From the human T2T-CHM13v2.0 reference genome, Homo sapiens: a stretch of 64,000 nucleotides of DNA. Numbering within the stretch: the first letter of the stretch is position 1; each line of letters starts with the position of its first letter. The DNA is taken from NCBI RefSeq assembly GCF_009914755.1, contig NC_060938.1; one strand, written 5' to 3'. Below are positions 1 to 64,000 of this stretch, piece after piece. A model generated the notes under the pieces. That model saw nothing but the letters and a program-made list of their open reading frames with translations. It was not told the origin of the DNA and searched no databases. The position numbers were made by a program, and so were the translations under genes.

Positions 1-127
1 CAACCAGTCCCAGTGAGATGAACCAGGCACCTCAATTGGAAATGCAGAAATCACCCGTCTTCTGCGTCGATCATGCTGGGAGCTACAGGCCGGATCTGTT
101 CCTATTCAGCCATCTTGGAACGGAGCC
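1..127 (-). mobile_element. 5' terminus (5'UTR/internal promoter) of an L1PA element that continues left of the window
   Basis: Reverse complement reads GGCTCCGTTCCAAGATGGCTGAATAGGAACAGATCCGGCCTGTAGCTCCCAGC...GCAGAAGACGGGTGATTTCTGCATTTCC. This is the L1PA 5' end with the YY1 motif CAAGATGGC. Confidence 0.92.
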
Positions 128-828
128 ATTATTGTTTGTTTTAAGAAAATTTTCAATTTCCTTTTCAATTTCTTCATTGACCCACTGGTCATTCAGAAGC
201 ACATTGTTTAATTTCCACGTATTTGTACAGTTCCCAATATTCCGGCAGCTGGGCCCAGTGGCTCATGCCTGTGATCCTAGCACTTTGGGAGGCCAAAGCA
301 GGAGGATTACTTTGGGCCAGAATTTCAAGACCAGTATTGTGTTCGTTATTAATTTCTAGATTTATTCTATTATAGTCAGAAAAGATACTTGATATTATTT
401 CAATTTTCTTAATGTTTTAAGACTTGTTTTCTAACCTATATTTTATCCTTGAGAATGATCCATATGTTGAGAAGAATGTGTATTCTGCAGCCATAAGCAG
501 AAACATTTTTAAAATATCAATTAGATCAATTTGGTCTATAGTGAAGACTAAGTCTGATATTTTATTGTTGATTTTTTATGTAGAAGATCTGTCTGATGCT
601 GAAAGTGGGGTGTTGAAACCTCCAGTTATTATTGTATTGGACTAATCTCTATCTTTAGCTCTAATAATATTTGCTTTATAAAGCTGTATTTATACAGCTA
701 CAGTATTGGTTGCATATATATTTATAATTATTATATCCTCTTGTTGAGTTGACCCTTTATTATTACATAATGACCTTCTTTGTTTCTTTGTATAATTTTT
801 GTCATAAAATCTAATTTGTCTGATAAGC
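128..828 (-). mobile_element. Old L1 (L1MA/L1PB-like) ORF2 endonuclease region, part 1
   Basis: Typical antisense L1 ORF2 text, e.g. CTGATGCTGAAAGTGGGGTGTTGAAACCTCCAGTTATTATTG. Interrupted by an Alu fragment and by a MaLR provirus. Confidence 0.8.
247..334 (+). mobile_element. Alu left-arm fragment (FLAM/AluJ-like), no tail
   Basis: GCTGGGCCCAGTGGCTCATGCCTGTGATCCTAGCACTTTGGGAGGCC...TTCAAGACCAG. Confidence 0.85.
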
Positions 829-3209
829 TGTATTAGTCCATTTGCACACTACTGGGTAAATTAGTGTGTATTATAGTATACCCAGAATGGGTAATTTACA
901 AAGAAAAGAGGTTTAATTGACTCACAGTTCTGCATGGCGTGGAAGGCCTCAGGAAACTTACAATCATGGTGGAAGGTGAAAGGGAAACAAAGATCTTCTT
1001 CAGATGGCATCAGGAGAGAGAATAGTGAAGAGCAAAGGGGGAAGAGCCCCTCATTAACCATTATATCTCATGAGAACTCACTAATGATCATGAGAACTGC
1101 ATGGGAGAAACCATGTCTATGATCCAAACACTTCCCACTGGGTTCCTCCCTGGACACATGAGAATTATGGGAATTACAATTTGCGATGAGATTTGAGTGG
1201 AGTCACAGAGCCAAACCATACAGTTCTGCCCTTGGCCCCTCCAAAACCTCATGTTCTCACATTTCAAAACACCATCAAGCCTTTCCAACAGTGCCCCAAA
1301 GTTTTAACTTATTCCAGCATTACATTAACCCAAAAGTCCAAGTCCAGTCTAATCTGAGACAAGGCAAGTCCCTTCCATCTATGATACCATAAAATTAAGC
1401 ACAAGTTAGTTCCTTCCAAGATACAATGGAGTTATACAGGCACTAGGTAAATACACCTGTTCTAAATAGGAGAAATTGGCCAAAACAAAGGGGCCACAGG
1501 CCCGTTGCCACTCCTAAATCCAATAGGGCAGTCAATAAATATTAAAGCTCCAAAATCTCCTTTGATTCCATGTCTCACATCCAGGTCATGCTGATACAAG
1601 AGGTGGACTCTCACAGTCTTGGTCATCTTTACCACTGTGGCTTTGCAGCCTCCTGGATGCTTTCACAGGCTTGCATTGAGTGTCTGCAGTTTTTCCAAAT
1701 GCACAGTGAAAACTCTCAATGGATCTACCATTCTGAGGTCTGCAGGATTGTGGTCCTCTTCTCACAGCTCCACTAGGCAGTGCCCCAGTGGGGACTCTGT
1801 GTGGGAGCTCCAACCTCATGTTTCTCTTCTGCAATGCCCTAGCAGAGGTCTTCCCTGAGGGCTCCACTGCTGCAGCAAACTTCTGCCTGAACATGCAAGC
1901 ATTTCCATACATCCTCTGAAATCTAGACAGAGGTTCCCAAACCTCAAATCTTGACTTCTGTGCACCCATAGTCCCAACACCATGTGGAAGCCACCAAGGC
2001 TTGGCACTTGCAGCATCTGAAGCAATGGCTTCAGCTGGATGTTGGCCCCTTTAGTCATGGCTGACACTCAGCACACCAAGTCCTGAGACTGCACAAAGCA
2101 GCAAGACCCTGAGCCTGGCCCACAAAGCCATTTTTTCCTCCTATGCCTCCATGCCTGTGATGGGAGTGGATTCCTTGAGACTTCTGACATGACATGAAGA
2201 CATTTTGCCCATTGTCTTGGCAGTTGACATTTGGTTCATCATTACTTATCCAAATTTCTGCAGCCCATTCGAATTTCTTTTCACAAAATGAGTTTTTCTC
2301 TTCTATCACATCATCAGGCTACAAATTTTCTAAATTTTTGTGCTCTGCTTCCCTTTTAAACATAAGTTCCAATTTCAAAGCATCTCTTTGTGAATGAATA
2401 TAACTGAATGCTTTTAAGAGCGCTCAGGTCACATCTTGTAGGCTTTGCTGCTTCAAAATTTCTTCTGCCAGATATTCTAAATCATCTATCTCAAGTTCAA
2501 AGTTCCACAGATCTCTAGGACAGGGTCAAAATGCCACCAGTCTTTTTGCTAAAGCATAGCAAGAGTGATCTTTGCTCCAGTTCCCAAGAAGTTCCTCATC
2601 TCCATCTGAGAACACCTCAGCCTGGACTTCATTGTTCACATCACTATCAGCATTTTGGTCAAAATCATTCAACAAGTATCTAGGAAGCTCCAAACATTCC
2701 CACATCTTCCTGTCTTCTTCTGAACTCTCCAAGCTGTTCCAATCTCTGCCTGTTACCCAGTTCCAATGTTGCTTCCACATTTTCAAGTGTCTTTATAGCA
2801 GTGCCCTACTCTCTGTGGTACCAATTTACTGTGTTATTCTGTTTTCACACTGCTATAAAGAAATACCAAAGACTGGATAATTTATAAAGAAAAAAGGTTT
2901 AATTGACTCACAGTTTTACATGGCTGGGGAGGCCTCAGGAAACTTATAATCATGGTGGATGGTGAAGGGAAATACGGACCTTCTTCACATGGCAGCAGGA
3001 GAGAGAAGAGTGAGGAGCAAAGTGGGAAGAGCTCCTTATAAAACTATCAAGTATTGTGAGAACTCACTCACTATCACAAGAACAGCATGGGAGAAACTGC
3101 CTTCATGATCCAATCACCTCCTACTGGGTTCCTCCCTGGACACATGGGGATTATGGAGATTACAATTTGAGATGAGAATTGGGTGGGGACACAGAGCCAA
3201 GCCACATTA
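829..3209 (-). mobile_element. Complete MaLR provirus (THE1D/MSTA-type): LTR 829-1222, internal 1223-2829, LTR 2830-3209
   Basis: Two ~380-390 bp homologous LTRs flank a 1.6-kb THE1/MST internal region. Perfect 5-bp TSD TAAGC at 824-828 and 3210-3214. Confidence 0.95.
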
Positions 3210-3920
3210 TAAGCATAGCTACTTCTGATATTTTTTGGTGTCCATTGGTGTGGAATATCTTTTTCTGTCCCTTTATTTTCAGTCTATGTGTGTTTCATAG
3301 GTGAAATGTGTTTCTTGTAGGCAACAGATTGATGGGTCTCTTTTAAAAAATCCATTTAGACACTCTATGTCTTTTGATTGGAGACTTTAGTCCACTTATA
3401 TTCAATGTTATTTATAAGCAGGAACTTTCTCCTGCCATTTTGCCATTTGTTTTCTGGTTGCTTTGTGGTCTTCTCTTCCTTCTTTTCTTCCTTCCTGCCT
3501 TCCTTTTACTGAAGGTGGTTTTCTCTGCTAATATGTTTTAGCTTCTTGCTTTTTATTTTTTGTGTATCTGTGGTATGTTTTTTGATTTGAGGTTAGCATG
3601 AAGCTTGCAAAATATCTTATAACCCATTATTATTTTAAACTGATAATAACACTGATTGCATAAAAAAACAAACAAATAAAAGGAAAATAAAAACTCTGCA
3701 TTTTAACTTCATCCCCTTGGCTTCTAACGTTTGTGTTTCTATTTATATGTTATTGTCTATGCCTTGAAACATTGCAGTAATTATTTTTCATTGGTTCATG
3801 TTTTAGTCTTTCTACTTAAAGTAACAGTAGCTTACATACCACAATTATAATGTTATAGTATTCTGTGTACTTACTCTCACCAGTAATTTTTGCATCTTCA
3901 GATGATTTCTTATTGCTCAT
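3210..3920 (-). mobile_element. Old L1 (L1MA-like), part 2: ORF2 start/inter-ORF region
   Basis: Host L1 resumes after the TSD (…TTTGTCTGA-TAAGC-ATAGCTAC…; GTTTCTTGTAGGCAACAGAT). Confidence 0.75.
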
Positions 3921-4134
3921 AAAGAGCTAAAGGAATGTAACTTTGTTTACATATTTAACAATTACCTGATTATTAGGCATTTGTATGACTCCATTTGTTT
4001 TTTATGTTTAAATGATTTTATAATAAGCATTCTTGCCTGAAAGCATTTGTATTAGTTTCAGATTATTTCCTTAGGTGAAATTTCTCAAGATTGAATTACT
4101 GAATTCATATGAGGCAATTTGCCACAGGGATCTG

Positions 4135-4290
4135 TCCCGATGTAATTGTGTGAGCTGGTTAAGCAGTCTTGGTAGGGCTATTGTCCTCATGTCTGATGCT
4201 GGAGCTTGGAGTCTGAAGGACAAGCAATCAGGAAGGGAAAATGTATATGACGCAGTGAGTAAGAGCAAGAGGAAGTTATGAGATAAATTA
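4135..4290. mobile_element. Probable old ERVL-type LTR fragment
   Basis: AATTGTGTGAGCTGGTTAAGCAGTC...TCTGATGCTGGAGCTTG resembles a remembered ERVL LTR consensus. Family uncertain. Confidence 0.35.
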
Positions 4291-4359
4291 TATGTATCCC
4301 TGACTGAAACCTGATGAAGGTACAGAAAAAGACCAAAGAAAACATAAAATGCATAAAAT

Positions 4360-4575
4360 ATAATAATAATGAAGGTTAATTCTTTCAAAGCATTTACTAT
4401 ATCCAGGCACTGTTGTAAGTAAATAATACATAATAAAACATTTAATTTCTCACAATTAAATGAGGAATTAATTAATATTTACACTAAATAGTATTAAGCT
4501 CTGTGAGATTAATGCTATTCTCCTTTTCATTGATGAGAAAAAGTGAGAAACAGTGATATTAAGTAACTACTAGAG
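4360..4575 (-). mobile_element. MIR
   Basis: AGCATTTACTATATCCAGGCACTGTTGTAAG and TTGATGAGAAAAAGTGAG...TTAAGTAACT core. Confidence 0.65.
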
Positions 4576-5189
4576 GATTCTTAGATAATGTGTTTTTTTC
4601 CTGGGTAATTTTGAATTAAAACATAAAAGAAGTAATGCCTTTATTTATTACTATGTTTTTGTTTTGTTTTCATTTATTCTTTGATACCTTCTGTAGTCAA
4701 AACATGATCATAAGTAGACATCTGCTGTTAGCCAATCTGAACCAGCATAAGGGGTAGAAGGCAGGAAAGGTTTATCATCATTCTGAATTTGAAATTTCTG
4801 ACATAATTTTGAACAACTAGACTTTTAAAAACTTTGTTTTCCTTATTCTTATATAGTGTGTCTATTGCGTATATGTGTTTTTAAAAAATATTGTGCATTT
4901 AATCCCAAATTGTTGAAACTGTTGTCAATGAAGAAAGCTGAGTGTTTTGGTTGCAAAATTTGGAAAAACAAGAATAAAAGGGGAGTAGGAAGTCTCTCTT
5001 TTTGATGTATAAAAGCACCCATTAAACTTTAGTAGATATATGTGAACCTGTTTTAATTCCCCAAATTCAATCTGCAGAAACAAGGTTAAAACAATAAAAA
5101 AATTATTACTTAATAGAGAATAATAAATTAATGTGTCCTGAATGCAGGGACACAGTCAGATTAAAAAGTAATAATAATAATAAGTGTAG

Positions 5190-5300
5190 GACCCCAAGGT
5201 GATGCCTAGAGATTCTAATTTAATACATTGCAGTGGAGTCAGGGAATCTATGTTTTCAAAATACCCAGATATGTCTAAAATATAGCTGAATTGGGAACTA
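5190..5300. mobile_element. MER5-type hAT MITE fragment
   Basis: CCTAGAGATTCTAATTTAAT...GGAATCTATGTTTTCAAAATACCCAG. Confidence 0.45.
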
Positions 5301-5304
5301 TGAC

Positions 5305-5420
5305 TCTTGACATCAGTGAGGCTCATTGAAGTTTTAAAACCAGTGATATAAAAGGATCAGATCTGTATTTCAGAATGACCAGTTTTTCTTCCTTTGCCAT
5401 ATTGGAGAATGAATTAAAAC
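5305..5420 (-). mobile_element. L2 fragment
   Basis: CATTGAAGTTTTAA...GATCAGATCTGTATTTCAGAATGACCA...TGGAGAATGAATT. Confidence 0.55.
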
Positions 5421-5465
5421 AGAAAAAAAAAAGATTGTAAGTAACTTTATAAATTAAAGATTTAT

Positions 5466-5771
5466 GTGGGTCACAGGGGCTCACACCTGTAATTCCAGCA
5501 CTTTGAGAGTCTGAGGCGGGTGGATCACTTGAGGCCAGCAGTCCAAGACTGGCCTGGCCAACATGGCAAAACGCCATCTATACAAAAAAAAAAAAAAAAT
5601 TGCCAGGGGTTGTGGTGCACACCAGCGATCCCAGCTACTCTGGAGGCTGAGGCATGAGAACCACTTGAACTGTGGAGGCAGACGGTGCAGTGAGCCAAGA
5701 TTGCGCCACTGCATGCTGGGTGCACACTGCTCACTGCGTGACAGAGTGAGACTACGTCTCAAAAAAAAAAT
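5466..5771 (+). mobile_element. Alu (old S/J type) with a locally rearranged right arm
   Basis: Dimeric Alu with A-rich linker and tail. Non-consensus segment at 5714-5737. Confidence 0.93.
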
Positions 5772-6383
5772 CTAATATTTCCTGAGGAGATAAGATATAG
5801 CTTCTTTATATATAAGTAAAATAATTTTTATATCAATATGTGAAATACTTCTGCATTAGAGTTGATTCTCAAAATTGTGCAAAGTAGACCTTTATATTAA
5901 CCTTAATTTATAAACAAAGAAACCCAAACTTTCTGCCTCTAAGATTCGCCTTGCCATAGAAGATTTATGGCTTCTTCCTTACCAGGCATTTGGTGGTAAG
6001 AGGCCCTGAGTTTGTATATTGCCAGAGTCAGTCTTTGTGTTACAAGCCAAGACATTCATTTTCTCAAATCCTCAGCTTCTAATTTTATAAAAAAGAGATA
6101 ATAAACCAGTATCTTTTAAATTAGATGTAAGGAATAATAAAATAGGGAATGTGCTCAGCTGGTTTTTGATACACGTTAAGAATTATTACTATAGTTAATA
6201 CTACATCAATGATCATAAAAGGCAAAAATCTTTATTAATTACGTTTATTTTTTCTATTTAAATGCTAGAAACAGGTAGTGTTCTCAAATATATGTGGAGT
6301 AAGAGAGAAGCATGGAGCATAAACTTCATTTTCAGCCACTTTGCATCTATTGATAATCATAACCCTTGGGGAATTATCAAATG

Positions 6384-6547
6384 CAGTGCTTCTGAAAGTT
6401 TTATGTACATACAAGACACCTGAAATTTTTTGACAATGGAGATTCCAGTGGCATGTGTCAGAGTGGGACCTGAGGTTCTGTTTCTCTAATACCCAAAAAT
6501 ATGAGTGCTGTTGGCCCTTAGTGCTAGGTTCAGTAGCAAAGATCTAG
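6384..6547. mobile_element. MER5A/B-type hAT MITE
   Basis: CAGTGCTTCTGAAAG...ACACCTG...GGAGATTC...GTGGGACCTGAGGTTCTG...AGTAGCAAAGATCTAG. Confidence 0.6.
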
Positions 6548-6909
6548 ATGATGCTTGATGCTACACATGAAGCAAGTGAGCCCCAGCTGGAGGAACAACC
6601 TGAGGAGCCCCAGAACTATTTAGGAGCCGAGGCAAAAATAACCCCATACAACACTGCCAATGTTCTTCTTACTTTACCATTGAGGCTTCCACTTGAACGA
6701 GAGAGTACTTCCAAATTTGCAGTTGGCCATGCAATTCCTTGGGCATGTTGTTCTACTTGTGTATTTCTATATATTAAATACACAAACAATGCTGGCTCAG
6801 ACCATGGAATTAAATTCACAATATAATAATAGGTTATGATGAGTAATCATAGAAAACATAGTTGAGGCTTAACAACTGTTTGGTGCATCAAGGAGTTTTT
6901 CACTTCTTT

Positions 6910-7385
6910 GGGTAGATCCTAATTTCTGTCTGGGATCATACTAATGCCTGAAGAACATTGCTTTTCATTTCTGGTAATATAGGTCTGCTGCTAATGAATC
7001 CCCTCAGCTTTTGCTTGTTTAAAAATGTCTCTATTTTGCCTTCCTTTTTGAAAGATGTTTTTACTATGTATAGAATTGCACTGATAGTTTCCCTTTTTTT
7101 CAACACTTTAAAGACATCTCTTCATTTTCTCCTTCCTTGAACAGCTTTTGAAGAGAATTCTGCTGTGATTTTTATCTTTGTACTTCTATAATGAGGTGGG
7201 GCTATTTATCTTGCTGCTTTAAAAATGTTCTAATTATCTTCTATTTTCAGCATTCTGCTTATGCTATTTCTAGAATAATTATTTTGTTCTTTTTGCATTT
7301 GTTGTATCTGTCTATATTTTTTTGTATAAGACAAAAAAATAAGTATATATGTCATTAGATATTGGTCCATAGCTTTTGGATGCTT
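6910..7385 (-). mobile_element. L1M ORF1-region fragment
   Basis: AGGTCTGCTGCTAATGAATCCCCTCAGCTTTTGCTTG...TCAACACTTTAAAGAC. Confidence 0.7.
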
Positions 7386-7392
7386 TGCTCAA

Positions 7393-10300
7393 TTTTTAAA
7401 TTGAAATTATTACTGAGAAAATTGTAGATTATGATATTTCATATATCATTTACTTAATTTTCCCCAGTGGTAACATCTCACAAACATTTTGTGTTATATT
7501 TCAGCTAAAATATTGGTATATAATCCACTAATCATGTTCAGATTTTTTCAGTTTTACTTGTACTTGTTATAAGTGTGTGTGGGGGGTGTGTGTATTTAGT
7601 TCTATAAAATTTTAGAACATGTATAGATTTGTTTCCCACACCTCAGTTATGACACAGAAGAGCTCCATTACCACCAGAACCCCTAGTATTCCTCTTTGAT
7701 AACCCACACATCTCCCTTCCCTCTACCTTCATCATTAACACTCAGCAACTAATAATATGTTCTCCATTTATAAAATATTGTCATTTCAAACATGTTGTAT
7801 AAATGGAATCATGATTCATGTAAGCTTTTGGGATTGACTTTTTTAACTCCTCATAATTCCCTGGAGATTCAACCAAGTTGTTGCAAATATGAGTAGTTCA
7901 TTTATTTGTAATAATATCAGCTGAGTAAAGGAAATACTGAATAGTATTTTGTGGTTTGTATGTACCACAGTTTGTTTAACTATTCACCTGATGGGTTTTC
8001 TCTAATTTTTGGCCACTATAAATAAAGATGTTATGAATATTTGTATACAGGTTTCTATGCCAACATCATTGTTTATTTCTTTAGTATAAAAGCCCAAGAG
8101 TACAATTATTGGGTCATATGATATGCCTTGATTTTTAAGAAATTTTCAAACAGTTTTCCAAATTGCCTGCTCTGTTTTATATTCCCATTAGCAAAGCGTA
8201 AGCGATCAGTTCTCTGCATCCCCACCAGCACTTTTCGTTGTCCTTAGTTTTTTTTTTATTTTAGACATTATGATAAGTATGTAGTTATATCTTATTGTGC
8301 TTTCAATTTGCATTTCCCTGAGAAATAATCATGTTGAACATTTTCTAGTGTGCTTCTTTGTAATCTATATATGTTTATACATAGCTTTTGTTCATTTTCT
8401 AATTTTGTTGTTAATAGGTTTTTTGGTTTTTATTGTTGAGTTTTAAGAGTCCTTCATATATTCAAAGTATCAGTCTTCTGTCAAATATGTAGTTTCCAGA
8501 TTTTTTTTCTGTCACTCTGTAGCTTTTCTGTTATGCCTTTAACAGGGTCTTTCATAAAGAAAGCATTTTTAATTTTGATTAAGTTCCATTTACTGATGTT
8601 TCCTTCTGGTATAATAATTAAGAACTATGCCTACCCATAGATAGGGCTTTGCCTTTTTTCCTAAAAGACTTTACTTTTTTCCCTAAAAGTTCTATAATTT
8701 TACATTTTACATTTAAATCCATGATCCATTTTGAGTTTATTTTTCCACAAATTGTCAGACAGGTCCAAATTTCTTCTTCTTTTTTTTTTTTATTTGGCCT
8801 ATGGATTTTCCATTGTTTCAACATCATTTTTTGAAAAGACTTTTCTTCCTCCATTGAAATGCCTTTGCAGCTTTGTCAAAAACCAATGGAGCAAATCTTT
8901 TTAAGTCTATTCTGGTTCTCTATTCTGTTCCATTAATCTATGTGTATATATTTCCATCAATTTCATACTACCTTTCTTATTGTAGCTATATAGTAAGCCT
9001 TAAGTAGATTGATTCTCCCTCTTGTATTCTACTGTCTCAAGACTATTTTAGCTATTCTAGTGCTGTGACTTTTCATATAAATTTTACTATAAACTTGTCT
9101 TCATCTACAAAAAAACACTGCTAGAATTTTAATACAAAATGCATTAATCCTATTGATCACTGTTGGGGCAATTGCATCTTTACTGTATTGATTTGTCCAA
9201 TTCACGAATGTTGTAGGTCTCCCTATATATTTAGATCTTCCTTGACATTTTTTATCAGCAGTTTTTAATGTTCAGTACGTAGATCCTGTATATCTTGTTA
9301 AGTTTATATTAGTATTTCATTTTCTTTGGAGAGATTTTAAATGGTTTTATGTCTATAATTGCAGTTTCCACATGCCTATTTTTAGTATATAAATATGTGA
9401 TTGATTTTTGGGTGTTAGTCTTCTATCCTGCAATCTTGCTCAATCAGTCCTGGGAAATGTTCTACAGAGACCATCATGTCATATACAAAAAGACTTTTAT
9501 TTATTTCTTCCCAATCTGTGTGTTTTATTTCTTTTTCTTGCTTGATTATAGTAGTTATAACATGAAGAACTATGTTGAATAAAAGTGGTGAAAATAGACA
9601 TACTTATCTTTTTCTCGGTATCAGAGGGAAACCATTCAGTCTTTCACCATTAAGTATGATTGCTTTAGGATTTAATATAATGCTATTTTTGCTTCAATTG
9701 ATAGGATTGTGTTTGTTTTTCTTTTTTTCTTTTGCTTGTTGATATAGTGGATTATATTGAAATCAATAAAATAAATTTCACTTTGTTATGGTGTATCTTT
9801 TTTCCACAAATTGTTGGGTTTGATTTTCTAATATTCTATTGAATACTTCTGCCTCTAAATTCATGAGGAATATTAGTCTGTAGTTTTGTTTCTTTTTTTG
9901 GACTGCCATTGCCTGGTTTTGTTATTGATATAATATTGACTTCATAAAATGAGTTGAGAAGTTTTTCCTTATCTTCCATATTCTGGAATAGATTGTGTAG
10001 AATTACTGCTAATTCTTTAACTGTCTGATACTTTTCCTGGTGAAACCATCTGATCTAGAGTCCCCTCCCCTCCCTTCCCCTCCCGTGTCCTGTCGTCTTT
10101 TTTCTTTTTTTGGACACAGTCTTGCTCTGCGGTCCAAGCAGCAATTCCAGCTATTCTGGAGGCTGAGGCACGAGAATCGCTCCAAAAACAAAAACAAAAA
10201 CAAAAGCAGGCTGGAGTGCAGCAGCGCAGTCTCGGTTCACTGCAACATCCATCTCCCAGATTCAAGCTCTTCTCCTGCCTCAGCCTCCGCAATAGCTGGG

Positions 10301-10545
10301 ATTAGAGCCGCATGCCACCACACCCTACTAATTTTTGTATTATTAGTGGAGATAGGGTTTTGCCATGTTGGCCAGGCTGGTCTCGAACTCCTGACCCCAG
10401 GTGATCCACCCGCCTCGACCTCCCAAAATTCTGAGATTACAGGCGTGAGCCACCACGACCTGCCTGGAGATTTCTTTTTCAGGAAATTGTTAATTGTCAA
10501 TTCAACTCATTTAATGGTTATAGGACTATAAGTTTAATATTTTAT
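7393..10545 (-). mobile_element. L1MC-type element (3' UTR plus ORF2), interrupted by Alu
   Basis: L1MC 3' UTR motifs (TTTCCCCAGTGGTAACATCT; GTCATTTCAAACATGTTGTATAAATGGAATCAT) followed by continuous antisense ORF2. Confidence 0.85.
10098..10464 (-). mobile_element. AluS with an internal opposite-strand Alu-derived insert
   Basis: Antisense Alu. 10139-10206 carries a sense Alu piece plus (CAAAAA)n. Confidence 0.9.
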
Positions 10546-10574
10546 GTTTGTGTGTATGTGTATGTGTGTGTGTG

Positions 10575-10871
10575 TTGTTTGTTTGTTTTGAGACAGAGTT
10601 TCGATCTGTCACCCAGGCTGGAGTGCAGTGATGCAATCTCAGATCACTGCAATCTCCACCTCCCGAGTTCAAGTGATTCTCATGCCTCGGCCTCCTGAAT
10701 AGCTGGGATTATAGGTGCACACCAGCATGCCCAGCTGATTTTCATATTTTTAGTAGAGACGGGGTTTCATCATGTTGCCCAGGCTAGCCTTGAACTCCTG
10801 ACCTCAGGTGATCCACCCACCTCGGCCTCCCAAAGGACTGGGATTACAGGAGTGAGTCACCTCACCCGGCC
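10575..10871 (-). mobile_element. AluS, tail grading into (TG)n
   Basis: Full antisense Alu ending CACCCGGCC. Confidence 0.95.
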
Positions 10872-11029
10872 TTGTGTGTGTGATTTTTTAGGAAATAATC
10901 AAGAGAAAATATATCATAATATAAATTTTTATAATTGATTCAGAATGATGTAAAAAACATGAAATAACAATGATAGTCACATTTTCAAAGGACTTAGAAG
11001 GTCTACCTTTATGAGTGGCACACAGGTCA

Positions 11030-13040
<2,011 letters not shown>

Positions 13041-13192
13041 AGGTCGGGCACTGTGGCTCAGCACTTTGGGAGGCCGAGGTGGGTGGATCGCTTCACTGCA
13101 GGAGTTCCAGATCAGCCTGGGCAACATGGCAAAACTCCATCTCTACCAAAAATACAAAAATTAGCCAGGCATGGTGGTGCTCGCCTGTAGTT
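13041..13192 (+). mobile_element. Truncated AluJ-like element
   Basis: Left arm, linker and start of the right arm, then a microsatellite. Confidence 0.85.
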
Positions 13193-13213
13193 ACAAAAAA
13201 TACATGCATACAT

Positions 13214-13220
13214 ATGGATG

Positions 13221-13266
<46 letters not shown>

Positions 13267-13291
13267 CAGGTAGATAGATAGGTAGATAGAT
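13214..13291. repeat. (GATA)n tetranucleotide STR
   Basis: About 11 uninterrupted GATA units plus variant units. Confidence 0.95.
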
Positions 13292-14616
13292 GAAATACTA
13301 ATAAAAAGAATTAAGAAGAAATGAAAATATCTAAACATATTGTTAAATTTTTAAAAAATGAAAGAGAAAAATATAGGGACAAAGAGAAAGAGTTAAGGAA
13401 AAATATGTATGAAAATAGTTTAGAAAATGTTAGTGTGTACAGGTGTGTGTTTCAGTAATGTACATGTTTTTATATATGGACATATATGAATAAATGTCCA
13501 CAATTTATAGAAAATGGCACAAATACCACTCATTTCAAAAGAAGTCAGGCTACTCACTCGATCCCTTTGACAGGATTTATGTCAGCAAGACAGCTGGCTC
13601 TGCTTTGAACTCCTGAGGGACTGGAAATTTAAGAAGCCAGTGTTCACTCTTACCTTGCTTTCATTTCATATTTAGGGAATTGCTGCTTACTCTTGCAACT
13701 ATTTTCTTTGTGTGACATCCAGGAAATGCTGACAGTTGAACTAATATTCAATCATGATATGATTTAAGGGGAAAAAATAAATTGAGAAAGAGGAAAGAAA
13801 ATGGGGAAGAGGTTAAGAAAAACAAAAGGAATGAAATTGGCATGAATGGGGCAGAGGATGATGCAAAAATGGTTTCAAAATAATTCTGAAAGAAAGAACA
13901 AAAAATAAGTTAAATGTGTCCCCATGTTGCCCATGGCCCACATGCTCTTCCTGACCAATGTTGTCCATATGGATATAACTTCTCTATAGTGTAGACTGAA
14001 AAGAGATGTTGCCAACAGATAGTGTTGGATCACAGGTATTTTTGGGGAAAATAATAAAATGCATTATACTAAAAATAAAACCAATCCCACACTACAAGAT
14101 ATGATTTGTAAATATGCAAACTATACACAAAAATGAAGTAGTCATGTTAACACTGAATGTCTTTACTTCAATTTCAATGTTTTCCATTGAAAATAGTGAT
14201 CTTTATCTCAGTTGTGTGTTCCAAGAAAGCAGAAGAGGTCTAAAAATTCTTCTATTTTTTTTTTCTGATGAACAACAAATGGCTACACTGCTCCCACAAA
14301 GTTTATTATCAGAGCTGTCTCTTACAACTCACAGATAAGACCACCTTCTTCTTTTCTAAAGACTCCCATAAAACTCACAGACTGCCTTGTTTACTTCCCT
14401 CTATAAATCCCTGGGTTCCTTTCCTTTTCTTTGGGACGATCTTCATTGATGAAAGTCCTCTCTACTCCAATAACCTGAATACAATCATTGCCTTAATTGT
14501 TGAGATTTTTGTCTTCCATACTTCCATCTATCTCTTAGCTTAGTGTTTTTTGGAACCCCTGGCCATTTCCTTTTATATTGTGCTATTTACCATTTCATAG
14601 CTGCTCCTTTCTTTAG

Positions 14617-14979
<363 letters not shown>

Positions 14980-15402
14980 AGTAGGCACTTTTATGTGTAT
15001 TTTTCCACAATAAAATCTGAAGTTTTCTATATCAGGAACCAATGCCACATTATACCTCTGAAAATGATCATAGTACCAAAAACATTGTAGGTGTTTTTTA
15101 CATGTAAATTTTAATAATAAATGCATGATTGCATGAATGCAGTAGGACAACTTATGTAGCTGACATGAACATTTGCCAATAAGATATGCAGTACTTATAG
15201 TTTTTCCAATCCTTCTTTAGAAGTATTGGTTAACAGCAGAGGAATTGTTTATATCAAATACATCTCATTGATGAATTTTAGTTAAAAGTATTTTGGTGTT
15301 CTCTTCAGTTACATTAGAAAATAATTACAGTTGTCTTCTCAACCCCTAACTAAACTGATGGTAAATGGTGGACGACAACCTGAAATCTTATCCCTGTCTT
15401 CA

Positions 15403-15916
15403 TGTATCAGTTATCTGTTATTGCATGATTAACTTATATAAAAACCTAGTGGCTTAAAATAATATTTATTCACCTAAGGCATCAGTGAGCCTCTTGCGTA
15501 GTTCTCTTTTATTTTAAACTAAAATCAGCTGTGTGTCATTTTAGCCTCCACTAATTTTGTCTGGCTTCTGCTGGGGCTCATTCACATGTCTGATGATTGG
15601 CTGACTGCCATTCTTGGGTGACTGACATGACTAGGACACCTCTCTTGCATCATCCAGTAGGCCAGTTTTGTTTTGCATTCATAGCACAGCAGGAGTACAA
15701 GAGAAAAATTGGAAGGACTCAGATCTCGTAGGGCCTAAGCTTGCAAGTGGCACACAACTTCATACTGCAGGCCAGATTAAGTCATGTGGCCGGCACAGAG
15801 ACGAGGATGGGAAAAGAGAATCACCTTTTGATGGAAGTTGAAAACTCACATTAAATAGGGTGTACATACAGGGAGAGATGAAACATTAGAAAAATTTCTG
15901 CAATAAATCTACAACA
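15403..15916 (-). mobile_element. MLT1H-type MaLR solo LTR
   Basis: TGTATCAGTTATCT...AAAACCTAGTGGCTTAAAA...TTGATGGAAG...CAATAAATCTACAACA termini. Confidence 0.75.
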
Positions 15917-16054
15917 CATAATTTGGGTAAAACTGTGCAATTTTGTTGTTCTTTGAGATAAGTAAATAAAAAGCCAATCCTAGAGAAGTAGTTTAACCCT
16001 GAAGAAATTGAAGACCACAAGAGAAACACTAAAAATAAAAAAGAAAATGAGCAC

Positions 16055-16285
16055 TAATTTTTTTTTTATTGCCTGCTTTGAGGTACAGTGTGTCCTTAAC
16101 ACATTTGATTTATTGGGTCATAAGATTCTCCCTATGACCACCCCCAAGATAAGATGTTATATCTATTACTTTTCAAATGAAGACTCTTAAATAAGAGAGT
16201 TTTAACTATGTCACTTGTTAATGAGTGGCTATACCACAATTCTAATTCAATTCAAAAATTCATGTTCTTTAATTGAACACACTGC
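16055..16285 (-). mobile_element. MIR
   Basis: Degenerate MIR core (TTTTCAAATGAAGAC...GTCACTTGTTAATGAGTGGC). Confidence 0.5.
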
Positions 16286-16446
16286 TGCTGAGGGCTGTAC
16301 TTCTGTCTTCTCGGTTGTTTACCTAATTCCCCAACAGAACAGTAAGTCTTAGGAGACAGAGATCTTGCATCCTTTTATAATCATCTATTACCTCTAGTAG
16401 AATGATTCTACTGGTTTACAAGTACGAGTATGTTCAAATGTATTAT

Positions 16447-16768
<322 letters not shown>

Positions 16769-17592
16769 TAAAAACAAAAACAAAATCAGAAAACCTCTCA
16801 ATTCGTTGGATTCCAAATAACAAATAGAAAAGCCTGTATAAATGGGTCTTTAAAAAAAGAGTCATTTTTTTTAAAAGAAATGTTCTTGGCATCAACAAGG
16901 ACACAATAACAGTATTTCCACCTTTATGATTATAGTGTCAAAGCTCATAAACTGTGGTACAATTTATAGGGATAAAAAGCAAAGTTAGTAACAGTGAGTG
17001 GTAGGGGATGCAGTCTTTCACTATAGTTCCAAACTGAATAATTCTGTAATAAGGTAGTGAATAAAAAAATATGTTTCCATCAAGTTATCCTATTCACGAA
17101 AGACAGATCTTTTCAGTGTGGTCCCCAGGAAGATGAGGTAGCTGCAGGAAATCTTGGTTACTCCTGCTTTTTCTCCCTTTTGTTCAGGAGGCAGAAAAAA
17201 ATCTTCCCAAATGAACCCTTTAAATATGAAACGATCACCAGAGGCTAATTGAAACAACAGACAATTGAAACAAATTATGCATTCTTCCCTTAGATAAGAG
17301 ACTTAAATCATAAATTCTTCAAGACTAGAAAGTGTGAAATAAATTGAAATGCAACTAAGTGTCAGAATTAATGATATTTCCAAGTTATTTATTGTGTAAT
17401 CTCTTGAAATGCTTTGAGGTTTTGGGAACTCTGGATTTATCTTAATCAAATGTATATAAATTAAAAAAAAATTTTTTTAACGTAGTCCTTATCGTTAGCT
17501 TCTCAATGCCTACCTGAAAATGCAAAATGCAAGCCTTTCTTTTTCTCTGCTTCCTGCCCCCACCCCGCATCAACCCATTCTTTCTTAACTAG

Positions 17593-17689
17593 CATTTGGT
17601 TTAGCAGTAGGGAGGACAGCATGACTTGCTTCAAACCATGCTAAATCATTTGGTTTAGCAGTAGCCTGGACAGCACCCCTTGCTTCAAA
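17593..17689. repeat. Two-copy direct repeat of a 43-bp unit (period 54)
   Basis: CATTTGGTTTAGCAGTAG-gga/cct-GGACAGCA-tga/ccc-CTTGCTTCAAA at 17593-17635 and 17647-17689. Confidence 0.92.
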
Positions 17690-18505
17690 GCAACAAGTCA
17701 GTTCTATCTTCCTTTGCTATTATTATGTGAAATATATTGAAACAGATAATTATATTGAGTCTCATGCTGGAATCTGCATAATGTTCACAAAAATTTGCTG
17801 GTGCAGTCACCTCCAAGAGCTGAGGAACTGCTGCTGTTAATAAGTTGTTCAGTGCCAATGGACATTGACATGATTTGTTTGGTTGCCACTTTGTTCTGTC
17901 AAATAAGTCTGTGATTGGCTAACGTGACTGATGCATCCAAGGTCAGGGGCCTGCGATAGGACCTAGTGAGGGACATTGTGCATTTGTCTCCATTGATCTA
18001 TTCAGCAGGACTCGATAATACTCTGACACATGTAGACACTGGGTAAATAAAAAAATGTTCCTATTTCTTGAGAAATAGTTGGAGCTAATGGGTGGCATAA
18101 AATGCCAAGTTCTTCTAAACAAATCAAACTTTATATTTCTTTTATAAAATTTTGGTTTAGATAGAACAAATATCTAGATATACTTTGAGATAAAACATAC
18201 TTAAGTATGCAGATGCCAAAAGCTCAGTGGAACAATTTAACATGTTATAAAAGGAAGGTATATCATCTACCTTCAGAGTCATTGTCAATACTTTAATAAT
18301 AAAAAAACCTGTTTATGAAACAGCAATTTATTAAAGATGAAAATGATACAGTATATATCTTCCCAAACTTCAGGGAAATTAAATCAACTTATTTCTTTGA
18401 GGTGGACTGAGATGTATCATTTGATTTGGTTTTATGTATTATAAATTCAAGAGAGAATCTCTGATCCTAATGCTACTTAATAGGAATCTAATTATCTAAA
18501 AATAC

Positions 18506-18891
18506 TGAATAAAGAAAATGTGGCACATATACACTTTGGAATACTATGCAGCCATAAAAAAGAATGAGTTCATGTCCTTTGCAGGGACATGGATGAAGCT
18601 GGAAACCATCATTCTTAGCAAACTAACATAAGAACAGAAACCAAACACCACATATTCTCACTCATAAGTGGGAGTTTAACAATGAGAACACATGGACACA
18701 GGCAGGGGAACATCACACACCATGTCCTGTCGTGGGGGTGGGGGCCTAAGGGAGGGATAGCATTAGGAGAAATACCTAATGTAGATGACGGGTTGATAGG
18801 TGCAGCAAACCACCATGGCACCTGTATACCTATGTAACAAACCTGCACGTTCTGCACATGGATCCCAGAACTTAAAGTATAATTTTAAAAA
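18506..18891 (+). mobile_element. 5'-truncated L1PA (L1PA7-like) 3' end
   Basis: AAAGAAAATGTGGCACATATACAC...CCTAATGTAGATGACGGGTTG...CCCAGAACTTAAAGTATAAT. Confidence 0.95.
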
Positions 18892-18893
18892 CT

Positions 18894-19084
18894 GTATATA
18901 TATATGTGTGTGTATATATATATATATGTGTGTGTGTGTGTATATATATATATATGTGTATATATATGTGTATATATGTGTATATATATGTGTATATATG
19001 TGTATATATATGTGTGTATATATATACATATATACACACTAGAAAGAAACAAACATGTCCTACAAAAATAATACATATATGTGG

Positions 19085-19120
<36 letters not shown>

Positions 19121-19129
19121 GTATGTATG

Positions 19130-19160
<31 letters not shown>

Positions 19161-19214
19161 GTATATGTATATATACACTAGAAAGAAACAAAGAAACATG
19201 TCCTACAAAAATAA
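18894..19214. repeat. Compound (TA)n/(TG)n microsatellite with a duplicated unique spacer
   Basis: TA/TG arrays. CACTAGAAAGAAAC...ACATGTCCTACAAAAATAA occurs twice. Confidence 0.95.
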
Positions 19215-20722
19215 AAAGGTTAATTTAGTGCCAGAAGCAAACAATGTAGACTACCACTTCAGGACTCAAGGAATTTGCTAAATTTCCATTCCAATATTAG
19301 GCAAGAGTTTCTTGGAGATAAAAGCCGTGATTTCGTACGAGCTAGTGTCATGTCACACTATGTGTAAATCCACCAAGTTAATGTCATAATAAAGTTGTAC
19401 AACTTCAAAGGAATTACATAAATAAGCAACCTTACCAAGAAATGCACTTCCTTATACATTAGTCAAGATCAAGTCCTGTGGTTGGAAAAATCAGTTATTT
19501 TCTGTTATAAAAATTTGGGTTACATTTTTTAAAATCTTACCATTAGGAAATGTCTGAGTGGGCATGTCTGACTTGATGAGCATATATTAAACCATCATGA
19601 CTGCCTTGTATATGTTGTCTAGACTTGATTATAAATTCCAAAAAAAGCAGGAAAAGTGTATCATTGTAAGTTGAAATTCTAGGCCATTCTGCCAATATTT
19701 AAAGAAAATGAACCTTTTCTTAATTATAAAGTAAGCAAATGTCCCATTGGCATGTCTCATTTCACGTTCTTCATCTCCTCAGTACCTCTTTCTCCCCACC
19801 ACCATTGCATATTTTGATATAGGCAATGCCTAAGCAAGTTTTAGCTGTAGCCATATGTCTGCCTTATGTTTTAACGAGCCACTCTTACTACTGCAGAAAA
19901 CTAAAAGGAAAATAATAACTGAGTTTTTATATTTTGTCTTCTGCTAACTTTTATCGAAACTTCAATAAAGAGTTCATATAAAAATCTTTCTGTTGATAGC
20001 CAAGTAAGATGTGTAGTTTAGTTAACACTCTTTTATTATTTTTGATTTCCTGTTTTCAGTGATGTAAGATTTTATATTTACAGCATATTTATGTACATTA
20101 CATATATACATTACATATTATATTTTATATTTACTGGGTGTAAAGTATAGAGAGACATTTGATTCCACTTCTTGTACATCTTAAATTATTTCAAAATAAA
20201 AAATGAAACCGTCTATTGCACACGTAGCGTTGGGCATGTTCACATGATATTACATCATTTAATTAAATTAATTTTAAAAAGGTAATTATTTTCTTATTCA
20301 GACAAATTGGTTTTTGTGAGGGGTCACACTTGAATTTCTAAATATTCTCATCAATAAATAAATGAAAAATCTATGGACCTGTGTCCATTCTGACAACAAA
20401 AATAATTATACTCCAAAAAATATTATCAATCAATCAGAAAAATCAGGTAATGTATTTCCACTGTAAGTCACTTTATCCTGACCAAAATAGGACAGTTCTG
20501 TTCTAACCTGCAACTCATTCCTCTTGATTTCAACTCCTAAGATTTTTTCAGATTCATTAGTTTTCTTGACTTTTTCATAGTCTACTTACATCAGCTTTGC
20601 CTAGAGACTGCCTTTGAATTGTTATTTGTACTTTTTGTCTTTCCTCCCTTATAATCACTTCCTCTTTCATAGTAATTTTAGTTTTCACACTGTAAATTGC
20701 TAGAAAATAGGAATTGAGATTA

Positions 20723-21483
20723 TGTATTTGCTTTAGGTTGGGTTCCCTAAGATGTAATTCCTGAGACAAGAATTTGAATTTGAAGGGATCAGGAGAAGTA
20801 CCTGTAGGGGAATGGCATCATGAAATAGGGAAAGGATACACAGCTCAATCTCTCTGTGAAGGAAGCAATGCAGAATATACCTCAGAGCTACCTATAGGGA
20901 GAGAAAACCAGGATGTTTATTTTTAAGTTGATCCAGCACTGGTGGAGGGCTGCTCCTGGGAAGGAGAAACTACTAGTAGTCCAGGAGTGGGTGAAATGGA
21001 AGAAGGATGTCAAGAAGAGTTTTTCATATTCTTGCAGTAAGCTGCTGTCAGCAACTATGTGACTGGTGAGGGCTGAGGGGAAAAAGGCAGATGTATTAGT
21101 TTGTTCTCATGGTGCTAATAAAGATATACCTGAGACTGGGTAATTTATAAATGAAAGAGGTTTAACTGGCTCACAGTTCCACATGTCTGGGGAGGCCTCA
21201 CAATCATGTCAGAAGGCAAATGAGGAGCAAAATCACGTCTTACATGGTGGCAAGCAAGAGAGCTTGTGCATGGGAACTCCCCTCTGTAAAACCATCATAT
21301 CTTGTGAGACTTATTCACTATCACAAGAACAGCACGGGAAAACCCATCCCCCATGATTCAATTACTTCCCACCAGGTGCCTTGCATGACACTTGTGGATT
21401 ATTGGAGCTGTAATTCAAGATGAGATTTGAGGGGAAACACAGCAAAACCACATCAGCATGTCAACAACAGTGTTTGCTATAAC
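20723..21483 (-). mobile_element. LTR33-like ERVL LTR, interrupted by THE1
   Basis: TTAGGTTGGGTTCCC...CCTGAGACAAGAATTTGA...GAGGGCTGCTCCTGGG. Terminal CAACAGTGTTTGCTATA lies after the THE1. Confidence 0.65.
21092..21455 (-). mobile_element. THE1B/C solo LTR
   Basis: TGTATTAGT...GGGGAGGCCTCACAATCATG...AACCACATCA. Confidence 0.92.
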
Positions 21484-21639
21484 ATTATTTTGCACACTAT
21501 TGTCTAACACAATGCATGACATAACAGGCAGGAAAAAATTACTTATATTATAGCTCAAATGGTAATCTTTATATAAATGTAGCTTAGAAAGCAGTAGAAA
21601 AAATAAACCCCTAGGCATGCCAGGATACAACAGACTTAT

Positions 21640-22006
<367 letters not shown>

Positions 22007-22487
22007 CTACAGTTCATAAATTTTCCTCTTATTAGGAAGGTAAACATTTCCCAATATGGATGGGTTCAAGCTTTTTTTAAGCATGGAGGTTGAAAAGAAC
22101 ATAAATAATATTTTAGTTAAGGTAATACTTTTCAACCTCAAGCACTATTGCTTTTAAACTTACCTATTTTTGCCTCCAGTTTTATATTGAAATGTATTGT
22201 CATAGAGCTATGATGTAGATTATAACTTTCTTACAGGTAGCAATTGCATCTTATTCCTCTAGCATCTGTTTTGGACATACTAGGTGGTCAAACAAATGTG
22301 CTTCAAACTAATTTGTTATTAGATCTGGTTAACTCTATATGTTTGGCTTCAATCAAATAGAAGGCAGACATATCAGTCAAAAATGCACAGAAAAAAATAA
22401 CAGTTAAAAACATTCATGTTCTCTTTCTACTCTTTTTATTCTATGATTATTCTTTCCTCAGCCAACTCATGTCCAAATACCAAAATA

Positions 22488-22761
22488 CTTTTTTTTTTTT
22501 GGAGACTGAGTTTTCTTCTTGTCGCCCAGCTGGAGTGCAATGGTGCAATCTTGGCTCACCACAACCTCCGCCTCTCTGGTTCAACCCATTCTCCTGCCTC
22601 AGACTCCCGAGTAGCTGGGATTACAGGCCCATGTCACCACACAGGCTAATTTTTGTATTTTTAGTAGAGACGGGGTTTCACCATGTTGGCCAGGCTAGTC
22701 TTGAACTCCTGACCTCAGGTGATCCACCTACCTCAGTCTCCCAAAGTGCTGGTATTAGAGG
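22488..22761 (-). mobile_element. AluSq/Sp-like, slightly 5'-truncated
   Basis: Antisense Alu with T tail. Confidence 0.94.
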
Positions 22762-23123
22762 CCCAAAAGACCTTTGCTTTTGGTATATATTTGTCTAACT
22801 TGAGCTTTTCATTACTTCACAAAAGCTCCTTCTGTTTCTGACGAAATAGGAGAGGGACTTCTAGGAGAATAGGAAAGTGATGTGCAACTTGAAAAGAGAG
22901 TGCTGAATTGTGTCACCTGGGCAATATAACACAGTGAAACTAATCAGGACCCTGAGAAGAAGTCAACTCTGTTGCCCATGATCTGAAATTGGTCCATGTC
23001 ATACCCCATTAGGGTCAGTGGGCAGTGACAAAGGGGATGAACGTTGTAATCAGTGGTGCTGTGTTCTACGCTGCCACTTAGTTTCCTGATCTCTAAGTGT
23101 TATTTTCTTCATCTGTATCCATC

Positions 23124-25476
23124 TGATACGGTTTGGTTCTGTGTCCCCTTCTATAATTCCCGTGTATTGTGGGAGGGACCCGGTGCGAGATGATTGAGTC
23201 ATGGGAGCGGGTCTTTCCGATGCTGCTCTCGTGATACTGAATGGGTCTCATGAGATCTGATTGTGTTAAAAACGAAGTTTCTCTACACAAGCTCTCTCTT
23301 TGCCTGCTGCCATCCACATAAGATGTGACTTGCTCCTCCTTGCCTTCCACCATGATTGTGAGGCCTCCCCAGCCATGTGGAACTGTAAGTCCATTAAACC
23401 TCTTTCTTTTGTAAAATGCCCAGTCTCAGGTATGTCTTTATCAGCAGCATGAAAACGAACTAATACAGTAAACGGGTACCAGTACAGTGGGATGCTGCTG
23501 TAAAGATACCTGAAAATGTGGAAGCGACTTTGGAACTGGGTAACAGGCAGAGGCTGGAACCATTTGGAGGGCTTAGAAGAAGACAGGAAAATGTGGGAAA
23601 GTTTGAAAGTCCCTAGAGACTAGCTGAATGGCTTTGACAAAAATGACAGTGATATGAACAATAAGGTTCAGGCTGAGATGGTCTCAGATGAAGATGAGGA
23701 ACTTGTTGGGAACTGGAGCAAAGGTGAGTCTTGTTATATTTAAGCAAAGAGACTGGTGACATTTTGCTCCTGCCCTCAAGATTTGTGGAACTTTGAACAT
23801 GAGAGAGATAATTTAGGGTATCTGGCAGAAGAAATTTCTAAGCAGCAAAGCATTCTTGGATGACTTGGGTAATATTAAAGGCATTCAGTTTTATAAGGGA
23901 AACAGAGCATAAAAGTTTGGAAATTTTGCAGCCTGACAATGCAATAGAAGATAAAATCCCATTTTCTGAGGTGAAATTCAAGCCAGCTGCAGAAATTTGC
24001 ATAAGTAATGAGGCGCCAAATGTTAATCCCCAAGACAATGGGGAAAATGCCTCCAGGACATGTCAGAGGTCTTCATGACAGCCTCTCCAATCACAGGCTC
24101 AGAGCCCTAGGAGGAAAAAGTGGTTTCCTGTACTGGACCCAGGGTCCCTGTTCTCTGTGCAGCCTAGGAACTTGGTGCCTTGTGTCCCAGCTGCTCCAGC
24201 CATTGCTGAAAGGGGCCAACGAAGAGCTTGGGCTGTGACTTCAGAGGGTGGAAGCCTCAAGCCTTGGCAGCTTCCATGTGGTGTTGAGCCTGTGAGTGCA
24301 CAGAAGTTAAGAATTGAGGTTCGGGAACCTCTGCGTAGATTTCAGATGTATGAAAACGCCTGGATGCCCAGGCAGAAGTTTGCTGTAGGGGCGGGATCCT
24401 CATGGAAAACCGCTGCTAAGGCAGTGCAGAAGGGAAATGTGGGATGAGAGCCCCCACATAGAGTCTCTGCTGGGGCACCGCCTAGTGGAGCTGTGAGAAG
24501 AGGGCCACCATCCTTCAGACCCCAGAATAGTAGATCCACTGACAATTTGCACCCTGTGCCTGGAAAAGCCACAGACACTCAATGCCAGCCCATGAAAGCA
24601 GCCGGGAGGGAGGCTGTAACCTGCAAAGCCACAGGGGCTGAGCTGCCCAAGACCATGGGAACCCACCTCCTGCATCAGTGAGATCTGGATATGAGACATG
24701 GAGTCAAAGGAGATCATTTTGGAGCTTTAAGATTTGACTGCCCTGCTGGATTTTGGACTTGCATGGGACCTGTGGCCCCTTTGTTTTGGCCAATGTTTCC
24801 CATTTGGAATGGCAGTATTTACCCAATACCTGTACCCCCATTAAATTTAGGAATTAATTAGCTTGCTTTTGATTTTACAGGCTTGTAGACAGAAGGGACT
24901 TGCCTTGTCTCAGTTGAGACATTGGACTGTAAACTTTTGAGTTAATGCTGAAATGAGTTAAGGCTTTGGGGGACTGTTGGGAAGGCAAGATTGTTCTGAA
25001 ATGTAAAGATAAGAGATTTGGGAGGGGCCAGGGGCAGAATGATGTGACTGTTGGGAAGGCAAGATTGTTCTGAAATGTAAAGATAAGAGATTTGGGAGGG
25101 GCCGGGGCAGAATGATGTGGTTTGTCTCTGTGCCTCCACCCAAATCTCATCTTGTAGCTCACATAATTCTCATGTGTTGTGGGGGGGACCCAGTGGGACA
25201 TGATTGAATCATGGGGTGAATCCTTCCCGTGCTGCTCTCATGATAGTGAATGGGTCTCACAAGATATGATGGTGTTAAAAACGGAATTTCTCTGCACAAG
25301 CTGTCTTTTTGCCTGCTACCATCCATGTAGGATGTGACTTGCTCCTCCTTGCCTTCTGCCGTGATTGTGAGGGCTCCCTAGCCAGGTGGAACTGTAAGCC
25401 CAATAAACCTCTTTCTTTTGTAAATTGCCCAGTCTCAGGTAGGTCTTTATCAGCAGTGTGAAAACAGACTAATACA
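23124..25476 (+). mobile_element. Complete THE1A-type provirus: LTR 23124-23467, internal, LTR 25113-25476
   Basis: TG...CA LTRs with THE1A-type AAACCTCTTTCTTTTGTAAAWTGCCCAG. Perfect 5-bp TSD CCATC at 23119-23123 and 25477-25481. Confidence 0.96.
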
Positions 25477-26599
25477 CCATCTCATGGTAAATTTCTGATA
25501 AAAAATGGGGAAATGCATTAACATCCCCAAACTCATGCATGGCACATAAGAGATACCTGATATATATGAACATTTTACTTAACTTCCTGAGGTTATGCTA
25601 GTGTATTTCCAAATAAGTTTCTGCCTATGGTTATGTCCTGTTTCTATTCACTTTGTCCTGCAATATCACTTCAGGTCTTACCATAATGATCCTATAAACT
25701 TGTGACCCACCAACCTGCATCTCAGCTTGGCTTCTTTTGAATATGCCTTCAAGTTGATGCCTATCTGTACTCAAATGAGCCTGTCAGTGGAAGCAGAGGA
25801 AACTACCTTTACTCCTTCACTCTTAATCCTCCAGCCTGGTGGAGGATTCATGAATCCACTCACCAAGTGGGAGTGGACTTATGTTGAATCACTAGGCTTC
25901 TGAATCTAAGGTTTCGTTAGCTGCATTAAAAGCATGGGCAACTCTTGGCCAGAGCTGATTATGGACCTGAAAGACACAATCCAGAATACTATAGTCCCAA
26001 ATGTTTAAATCTTGTAAGCCAGATTCTAAGATAAGATTAGTATGTTTTTGGCTACATGCAGAATAATTGTATCATGTTTTTTTCTTTTTATTTTTTCTCT
26101 TAGCAAAAAGAATGAGCTTGAAATCCATTGTGTTAGTTGCATCATGTTAGGTTTAGCTATACCTTTTTATTGTCTTTATTTGGAAATTAAGTATGGTTTA
26201 AGGAGATGCATATGAGTGCCAAGTCAACAAGGGGTAGACTTGTCAATTTAATTTTAGGTGTCAATTTGACTGGATTACCTAGAATACCTAGACACCTGGT
26301 AAAACAGGTTAGGTGTGTCTCTGATGATGTCTCCAGAGGAGACTGGTGTGTAAGTCTGAGTGAACTAGGTGGGGAAGACCTTCCTTCAATGTTTTGAGGG
26401 GCATAGAAGTAAAAATGCAGTAAAAAAAATACAAGAAATATCCCCTATCAAATTATTCAGTCATGGATGATTTCTGCCCCTGCACACTTAATGCCAAGCT
26501 TGCCTTTTTAAAAAAATGTCCTTGGTCAGAGAATAAAAAGTTTATGATGAGTTCAGCAACCTTGTGAACCAAAGACACTTGCTGATATAGAAGTTCTTG

Positions 26600-28050
26600 C
26601 AGTGTTACGAAAGACATTAAATGGTGACCTATTCTTGGTTTAATTTTACCATTGAAGAAGTTAGAATTCTTATGTTTATCACTAAATTTAACACACAAAT
26701 AACTAGTGCATGTTTCACTTTGGCTAATGGATAGCATTTTCAAAACTGTCCCTACTGTTTTTTTCTTTTTTTTTTTTTTATCAACTCTATACAATTCTTG
26801 CCCCTGTTAGATCCAAAACTTTTAGAACATATCTGCTCTACTGATTTGTAGAACTTATCTGCTCACTTGTGTATTAATGATTGGAAAAAGCAAAGGATTT
26901 TGTAAACTCTTATATGAAGATTTGGTGGACTTGGCAGAATAAAATGGATTTCAATTTAATCCCCAAACTACAATGACAGATTTGGAATTAGGTTTAATCA
27001 AAGCTTCTAAAAGTGAATATCAAGGTTTAACCAATAATGTCTATTTTTTTTTCACTCAGCTCAATTCATTTGAAAAAAAATCCAGATGAGTGAATTGGTC
27101 ATGTGATATGGCAATGACAAGACTTCAGTTTAAAAATGAGTCATTTGTTTGCATTGGCATTCCTTCTAGTTGGTGATATTCCAGGAACTTTTATTGAGTT
27201 AAAACTGTATTTTTCTGAAGAAGGCAGTGAAGCTACTGATGTTAGAAAATAATCAGGTTCATAGGAAGGTAAAAAGACACTTTCACAACAGTGTTGCTTT
27301 TCGATTACCAGTATTGCTTTGTGAACCCAAAAGTATGTGAGATAGGTCTCAGTCAATTACAGAGTTTATTTTGCCAAAGTTAAGGATATGCCCATGTGAA
27401 AACCTCAGGGTGTCCTGATGACATGTGCCCAAGGTGATCAGGGTACAGATTGTCAAGGAGATATAATACGTCAATCAATACATGTATGATTTACATTGTT
27501 TCCATCTGGAAGAGCAGGACAACTCAAAGAGGGGTTGGGGTGGTGATTACAGGTCATAGGTAGATTTAAACATTTTCTGATTGGCAATTGATTGAAAGAG
27601 TTACTATCAATGGAAAAGAATGCCTGGGTTGTGGAGACGATGGTTTCATCCCTGCAGATGAAACCTCCAAGTAGCAGGCTTCGGAGAGAATAGATTGTAT
27701 TTGTTTCTTATCAGACTTAAGTTCTGTGTGGATGCTAATGCTGAAGGGGTATAATGAGGCATGTCTGACCTCTCTTTCATCATGACCTGGACTAGTTTTC
27801 CAGGTTGACTCTGAAATGCCCTTGGTGAAAAGGAGGGGTCCATTCAGATGGTTGGGGGGCCTTACAATTTTATTTTTGATTTACAGCTTCCACCAAATTT
27901 GTGGACTATATATGAGGGCATGTAAAATGCATTTCTACATACCAAAAATAACATAGAAGAATGCCACAGAATGTGTGAAAATTGAATAAGGGATGCTCAC
28001 ATTGGTGTATATAGAATTATAGAATTTCAAAAAGAGCAGCTCCATACAGA
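26600..28050 (+). pseudogene. Decayed MULE (Mutator-like) transposase of Ricksha
   Basis: Manual translation: WLMDSIFKTVP (from 26721; DGTF motif), FYQLYTI, PQTTMTDLELGLIKA...VYFF/HSAQ (TDxE and CxxH motifs), LALAFL-like, PPNLW, HTKNNIEECH (RTNNxxExxH). Contains stops and frameshifts, and is split by MER4. Confidence 0.8.
27320..27885 (-). mobile_element. MER4A-type ERV1 solo LTR nested in Ricksha
   Basis: TGTGAACCC...GACATGTGCCCAAGG...GGAGGGGTCCATTCAGATGGTTGGGGGGC...TTTACA. 4-bp TSD GCTT at 27316-27319 and 27886-27889. Confidence 0.92.
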
Positions 28051-29178
28051 AGATGAATCTGAAAGTACCCTCCTAGGATAGCCATGCCCTAGAAGAAAAA
28101 AAAAGGCAGCTATTCATTGTGATGCATGACTTCAAAATGTAGTTAATAATTGTGCAAGTCAGCTGGCTCTTTTGAACAATCTCCATGCAATTGCCAATAA
28201 TCTATCACCGTAATACACTTTTCATATGTTGAATTTGTCCACCACTATTGTAAATTGTTAGCATTATATTTTTACAACTTACTATGCCACGTGGTCTATC
28301 TTCATATCATTTCCCATATTGGAAGTATAAATTGTGTGGTAAAGACTTTTAAAGAGTTATAATTTGTTTTATGCCGTTTTTGTTAATTTGACTCCATGAA
28401 AGTGCATTATTTCAAAACTGACTTTGTGTGTAAGCATTGTGCTTGTACCTAAAAATGTTGAAACTTCCCTGATAAATGAAGAGATGTGTTTTCTGTACAT
28501 CTGCATTTGTGAAGGGTAAAATTTCTTGAGATCTCATCTCCTTCAGCAAACCCATATGCAGTGGTGACTCACCTTGGTTCAGATCCATCTTGTCAAAAGA
28601 CCCAGGTATTTCATCATGATATTTCAGATGACTGCAGTTATAAAGCTGGGTACCCACAATTACCAATCATAGTGGCATGTATTTATACATTTGCTTTTTG
28701 ACCTATTTCTTTATGAATATGGTTCACTGCTCATAAATGTTATACATGTGTCATTAGTATACCTGAGTGTTTATGCTTGCAAAATTACGCATGTTATTTT
28801 TATGCATGTTATGCCTATTTTATTGTGTAAAGTAGCCTATGATGTGTTGTCCTGCTTTTATACTTTTCTCAAATAAATTTCCTTTGAAAATGTAAATAGA
28901 TGTATATTAAAGAAATTTTTAAAATACCTTTTCTGGAATTATATTTTGAGGATTTTGATCTTTTGGGATTTCAACATTGGGGTTTATGGTGTTTGGGATT
29001 GTGCCTTTTGGAATATGATCAAACCCACTGCTGGCACAACTCCATTTTGATTCAGTTGACTCTGAATCCCTGTGACCCGCAGTTCAGCTAAAGGCCATGT
29101 TTTATGTTTTTATATCCCACATTCTGTAGAGAAATATTCTCAAGTCATTTCTGATAAATATTTCTGAAAATTAACACA

Positions 29179-29309
29179 TTCAATTAGAGCATTCAACTGT
29201 TTGGATGAGGTCCACCCACATTATGGAAGGTGACATGTTTTACTAAATGTCTGCTGGTTTAAATGTTAATCTCATCTAAAAAAAAATTGTGGCTACACCT
29301 AGACTGGTG
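29179..29309 (-). mobile_element. Isolated MLT2 internal fragment (apparent copy of 31376-31517)
   Basis: TTCAACTGTTTGGATGAGGTCCACCCACATTATGG...TGTGGCTACACCTAGACTGGTG. Confidence 0.85.
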
Positions 29310-29699
29310 AATCTGATCTCGCTTTTATCTTACACCCAATTAGTCGTTCTCTTCTCCATGTCAGTGTAAGATCAGAAATCAATTCTTCTTCTGTGAATTC
29401 TCACTGAAAAACTCCCTAAGCAAGACATTTTTGGGTCTTGCAGACTTGACTCAAGATATGGGATATTTGAAGGATAGTACATTACAGTTTGTCTCTCTCC
29501 AGTCCCCCTCTAAATACTTTACACCTTTTCATTTTCCAACTTATCTACCTTCAGGCTTCACAGGAAATACAATTCTCAAATCTTATTACGCAGATTAGCT
29601 TAGTTTTGTACCATCCATGGCCTCAGGGCTTCCTCGAATATTCAAGATTCATTAAGAAGCTCTGAGAAAACATGAGTCCCTTTCTCCAACTTGAGAGAG

Positions 29700-29910
29700 G
29701 TGAATACAAGTTGTATGGAGCTTAAAGCTTAAAGGATTTTATGGGTCTTCTTTAAGAAAAATAGTTTTAGAAATATTACTTCTGCAAATTTTGTAAAAGC
29801 AGGAACATGCAAACACACTGTTAGATCCCTATTTCAAAGACCTTAGAAAGACTCATGCAAGTGAGGGGCCCTGAAGCTCAAATATCTTTTACTTCATGAT
29901 AAATCCTTCT
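29700..29910. mobile_element. Probable hAT-Tip100-type MITE
   Basis: TCTTTAAGAAAAA...TGCAAGTGAGGGGCCCTGAAGCT...TCATGATAAATCC resembles a remembered Tip100 MITE end. Confidence 0.5.
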
Positions 29911-30669
29911 TCATCCAAGTCCCACTTTTAGTTGAATAGAATAACTGGCAGAGGATTTGAAATTTCCAGCTGGTCCATATTCTTCCTTAAATAGTCTTTG
30001 GAAGTAAGGAGGGGTTAGTAGCATATTTATTTCCCCTGGGATATGAATTGTTATATATACTTTGGAAAGCAAACACCACTATGGTCAACATTGTTTCTAA
30101 ATTATTATGTTTCATTTGTCTTAGACCTCCATCCAATGACTTCTATATCCTTAAGCATAATAAAACAATTCAAAACCTGTCCTATTTTTTTGGCCAACTA
30201 CTTGGAAATTCCCCTAAGTATGGACGTGTACTTTTGATCTCTAAATCAATGTACATATCTGAAAAGGCACAGCCTATGAACATCTGCCCTCTATTGGAGC
30301 TTTGTAAATATTTTCTTGTATAAATATGAACATCTGATTTTGTCATGCCACAGACCTTACTTTGCTCCTGGACTTTCATGCTTTCCTCTGTGTTCCAAAG
30401 TTCCTGGGTAAGAATAAAATCTCCTCATGGACAAGAAGTACAGGGCTTCTCCTGACATGTTGATGAATTATCTTAAAAATTTAGCACAAATATTCTAATG
30501 GTCCTACCCTTTGAGGAAAGAGTTAATAGTGAATCACTCAGCAATTGATTAAATGTCTTTGATTACACTTTCGCCATTGCTCTGCCTTTCTCTTGGTTTA
30601 CCTAAACCAGTAAAATCAAAATGCATGTTTCTTCCTTTTATTAGCTGCCCCAGGGCTCATTACAGAGTC

Positions 30670-30900
30670 TCTGGTAATGTAACTAACATTGTACTGGGTA
30701 TCAGACACCTCCCGTTTCTGGTTCTGCTATTTTCTCCCTGTGAGAACTTGGAATGCCTGCTCCATTTTTTAATTAGGTCAAATGTATGTAATAATATTAA
30801 CTTTGTAGGCCTCAAAAAATTACTGTGAGAATCAAACTAGATAATTTATATGAATAATTTTAAATATCAGTGCTTTAACCTCACATGTAGAGTAGATATT
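30670..30900 (+). mobile_element. MIR
   Basis: CTGTGAGAACTTGG...TTACTGTGAGAATCAAACTAGATAAT. Confidence 0.5.
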
Positions 30901-31039
30901 TTTACATTTTTTCTCATTAATTCATTTTTGAATAGTTGATGCCAGTAGTTATTATAAACTGAAATTAAATAAAAAGATACATTTAAAAAATATCTCACTC
31001 TATATGTTCCCTGTACTCTATTTTTGTCTCCTATTCTTA

Positions 31040-31114
31040 TATATTAGTCAGTGTTCTCCAGAAAAACAGAACAAATAGGACAAGCATCTGTCTGCCTATC
31101 GCTATCTATCTATC

Positions 31115-31165
<51 letters not shown>

Positions 31166-31578
31166 ATCTCTCCCTCGCGCGCGTGCTCTCTCTATGCATC
31201 TATCTAATCTATTGATTTATTTTAAGGCATCAGTTCACTCAATTGCTGGCAAGTGTGAAATTTGCAGAACAGCCCAGCAGGCTGGAAATTCCAGAAAGAG
31301 TTGATGTTGCAACTCAACATTAAATCAAACATGATCTAGAGGCAGAATTCTTCCTCTTGTGGGAACCTCAGTCTTTTCAATTAAGGCATTCAACTGACTG
31401 GATGAGGTCCACTCACTTTATGGAGGGTGACATGTTTTACTCAATTAATGTTAATCATTTACTCATTTAAATGTTAATCCCACCTAAAAAACAACTGTGG
31501 CTACATATAGACTGGTGCTTGAACAAACAATAGGTTTCAAAGCCAAACGGGGCTGACATATAAAACTATCACACCATA
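31040..31578 (-). mobile_element. MLT2D-type ERVL solo LTR containing a (TATC)n STR (31103-31168)
   Basis: ATTAGTCAGTGTTCTCCAGAAAAACAGAAC...CAGCAGGCTGGAAATTC...GCTGACATATAAAACTA. Confidence 0.85.
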
Positions 31579-31584
31579 TATAAT

Positions 31585-32115
31585 TATTTTTTTAAATAAA
31601 ACTTTATTTTCAAATAGTTTTAGAAAAAAATGTATAGATAATACAGAGAGTGCCCATATACTCCACATTTCTATTATTAATATCTTACATTTGTATGGTA
31701 TATTTGTAGCAATTAACAAGCCAGTGTTGACACATTATTATTCAGTGAAGTCTGTACTTAATTCAGATTTCCTTAGTTTTACCTATGTCATTTTTCTGTT
31801 ACAGGATTCCATACCAGATCCCACACTGCGTTCAGTTATTGTATCTCCTTGGGCTCCTCTTGACTGTGAGTTTCTTAGATTTTTCTTGCTTTCCCATCTT
31901 GACAGTTTTTAGAAGTACTGGCCAGGTATTTTGTAGAATATACTCAGTTTAAATTTGTTTAATGTTTTTCCCTTGATTAAAAGGGGTTAATTGACTTTGG
32001 GGAGTAAGATCACAGAGATGAAGTGTGATTCTCATCATATCATATCAATGACACGTATTTGTCATATGACTTACCATGGTCAATATTAATCTTGATCAAT
32101 CAACCAAAGTAGTAC
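31585..32115 (-). mobile_element. L1MC/L1MD 3' end
   Basis: TACAGAGAGTGCCCATATAC...AGTACTGGCCAGGTATTTTGTAGAAT...GATCACAGAGATGAAGTG. Confidence 0.75.
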
Positions 32116-32239
32116 CTAAATTTTGTTTGACTTTTTTCTTGTATTCTTGGAGACCTATTCTATGAATATAATTGTTAATATGTGTAAACATGCATTTAAA
32201 TATATACATACATGTATTTTTATATGTATATATATGCAC

Positions 32240-33930
32240 TTATGTATTTTGCTTAATATATAATGGAGATTATGTTATACGATTATATTCAGAAAGGTAA
32301 GATCATTCCCAAGAGTTGTGTAATGTTCCATTGTATAGGTGAACTACTTTTTAAAACTAACCTTTATTGAAAGACATTAGCTTGTGATATGATTTGGCTC
32401 TGTGTCCCCACCCAAATTTCATCTTGAATTGTAATCCCCATAATCCCCACATGTTGAGGGCAAAAACTGGTGGGAGATGATTGGATCATGGGCACAGTCT
32501 CCCCCATGCTGTTTTTATGATAGTGAGTTTTCGTGAGATCTGGTTATTTGATGAGCGTGGGACTCTTCCCCCTTTGTGCACTTCTCTCTTGTTTTCTGCC
32601 ATGTAAGATATGCCTTTGCTTCTCCTTCACCTTCTGCCATAACTGTAAGTTTCCTGAGGCTTCTTCAGCCATGCAGAACTGAGTCAATTAACTTCTTTCA
32701 TTTATTAATTACCCAGTCTTGGGCATTTCTTTATAGCAGTGTGAAAATGAACTAACACAGCTTGTTTGCTGTTGTTGACTCATAAACAGTGATCCAATGT
32801 ACATCTTTATGTATACTGAGCTCATAGTAAAGAAAATCTGTAAGATAAATTCTGAGAAATAAAATCCTGTGTGCATTTTTAATTTGACAGATACAGCAAA
32901 ACTCCTTAAAAGTTATAACAATTTAGGTTCTATTTCTAAATTTCTATTTCCTCAGAAATTTGCCAATGCGGTATATTATCAGATTTTAAAAAATCATTTC
33001 TGACTTACTAAGTGAAAGTGCAGTATTTTATTGTAGTTAAAATTTGCAGTTCCAATAAATGAAGGCAAGTATCTTTCCATGTGTTTAAAAGACATTTGCT
33101 TTGTTTAATAATAAATATCCTGATCTTTTGCTCATTTTTCAGTTGAATTGTTGATAATTTTCTCATTAGTTGAACATAGAAAATCAGCTCATTACAACTT
33201 AATTTGTAAATATTCCCTAGTGTGTCTAATGCTTTGCTTTTTAAGGTCTGTTTTTAAATTCTATGGAGATTTTTTATGTATTTAAGTTCTTAAGATTTTT
33301 CTTTTATATTTTCTACATTTTACATTACACTTCGAATGGTCTTTGAATATTCCTTCTTATTTTTTCTTTTTAGTAGTTCAAACTTTAATCTGACCAGAAT
33401 TTATTTTGGAATAAGAAATGGGAAGGGATATGTTTCTCACCATAGATGGCTGCTTGATTGCTTATTAACTACTCCATCATTTCCCAATTGATATGCAATG
33501 TCAAATTTGTTTTATTATTTTTGACTCTATATTATGTTCCATAGTGTCTCTACCAGGCAGTTGTAATTTACCGTAGGTCTATAATATGCTTTGATATCTT
33601 TTGGGACTATTTCCCATATAGTTTTGAATATTTTAGGATTCTCCAGAACATAGTTATTTTTCACAATGTGTTTTACAATCAGATAGTATAGTTCTAAAAA
33701 AATAAAATTATGATAATGTTCCTTTCATTTATGCAAATTTTTTCTTTTGTGTATCATTTCTTCATGTAGTCTTCATGTATTCTGTATTTTTGTTGCTATG
33801 TAAACAAAATATTTTCTTCCATGAGATTTTTTTCAGCTGTTTCTAAATAGAAACTTCGTCAAATTTTACATAAAATATATAATCCCGTCAGATAAATTTC
33901 AGATTTACTTATCAATTATGATAGTTTGAC
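32240..33930 (-). mobile_element. Highly decayed L1ME-type fragment (host of the solo LTR)
   Basis: T-rich antisense L1 3'/ORF2 remnants. Confidence 0.55.
32385..32759 (+). mobile_element. THE1D/MSTA solo LTR
   Basis: TGATATGATTTGGCTCTGTGTCCCCACCC...ACTAACACA. Perfect TSD GCTTG at 32380-32384 and 32760-32764. Confidence 0.95.
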
Positions 33931-34149
33931 AAAATCACTTAGTGTCCTTTCCCATTTCCCTAAGTTACTTTTCAAAATACTATTCATTCTTCTCAAGCTG
34001 CTGACCCCACCTCTTTCTACCATGTTTTATTCCACTCTATACAGTCTCTATTTTGTTTCAATTTCCTATTCATTTTGTATTTCTCAGTTATCTTTAAACT
34101 TCTCACTTTTCTGTTATCGCTACTTGACATATATGATCCCTTTAAGACC

Positions 34150-34410
34150 CATCCATTCCTCGTATCCATCTTGAAAATTCCTACTAACCTTTAAGGAACA
34201 ACTTGAATTTAATTTCTTCTCTGTTACCCTTCCTAACCCTGGATCCAGGCAGAGTTAGAGCAACTGGCTCATCGCTTCATTCTAGTGTATATCATGTTGC
34301 ATTTAGTTATCTGTCTGTCTAGTTAAATATATATCCAGCAACAATTTAGTGATTTTTTCATATGAGAAGCTGAACAAGCACTGGCTGAGTGAAAGTTGAG
34401 TATTAATTTA
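34150..34410 (+). mobile_element. L2 3' fragment
   Basis: AAATTCCTACTAACCTTTAAG...CCTTCCTAACCC...CAGGCAGAGTTAG. Confidence 0.5.
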
Positions 34411-35684
34411 ATGAATACTTTTTTTTGTTACAAAAATCCTGCAATATTTAATTTTTGTTAAATATCTAGAAATTATGACATGAATATTAAATACTTATTC
34501 TGAATTTCTTGCGATTCTGCAGATTGAAAAAAACTGCTGTTATGTTTAAAATAAGTCAACAGCTGATTACTAACAACTGTAGAATATCTTGAAGCTAACC
34601 TTTCCTTAAAAAGAAAGATACTTATCCGTAATTTTTGCCCACTGTGGAAACTATAGATTTTTGTGTGCAAAGGCATTTATTTTTCATGGAAAAAATAACT
34701 TCATTTAACATGGTTAAAAAACAAAATCAAAGCTAGAATTTGTATTTACAGTTATTGCCTCAAACCTTAATCAAAAGCAACAGAGTTTTTTGTTTTGTAA
34801 TTTTAAGGCGAAAGTGTATGGCAAATCAAATAAATGTTTGATCATTCCATTTGCTTACACTGAATACATGAGGCCCTTCGATGTTTAGTACATAAGCGAA
34901 CAGATTTGCCAATCATGGAAGCAAAGGGGTCGGATAAAAGCTAAAGCATCAAATAGAATCTTAAATTTACTTTTAAAATATATATTACCTTAAAGAATCC
35001 AGATTCATAAAAAATACACATGGTGCCTTTCTTATTCTTTTCCAAAATCATATTCAGCTATGTAATATATTGTTAACAAACAGGCTAGTTTTATTTCCAG
35101 ACTAACACCCAAAATAAGATTCACCTGTGGCCTTTTAAAAATGCATATCTGAGTGAGTGCTTCACCTGAAACCTACCTGATCAGACTTTTTTGTTTTCAA
35201 AGTTTGGCACACAATGCCCTAGAGGTTCCCCATCACCAATGGCAAACATTGGCAAATGGCTTCTTTAACATTTGATAATCACAATTGACCTTTGATATGG
35301 AGGTTTATCACCGTGTTTTATTTGAGGCTAATGTTATCCATGAATCTCCAGTTACAGAACCTTTACTTTGTTAAAATTATCACAAAAAAGCCTGAGTATC
35401 AAAGAAGAAGTTTGAACAGCCGTCTCGAGGTCAAGGAAATAACATTAATTATGAAAGTACCTAACAGTATTTGGGCTCATACTAAAAGTCACATTTACAT
35501 ACTCCAATAACCTGATTATTAGCTAGTAGTATCTCAATTTTTAAGATGAAGAAATGATGCAAGGTGACTGATGTCATATAGCTATTAAGACCCTGTGCTG
35601 GGATTTGATCCCGAAGATTTGAACTCCAGAATCTACACTGGTCACCATCAATTGTCATGTATTAAATCCAGCCCCAGGGAGATA

Positions 35685-36070
35685 ATATTAGTTGGGGATA
35701 TATGATGATTTTATTTTTCTCTTCAGCTTGATATTGACTCTGTTTTTGGTTCTTCTTATTATTTGTGTACCTATGGAGGTGATAACAATGATAATAAATT
35801 CACCCTGATGTTACAGATACTTAAGGAGAAAATAAAAAGACCTTTATACTAGATCATTCAGTTAATTTTGTTTATAACAGAGATGGTTACCTACAGAGGG
35901 AAAGAGGAAGCCCTGTATATATGTATAAAAGGAAATAGGTGGTAAAAACTTCCAAGTCTGAGAGAGTGGTCAGAAATCTCTCCTATCGCTTTTGTTATTA
36001 TGCTATTTAATGTATGTGTTTCTTTACTTGTGGGTTGAAAAGGAATTGCGTGGATGAAATTTTTGAGCTT
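35685..36070 (+). repeat. Outer inverted repeat, left arm (A); partner 38525-38910
   Basis: Reverse complement of 38525-38910 aligns end to end, with about 44 differences in ~386 bp by manual count. Confidence 0.95.
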
Positions 36071-36300
36071 CTCATGGGTATACTAGATGTAGTGGTCTTT
36101 TTTCTCTTGGATACTATAAAGAGAAGGATAAAATGATAGCAAATGTGCACAAAATCAGTCACTAGCTCCATTGAAATGCAATTGATTCTGTTTTCATAAG
36201 AGATGTCACTATTTTAGCAGTCCTTCTTATGCTTATAAATGCACAGAATAATTTCTAAACAATACAACTTAAATATTTTCACACAAAATTGGAACATTTT
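36069..36300 (+). repeat. Inner inverted repeat, left arm (B); partner 37588-37820
   Basis: Reverse complement of 37588-37820 aligns with about 12 differences in ~232 bp. Confidence 0.97.
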
Positions 36301-37587
36301 CTTTTTTCCTCTGTTGATTAAACATCCAGTCAGAAGCAAGTGCTGATCTATAAAGGTAAGAAACCTCATCTGCAGTAGAGGAACAGACACGCTGAATAGA
36401 TTATGTGATTCTTCACAAAACGCCCCATGCTGCCTACATCACAGTCAGAAATCTTTCATTTTGGTTTTATATAAATATTCTAAATGGCCAGTACTTGATT
36501 TTTTTTAAGGAGCCCAATTATTCTTGAATAACAGCTGTGCAAGCTGTGAAGTAAGTAAATTAATCTTTTGAGCTTTTGGTAAAAGTGTAAGATCTTACAG
36601 TCAGCACGGAATATATACGGTTTTGTTCGTTGCTATAACATCCATGTGCTCTGGTCCATTTTAAGCAATGTTAAAAATGTGGTTATATTCCAAATTGGCT
36701 TTATGTCTTTTTCCCTTCAGCATCCATGTAAAATGAGCCCCTTATTTAGTGGAAATCTTCTTGTAGTCTGTGCTTTAGCTCAAGAAAAATAAAGAGCTTA
36801 TCTATCATTGGAAGTTGGGGTATTGAGGGTAGATGAAAGGCCAGCTGGCTCCAATTTTACCATATGCATCATTAAAATATTTGCTAGCTACAGAAACTTT
36901 TCCAGCAATCCTCTACTACTGGTTCACATACTGATCTGATATGTTAAAGCCGTTCATGGCTGGAGCTGCCAAAGCCCTCCACAGACATATGCAATGTACA
37001 CCAAGGATTACATCACCCGCCACTGAAGGGCAGCCACCTCCCTGATGAGACACAGACAACTGTGCATTTAATGGGGCATAGCAAGTATGTGCGATAGGTA
37101 TGATTTTCAGTCTGAGAGCTCAGGAAAGGAACTCAAGTTTAGAATAAATGTAAGCAATAGAATGAAATTGTTAGGATGCTTGAAGAAATAGTTTGATATA
37201 CTTTTTTTGGTAGTGGTGATTCTTGGATCATAAAAGTTACAAATTTTACCAAAGTGAGGTTTAATTAGTTAAAAAATTAAAAAATAATCATGCCAACTTT
37301 CATATAAGAATAAATGCAGGGAGTACAGAGACAGTGAGGGGGAAGAAAGGAGGCTGGAAATTTTATCTCATACATTAATTTCAGCACACACTTGATATCA
37401 TTCTCACACAGTATAGTAAATTTTCCTGACATCACGGTGAGTCACAGACAAGAACTGTCCAGATAATCTATTGGAAAGCTGAAAATGTGTTTAGGTAGGA
37501 AACATAATAACTTTTGTTTAGTAATCATGAATAGCTGTTTTTTGGAGTTATTTTTCCACCTTATTAATGAATGACCTCAGTTCACAT

Positions 37588-37820
37588 AAAATGTTCCAAT
37601 TTTATGTGAAAATATTTAAGTTGTATTGTTTAGAAATTATTCTATGCATTTATAAGCATAAGAAGAACTGCTAAAATAGTGACATCTCTTATGAAAACAG
37701 AATCAATTGTATTTTCAATGGAGCTAGTGACTGATTTTGTGAACATTTGCTATCATTTTATCCTTCTCTTTATAGTATCCCAGAGAAAAAAGGCCACTAT
37801 GTCTAGTATACCCACGAAAA
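37588..37820 (-). repeat. Inner inverted repeat, right arm
   Basis: AAAATGTTCCAATTTTATGTGAAAATATTTAAG...CTAGTATACCCACGAAAA = reverse complement of 36069-36300. Confidence 0.97.
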
Positions 37821-37898
37821 TAATGAACTCCCAGCTCTACTGAGGTATAATTAACAAAAATTGTGTATGTTTATGGTGTTAAATGTGATGCTTTGTTA

Positions 37899-38985
37899 TA
37901 TAGACCAAAAATAAAGTTAAGAGTTCTCCCCTCCCCAACCATCTGAATGGACTCCCTCCTCTAGGCCAGGGCACTCCAAAGTTAACCTGAAAAACTGATT
38001 CAGACCATGATGGGAAGCAAGGGGTGAGACATGCCTCATTATTCCCTCCTCCCTTTTGGAATACAGAAAAAGCCGACCACGTTTAACATCAACACAGACC
38101 GTAAGTCTGGTAAGGAACATTTATAATCCATCCTCTCTGAAGGCTGCTATCTGGTGGCTTCATCTACATGATAAAAGTTTGTTTCCCACAACCTGTTATT
38201 GCAACCCAGACACTCCTTTCTATTGATAATAACTCTTTCAACCAATTGCGAATCAGAACATTTTTAAATCTACCTGTAACCTGGAAGCCCCTTCTTCAAG
38301 TTGTCCTACCTTTCTGGACTGAAGCACTGCATATCTTAAATGTATTTGACTGATGTCTTATGTCTCCCTAAAATATGTAAAACCAAGCTGTGCCTCAACT
38401 ACCTTGGGCACGTACTCTCAGGGTCTCCTGAAAGCTGTGTAACAGGCCTCGATCACTCATAATTGGCTCAGAATAAATCTCTTCAAATATTTCAAAGAAT
38501 TTTTAAAAATACTAAAATATTTTAAAGCTCAAAAATTCCATCCACTCAATTCCTTTTCAACCTACAAGTAAAGAAACACATCCATTAAATAGCATAACAA
38601 CAAAATTTATAGGAGAGATTTCTGACTGCTGTATCAGACTTGGAAATTTTCACCACCTATTTACTTTTATATATATATACAGAGCTTCCCTTTTACCTCT
38701 GTTATTAACCATCTCTGCTATAAACATAATTAACTGGATGATCTAGCATAAAGATCTTTCTATTTTCTCCTTAAGTATCTGTATCATCAGGGTGAATTTA
38801 TTGTCATTGTTATTACCTCTGTAGACACACAAATAATAATAAGAACAAAAAGCAGAGTCAATATCAAGCTAAAGAGAAAAGAAAAATCATCATATATCCA
38901 CAACTAATATGAGAATTTTTAAAATATTTGAAGACATTTATTCTGAGCCAAATAGGAGTGACTATGGCCCATGGTATATATGACA
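37899..38985 (+). mobile_element. MER4(B)-type LTR with a ~480-bp foreign insertion near its 3' end
   Basis: TATAGACCAAAAATAAAG...CCAACCATCTGAATGGAC...GGCTCAGAATAAATCTCTTCAAATATTT (to ~38503). Probable terminal TGACA at 38981-38985. Flanks GTTA/GATA. Confidence 0.88.
38525..38910 (-). repeat. Outer inverted repeat, right arm (A'), inside MER4
   Basis: AAGCTCAAAAATTCCATCCACTCAATTCC...CATCATATATCCACAACTAATAT = reverse complement of 35685-36070. Confidence 0.95.
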
Positions 38986-39558
38986 GATATATGTATATAT
39001 TGTGAAATGATTAACACGATCAAACTAATTACCATATCAATCAGCACACACAGTTATGACTTTTTAGTATGTGTGATGAGAACATTGAAGCTACACTCTC
39101 TTACCAATTTTCAAGTGTGTAATACAGTATATTATTAACTATAGTCACCAGGCTGAACAGTAGATCTCTAGCATGTATTCATCCTATCAAACTGAAACTT
39201 TGTACCTTTTGATGAACATCTCCTCATTCCACAACTTACCCCACAAGCCCCGGGCTACCACCATTCTACTCTCTGCTTCTGTGAGTTTTTCAGATTCCAC
39301 AAACTGATGAGATTGTGCAGTGCTTTTCTTCTTTGACCTGGCTTACTTTATTTCACTTTGCATAGTATCTTCCAGGTTCACCTGTGTTGTCACACATGAC
39401 AGGATTTCCTTGTTTTTAAAGGCTGAATAGTATTTCATTGTGTGTATATACCCATTTTCTTTATCCATTCATCTATCCATGTTAATTCCATACCTTGGCT
39501 ATTGTGAATAATGCTGCAAAAAACATGGGTGTGCAGACGTCTCTTTGACACACTCTTC

Positions 39559-39929
39559 TGTGGTGAGCAGCTATATGCAAACATACTTCCAAAGGTCAAG
39601 GGAACTGAGAGGCCAAATAAAGAGTGTAACAAGTACAGTTTCTCAGAAAGAAACATTTAATAGGGACTTAGGAACAGAAGCCATATCTTGGGTGGCCATG
39701 AGACAGTAGACCCCTCATCTCTCCCTCCAGAAAATATCCTTTATAAGTTTTTTTGGTAAAGCATGCACCATGTCAGACTTTCTTGCATAATGTGTGACCT
39801 CTGAGGAGGTTAGATAAGCATTTTCATGAGGTGCTATCTATGGTACAGGCACTTTTTTGCAGAGTTTATTTTTTAGAGGTTATCTGTGCTGTGGACATTG
39901 TTTAAAGACCTTGCTGCAGTATGCAGGAA
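39559..39929 (-). mobile_element. LTR47-like LTR fragment
   Basis: TGTGGTGAGCAGCTATATGCAAAC...CTGAGAGGCCAAA...AGAAAGAAACATTTAATAGGGACTTA. Family name from memory. Confidence 0.55.
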
Positions 39930-41967
39930 TGAAATGGTTTGACTTTGTGCCCCCACCCAAATCTCATCTCAAATTGTAATCCTTACATGTCGAGGGAGGG
40001 ACCTGGTGGGAAGTGATTGGATCATGGAAGCGGTTTCCCCTATGTTGTTATCACGATAGTGAGGGAGTTCTCATGACATCTACTGATTTTAAAAGTGGCA
40101 GTTTCCTCTGAACACACTCTCTCTCTCTCTCTGCTGCCACCTTGTGAAGGAGGTGTCTGCTTCTCCATTACCTTCCACCATGATTAGAAGTTTCCTGAGG
40201 CCTTCCTGACCATGCGGACCTGTGAGTCAGCTAAGCCTCTTTTGTTTATAAATTACTCAGTCTCAGATAGTATCTTTTTAGCAGTGTAACAACTAATACA
40301 GAAAATTGGTACCAGGAGTAAGGCACTGCTCTAAAGATAACCTGAAAATGTGGAATTGACTTTGGAACTAGGTAACAGGCAGAGGTTGGAACAGTTTGGA
40401 GGGCTCACAAGAAGACAGAACGATGTGGGAAAGTTTAGAACTTCCTAGAGACTTGTTGGATGGTGTTGACCAAAATGTTGGTAGTGATATGGACAGTGAA
40501 ATCCAGGCTGAGGAGGTCTCAGATGGAGATGAGGAACTTACTGGGAACTGGAGTAAGGGTCATTCGTGCTGTGCTTTAGCAAAGAGACTGGCAGTATTTT
40601 GCTCCAGCCCTGGAGATCTGTGGAACTTTGAACTTGAGAGAGATGATTTAGGGTATCCAGTTTAAAAAATTTCTAAGCAGCAAAGCATTCAAGAGGTGAC
40701 ATAGCTTATAATGAAAATGTTCAGTTATATGAGTTCATAGAGATTGTTTGAAATTGGATCTTATATTTAACAAGGAAGCAAAGAATATATGCTTGGAAAA
40801 TTTACAACCTGACCATGAGGTAGAAAAGGAAAACTCATTTTCTGAGGAGGAATTCAAGCTGACTGCAGAAATTTGCATAAGTAACAAGGAGCTAAATGTT
40901 AATATCCAAGACAATGCACAAAACTTCTCCAGAGCATGTCAGAGACCTTCACAGCAGCCTCTCCCATCACAAGCCTGGAGGACTAGGAGGGAAAAATGTC
41001 TTCCTGGGCCAGGCCCAGGGTGCTGCTCCTCTGTGCAGCTTCAGGACTTGGTGTTCTGTGTCCCAGCCACTCCAACTCCAGCTGTAGCTAAAAGGGGCCA
41101 AGATACAGCTCAGGCCATTGGTTCAGAGGCAAGGAAACCAAGCCTTGGTTTCCATGTGGTGTTGGGCCTGCAGGTACAGAGAAGACAAGAGTTGAGGCTT
41201 GGGAACGTCTGCTTAGATTTCAGAAGATGTATGGAAATGCCAGGCAGATATCTGCTGCAGGGGCAGCGTCCTCTTGGAAAACCTCTGCTAGGGTAGTGCA
41301 GAAGGAAAATGTGGGGTTGGAGCCCCCATACAGACTCCCCACTGGGGCACTGCCTAGTGGATCTATGAGAAGAGGGCCACCGTCCTCTAGATCCCAGAAT
41401 GATAGATCTGCCAACAGTTTGTGCAGTGCACCGGGAAAAGCAGCAGGCATTCAATGCCAATCTGTGAAAGCAGCCACAGGGGCTGTACCCTGCAGAGCCA
41501 TAGGGGCAGATCTGCCCAATGTCGTGGGGGCCCACCCCTTGCATCAACACGCCCTGCATGTGAGGCATGGAGTCTAAGAGATTACTTTGGATCTTTGAGA
41601 TTTAATGAATGCCCTGTCAGGTTTCAAACTTGCATGGGGTGCTTGGCCCCTTTGTTTTAGCCAATTTCTCCCTTTGGGAATTGGAACATTTATCAAATGC
41701 CTGTACACTTACTGTATCTTGCAAGTAACTAACTTGTTTTTTGGTTTTGCAGGCTCACAGTGGAAAAGGGCTTGCCTTATCTCAGATAAGACTTTGGACT
41801 TGGACTTTTGAGTTAATGCTGGAATAAGTTAAGACTTTGGAGGACTGTAGAAAAGGAATGATTGGTTTTGAAATGTGAAAAGGACATGAGATTTGGGAGG
41901 AGATAGGGACTGAATTATACAGTTTGGCTCTTTGTCCCCCCACAAACCTCATCTCAAATTGTAATAC
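39930..41967 (+). mobile_element. THE1D/MSTA provirus: LTR 39930-40300, internal 40301-41914, 3' LTR truncated after ~53 bp
   Basis: LTR, full MaLR internal region and PPT, then an abrupt switch to L1 ORF2. Confidence 0.93.
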
Positions 41968-42288
41968 ATAACCCCTTATCAGATGTGTCATATGAACATA
42001 TGTTTTCCTATTGCACAGGTTATCTCTACACTCTGCCGATTATTTCTTTATCTATGAAGAAGCTTTTTTGGTTTGATCCAAACCCCTTTGTCTCTTCTTG
42101 CCTTTGTTGCCTGTAGTTTGGGATCATATCCAAAAAATCTGCTTCAAAGCCAAAGTCAAGAAGGTTTTTCTTCACGTTTTCTTCTAGTAGTTTTTCAGTT
42201 TTGCATCTTATGTTTAAGTTTTTAATGCATTTTGAGTTAATTTTTGTATCTAGTGCAAGATGAGAATCCAATTTCATTCTTATGCATG

Positions 42289-42550
42289 TGTGCTGATTTT
42301 TTTCCTAGTTGGGTCTTAAAAGCTCTCTTTGGAGAGTGGCCATAAGCCAAGACAGCCACTTTCTAGAATAGCCCTGATAAAAAGAAAAGTTAGGGTCATG
42401 TATGTCAATTAGGTGAGACACAGGGAAGGCAGCACAACAAAGCACAAAATAACAGGAGTAGTTACAGATTCCAGGAAGAAGAGGGTTGCCCATAAAATCT
42501 GATAGGAAGTCAGGAGATGGCAGTGAACTCAACTAACAAGTTAGAGGGTG

Positions 42551-42584
<34 letters not shown>

Positions 42585-42976
42585 CAGAGAGAGAGAGAAA
42601 GACCCCAAAAAGTAGGGCATTATCCAAGGAGATTTCTCACAGAAAGTTCTAATTGTTGAGTTTGGAGCAAGCAGGCATGAATTCTCTGGAGTCATCCTGA
42701 CAGAGGTATCATCACTGCAGCATATCCGTGCACTCTATGTGGAGCGAAGGGTTCAATGGGGTGAGTGAAGTCACTCTTATATGGCCGATCCATAGGGATT
42801 GGGTCACCAGTAGACAGTTGCTTACAGCAAATATCTTGGTCTACCTCCTTGAGGAACTGGGAGGTGAAGAGCTGGAAACCATTAAAGGTAAATAAGCCTT
42901 ACTTTTGATGTGAGAAAGTCCATCTTACATTTATAATACAAGACAATGCAACATAAAATTATAAGGATTTACTAGG
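42289..42976 (-). mobile_element. MER74-like ERVL solo LTR with (GA)n
   Basis: Reverse complement begins TAGTAAATCCTTATAATTTTATGTTGC...CCTCCCAGTTCCTCAAGG, like MER74. Splits the host L1 at CATGTG/AATATCCAG. Confidence 0.65.
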
Positions 42977-45900
42977 ATATGAATATCCAGTTTTCTCAAC
43001 ACCATTGACTGAAGAGTCTTTTCTGTCTCTATTGTGTGTTCTTGGCTCCTTTGTCTAAAATCAATTGAACAAAAACACATGGGTTTATTTCTGGGCTCTC
43101 TATTCTCTTCCATTGGTCTGTAGTCTGTTTTTAAACCAGTACCATGCTATTTTGATTACTATAGATTTTACTATATTTTGAAGTTAGGTAGTCTGTTGCC
43201 TCCAAGATTTGTTCTTCTTGATAAAAACTGCTTTGGCTATTTGAGTTTTTTGTTGTTATTGTTATCATTGCTGTTGTTTGGTTCTATAAGAATTGTTTGT
43301 TTTTCATTTCTTTGAAAAATATCATTAGAATTTTCAGAGGGATTGCATTAAATCTGTAGATCCCTTTGGGTATTATAAACATTTTGACAACATTGATTCT
43401 TCTGATTGATGAACACAGAATATCTTCTAACTTATTTGTGTCTTCTTCAATTTTTTTCAACAATGTTTTATAGTTTTCAGTATGCAGATCTTTCAGTCCC
43501 TTAGCTACATTTATTCCTAAGTATATGATTGTTTTTGATGCTATCACTCATGAGGTTGCTTTCTTAATTCCTTTTTCAGATAACTCATTGCTTGTGTATA
43601 TAATCACAACTGATTTTTGTGTGTTGAATTTGTATCCTGCAGTTTTGCTAAATTATTTAATAAGTTATAACAGTTTTTTTGTAGTCTTTAGTTTTCCTAT
43701 ATATAAGATCATGCCAGTTAAGCTAGTTGATAATAAGGATACACTTCTCACAAAAAAGCAATGCTTTAGTAGCTGTATCTGTAGAAGAGTTTTATTACTT
43801 ACACAATGGGCACACTTTTTATAAACAACATTATTTATGATCTTTAAGTCAACATTATTGCCTACTTTGAAACTGAGCACTATTCTTCAGTGCTATTGTG
43901 CAATAAGAAGTAGATTTGCATTTGGGATTTGAGTAGGTTTTTTAACCTCTTTAAATCTCACTTTTCTCATTTTCCAATTGAGAAAAAAGAAAAAAATTTT
44001 TGAAAGAGTGTTGTAAAGATTAACACTAATGCATGCAACCTATGAAATGTAGCTGTTGGCACTCTGTGGTCTCCCACTAAGAAAGATAGTCCCATTATCA
44101 TTAACAGGACTTATTCTAATGTTCATTCTTTGTTTACTCTCAGGGACCCTAAGCAAAGATATGATGATTCATTTATAGGATATATTTTTGACTTTTCTAA
44201 AATACTCTGAAATGACCAGTTGATTAGATAGAGCCCCACCAATTACACTGTATCTGATGTAAATTTTCCCAATTTGCAAAGTGTTTGATATAATAAGAAT
44301 AACATAACCATTAAATAATATAGTCAGTGGAATTATATGTTTTGGAGTACATAGTTATGCAGTGAAATTTTGTATATATAAAAGTGATTTCTCAAAAATG
44401 TTTACATTTTGCAGTTGGAGATAAATCCTGACATCAGAAAGAAGCCTCATGCTCACTTTCTACCTCATTGCTCACTGGCCTATCAGAGATGTATTTCCCA
44501 AGTTTCCCCTGGAGAAATGAGGCATAGACCATTGGCTAAAGAGAATGAATAATGATTCTTAATAATAGACTCTTGAAAGCACAATGATAAGTCTTAGAAG
44601 TATAGAAGAACATTTTATTTAAATTGTATTTTTCTGTAAGGTACAATTTTCTTTTGCTCTAAGTTTTAGTGAATTCCTTAATGATTTCTATTATAATGAC
44701 AGAGGAAAAAAAGAAATCTAAATATTACCTTTTGATGATCTGACCAGTTTCTCTACATTTTGAATATATTCTTTTCTTGTTTACCATTATATTTAATTGC
44801 TTAATTTTTAAATTATTCTAGTTCTTATCAAGTAGTTTATGCATATATGAATTTGGGTTCTTACAACATCATTAATGTTTTCCATTGATGAAGTCATTCC
44901 AGCTGTGACACTTACCTTTACAATGTTCTATGTCTTCTTTGTCATTTGTTTCTTTTCTCACAAGTAGCAAAATTTTCTCATAATTACTAGAACTATTTAC
45001 TCTTATCTGTTTCCCCGCTGAAGCCTCAGAGGAAAATGATTTTACTTATATTCATTCATAGATCATCGAAACTCTAACTTTCATCTTGGGGCAGGAATCT
45101 ATTTTTAATCTTAAAAAATAAGTAAAGTTATCTCGCTTACTGGGTAAGACTGGATCATGACAGAAGAAAATCTAAATTTGTGACATCTTGGTTCAGGAAA
45201 CAGTCAATTGCCTTGTTCTTCATTCCTGTCTTTACTACGCTGTGCCTGAGAGGCCCAGCAATTAATTTTGAAGAGATGTTGAAATTTCACATAATTGTGG
45301 TTTCTTTGTCCATCAGTCTTTCCTTTCTTTCTGTCCAGGGACCACTGCACATTCTCTCTTTCATCAGTCTCTGCAGCGACCCAGGGACAAATGACTGATT
45401 ACATTTTAGCAAGCTGGTTCCTGCATTTCTGGAGCCACTAAATACTCCAGTTAAGTGACAGACAGTCACCACATTTTTTATCTTCGTTTTGCTGATGTGG
45501 GAGCCCTCTCCGTGTGTCCTATGAATAGTTCAGCATCCTCAGGAGTGAGTCTCATTTCTGTAATGCTTCATATGTCATCCACCCATTGTCACACACATGG
45601 CTCCAATTTTAGTACTTTATTTCTAGTTGGCCCAACAATTTAGTTTATTTTTCCCTGATTGTATCAATTTATTTTAAGTCTCCTATTTCTGTGTTTGGAT
45701 TTCAACCCCTGTCATTCCCACACCCTTTGGGTGGGTAATTTTGTTTCTCTATCAAAATATTTGATCTGATTCCCCCCTGTGCTTTTTATCCTCATCTGGG
45801 TTTCATCTTAAGATTTCTTTTTTTTTTATGCCTACAAAGTATTTTGAATGCCTCATAAACATCAACAGGCTCTTTTTGAATGAGCCATTTTGAAGTAGGC

Positions 45901-47059
45901 TTTCGGGTTTTCACATCACAGTAACTCCTTGTAAAAATTCATAGCCCTGGTAATGTATCCTTGGACTAGGGAGGAGGACTTTGGTCAGTTTGTCAGAGCG
46001 GGTTGCCAACAATGACCACTCTTATATTCTACCACAGAGCACCCTTCTCTACATGGATGCTCACAAAACAGAGAAAGGGGAAAAAAGTAAGACGGAGACT
46101 AATAAAGAGACCGAGAACAGCCTGATCTCTCTTTAATCTTTGGACTCTGTCTTTCAAAATCCTGATCCAGAAATATCTTTGACCCAGAGGAGGTTTTTTT
46201 TTAAAGCCATAATCCATTCTGCCTTCAAATATAACTTAAAAGTTCTGAATAAAATGGAATACAATATTCTGTTTGCTTGAGTGTGATAAATAAGAATAAT
46301 AGTATTCTACTAACTGCTGCTGATGATGACAATGGTACTTACTGAGTTGTCAATACATGTAGGTTTTAAGATGAAAACTGTTAAGATATAAACAAAATAG
46401 GATAAAGTTGGGATTACTTATTGTGCACTATGCTCAACCTCATTACTACTTCTCCTCACCTAGAGCTTTTAGGGACATAATGTTTTTATCCAATAAGCTA
46501 ATATTTTTAAAGCACTCTGGTTTTTATTTTTATGTCAAATACATCTAGCTAATGTTTTTGTTATTAGGTATATCATACACTCTTATTTTAAATAATTTGT
46601 TCCATTTTGGAACATATACAGCTATAATTTTTTTGTGAATTCAGATTAGAAGATAAATATATAGCCTCTATCTCTCCTTTTCTCTCTCTTCTCCTGTTTT
46701 ATGTTGCATGCATGCACATAAATACACACACATAGGCCCGGGTAAAACTAGTCAGTTAGTTATAAGCAACATCAAAAGTTATGATGCACAGTATTCACTC
46801 ATTTAGCCTAAATCATAACAGACCCAATATACATTTGATGCTTACTGAATATCAGACTGTATGCTATTAATATTTGTTGGTGATACCCACAATAATAACA
46901 CTATTCATCATCAATAATGAAGATGAGATGTACCCTGTTACATTAAAATTATCTTTCAATGTGTCTAAATGTTGTAGTATTAGAAATGGTCAAGTGTCCT
47001 CAGAGCTGAGACTGGAGAATGACACCTTCTCTTTGGGGAATTCAGGTAAAAAATAAACA

Positions 47060-47280
47060 AGAATGTGTAATTCTGTAAAGAACTTGGGCATGGAATCAAA
47101 TTGACCTCTTAGTCAATTCTTTCAATGTAACATTTATGTGACCTAGAAAAAAAAATCCCAATCTCTACCTTAATGTTTTCATCTGAAAAATTCAACAGTA
47201 ATTACTACCTCCAAGGAATGAGTTGCTTTGAAGATGACTGATATAATGTAGAATAACCTTCTGAGAAAGTTTTAAAACAT
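47060..47280 (+). mobile_element. MIR
   Basis: TATGTGACCTAG...TCTCTACCTTAATGTTTTCATCTGAAAAAT...ACTACCTC. Confidence 0.65.
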
Positions 47281-48398
47281 GATGATTTCTCTCTCTTTCC
47301 TGGAAAAAGATTAGGAGGTCAGAAAGCATGTGGTTATGGAAGAATAGTTTTCCCATGGCTGGACCAGGAGGGAGCAAGCCAGGTAGGGTCTATACATGAT
47401 AATCAAAATTTGGGAAGGGCTAGATTGTTTCATTTGTCAAAAGTCTTACTTGTCATAGAACTTTGGACTTGGGAATTGAAACTATGTCTAGTCACCCAGT
47501 TTAAGGTTCACTGCATAAGCTTGACTTTGCTATTTCAGAAAATTCTTGCTCTGAGGGAAAAAGTTGCAAGTCATTGTAATTGCTTTAGGAGCTTCCTAAA
47601 AATTCATTTATCTGAACAGCTTGCATCAGTCAGGGTAAATGGTACCTTCTCAGAGCACTAGACTCATCCAACAAGTGTTTGAGCTTGTACAAATCATTTT
47701 GTCTTCTGGATCTACCAACCTTAAAGTATTGTATTATGAACCTTGCTTGATCCCAATCAGATCTATGCATTGATGGTCCACCTTAAACCAACCTTTCCCA
47801 CTCAACTTTACAAATAGTCTTTTCCTTGATCTTTCTTTTTTGAGATGTTACTGAGACTATCAAAGTGGTGATCTTTTCCCACCATAAGCAAAAACATGGC
47901 TTGTGTTATCATGAAATTAATTTGGTGATTTTTTAATGGAAATTATCAGTCAATAAACTTCATCTTCAATTGCTTTTAAAATTTGTTGTTTTTGTTTGAA
48001 ATCTGCATGATTTCATGAAATTTGAATTATCAAGAGTGTAAGTTTGCCAGTAAGAGAATAATAAACTAAAGAGACAGAGAGAGGTAGAAAAATTAAGACA
48101 AAGCCTGTTGAAAGCATCTAGGAAAAAGCCAACAAATTGAACTGAAGTAGTGGAAATGCAGGTAGAAAGAAGTGGAAGAATAAAGTGACAGCTAATGGAG
48201 GACCAATAGGGCTTCTGAAGGGATAAGACTTAGAAAGAAGAAAGTAGTGTTATATGACTCTGAGGTTTCACGTCTTAGAGATTTGGTGAATCAGTGAACT
48301 CATTAACTATAACAGAGAATGAATATGTAAGAGTCATAGGGTGAGGGGGGATGAGTAATAAGATTAGTGTTTAATTGTTGTATTTGTAAAGTCTATAG

Positions 48399-48635
48399 CA
48401 GTGGATCTCAACTGGGAGCAGTGCTGCCCCTTATCTTCAGAAAGGGAACATTTGTCAATGTTGGGAGACATTTTTGGTTGTTATAACTCAGGGTGCAGTG
48501 ATACTGGTATCTAATGAGTCACAAGATAGTGGTTTCCAGGAATGCTGCCAAACATTTCACAATGCACAGAACAGCTCTCGCAACAATGAATTATCCTGCC
48601 CAAAATATCAATAGCACCAAGATGGAGAAACCCTA
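48399..48635. mobile_element. MER20 hAT MITE
   Basis: CAGTGGATCTCAAC...GGAGACATTTTTGGTTG...AATGCACAGAACAGC...CCCAAAATATCAATAG...GAGAAACCCT. Confidence 0.88.
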
Positions 48636-49069
48636 TAGAGACAAATATAGAACAAAAATTGTTTGTTAAAACACTTGAATTAATTAGGTCCATATCAAAG
48701 GGTGAATTAAAAACAGTTTATTATAAGCAATAGAAAAATGGTGTTATTCATGAGAACATGTTTTCATGAGAGAAGAACAGACTGGTTGTTCTCTCTGAGC
48801 ACGTGAAGTACTTTTCTTCTTTGCATTCTTATAGTACTTTATTAAGCACCTAGTTCAAGTCCTTTTGTTTTCTCCTATGACTAGTTATATTACATCCCAG
48901 TCTATTACATTTTCAATTTCTTATGTGAAATACATTTGTAATTCAGATATTTATCCCTTCAATTTCTAGTATATCACTTATTTCTACACACAGAGTAGGC
49001 ATGAAAAAGTGCATGCAGGATTCAACGCCTCTTCCTCAGCCTGATAAGTGAATCAAGCTGCATTATTCT

Positions 49070-49460
49070 GCAAGTATATGCGTAAGTTACATTCAAGGAT
49101 AATTATTAAAAACACGTAAAATTATGACTCTCACACGGAAATAAAATGAACACTGGTTAGGGATTTTTATTAAATTCATTAATTAAGGGAACTGGACAGA
49201 TACTATAATTGATACAAAAAGGAAGTCAAAGAAGCAAAAATTTACTTGGAGAAAAGACTGTTGAAGTAAAAGAACAAATAGATGGCAACTGCTTTTTCCA
49301 TGGGGGCAGGGGAAGATAAGTCAACTGAGTCTCCACTGGGCAAAATAGGTTTGCATGAGTATAGAAAATACTTATTTTGTTTTGGCCTCAGTTATTCACA
49401 AATTACAAAATAGCCCCCTGAGAATGGAGTCGGTTATCCCCCAAATTTTTTGTAGACAGT
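49070..49460. mobile_element. Possible old ERV1 LTR (LTR37-like)
   Basis: AAAATGAACACTGG...TTATTAAATTCATTAATTAAGGGAAC resembles a remembered consensus. Confidence 0.35.
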
Positions 49461-51900
49461 TCATAGTTGTCCCTTGCAGCACACTTTTTGTATAGTTATT
49501 ATTATGTATTCTCATAAGTAACTAAACCTTTTAGATTAAAAAAAAGTTTGCAGAAGAGAATAACCATTTATTTTAATCTATTATGTTTTTCCCTTTAATT
49601 CTGTCTTTTAATACCATTGCAATCTTGTTTAATAGAGAATTACTTTAAAAATTGTAAAATGCTACTTCAAGTTTTGATTTTTATGTAATAGCTTATGGTA
49701 TTATTTAAAATACCACTATTGAGTGACGTGGTTTCCTTTCATTTGACAAAAATTATTTTATGGTACATGAAGACTAGGTTGTTACTCATTTCCTCAGAAA
49801 ATATTTTCTGAGAAAAAATATTATATTAGCTATTAAAAAGTACTGGAATATTACATGTATATGTTTGTATAGTACTACTATCAATCCTTATCTATGCTTC
49901 CCATTATGTAAATAATAATTTTGAAATAGGTAAAATTAGTGGACTAAACAATAAGATTACAATGAAAAATATATTCTAGGTAGTTTCTTGGAACACTGTA
50001 AGTTCTAGAATAAGCTTCAGCATATTTTTTCTATGACATTCCCAATTATTTTTTGGCCTGACAGTTTTATTCATTGCTTAAATTAATTTCCAGTTTCTCA
50101 GATTGTCAGCGAAGCTCAGATCCTACTGTTTACTCCAATAGTAATTTCCTCCAGATTTTGTTTTCTAAGCCAGGGACCACACAAAAGCTTTATTTAATTT
50201 TTTTTTTCAAAGCTCTGGCACTTGCAAATTTTAGTTTAAAAATTCCTTTCCAAGCTTTGTATTATATCTCCCTGAACAGTAATCCTTCCTTTACTTGCCA
50301 CATTATACTTTTATTCTTGAGAATAAACCAAAAGCACTGGGAAGATTATATGTGGGCTTAAAAAATATATATCTCCTTTATTTCAAGGGGTGCCAAACCC
50401 TTTTAGGTGATTATACTAGTTTATGATCCAAGCCCTTAAGATAAGTAAGTTTAAAAAATAAAGAAAAGAAGCAGCACTGAAAGAGACTGTTAGGTAAACC
50501 AAATTGTCCAAAAGTCTCCAATGACTGAAATATTTTGCAAAGATGATAAGAATGGTCATGATAATAAAGTTCAATTTATTGAATACTTCTCATATACCAG
50601 AAACTACTGTAAGTGCTTCACATACAGTATGTGATTAAACCTTCATGTGATCAGAAATTAACCTCTGTTTTTTATACTCATTACTCATTCTTTTATGCAA
50701 CTGGGATGACATTCTATACTTTTGTCCTTCCAGTTAGGGTACACATGCAACAAAGAAGACTCAGTGTTCTACTTTTGAATTTTAAATAGATATTTAAATT
50801 CTTAGCACACATTTTGTATGAAAGTAAATGTCTGGAGGAGTTTTATTCTCCTTAAAATAAAAAATTCAGAGCCTGGAATGACTGAAGGCATAAAATTTAT
50901 GTCACAAACAGTAGGCATTGAATAACACATGGTCAATAATAGCCTATCTTTCTCTCTATTGAGTGAGAAAGACGAAATGCACCACACAGTAAGGAGATGA
51001 TTTTACCAGGCTATTGCTATAAGGAGGAAGTTAATTAATGAAGGACATCTTAAATAAAAAGAAGGAGGCTTGGGATTTTATAAAGGCAGGAAAACAAGGG
51101 AGGCATGAATAAAGGTGAAGGTTGGTCTTATCTGGGAATATTTCTTTGCTATAACTTTTTCTGGAAAAGAACAGGAGAAAGGAATTTATTAACCTTTGCT
51201 GCTTTCTAAAAACATAGATAAAGTTCAACATTATCACCACATTTGAAAAATGTCCCATGAGCAGGATTAAGAGGTAGAGTCAGAGAAGAGAACAAAAGAG
51301 TTAAATGCTGGTAGGGCTATTGTGGAGGCCCTTTGTACCTTAATCTCACACACACTCATCACACACCATTAGTTCAAAATCCAGATTTGAAATCTAGGAA
51401 ATATGGGAGACAGAGATGAGCATGAAGATCTGAAGCAAGGGAGATGTGTATCATTGGTGAGTGTAGCAACAGGATGGAAATCTATCATCCCATCTTCCCA
51501 CTTCTCTTCGTCTTTCCCATTCCCATCCCCAACTCCTGCAGGGCTGAATGTCAATAGAATGCACATGCAACACAGAATATCTGTTTAGAAAAGACTAGAC
51601 ACAGCCCCAGCAGCATCAGTATGCTTCCATAGAGGTGCAGTAGGGGTGCAATTTCCTGGCCAACAGTAGATGGAAATCTGGTCTCAAGTCAACAATTTAC
51701 ACTGTGCATCTTGCCCATTTCTTGTTATTGTTGTGAGAGCCTTTGGAGGAATCAGCAGGCTCTGGCCTCTTCCTCGTACTTCTTAAGGAACAGAAATTGC
51801 ATTTATCTTGGTTTGTCAACATACCACTAAAGTTCAATGAATTTATCTAAAGAATACAAAGCTCAAGACATCTGTGAGAATATCTATGACTCACTTAGAT

Positions 51901-52107
51901 CATGGTTTCTCAATTTTGGCAATATTGACATTTGGGGCAGGACGATTCTTTGTTGTGGGAGATGAGAAGTGTTAGGTTCTTTCAAATGTCTCTGACTTCT
52001 ACCCATGAGATGCTAACCCCAGTTGTCATAATCAAAAATAACTTCTTCCCTCATTGCCAAAATGTCCTTTGTGGATAAAATCACTCTTGATTGGTTGAGT
52101 ACCATTG
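51901..52107. mobile_element. MER20 (opposite orientation to 48399)
   Basis: GGTTTCTCAATTTTGGCAATATTGACATTTGGGG...ATTCTTTGTTGTGGG...GGTTGAGTACCATTG. Confidence 0.82.
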
Positions 52108-52209
52108 TCTTAAACCATGACTTGCCCTCCAAGGTGATTTGTTTAGACATAAGCACGAAACACCATTCTGGCCAACAAGAAAAAAGGAGACTCTTCTCAA
52201 GGGACTTTA

Positions 52210-53138
52210 TTTTTGTCTTTGGCTGCTCAAGCTACCATAATAAAATACATAGAATGCGTGGCTTAAACAACAAACTTGTTTTCTCACCAATTCTGGAGGT
52301 GGAAAGTTATGATTGTTAATTTTAGGTATCAATTTGTCTAGATTAAGGGATACCTAGATAGCTGATGAAGCATTATTTCTGAGTGTGTCTTTGAGGGAGT
52401 TTCCAGAGGAGATTGGCATGTGAGTGGGTGGACTGAGTGGGGAAGATCTGCCTTTGACTTAGGTGGGAACCATCCCAACTGGCTGGTGGCCCAGCTGGAA
52501 AACCCTTATTCTCCTGCCCTTGGATATCAGAACTCCAGGTTCTTTGGCTTTTGAACTCTAGGACTTAACTCAGCAGCCCCCTGGGCTCTCAGGCCTTTGA
52601 TCTCAGATTAAAGTTATACCATTAGCTTCTTAATCCCGGGTTCTGAGGCTTTTGGACTTGGATGGGGCCATGCTACCAGCTTCCCTCGTTCTTCAGCTTG
52701 CAGGCAACCTATTGTTGGACTTAGCCTCCATAATCTTGTGAACCAATTCTGCTAAAAAATCACCTCTCATAGATTTATAGCTACATCTTTTTATATATAT
52801 ATATATATTTGTATCTATATCTATCCTACTGGTCTGTCTCTCTGGAGAACCCTAAGTAATATAGAAGTCCCAGATCTAGGTGCTAGTTGATTCAGTTTCT
52901 TGTGAGAGCTTTCACATAGCAGCCTCCTTCTAACTATGTCCTCATATAAGGGAGAGAAAGGAAAGAGAAAGCGATCTTCCTTTTCTCATAATGACTTTAA
53001 TCCTATTGGATTAGGGCCCACCCTTATGATCTCATTAAACCATAATTACTTTCTAAAGACCCATCTCTGATAGGGTTATACTGGGAGTTAGGGCTTCAGC
53101 ATATGAATTCAGAGAGGAAGAGCATTCAGTCTATAGAA
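52210..53138 (-). mobile_element. MLT1A-type LTR interrupted by MLT2B
   Basis: GTGGCTTAAACAAC...TTCTGGAGG, resuming GAAGTCCCAGATC...ATTAGGGCCCACCCTTATGA...TTAGGGCTTCAGCATATGAATT. Confidence 0.85.
52308..52863 (+). mobile_element. MLT2B-type ERVL solo LTR
   Basis: TATGATTGTTAATTTTAGGTATCAA...TCTCTGGAGAACCCTAAGTAATATA. TSD AAAGT/GAAGT. Confidence 0.88.
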
Positions 53139-56100
53139 CTTTCTGAAAAAGTTCCCTCCCCACCCCCAACCTGCTTTTATAAGGAATCACTGTGCCCTGT
53201 TTCTTCTTTTTATTATGGGCATATGAGGAGTTGATTCGTGGATCTACTCTATTTAAACTGCCTTGAGGGAAGTATTAATATCTAACCCCCTGATGATGAG
53301 GATTGAGGAGTAGAAACATTTTTTAATATCTCTGCCTAGAATAAATTCATTTCAACACACTGCCACTTGCATATTCTCTGTTTGTCTTCTAATTTGCTCT
53401 GGCTCTCTAAGCAGTGATTAAGTCTATCACTTTCAATGTACATTGTTCAACAAAAGATTAAAACACCACAGCAATGGTTGAGTGTCCTTCAAAGGCTTGG
53501 TTTTAGGGTTATCTGTAGGAAACTCAATTCATGGTTTGTTCTGTTTGCCTGCAGAAAATAATATTCATTCTGTCTATATCCAGTAATGAAGAGAGGAGGG
53601 GGGTCTTTATCTGGAAGGGATACAAGGTATTACCTGTATCTTTTCAAAGAGAGACCCAGAATAGATTCTTTTTTTTTTTTTCTGAAGTATCATTATACCT
53701 TATCTTGCCATATAGGGGAGAAAATGAAAGGAAATTCATATAAGAAGTTGGGAATACTCTAGCAGCTCCAGGTTTTTCATATAGAAAAAGGTTGAGATGA
53801 AGATTTGCTGGGCAGCATGTCAAGAAAGGGTATCAAAGTCATCTTGATGTTGCAGTGTTGTGGCTCCATGAGGGCAGGTTGCAGCCGGGAAGGACCACCT
53901 TAGGCAAGCCTACATGAGGACACAGAAGTAAGACTGTAGGGCTAGACAACAGGCCTAACACTAGCGTGGCAACTTGAGAATTTTTCTATTGACACAACAA
54001 TTTAGTGAGAGAGTCTCACTACCTGAGCTTCAAGACCTCACAGGCTCACTTGTCTTATCATCAGATGAAGATGACTTCCTGCCTTGCCCCAGGATGATCT
54101 TGAGATCAAGATCTGACTACTGTAAACCTAGCATTTTGCATATGTATTTTTGTGCATGTTGGTGCAGGTTTATAATCATTAGTTTTCTACTGAGCAAAGC
54201 ATGTCTCTCTTTTTAAATGATTGTGACCTCCTTGAGGGAAAGAATTCTCTCTTTTCTTTTTATGTCCTCTGTACTTAGCAGAGCTAATGAACAACTAAAT
54301 CTTTCTGGAGGCAAAATGAGAAACTATTCAGGTGTAGCAGCGACTTTCAATCAGATTGCTAGATAGACAAAAGTACCAAATTCAAGCCAACTTTATTATT
54401 TGGAAGAATGAGAATACAAATTTCATAAATGGTTATGATCACCTTGGCCACCACTGTATCCCTGGTAATGTGACTAGTGCCTGGCAGGTAGGCAGATGTC
54501 ACTCAGTGAATATTTGATAGGTAAATTGGAGAGTGACTGGATTTACTTCTATCCTTTAATCTATGACTACTAAACATGAGATATTTTAATTTATTTGTAA
54601 ATTGTTTCAATTTTTTTGTGAGCTAAACTTGCCTATGAATTCAATTCAGCTTCTTCTAATTCTCCTTGTTTGCCGATCAACAAAAACATTTGAAAATTGT
54701 CTCTAATGAAAACTTGATGCATTCCGAATCAATGAAGGCAAAACCCTGAGGGGATCTGAATTCTGGATCAAAGGAAAATGCAAAAAGAAGAATAGTTTAC
54801 TAATCCAAAACTGAACCCTAAGGTAAAACATTAACTCTCTGCCTGCTGCTTTAATTGGTGAAGTGAGCAGATAATCAATATGGAGGATTGTTGAGAGCAG
54901 GGCATTCATTTCAGTGACGATCAATACCAGACCTGCCTTCAGGGGAGAGAGACGCCCTCTAAAGCTATGCCACCTGCTCCTAAAATCACTTCAAAAGGAA
55001 AGGAGGGAGGTTTTCTTCACACAATGTAAAGCTGACTTCTGAAATGGTATATATATTTGAAAAAAAAAAAACAATAATTTACCCTAGGCATCCTATTGGA
55101 TGGAACTCACTGCATTTTATATAGAGGGTTTCCTCAAAACTATATGCATGAAAAACAAGGTAGAAAATGGTGTCCTTAATTTCATTTATAAAATCTTTAA
55201 AGTTATTTCAGCAGTTTAGAGTTGTGAGAAATGACCAAATAAAATAATACCACATGCCCTTATTTAACCCTTAATACTGCTTAATCCTTTTTTGCTATAT
55301 ATTATCGCAGCTCGCTTCTTGAGAGTTGACCAGGCAAATATGGTGAGTTTGATCAGACAGCGATTGGTATTCCCATTTGACAGATAAGAGGATAGATAGT
55401 CATAGAGGTTAAGCCATTTTTATAGAGATTATCAAGCTAAAATTTTAGAGTTAAAACAGAAAAATAACGTTTTCTGCCTATATTAGAAAATAGGAGGAGT
55501 GACAACAAAGTGATACCAACTTTAACAAAAAGAAACTAGAAAAAGAAAAGCAAATAAAGTACAGAAGGTAGAAAAAATGAATAACAAAGATCAGGAAAGA
55601 AATCAGTGAAGTAGGAACATAAATCATTGAGAAAAACAAGAGATTAAAAAGCTGAATCTTTGAGATGCTCAATAATATTGATAAACCTCTAGCCAAATTA
55701 TCAGAAGAAAAAGAGCAAAGACACAAATTAAAATCAGGAATGAGAGCGGTGACATTACCACACATTCTACAGATATTAAAGGGATAATATGTGAGCACCA
55801 TGAACAATGCTATGCCAGTAAATTTGACAAGCTAGATTAAAATGGACAAATTCCTGGGAAAGCTGAAAATATGAAAGCTTACTCAACCAGAGCTAGAAAA
55901 CCTAAAGTCCACTGTGTATTAATAAAAAGAAAAAAACCTGGCAATACTATCTAAAAATCTCACAAAGAAATATTAGTCTTAGATGGTTTTACTGGTAAAT
56001 TCTATCAAACATGTAAGGAATAAATAATATACAAGTTCTATGCAAATTCTTCCAGAATATTTAAGAGAAAGCAACACTTTCAATTTATTTCTAACATACA

Positions 56101-56192
56101 GAAATTAGGCAAAAACATTACAATGAAACTATGGACCAATAACATTCATAAGCGTAAATGCAAACAATTTAAACAAAATATTATTAGCATAT

Positions 56193-57170
56193 ACAATTAT
56201 GGAGGCTGGAAAGTCCAAGGTCGAGGCCCTGGCAGGTGAGGGCCTGGTCTCTCTGTTTCCAAGATGGTGCCATGTTGCTGAACTTTTTAGGAGGTGGGAA
56301 AGCTGTGTCCTCACATGTGGAAGGCAGAGGGGCAAGAGAACCAAAAGCTGCCTGAAGAAGCCTTTCCTATAAGGACCTGAATCTCACTAATGCAGGGGCA
56401 GACATCATGGCCTAATCACCTCTTAAATGCCCCACTTCTTCTTTTTTTTTTTTTTTAATTATACTTTAAGTTCTAGGGTACATGTGCACAACGTGCAGTT
56501 TTGTTACATGTGTATACATATGCCATGTTGGTGTGCTGCACCCAGTAACTCGTCATTTACGTTAGGTATATCTCTTAATGCTCTCCCTCCCTGCTTCCCC
56601 CACCCCACAACAGGCCCCGGTGTGTGATGTTCTGCTTCCTGTGTCCAAGTGTTCTCATTGTTCAATTCCCACCTATGAGTGAGAACATGTGGTGTTTGTT
56701 TTTTTGTTCTTGCGATAGTTTGCTGAGAATGATGGTTTCCAGCTTCATCCGTGTCCCTACAAAGGACATGAACTCATCATTTTTTATGGCTGCCTAGTAT
56801 TCCATGGTGTATATGTGCCACATTTTCTTAATCCAGTCTATCATTGATGGACATTTGGGTTGATTCCAAGTCTTTGCTATTGTGAATATTGCTGCAATAA
56901 ACATACTTGTGCATGTGCCTTTATAGCAGCATGATTTATAATCCCTTGGGTATATACCCAGTAATGGGATAGCTGGGTCAAATGGTATTTCTAGTTCTAG
57001 ATCCTTGAGGAATTGCCACACTGTCTTCCACAATGGTTGAACTAGTTTACAGTCCCACCAACAGTGTAAAAGTGTTCCTATTTCTCCACATCCTCCACTT
57101 CTTAATACTATCACATTGGCCATTAAGTTTCAATGCCTGAATTTTGGAGGGGATATATTCAAACTATAGA
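56193..57170 (-). mobile_element. MST(B/C)-type LTR, partial, split by L1PA
   Basis: GGAGGCTGGAAAGTCCAAGG...TTCCAAGATGGTGCC...CCTAATCACCTCTTAAA, resuming AATACTATCACATTGGCCATTAAGTTTCAA. Confidence 0.85.
56441..57094 (-). mobile_element. 5'-truncated L1PA4/5 3' end
   Basis: T tail, ATACTTTAAGTTCTAGGGTACATGTGCACAACGTGCAG. Perfect 9-bp TSD CCACTTCTT at 56432-56440 and 57095-57103. Confidence 0.96.
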
Positions 57171-57685
57171 AATATATTTATGATATCTATTATAACCAAG
57201 TGAAGTTTATCCAAGAGTGTAAAATTGGTTTAATATTTTAAAAATCAATGCAATTCACCAAATTAACAACTCAAAAAGAAAATAAATTACTTCAATAGAC
57301 ACAGAAAAAGCACTTGACAAAAGCCAATATCCATTTTTATCAAATCTCTCAGCAACCTAGGAAAAGAAGATTTATTCAATCTGATGGAAAGCATATGACA
57401 AAAACTTACATAAAGTATTATACTTAATGGTAAAATGCTAAATGCTTTTTTTTCTATGATCAGGAACAAAAAACAATGTGCACTCTCAGCACTTCTATTC
57501 AGTTTTGGACTAGAAGTTCAACAGTGAAGTCAGGAAACAAAAAGAAATAAAAATATCTAGATTTGAAAGGAAGATGTCAAATTGTTTTTATTTTCAGAAA
57601 ATAAAACTGTCTGTTTAGAAGATCTGGTGGAACCCAACAAGATTATCTACAAGGACTAATAAATGAGTTTAATAAGGTGGCATGA

Positions 57686-57959
57686 TGTAGAAAAGCAAAA
57701 CTAGGTGCAGTGAGTCTATCCCAACAGAGTACTTGGCCAAACTGTTTACACCTGCCAGGGCAGTAGCTGATAGAAGCTTTAGATCTCCAGATTCACTTAC
57801 TTCTGTTTTTTCCAATAAGTCATATGTGAGGTCATATGCCCCTTTCAGCTTTTCCTCCACCTCATGGACTGCTGGAAATATTCCTGGCTTTGACATTACT
57901 AAAAAATCCTGCTGGTTGGAGAGAGAGAGAGATATATATATATATATATATATATCTCT

Positions 57960-57992
<33 letters not shown>

Positions 57993-58268
57993 GTATATAT
58001 ATATAAGAGATATATATATATCTCATATATATGTATATATATATAAGATATATATATTTTTTAGATATATATATTTTAGATATATATATATTTAGATATA
58101 TATTTTAGATATATATATATTTAGATATATATATTTATATGTATATCCTCTATAATATATGTCTGTCTGTCATCTATCATCTATCTATATATATTTTTAT
58201 ATATATAATATTAATATGTATATCCTCTATAATATATCTGTCTGTCATCTATCTATCATCTATCTATC

Positions 58269-58315
<47 letters not shown>

Positions 58316-58640
58316 GTATTTTTCTACCTACCTACCTATCTATTGTATATACCCAGACTCAGGCCCACAACTGTCTCTCTGTCTCTTTCTCTCTACCTGG
58401 ACATGAGAAAGCTTTCTTAAATATGGCCCTGTTGGTCCACAGACTCCCTGTGTTTTCCCTTGCTGTACCTCAGAGGAGTGCTGAAGTTTGCTTTGCTTAA
58501 GTAGGCAATAAAACTTAGAACTACCTGTGAACACTGTGTGACTTCATTTCTTTAAGCAATAAACCTTAGAACTACCTATGAACACTGGCTCCGGTTAGGT
58601 GTATTTGACGACTAAAACCTGGTGGCAGGAAGGGTGGGAA
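57686..58640 (+). mobile_element. LTR-like insertion (possibly ERVL MER70/MER76 group) in L1M
   Basis: Non-L1 block starting TGTAG between collinear L1 pieces, with AATAAA near its end. Family uncertain. Confidence 0.45.
57920..58350. repeat. Compound (GA)n/(TA)n/(TATC)n microsatellite
   Basis: Directly visible. Includes a duplicated ATGTATATCCTCTATAATATAT...TCTGTCTGTCATCTATC unit. Confidence 0.95.
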
Positions 58641-58877
58641 GATAAGGTCATTAATATACAGAAATCAATTGCATTTTCATATACCAGCAACTAAAAACTG
58701 GAAAATTAATTTTAAAAATTCCACATAGGATAGAATAAAAATTATTAAAAACTTAGAAATAAATTAGACAAAATATTTGAAATGCATGAACATTGAAAAT
58801 TATAAAATGTTGCTGAGAGAATTTAAGGGAGACCTAAATAAGTGGAGAGATTCAGCAGGATCTCGTTAAAAATTCCC

Positions 58878-61800
58878 TAGGTATACATGTGCCATGGTGG
58901 TTTGCTGCACCCATCAACCCATACTCTAGATTTTAAGCCCTGCATGCATTAGGTGTTTGTCCTAATACTATCCCACCCCTTGCCCCCAACCCCTGACAGG
59001 CTCCGGTGTGTGATATTCCCCTCCCTGTGTCCATGTGTTCTCATTGCTCAACTCCCACTTATGAGTGAGAACATGCAATGTTTGTGTTAGTTTGCTGAGA
59101 ATGATGGTTTCCAGCTTCATCCATGTTCCTGCAAAGGACATGAACTCCTCCTTTTTTATGGCTGCATAGTATTCCATGGTGTACATGTGCCACATTTTCT
59201 TTACCCAGTCTATCACTGATGGGCATTTGGGTTGGTTCCAAGTCTTTGCTATTGTGAACAGTGCCACAATAAACATGCATGTGCATGTGTCTTTATAGTA
59301 GAATGATTTATAATCCTTTGGGTATATACCCAGTAATGGGATTGCTAGGTCAAATGGTATTTCTAGTTCTAGATCCTTGAGGAATTGCCGCACAGTCTTC
59401 CACAATGGTTGAACTAATTTACACTCCCACCAACAATGTAAAAGTGTTCCTATTTCTCTACATCCTCTCCAGCATCTGTTGTTTCCTGACTTTTTAATGG
59501 TTGCCATTCTAACTGGCATGAGATGGTATCTCATTGTGGTTTTGATTTGTATTTCTCTAATAACCAGTGATGAGCTTTTTTCATGTTTTTGTTGGCTGCA
59601 TGCATGTCTTCTTTTGAGAAGCATCTGTTCATATCCTTTGCCCACTTTTTGATGGGGTTGTTTGTTTTTTTCCCGTAAATTTGTTTAAGCTCCTTGTAGA
59701 TTTTGGATATTATCCTTTTGTCAGATGGATAGATTGCAAAAATTTTCTCACATTCTGTAGGTCGCCTTTTCAAACTGATGATAGTTTCTTTTGCTGTGCA
59801 GAAGCTCTTTAGTTTAATTAGATCCCATTTGTCAATTTTGGCTTTTGTTGCAATTGCTTTTAGTGTTTTAGTCCTGAAGTCTTTGCTCATGCCTATGTCC
59901 TGAATGGCATTGCCTAGGTTTTCTTCTAGAGTTTTTATAGTTTTAGGTTTTACATTTAAGTCTTTAATCTATCTTGAGTTAATTTTTGTATAAGGTGTAA
60001 GGAAAGGATCTCCAGTTTCAGTTTTCTGATATGGCTAGCCAGTTTTCACAGCACCATGTATTAAATTGTTTTTGTCAAGTGTGTCAAAGATCAGATGGTT
60101 GTAGATGTGTGGTGTTATTTCTGAGGCATCTGTTCAGTTCCATTGGTCTATATCTCTGTTTTGGTACCAGTACCATGCTGTTTTGGTTACTGTAGCCTTG
60201 TAGTATAGTTTGAAGTCAGGTAGCGTGATGCCTCCATCTTTTTTTTTTTTTCCCTTAGGATTGTCTTTGATATATGGGCTCTTTTTCAGTTCCATATGAA
60301 ATTTAAAGTAGTTTTTTCTAATTCTGTGAAGAAAGTCGATGGTAGCTTGATGGGAATAGCAGTGAGTCTATAAATTACTTTGGGCAGTATGGCCATTTTC
60401 ATGATATTGATTCTTCCTATCCATGAGCTTGGAATGTTTTTTCCATTTGTTTGTGTCCTCTCTTATATCCTTGAGCAGTGATTTATAGTTCTTGAAGAGG
60501 TCCTTCACAAGTTGTATTCCTACGTATTTTATTCTCTTTGTAGCAATTGTGAATGCGACTTCACTCATGATTCAGCTCTCTCTTTGCCTATTATGGGTGT
60601 ATAGGAATGCTTGTGATATTTGCACATTGATTTTGTATCCTGAGACTTTGCTGAAGTTGCTTATCAGCTTAAGGAGTTTTGGGGCTGAGACTATGGGGTT
60701 TTCTAAATATACAATCATGTCATGTGCAAACAGAGACAATTTCACTTCCTCTCTTTCTATTTGAATACCTTTTATTTCTTTCTCTTGCCTGATCTCCCTG
60801 GCCAGAACTTCCAATACTATGTTGAACAGGAGTGGTGAGAGAGGGCATCCTTGTCTTGTGCCAGTTTTCAAAATGAATGCTTCCAGCTTTTGCCCATTCA
60901 GTATGATATTGGCTGTGATTTTGTCATAAATAGCTTTTATTATTTTGAGATATGTTCCATCAATACCTAGTTTATTGAGAGTTTTTAGCATGAAGGGGTG
61001 TTGAATTTTATTGAAGGCCTTTTCTGCATCTAGTGAGATAATCATGTGGTTTTTGTCATTGTTTCTGTTTATGTGAAGGATTGCATTTATTGATTTGTGT
61101 ATATTGGACCAGCTTTGCATCCCAGGATGAAGCCGACTTGATCATAGTTGATAAGCTTTTTGATGTACTGCTGGATTCAGTTTGCCAGTATTTTACTGAG
61201 GATTTTTGCATCAATGTTCATCAAGGATATTTACCTGAAGTTTTCTTTTTTGTTGTGTCACTCTCAGGTTTTGGAATCAGGATGATGCTGGTCTCATAAA
61301 ATGAGTTAGGGAGGAGTCCCACTTTTGCTACTCTTTGAAATAGTTTCAGAATGAATGCCAGCAGCTCCTCTTTGTACCTCTGGTAGAATTTGGCTGTGAA
61401 TCCATCTGGTCCTGGACTTTTTTTGGTTGGTAGGCTGTTAATTACTGCCTCAATTTCAGAACTTGTTATTGATCTATTCAGGGATTTGACTTCTTCCTGA
61501 TTTAGTATTGGGAGGGTTTATGTGTCCAGGAATTTATTCATTTCTTCTTGATTTTCTAGTTTATTTGCGTAGAGGTGTTTATAGTATTCTCTGGTGGTAG
61601 TTTGTATTTCTGTGGGGTCAGTTGTGATATTCCCTTTATTATTTTTTATTGTGTCTATTTGATTCTTCTCTCTTTTCTTCTTTATTAGTCTCAGTAGTGG
61701 TCTTTCTATTATGTTAAGCTTTTCAATAAACCAGCTCCTAGATTCATTGATTTTTTGAAGGGTTTTCCACGTCTCTATCTCCTTCAGTTCTGCTCTGGTC

Positions 61801-62931
61801 TTAGTTATTTCTTATCTTCTGCTAGCTTTTGAATTTGTTTGCTCTTGCTTCTCTAATTCTTTTAATTGTGATATTAGGGTGTTGATTTTAGATCTTTCCC
61901 ACTTTCTGAGGTGGGCATTTAGTGCTATAAATTTCCCTCTAAACAGTGCTTTAGCTGTGTCCCATAGATTCTAGTACTTTGTGTCTTTGTTCTAATTAGC
62001 TTCAAGGAACTTATTTATTTCTGCCTTAACTTCGTTATATACTCAGTAGTCATTCAGGAGCAGGTTGCTCTGTTTGCATGTAGTTGTGCGGTTTGGGGTG
62101 AGTTCCTTAATCCTGAGTTCTAACTTGATTGCACTGTGGTCTGAGAGACTGTTTTGTATAATTTTTGTTATTTCGCATTTGCTGTGATGTGTTTTGCTTC
62201 CAATTATGTGGCCCATTTTAGAATGAGTGGTGTGGTACTGAGAAGAATCTGTATTCTGTTGAAATGGGGTGGAGAGTTGTGTAGATGTCTATTAGGTCCA
62301 CTTGGTCCAGAGTTGAGTTCAAGTCCTGAATATCCTTGTTAATTTTCTGACTTGTTGTTCTGTGTAATATTGACAGTGGGGTGTTAAAGACTCCCACTAT
62401 TATTGTGTGGGAGTCTAAGCCTCTTTGTAGGTTTCTAATAATTTGCTCTATTAATCTGGATGCTCCTGTATTGGGTGCATATATATTTAGGATAGTTAGC
62501 TCTTCTAGTTGCATTGAGCCCTTTACCATTATGTAATGCCCTTCTTTGTCTTTTTTGATCTTTGTTGGTTTAATGTCTGTTTTATCAGAGAGTAAGATTG
62601 CAATCCTTGCTTTTTTTTTTTTTTTTTTTTTGCTTTCCATTTGCTTGGTAAATATTCATCCATCCCTTTATTTTGAGCCTATGCATGTCTTTGCATGTGA
62701 GATGGATCTCCTGAATACAGCACACCGATGGGTCCCAGGCCCCTTGCACTTCCTTGGTGAGGCGATGCCCCACCCTGCTTCTGCTCATCCTCCGGGTGCT
62801 GCACCCACTGTCAAACCAGTCCCAATGACATGAGCTGGGTACCTCAGTTGGAAATGCAGAAATCACTCACCTTCTGCATTAGTCTCCCTGGGAGCTGCAG
62901 ACCAGAGCTGTTCCTATTTGGCCATTTTACC
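58878..62931 (-). mobile_element. L1PA8-like element: 5' terminus retained, ORF1 deleted, ORF2 decayed, tail missing
   Basis: 3' UTR AGATTTTAAGCCCTGCATGCATTAGG. ORF-track fragments match L1 ORF2p EN, RT ([32 protein letters not shown]) and C-terminus. 5'UTR at 62735-62931. Confidence 0.95.
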
Positions 62932-62939
62932 TCGCTACT

Positions 62940-64000
62940 GAATCTAAGATTTTCTAGGTATAGAATCATATCTCAGTGAAGAGAGATAGCTTGACTTCCT
63001 CTTTTCATATTTGGATGCCCTTTATTTCTTTCTCTTGCCTCATTCTTCTGGCTAGGACTCCCAGTAGTATATTGAATAAGGGTGTTGAGAGTGGGCATCC
63101 TTGTCTTGTTTAGTTTTTAAGGGGAGTAGTTCAAGGTTTTGCTCATTCAATATGATGTTGGCTGTGGATTTGTCATAGACGGCTCTTATTACTTTTAGGT
63201 GTGTTCCTTTGAAGTCTAGTCTGTTGAGGATTTTTATTATGAAGGGATTTTGGATTTTATTGAAAGCTTTATCTGTGTCTATTGAGATGGTCCCATGGTT
63301 TTAGCTTTTAATTCTGTTTATATGGTGAATCACATTTATAGATTTGTATATGTTGAACCAACCCTGCATCCCAAAAATAAAGCTTACTTCATCATGCTGT
63401 ATTAACTTTTTCATGTGCCGCTGGATTTGGTTTGCTGATACTTTGTTGAGGATTTTTGAACGTATGTTCATTAGAGATATTGGCCTGATGTTTACTTCTT
63501 TGTTGTTGTTTCTCTGCTAGATTTTGGTAGCAGACTGATGCTAGCTTCATAGAATGAGTTAGAGAGGAGCCCCTCCTCCTCGATGTTTTGGAATAGTTTC
63601 AGTAGGATTAGGATTAGTTCTACTTTGTACATCTGGTAGAATTTGGCTGTGCATCTGTCCGGTCCAGGCCTTATTTTGGTTGGTAGGTTCTTTATTACTG
63701 ATTCAATTTCAGAAGTTGATACTGGTCTATTCGGGGTTTCGATCTTTTCCTAATTCAGTTTTGGGAGATTGTATGCTTCCAGGAACTCATCTGTTTCCTC
63801 TACATTTTCTAATTTGTGTGCATAGAGTTGTTGATAGTCTCTGAGGATCTTTTGTATTTCTGTGGTATCAATTGTAGTGTCAGCTTTGTAGTTTATGTTT
63901 GTGCTTATTTTGATTTTCTCTAGCTAGTGGTCTATCAATCATATTTATTCTTTCAAAGAACCAACTATTGGTTTCATTGATCTTGCATATGAATTTTTGT
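62940..64000 (-). mobile_element. Older L1 (L1PB/L1PA15-16-like) ORF2, continues beyond the window
   Basis: TTTTCTAGGTATAGAATCAT...GAGAGTGGGCATCCTTGTCTTG...ATAGAATGAGTTAG. Confidence 0.88.

What the first reader, a model, noticed from the sequence alone, without database searches (positions are those of the whole stretch)
35685..38985. Nested two-age inverted duplication of unique sequence (A-B-spacer-B'-L1/MER4-A')
Seen: a contiguous 616-bp non-TE block (A 35685-36070 plus B 36069-36300) recurs inverted downstream in two pieces, B' 37588-37820 and A' 38525-38910. These are separated by ~700 bp (L1MA tip plus MER4 LTR). A/A' are ~88-89% identical and B/B' ~95% (manual counts), yet the A/B boundary on the left matches the ends of both right-hand copies. 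The 700 bp cannot simply have inserted into one long arm, because it is the tip of an L1MA whose body continues after A'. Inference: two events. First, A was copied into the MER4. Later, a second inverted copy was made starting at the inner edge of A, perhaps primed by A/A' pairing, or B/B' has been homogenised by gene conversion. The result is a self-extending fold-back locus that could form a large stem-loop in ssDNA or RNA.
Basis: partly seen in the sequence, partly recalled or inferred. Interest (0 to 1): 0.8.

Follow-up and report, generated by a model that had tools for sequence, protein, structure and literature searches.

The report
Split inverted duplication in a gene desert
A 616-base stretch of unique human DNA was copied backwards in two consecutive pieces into two nearby spots inside old transposon remnants, most likely by a DNA-copying accident, and nothing suggests it has a function.

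Summary
A (35685-36070) and A' (38525-38910) differ at 43 of 386 sites with no gaps. B (36069-36300) and B' (37588-37820) differ at 11 of 232 sites plus one indel. In the 3.1-Gb assembly A+B matches only itself, A' and B', so the arms are not a dispersed repeat. The 704 bp between B' and A' holds the 3' tip of an old antisense L1 and a ~600-bp LTR that split that L1. The L1 resumes at 38986.

X' (38914-38970) is a snap-back copy of the LTR's own 3' part, X (38445-38501).

The two "ages" differ (Fisher p=0.0076). However, the best-fitting step lies about 40 bp inside B, not at the A/B boundary. The first 40 bp of B are as diverged as A (6 of 40).

My best reading (about 50%) is one complex fold-back and template-switch event, followed by gene conversion of the inner ~190 bp. 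Two separate events (about 30%) remain possible. I found no RNA family, no ORF over 76 aa and no annotated gene. It is a real, tidy fossil of a known mutational class and of modest interest. Primate orthologues would settle the one-event versus two-event question.

The parts
35685..36070 (+). A: outer left arm and donor. Unique sequence, contiguous with unique flank P on its left.
   Evidence: 386 nt, 43 mismatches, no gaps against A'. (single copy in the genome).
36069..36300 (+). B: inner left arm and donor, contiguous with A. Positions 36069-36070 are shared by both alignments.
   Evidence: 232 nt, 11 mismatches and 1 indel against B'. (mismatches at 36071-36108 are dense; 36109-36300 has 5 in 192).
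36301..37587 (.). S: single-copy spacer (1,287 bp), the loop of the inner palindrome.
   Evidence: one genome candidate, itself. (no ORF over 76 aa in the region).
37588..37820 (-). B': inverted copy of B. It sits at the 3' end of the L1, where the L1 poly(A) tail is missing.
   Evidence: (2 of 7 other L1 copies, L017 and L022, show a clear T run at this point and a third, L024, a short T-rich stretch; the window shows none).
37821..37831 (.). 11 nt at the B'/L1 junction that I could not assign to any source.
37832..37898 (-). 3' tip of an old L1, antisense on the + strand, cut off from its body by the LTR.
   Evidence: 7 of 11 other L1 loci align here..
37899..38502 (+). Solo LTR of a dispersed family. 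It is complete at its 5' end and lacks roughly its last 12-15 nt. AATAAA lies at 38472-38477.
   Evidence: 4,519 first-look candidates; the 39 other scored copies are 78-83% identical. (6 of 7 full-length copies continue past the point where the window copy stops).
38445..38501 (+). X: the 3' part of the LTR that was copied as a snap-back.
   Evidence: alignment score 39; 0 of 1000 shuffles reach it.
38503..38524 (.). 22-nt AT-rich filler between the LTR break and A'.
38525..38910 (-). A': inverted copy of A, inserted into the LTR's 3' end.
38914..38970 (-). X': inverted copy of X. It starts at the same LTR position where X breaks off.
   Evidence: (pair I4).
38971..38985 (.). TA-rich junction. 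It may hold the last few bases of the LTR, but this is unresolved.
38986..39554 (-). Body of the same L1, continuing from the tip with a 4-7 nt overlap (the LTR's target-site duplication).
   Evidence: 7,638 first-look candidates. (11 of 11 loci align. In 5 of the 7 loci that match both pieces, tip and body abut with a 4-7 nt overlap. In the other 2 the body alignment runs about 15 nt further left through TA-rich sequence).

Best explanation
This is a neutral structural fossil made by error-prone DNA copying, not a functional element.

The ancestral locus read P-A-B-S-[L1 tip]-[LTR]-[L1 body]. A growing DNA strand, during repair of a collapsed fork or a break, folded back several times. These were serial template switches of the MMBIR/FoSTeS kind. 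Each one is a '3-2-1-4' event in the four-point model.

1. At the L1 poly(A) site the strand copied B backwards, giving B'.
2. It returned and copied the L1 tip and the LTR.
3. About 24 nt after the LTR's AATAAA it folded back again and copied A backwards, giving A'.
4. It then snapped back on the LTR sequence it had just made, giving X'.
5. It rejoined the LTR end and the L1 body.

The second fold-back resumed exactly where the first had stopped. By then B was locked in a B/B' hairpin, so the first free template base was the inner edge of A.

Later, arm-to-arm gene conversion across the 1.3-kb spacer homogenised the inner ~190 bp of B/B'.

What is shown: the anatomy, the uniqueness of the arms, the relative order (L1, then LTR, then duplication) and the divergence pattern. 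What is inferred: every mechanistic step, and that all copies arose in one event.
For: A+B, S and P are single copy, so the arms are local copies. The left side is contiguous and the right side is split, so the left side is the donor. L1 tip and body abut in other L1 copies, and the LTR is a full-length member of a dispersed family. Both therefore predate the copies. X' is a copy of the adjacent LTR, it starts where X ends (0 of 1000 shuffles), and it is about as diverged as A/A'. This points to fold-back synthesis at a break. B' and A' cover consecutive donor bases with a 2-nt overlap. The divergence step fits best at 36109, not at the A/B boundary (8.05 against 4.10 log-likelihood units; permutation p=0.002 for any step). 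The first 40 nt of B show 6 mismatches against 5 in the other 192 (Fisher p=0.004). One of these is a TG/CA difference at 36088-36089 that looks like a CpG lost independently in each arm. Published parallels: template switches that create inverted repeats (PMC5453318, passages read); fold-back inverted insertions at breaks, and insertions of two sequences from one locus in inverted orientation (PMC11724301, abstract only); fold-back duplication with a single-copy spacer (PMC3907307, abstract only).
Against: No outgroup sequence was available, so I cannot show that B', A' and X' arose together. The within-B heterogeneity is marginal once the scan over cut points is allowed for (permutation p=0.063). 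It could instead reflect error-prone synthesis near a switch point. The overall A-versus-B difference (p=0.0076) is what two events would predict directly. Gene conversion is known mainly from much larger and more similar arms. No clear microhomology is visible at the junctions in today's sequence. The hairpin-base idea is my own inference and has no direct test here.
Confidence: 0.5

Rival explanations
1. Two separate events. A' and X' were inserted into the LTR first. Millions of years later a second template switch at the L1 poly(A) site copied B backwards. That copy stopped at the inner edge of A because A was held in an A/A' hairpin stem on the template.
For: B/B' as a whole is less diverged than A/A' (11/232 against 43/386, p=0.0076). 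Inverted repeats are known to provoke further template switching (established knowledge; PMC11794170 and PMC11293582 listings and passages). The shared boundary is explained by a stem that blocks synthesis. The mismatch cluster at the outer end of B' could be switch-associated copying errors.
Against: It needs two rare events at one locus. The first 40 nt of B are as diverged as A (6/40). The TG/CA difference at 36088-36089 needs a change in each arm or a double error. The best-fitting step is 3.95 log-likelihood units better at 36109 than at the boundary.
Confidence: 0.3
2. Capture of loose DNA pieces. Two adjacent single-stranded fragments from the lagging strand over A and B (for example neighbouring unligated Okazaki fragments or flaps) were captured by end joining at two breaks 700 bp apart. 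The A/B boundary would then be the nick between the fragments.
For: The pieces are consecutive, in the same orientation, and 232 and 386 nt long. Insertion of displaced fragments at breaks, including two pieces from one locus, is reported in yeast (PMC11724301, abstract only).
Against: It needs two simultaneous breaks plus two fragments, and the excised L1-tip/LTR piece must be rejoined in its original place and orientation. It does not by itself explain X'. The 2-nt overlap is not expected from a nick, though it could be chance.
Confidence: 0.1
3. RNA-mediated or L1-mediated insertion of A'. A transcript ending at the LTR's polyadenylation site was involved, and A' was inserted by target-primed reverse transcription.
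For: The LTR break lies about 24 nt after AATAAA (38472-38477). A 13-nt direct repeat (AGAATTTTTAAAA) containing a TTTT/AAAA motif flanks A'.
Against: A' has no poly(A) or poly(T) tract at either end. The direct repeat is marginal (32 of 1000 shuffles reach it) and lies in AT-rich, self-complementary sequence near the X/X' centre. A has no splice or promoter feature that was tested.
Confidence: 0.03
4. The arms are terminal inverted repeats of a DNA transposon or copies of an unrecognised old repeat family. Alternatively, the palindrome is an assembly artefact.
For: The arms are inverted and about 600 bp long. Very old families (below about 70% identity) would escape the genome search used.
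Against: A+B gave only 3 genome matches, against thousands of candidates for the neighbouring TEs with the same tool. The flanks show no convincing target-site duplication (only GAGA is shared). Arms at 89-95% identity, interrupted by old TEs, are not what a fold-back assembly chimera looks like; that would be about 100% identical.
Confidence: 0.03

Closest known systems
Template-switch mutations under the four-point model, type 3-2-1-4 (Loytynoja and Goldman 2017, PMC5453318, passages read)
   Same: [quoted passage not shown] Each of B', A' and X' fits the 3-2-1-4 order of switch points.
   Different: Published events are short-range, and the authors expressly do not model successive rounds. 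Here the copied pieces are 57, 232 and 386 nt, they lie up to 2.4 kb from their insertion sites, and at least three rounds are needed.
MMBIR/FoSTeS complex rearrangements with iterative template switches (PMC8421209 and PMC11293582, listings and abstract starts only)
   Same: Serial switches, inverted templated insertions, small deletions at the return points and filler bases.
   Different: Known human cases are mostly large, recent, pathogenic or somatic copy-number changes. This one is under 1 kb of added sequence, fixed in the assembly and old. I did not find the alternation between two templates, each resumed where it was left, described in the papers I read.
Fold-back inverted duplication with a single-copy spacer (Hermetz et al. 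2014, PMC3907307, abstract only)
   Same: B-S-B' is an inverted duplication around a single-copy spacer, as expected from intrastrand fold-back at a break.
   Different: Those cases are megabase-scale, with terminal deletions or dicentric intermediates. Here the arm is split in two by 704 bp of older sequence.
Fold-back inverted insertions at double-strand breaks in yeast (Yu et al. 2024, PMC11724301, abstract only)
   Same: X/X' is a near spacer-less snap-back next to a break. The abstract also reports insertions of two sequences from one locus in inverted orientation.
   Different: The yeast fold-backs are mostly 5-34 bp, and X' is 57 nt. The organism and setting also differ, since those are experimentally induced breaks.
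Sex-chromosome palindromes maintained by arm-to-arm gene conversion (PMC8981503 and PMC3723533, abstract starts only)
   Same: Inverted arms around a spacer. The proposed homogenisation of the inner arm is the same process.
   Different: Those palindromes have very large arms (>10 kb in one listing) with more than 99% identity, and some carry genes. Here the arms are 0.6 kb, 89-97% identical, autosomal and in a gene desert.

Membership tests
   A+B gave 2 first-look candidates and 3 matches (itself, A', B'). Positive controls with the same tool gave 4,519 (LTR) and 7,638 (L1) candidates. Families below about 70% identity would be missed.
DNA transposon with long terminal inverted repeats | Target-site duplication directly outside both arms, and other copies in the genome | tested here: not met
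   Outside the arms, the 6 nt on each side share only GAGA (GAGATA against GAGAAT). There are no other copies. The right arm is interrupted by older TEs.
Four-point template-switch mutation (3-2-1-4) | The inserted fragment is the reverse complement of nearby sequence | tested here: met
   for B', A' and X'.
Four-point template-switch mutation (3-2-1-4) | A single short-range switch-and-return | tested here: not met
   The fragments are 57-386 nt, the distances reach 2.4 kb, and three copied pieces sit at two sites. The paper says it does not model long-range switches or successive rounds (PMC5453318, passages read).
Fold-back inverted duplication | The inverted copy is joined to the original through a single-copy spacer | tested here: met
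   B-S-B', with S single copy.
Fold-back inverted duplication | One continuous inverted arm | tested here: not met
   B' and A' are separated by 704 bp of older L1 and LTR.
Gene-converting palindrome | Arms kept more similar than their age predicts, shown by arms clustering within species | not testable with these tools
   No primate orthologues are held. The only evidence is indirect: 5/192 mismatches in inner B against 49/424 elsewhere.
L1-mediated retro-insertion (target-primed reverse transcription) | A poly(A) tail and a flanking target-site duplication | tested here: not met
   No A or T tract at either end of A'. The 13-nt direct repeat is marginal (32 of 1000 shuffles).
Structured RNA gene or miRNA-type hairpin locus | A match to a curated RNA family | tested here: not met
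   one hit only, SNORD60 at 22.1 bits against a gathering score of 42, E=0.81.

The most novel reading that the evidence does not exclude
Palindromes may grow stepwise because a hairpin stem sets the boundary of the next inverted copy. Once one inverted pair exists, even if made seconds earlier on the same nascent strand, its stem hides that template. The next fold-back copy then starts or stops exactly at the stem base, even when it is inserted hundreds of bases away. This locus, with consecutive donor pieces at two separated sites and a 2-nt shared boundary, would be a fixed germline record of that rule. It would also offer a route to nested arms with graded identity.
Probability: 0.3. Interest if true: 0.55.

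Novelty: new member of a known kind. Interest (0 to 1): 0.3.

Why it matters
The locus is a clean, datable natural example of multi-step fold-back and template-switch mutation in unique human sequence. The older L1 and LTR act as built-in markers that fix the order of events. If primate orthologues show one event, it documents an unusual alternation between two templates, each resumed where it was left. If they show two events, it documents an existing inverted repeat shaping the next one. Either way it bears on how palindromes and hairpin-forming loci arise. It has no visible bearing on gene function, since no gene is annotated in the window according to the hub's annotation.

Tried and rejected
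1. A second local palindrome around B' (the end of S against the L1 tip). The alignment scored 16 and 17 of 1000 shuffles reached it. Identity was only ~71%, which does not fit the ~89% of X/X'. The end of S gave no better BLAST hits to 11 L1 loci than the control segments did. I rejected it as probable chance.

2. A target-site duplication around A'. The 13-nt direct repeat is marginal (32 of 1000 shuffles) and lies in self-complementary AT-rich sequence. I did not rely on it.

3. The flanks of the A+B block, compared directly and inverted, showed nothing (462 and 1000 of 1000 shuffles).

4. Further arm homology beyond the four pairs: none in 34000-41000 (0 direct families and 4 inverted pairs).

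5. The L1's own target-site duplication, which could have shown whether B or B' is the original flank. The element is too old (70-78% identity to the other scored copies) and I saw no candidate by eye.

6. Rfam gave only a sub-threshold SNORD60 hit.

7. ORFs: 11 stop-to-stop frames of 63-76 aa, none longer. I did not search them against protein families.

9. I could not obtain primate orthologues or a TE library (Dfam) with these tools, so the names 'MER4' and 'L1MA' and the dating by species remain untested.

10. I built no consensus of the LTR. Ages rest on pairwise identities only.
Full report
**Observation**

Gapped alignment gives these values:
- A (35685-36070) against A' (38525-38910): 386 aligned positions, 43 mismatches (27 transitions, 16 transversions), no gaps, 88.9% identity, K2P 0.122.
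- B (36069-36300) against B' (37588-37820): 232 positions, 11 mismatches, one 1-nt indel, 95.3% identity, K2P 0.049.

The two right-hand copies cover consecutive donor bases and share two of them (36069-36070). No further direct or inverted homology of 40 nt or more occurs in 34000-41000, apart from one extra 44-nt inverted pair flanking A' (pair I4).

**Uniqueness**

The window's own 3.1-Gb assembly could be searched. A+B (616 nt) gave 2 first-look candidates and 3 matches: itself, A' and B'. The spacer S (36301-37587) and 1,085 nt of left flank each gave one candidate, themselves.

The same tool gave 4,519 candidates for 37900-38530 and 7,638 for 38975-39600, so it does detect dispersed families. 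One caveat is that families below roughly 70% identity would escape this search.

An assembly fold-back artefact is unlikely, because the arms are 5-11% diverged and interrupted by old TEs.

**Anatomy of the right side**

The interval 37899-38502 is a full-length member of a ~600-bp LTR family. Eleven other copies were fetched and 7 full-length ones were aligned. The window copy begins at the family's normal 5' end. It stops about 12-15 nt short of the 3' end that 6 of the 7 other copies share.

The L1 lies antisense on the + strand. Its 3' tip is 37832-37898, which aligns to 7 of 11 other L1 loci. Its body resumes at 38986, which aligns to 11 of 11. Of the 7 loci that match both pieces:
- in 5, tip and body map to adjacent positions overlapping by 4-7 nt, as expected for the LTR's target-site duplication;
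- in 2, the body alignment runs about 15 nt further left through TA-rich sequence.

So the order of events was L1 first, then the LTR, then the duplication.

Left of the L1 tip the window has no T run. In the alignment of 7 other copies, L017 and L022 show a clear T run there and L024 a short T-rich stretch; the other 4 do not. If the window's L1 once had a tail, B' sits where it was lost.

The alignment scored 39, and 0 of 1000 shuffles reached it. X' is an inverted copy of the LTR's own 3' part. It begins at the same LTR position where X breaks off, about 24 nt after the LTR's AATAAA (38472-38477).

The right-hand layout is therefore: S | B' | 11 nt | L1 tip | LTR...X | 22-nt filler | A' | 3 nt | X' | ~15 nt | L1 body.

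**Ages**

A/A' and B/B' differ in divergence (43/386 against 11/232, Fisher p=0.0076). However, a change-point scan along the 616 donor positions puts the best step before 36109:
- 49/424 mismatches to the left and 5/192 to the right;
- a log-likelihood gain of 8.05, against 4.10 at the A/B boundary;
- permutation p=0.002 for the existence of any step.

The first 40 nt of B carry 6 mismatches against 5 in the remaining 192 (Fisher p=0.004). When only B is permuted and the cut point is free, p=0.063. The mismatch between the step and the structural boundary is therefore suggestive, not proven.

One of the outer-B differences (36088-36089, TG against CA) looks like independent decay of one CpG in each arm, which fits an old age for that part. 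X/X' is about as diverged as A/A' (alignment).

The other 39 scored LTR copies are 78-83% identical to the window copy, roughly twice the arm divergence. This fits an LTR that predates the copies.

Using recalled primate substitution rates of about 1-2 x 10^-9 per site per year (not from a tool), A/A' would be some 30-60 million years old. The last homogenisation of inner B would be about 6-13 million years ago.

**Mechanism**

A 3' end paired through A/A' and extended into B would lay B' directly beside A', not 704 bp away beyond the LTR and L1 tip.

Simple alternatives also fail or need several precise steps. These include one continuous arm later split, inversion with staggered breaks, or exchange between inverted and non-inverted states.

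What fits is serial fold-back copying, in which two templates alternate and each is resumed where it was left:
1. S, then the reverse of B.
2. The L1 tip and LTR, then the reverse of A.
3. The reverse of the LTR's end, then the L1 body.

A hairpin explains the shared A/B boundary in either order of events:
- **One event.** B is already locked in a B/B' stem, so the next fold-back begins at the first free base, the inner edge of A.
- **Two events.** An older A/A' stem stops the later copy of B at that same edge.

I prefer one event followed by arm-to-arm conversion of the inner ~190 bp (about 50%). This rests on parsimony, on outer B being as old as A, and on X' being of similar age. Two events remain quite possible (about 30%). 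Capture of two adjacent loose fragments at two breaks (about 10%) and an RNA- or L1-mediated origin (about 3%) are less likely. All mechanistic steps are inference.

**Comparison with known processes**

[quoted passage not shown] That model was built for short-range events, and its authors state they do not model long-range switches or successive rounds (PMC5453318, passages read).

Other relevant reports:
- Fold-back inverted insertions next to breaks, and insertions of two sequences from one locus in inverted orientation, in yeast (PMC11724301, abstract).
- Fold-back duplication around a single-copy spacer in patients, at far larger scale (PMC3907307, abstract).
- Inverted pairs of at least 200 bp and at least 80% identity are very common in T2T-CHM13, with 627,791 reported. 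The abstract singles out Alu-Alu pairs among the smaller, less identical repeats (PMC11794170, passages). A local inverted duplication of unique sequence is a different kind of pair, though not new in kind.

In my four literature searches I found no description of consecutive donor pieces placed at two separated sites. I did not search exhaustively and make no claim that this is absent from print.

**Function**

Nothing points to a function:
- The hub's annotation shows no gene in the window.
- Rfam gives only a sub-threshold hit.
- No stop-to-stop frame exceeds 76 aa.

As RNA, 35685-38972 folds at -1299 kcal/mol against about -700 for three shuffles. In that fold, 355 of 386 A positions pair with A' and 221 of 232 B positions pair with B'. 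The large stem-loop is therefore possible in principle, but this follows trivially from the repeat and says nothing about whether it forms in cells.

**Limits**

I had no primate orthologues, no TE library, no population data and no expression data.

Noticed in passing
38472-38502: The LTR is broken about 24 nt downstream of its AATAAA hexamer, roughly where a transcript from the LTR would be cleaved and polyadenylated. X' starts at the same LTR position. This may be coincidence or a hint of a fragile or RNA-linked site.
   Followed up: partly
36088-36089 with 37800-37801, and the LTR CpG position in X (about 38441-38444) with X' (about 38971-38974): There are two places where the arms differ as TG against CA. 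This pattern is expected if a CpG present at the time of duplication decayed independently in each copy.
   Followed up: no
23648-24603 and 40483-41475 (direct, 76-82%); both inverted to 1649-2810: Three copies of one dispersed element lie in the window (families D9, D13 and D14 and pairs I2-I7 and I10). The RefSeq 'enhancer' at 23822-24323 overlaps one of them (D9, 23890-24189).
   Followed up: no
18867-19222 and 57922-58285: Long TA/TG-rich and TATC-type microsatellite tracts (families D1, D3 and D4).
   Followed up: no
56710-57009 and 59082-59381 (direct, 91%); 18504-18640 inverted to both (90-92%): Relatively young repeat copies near the 3' end of the window. They are probably members of a recent L1 or similar family and lie within the blocks NCBI masks.
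   Followed up: no
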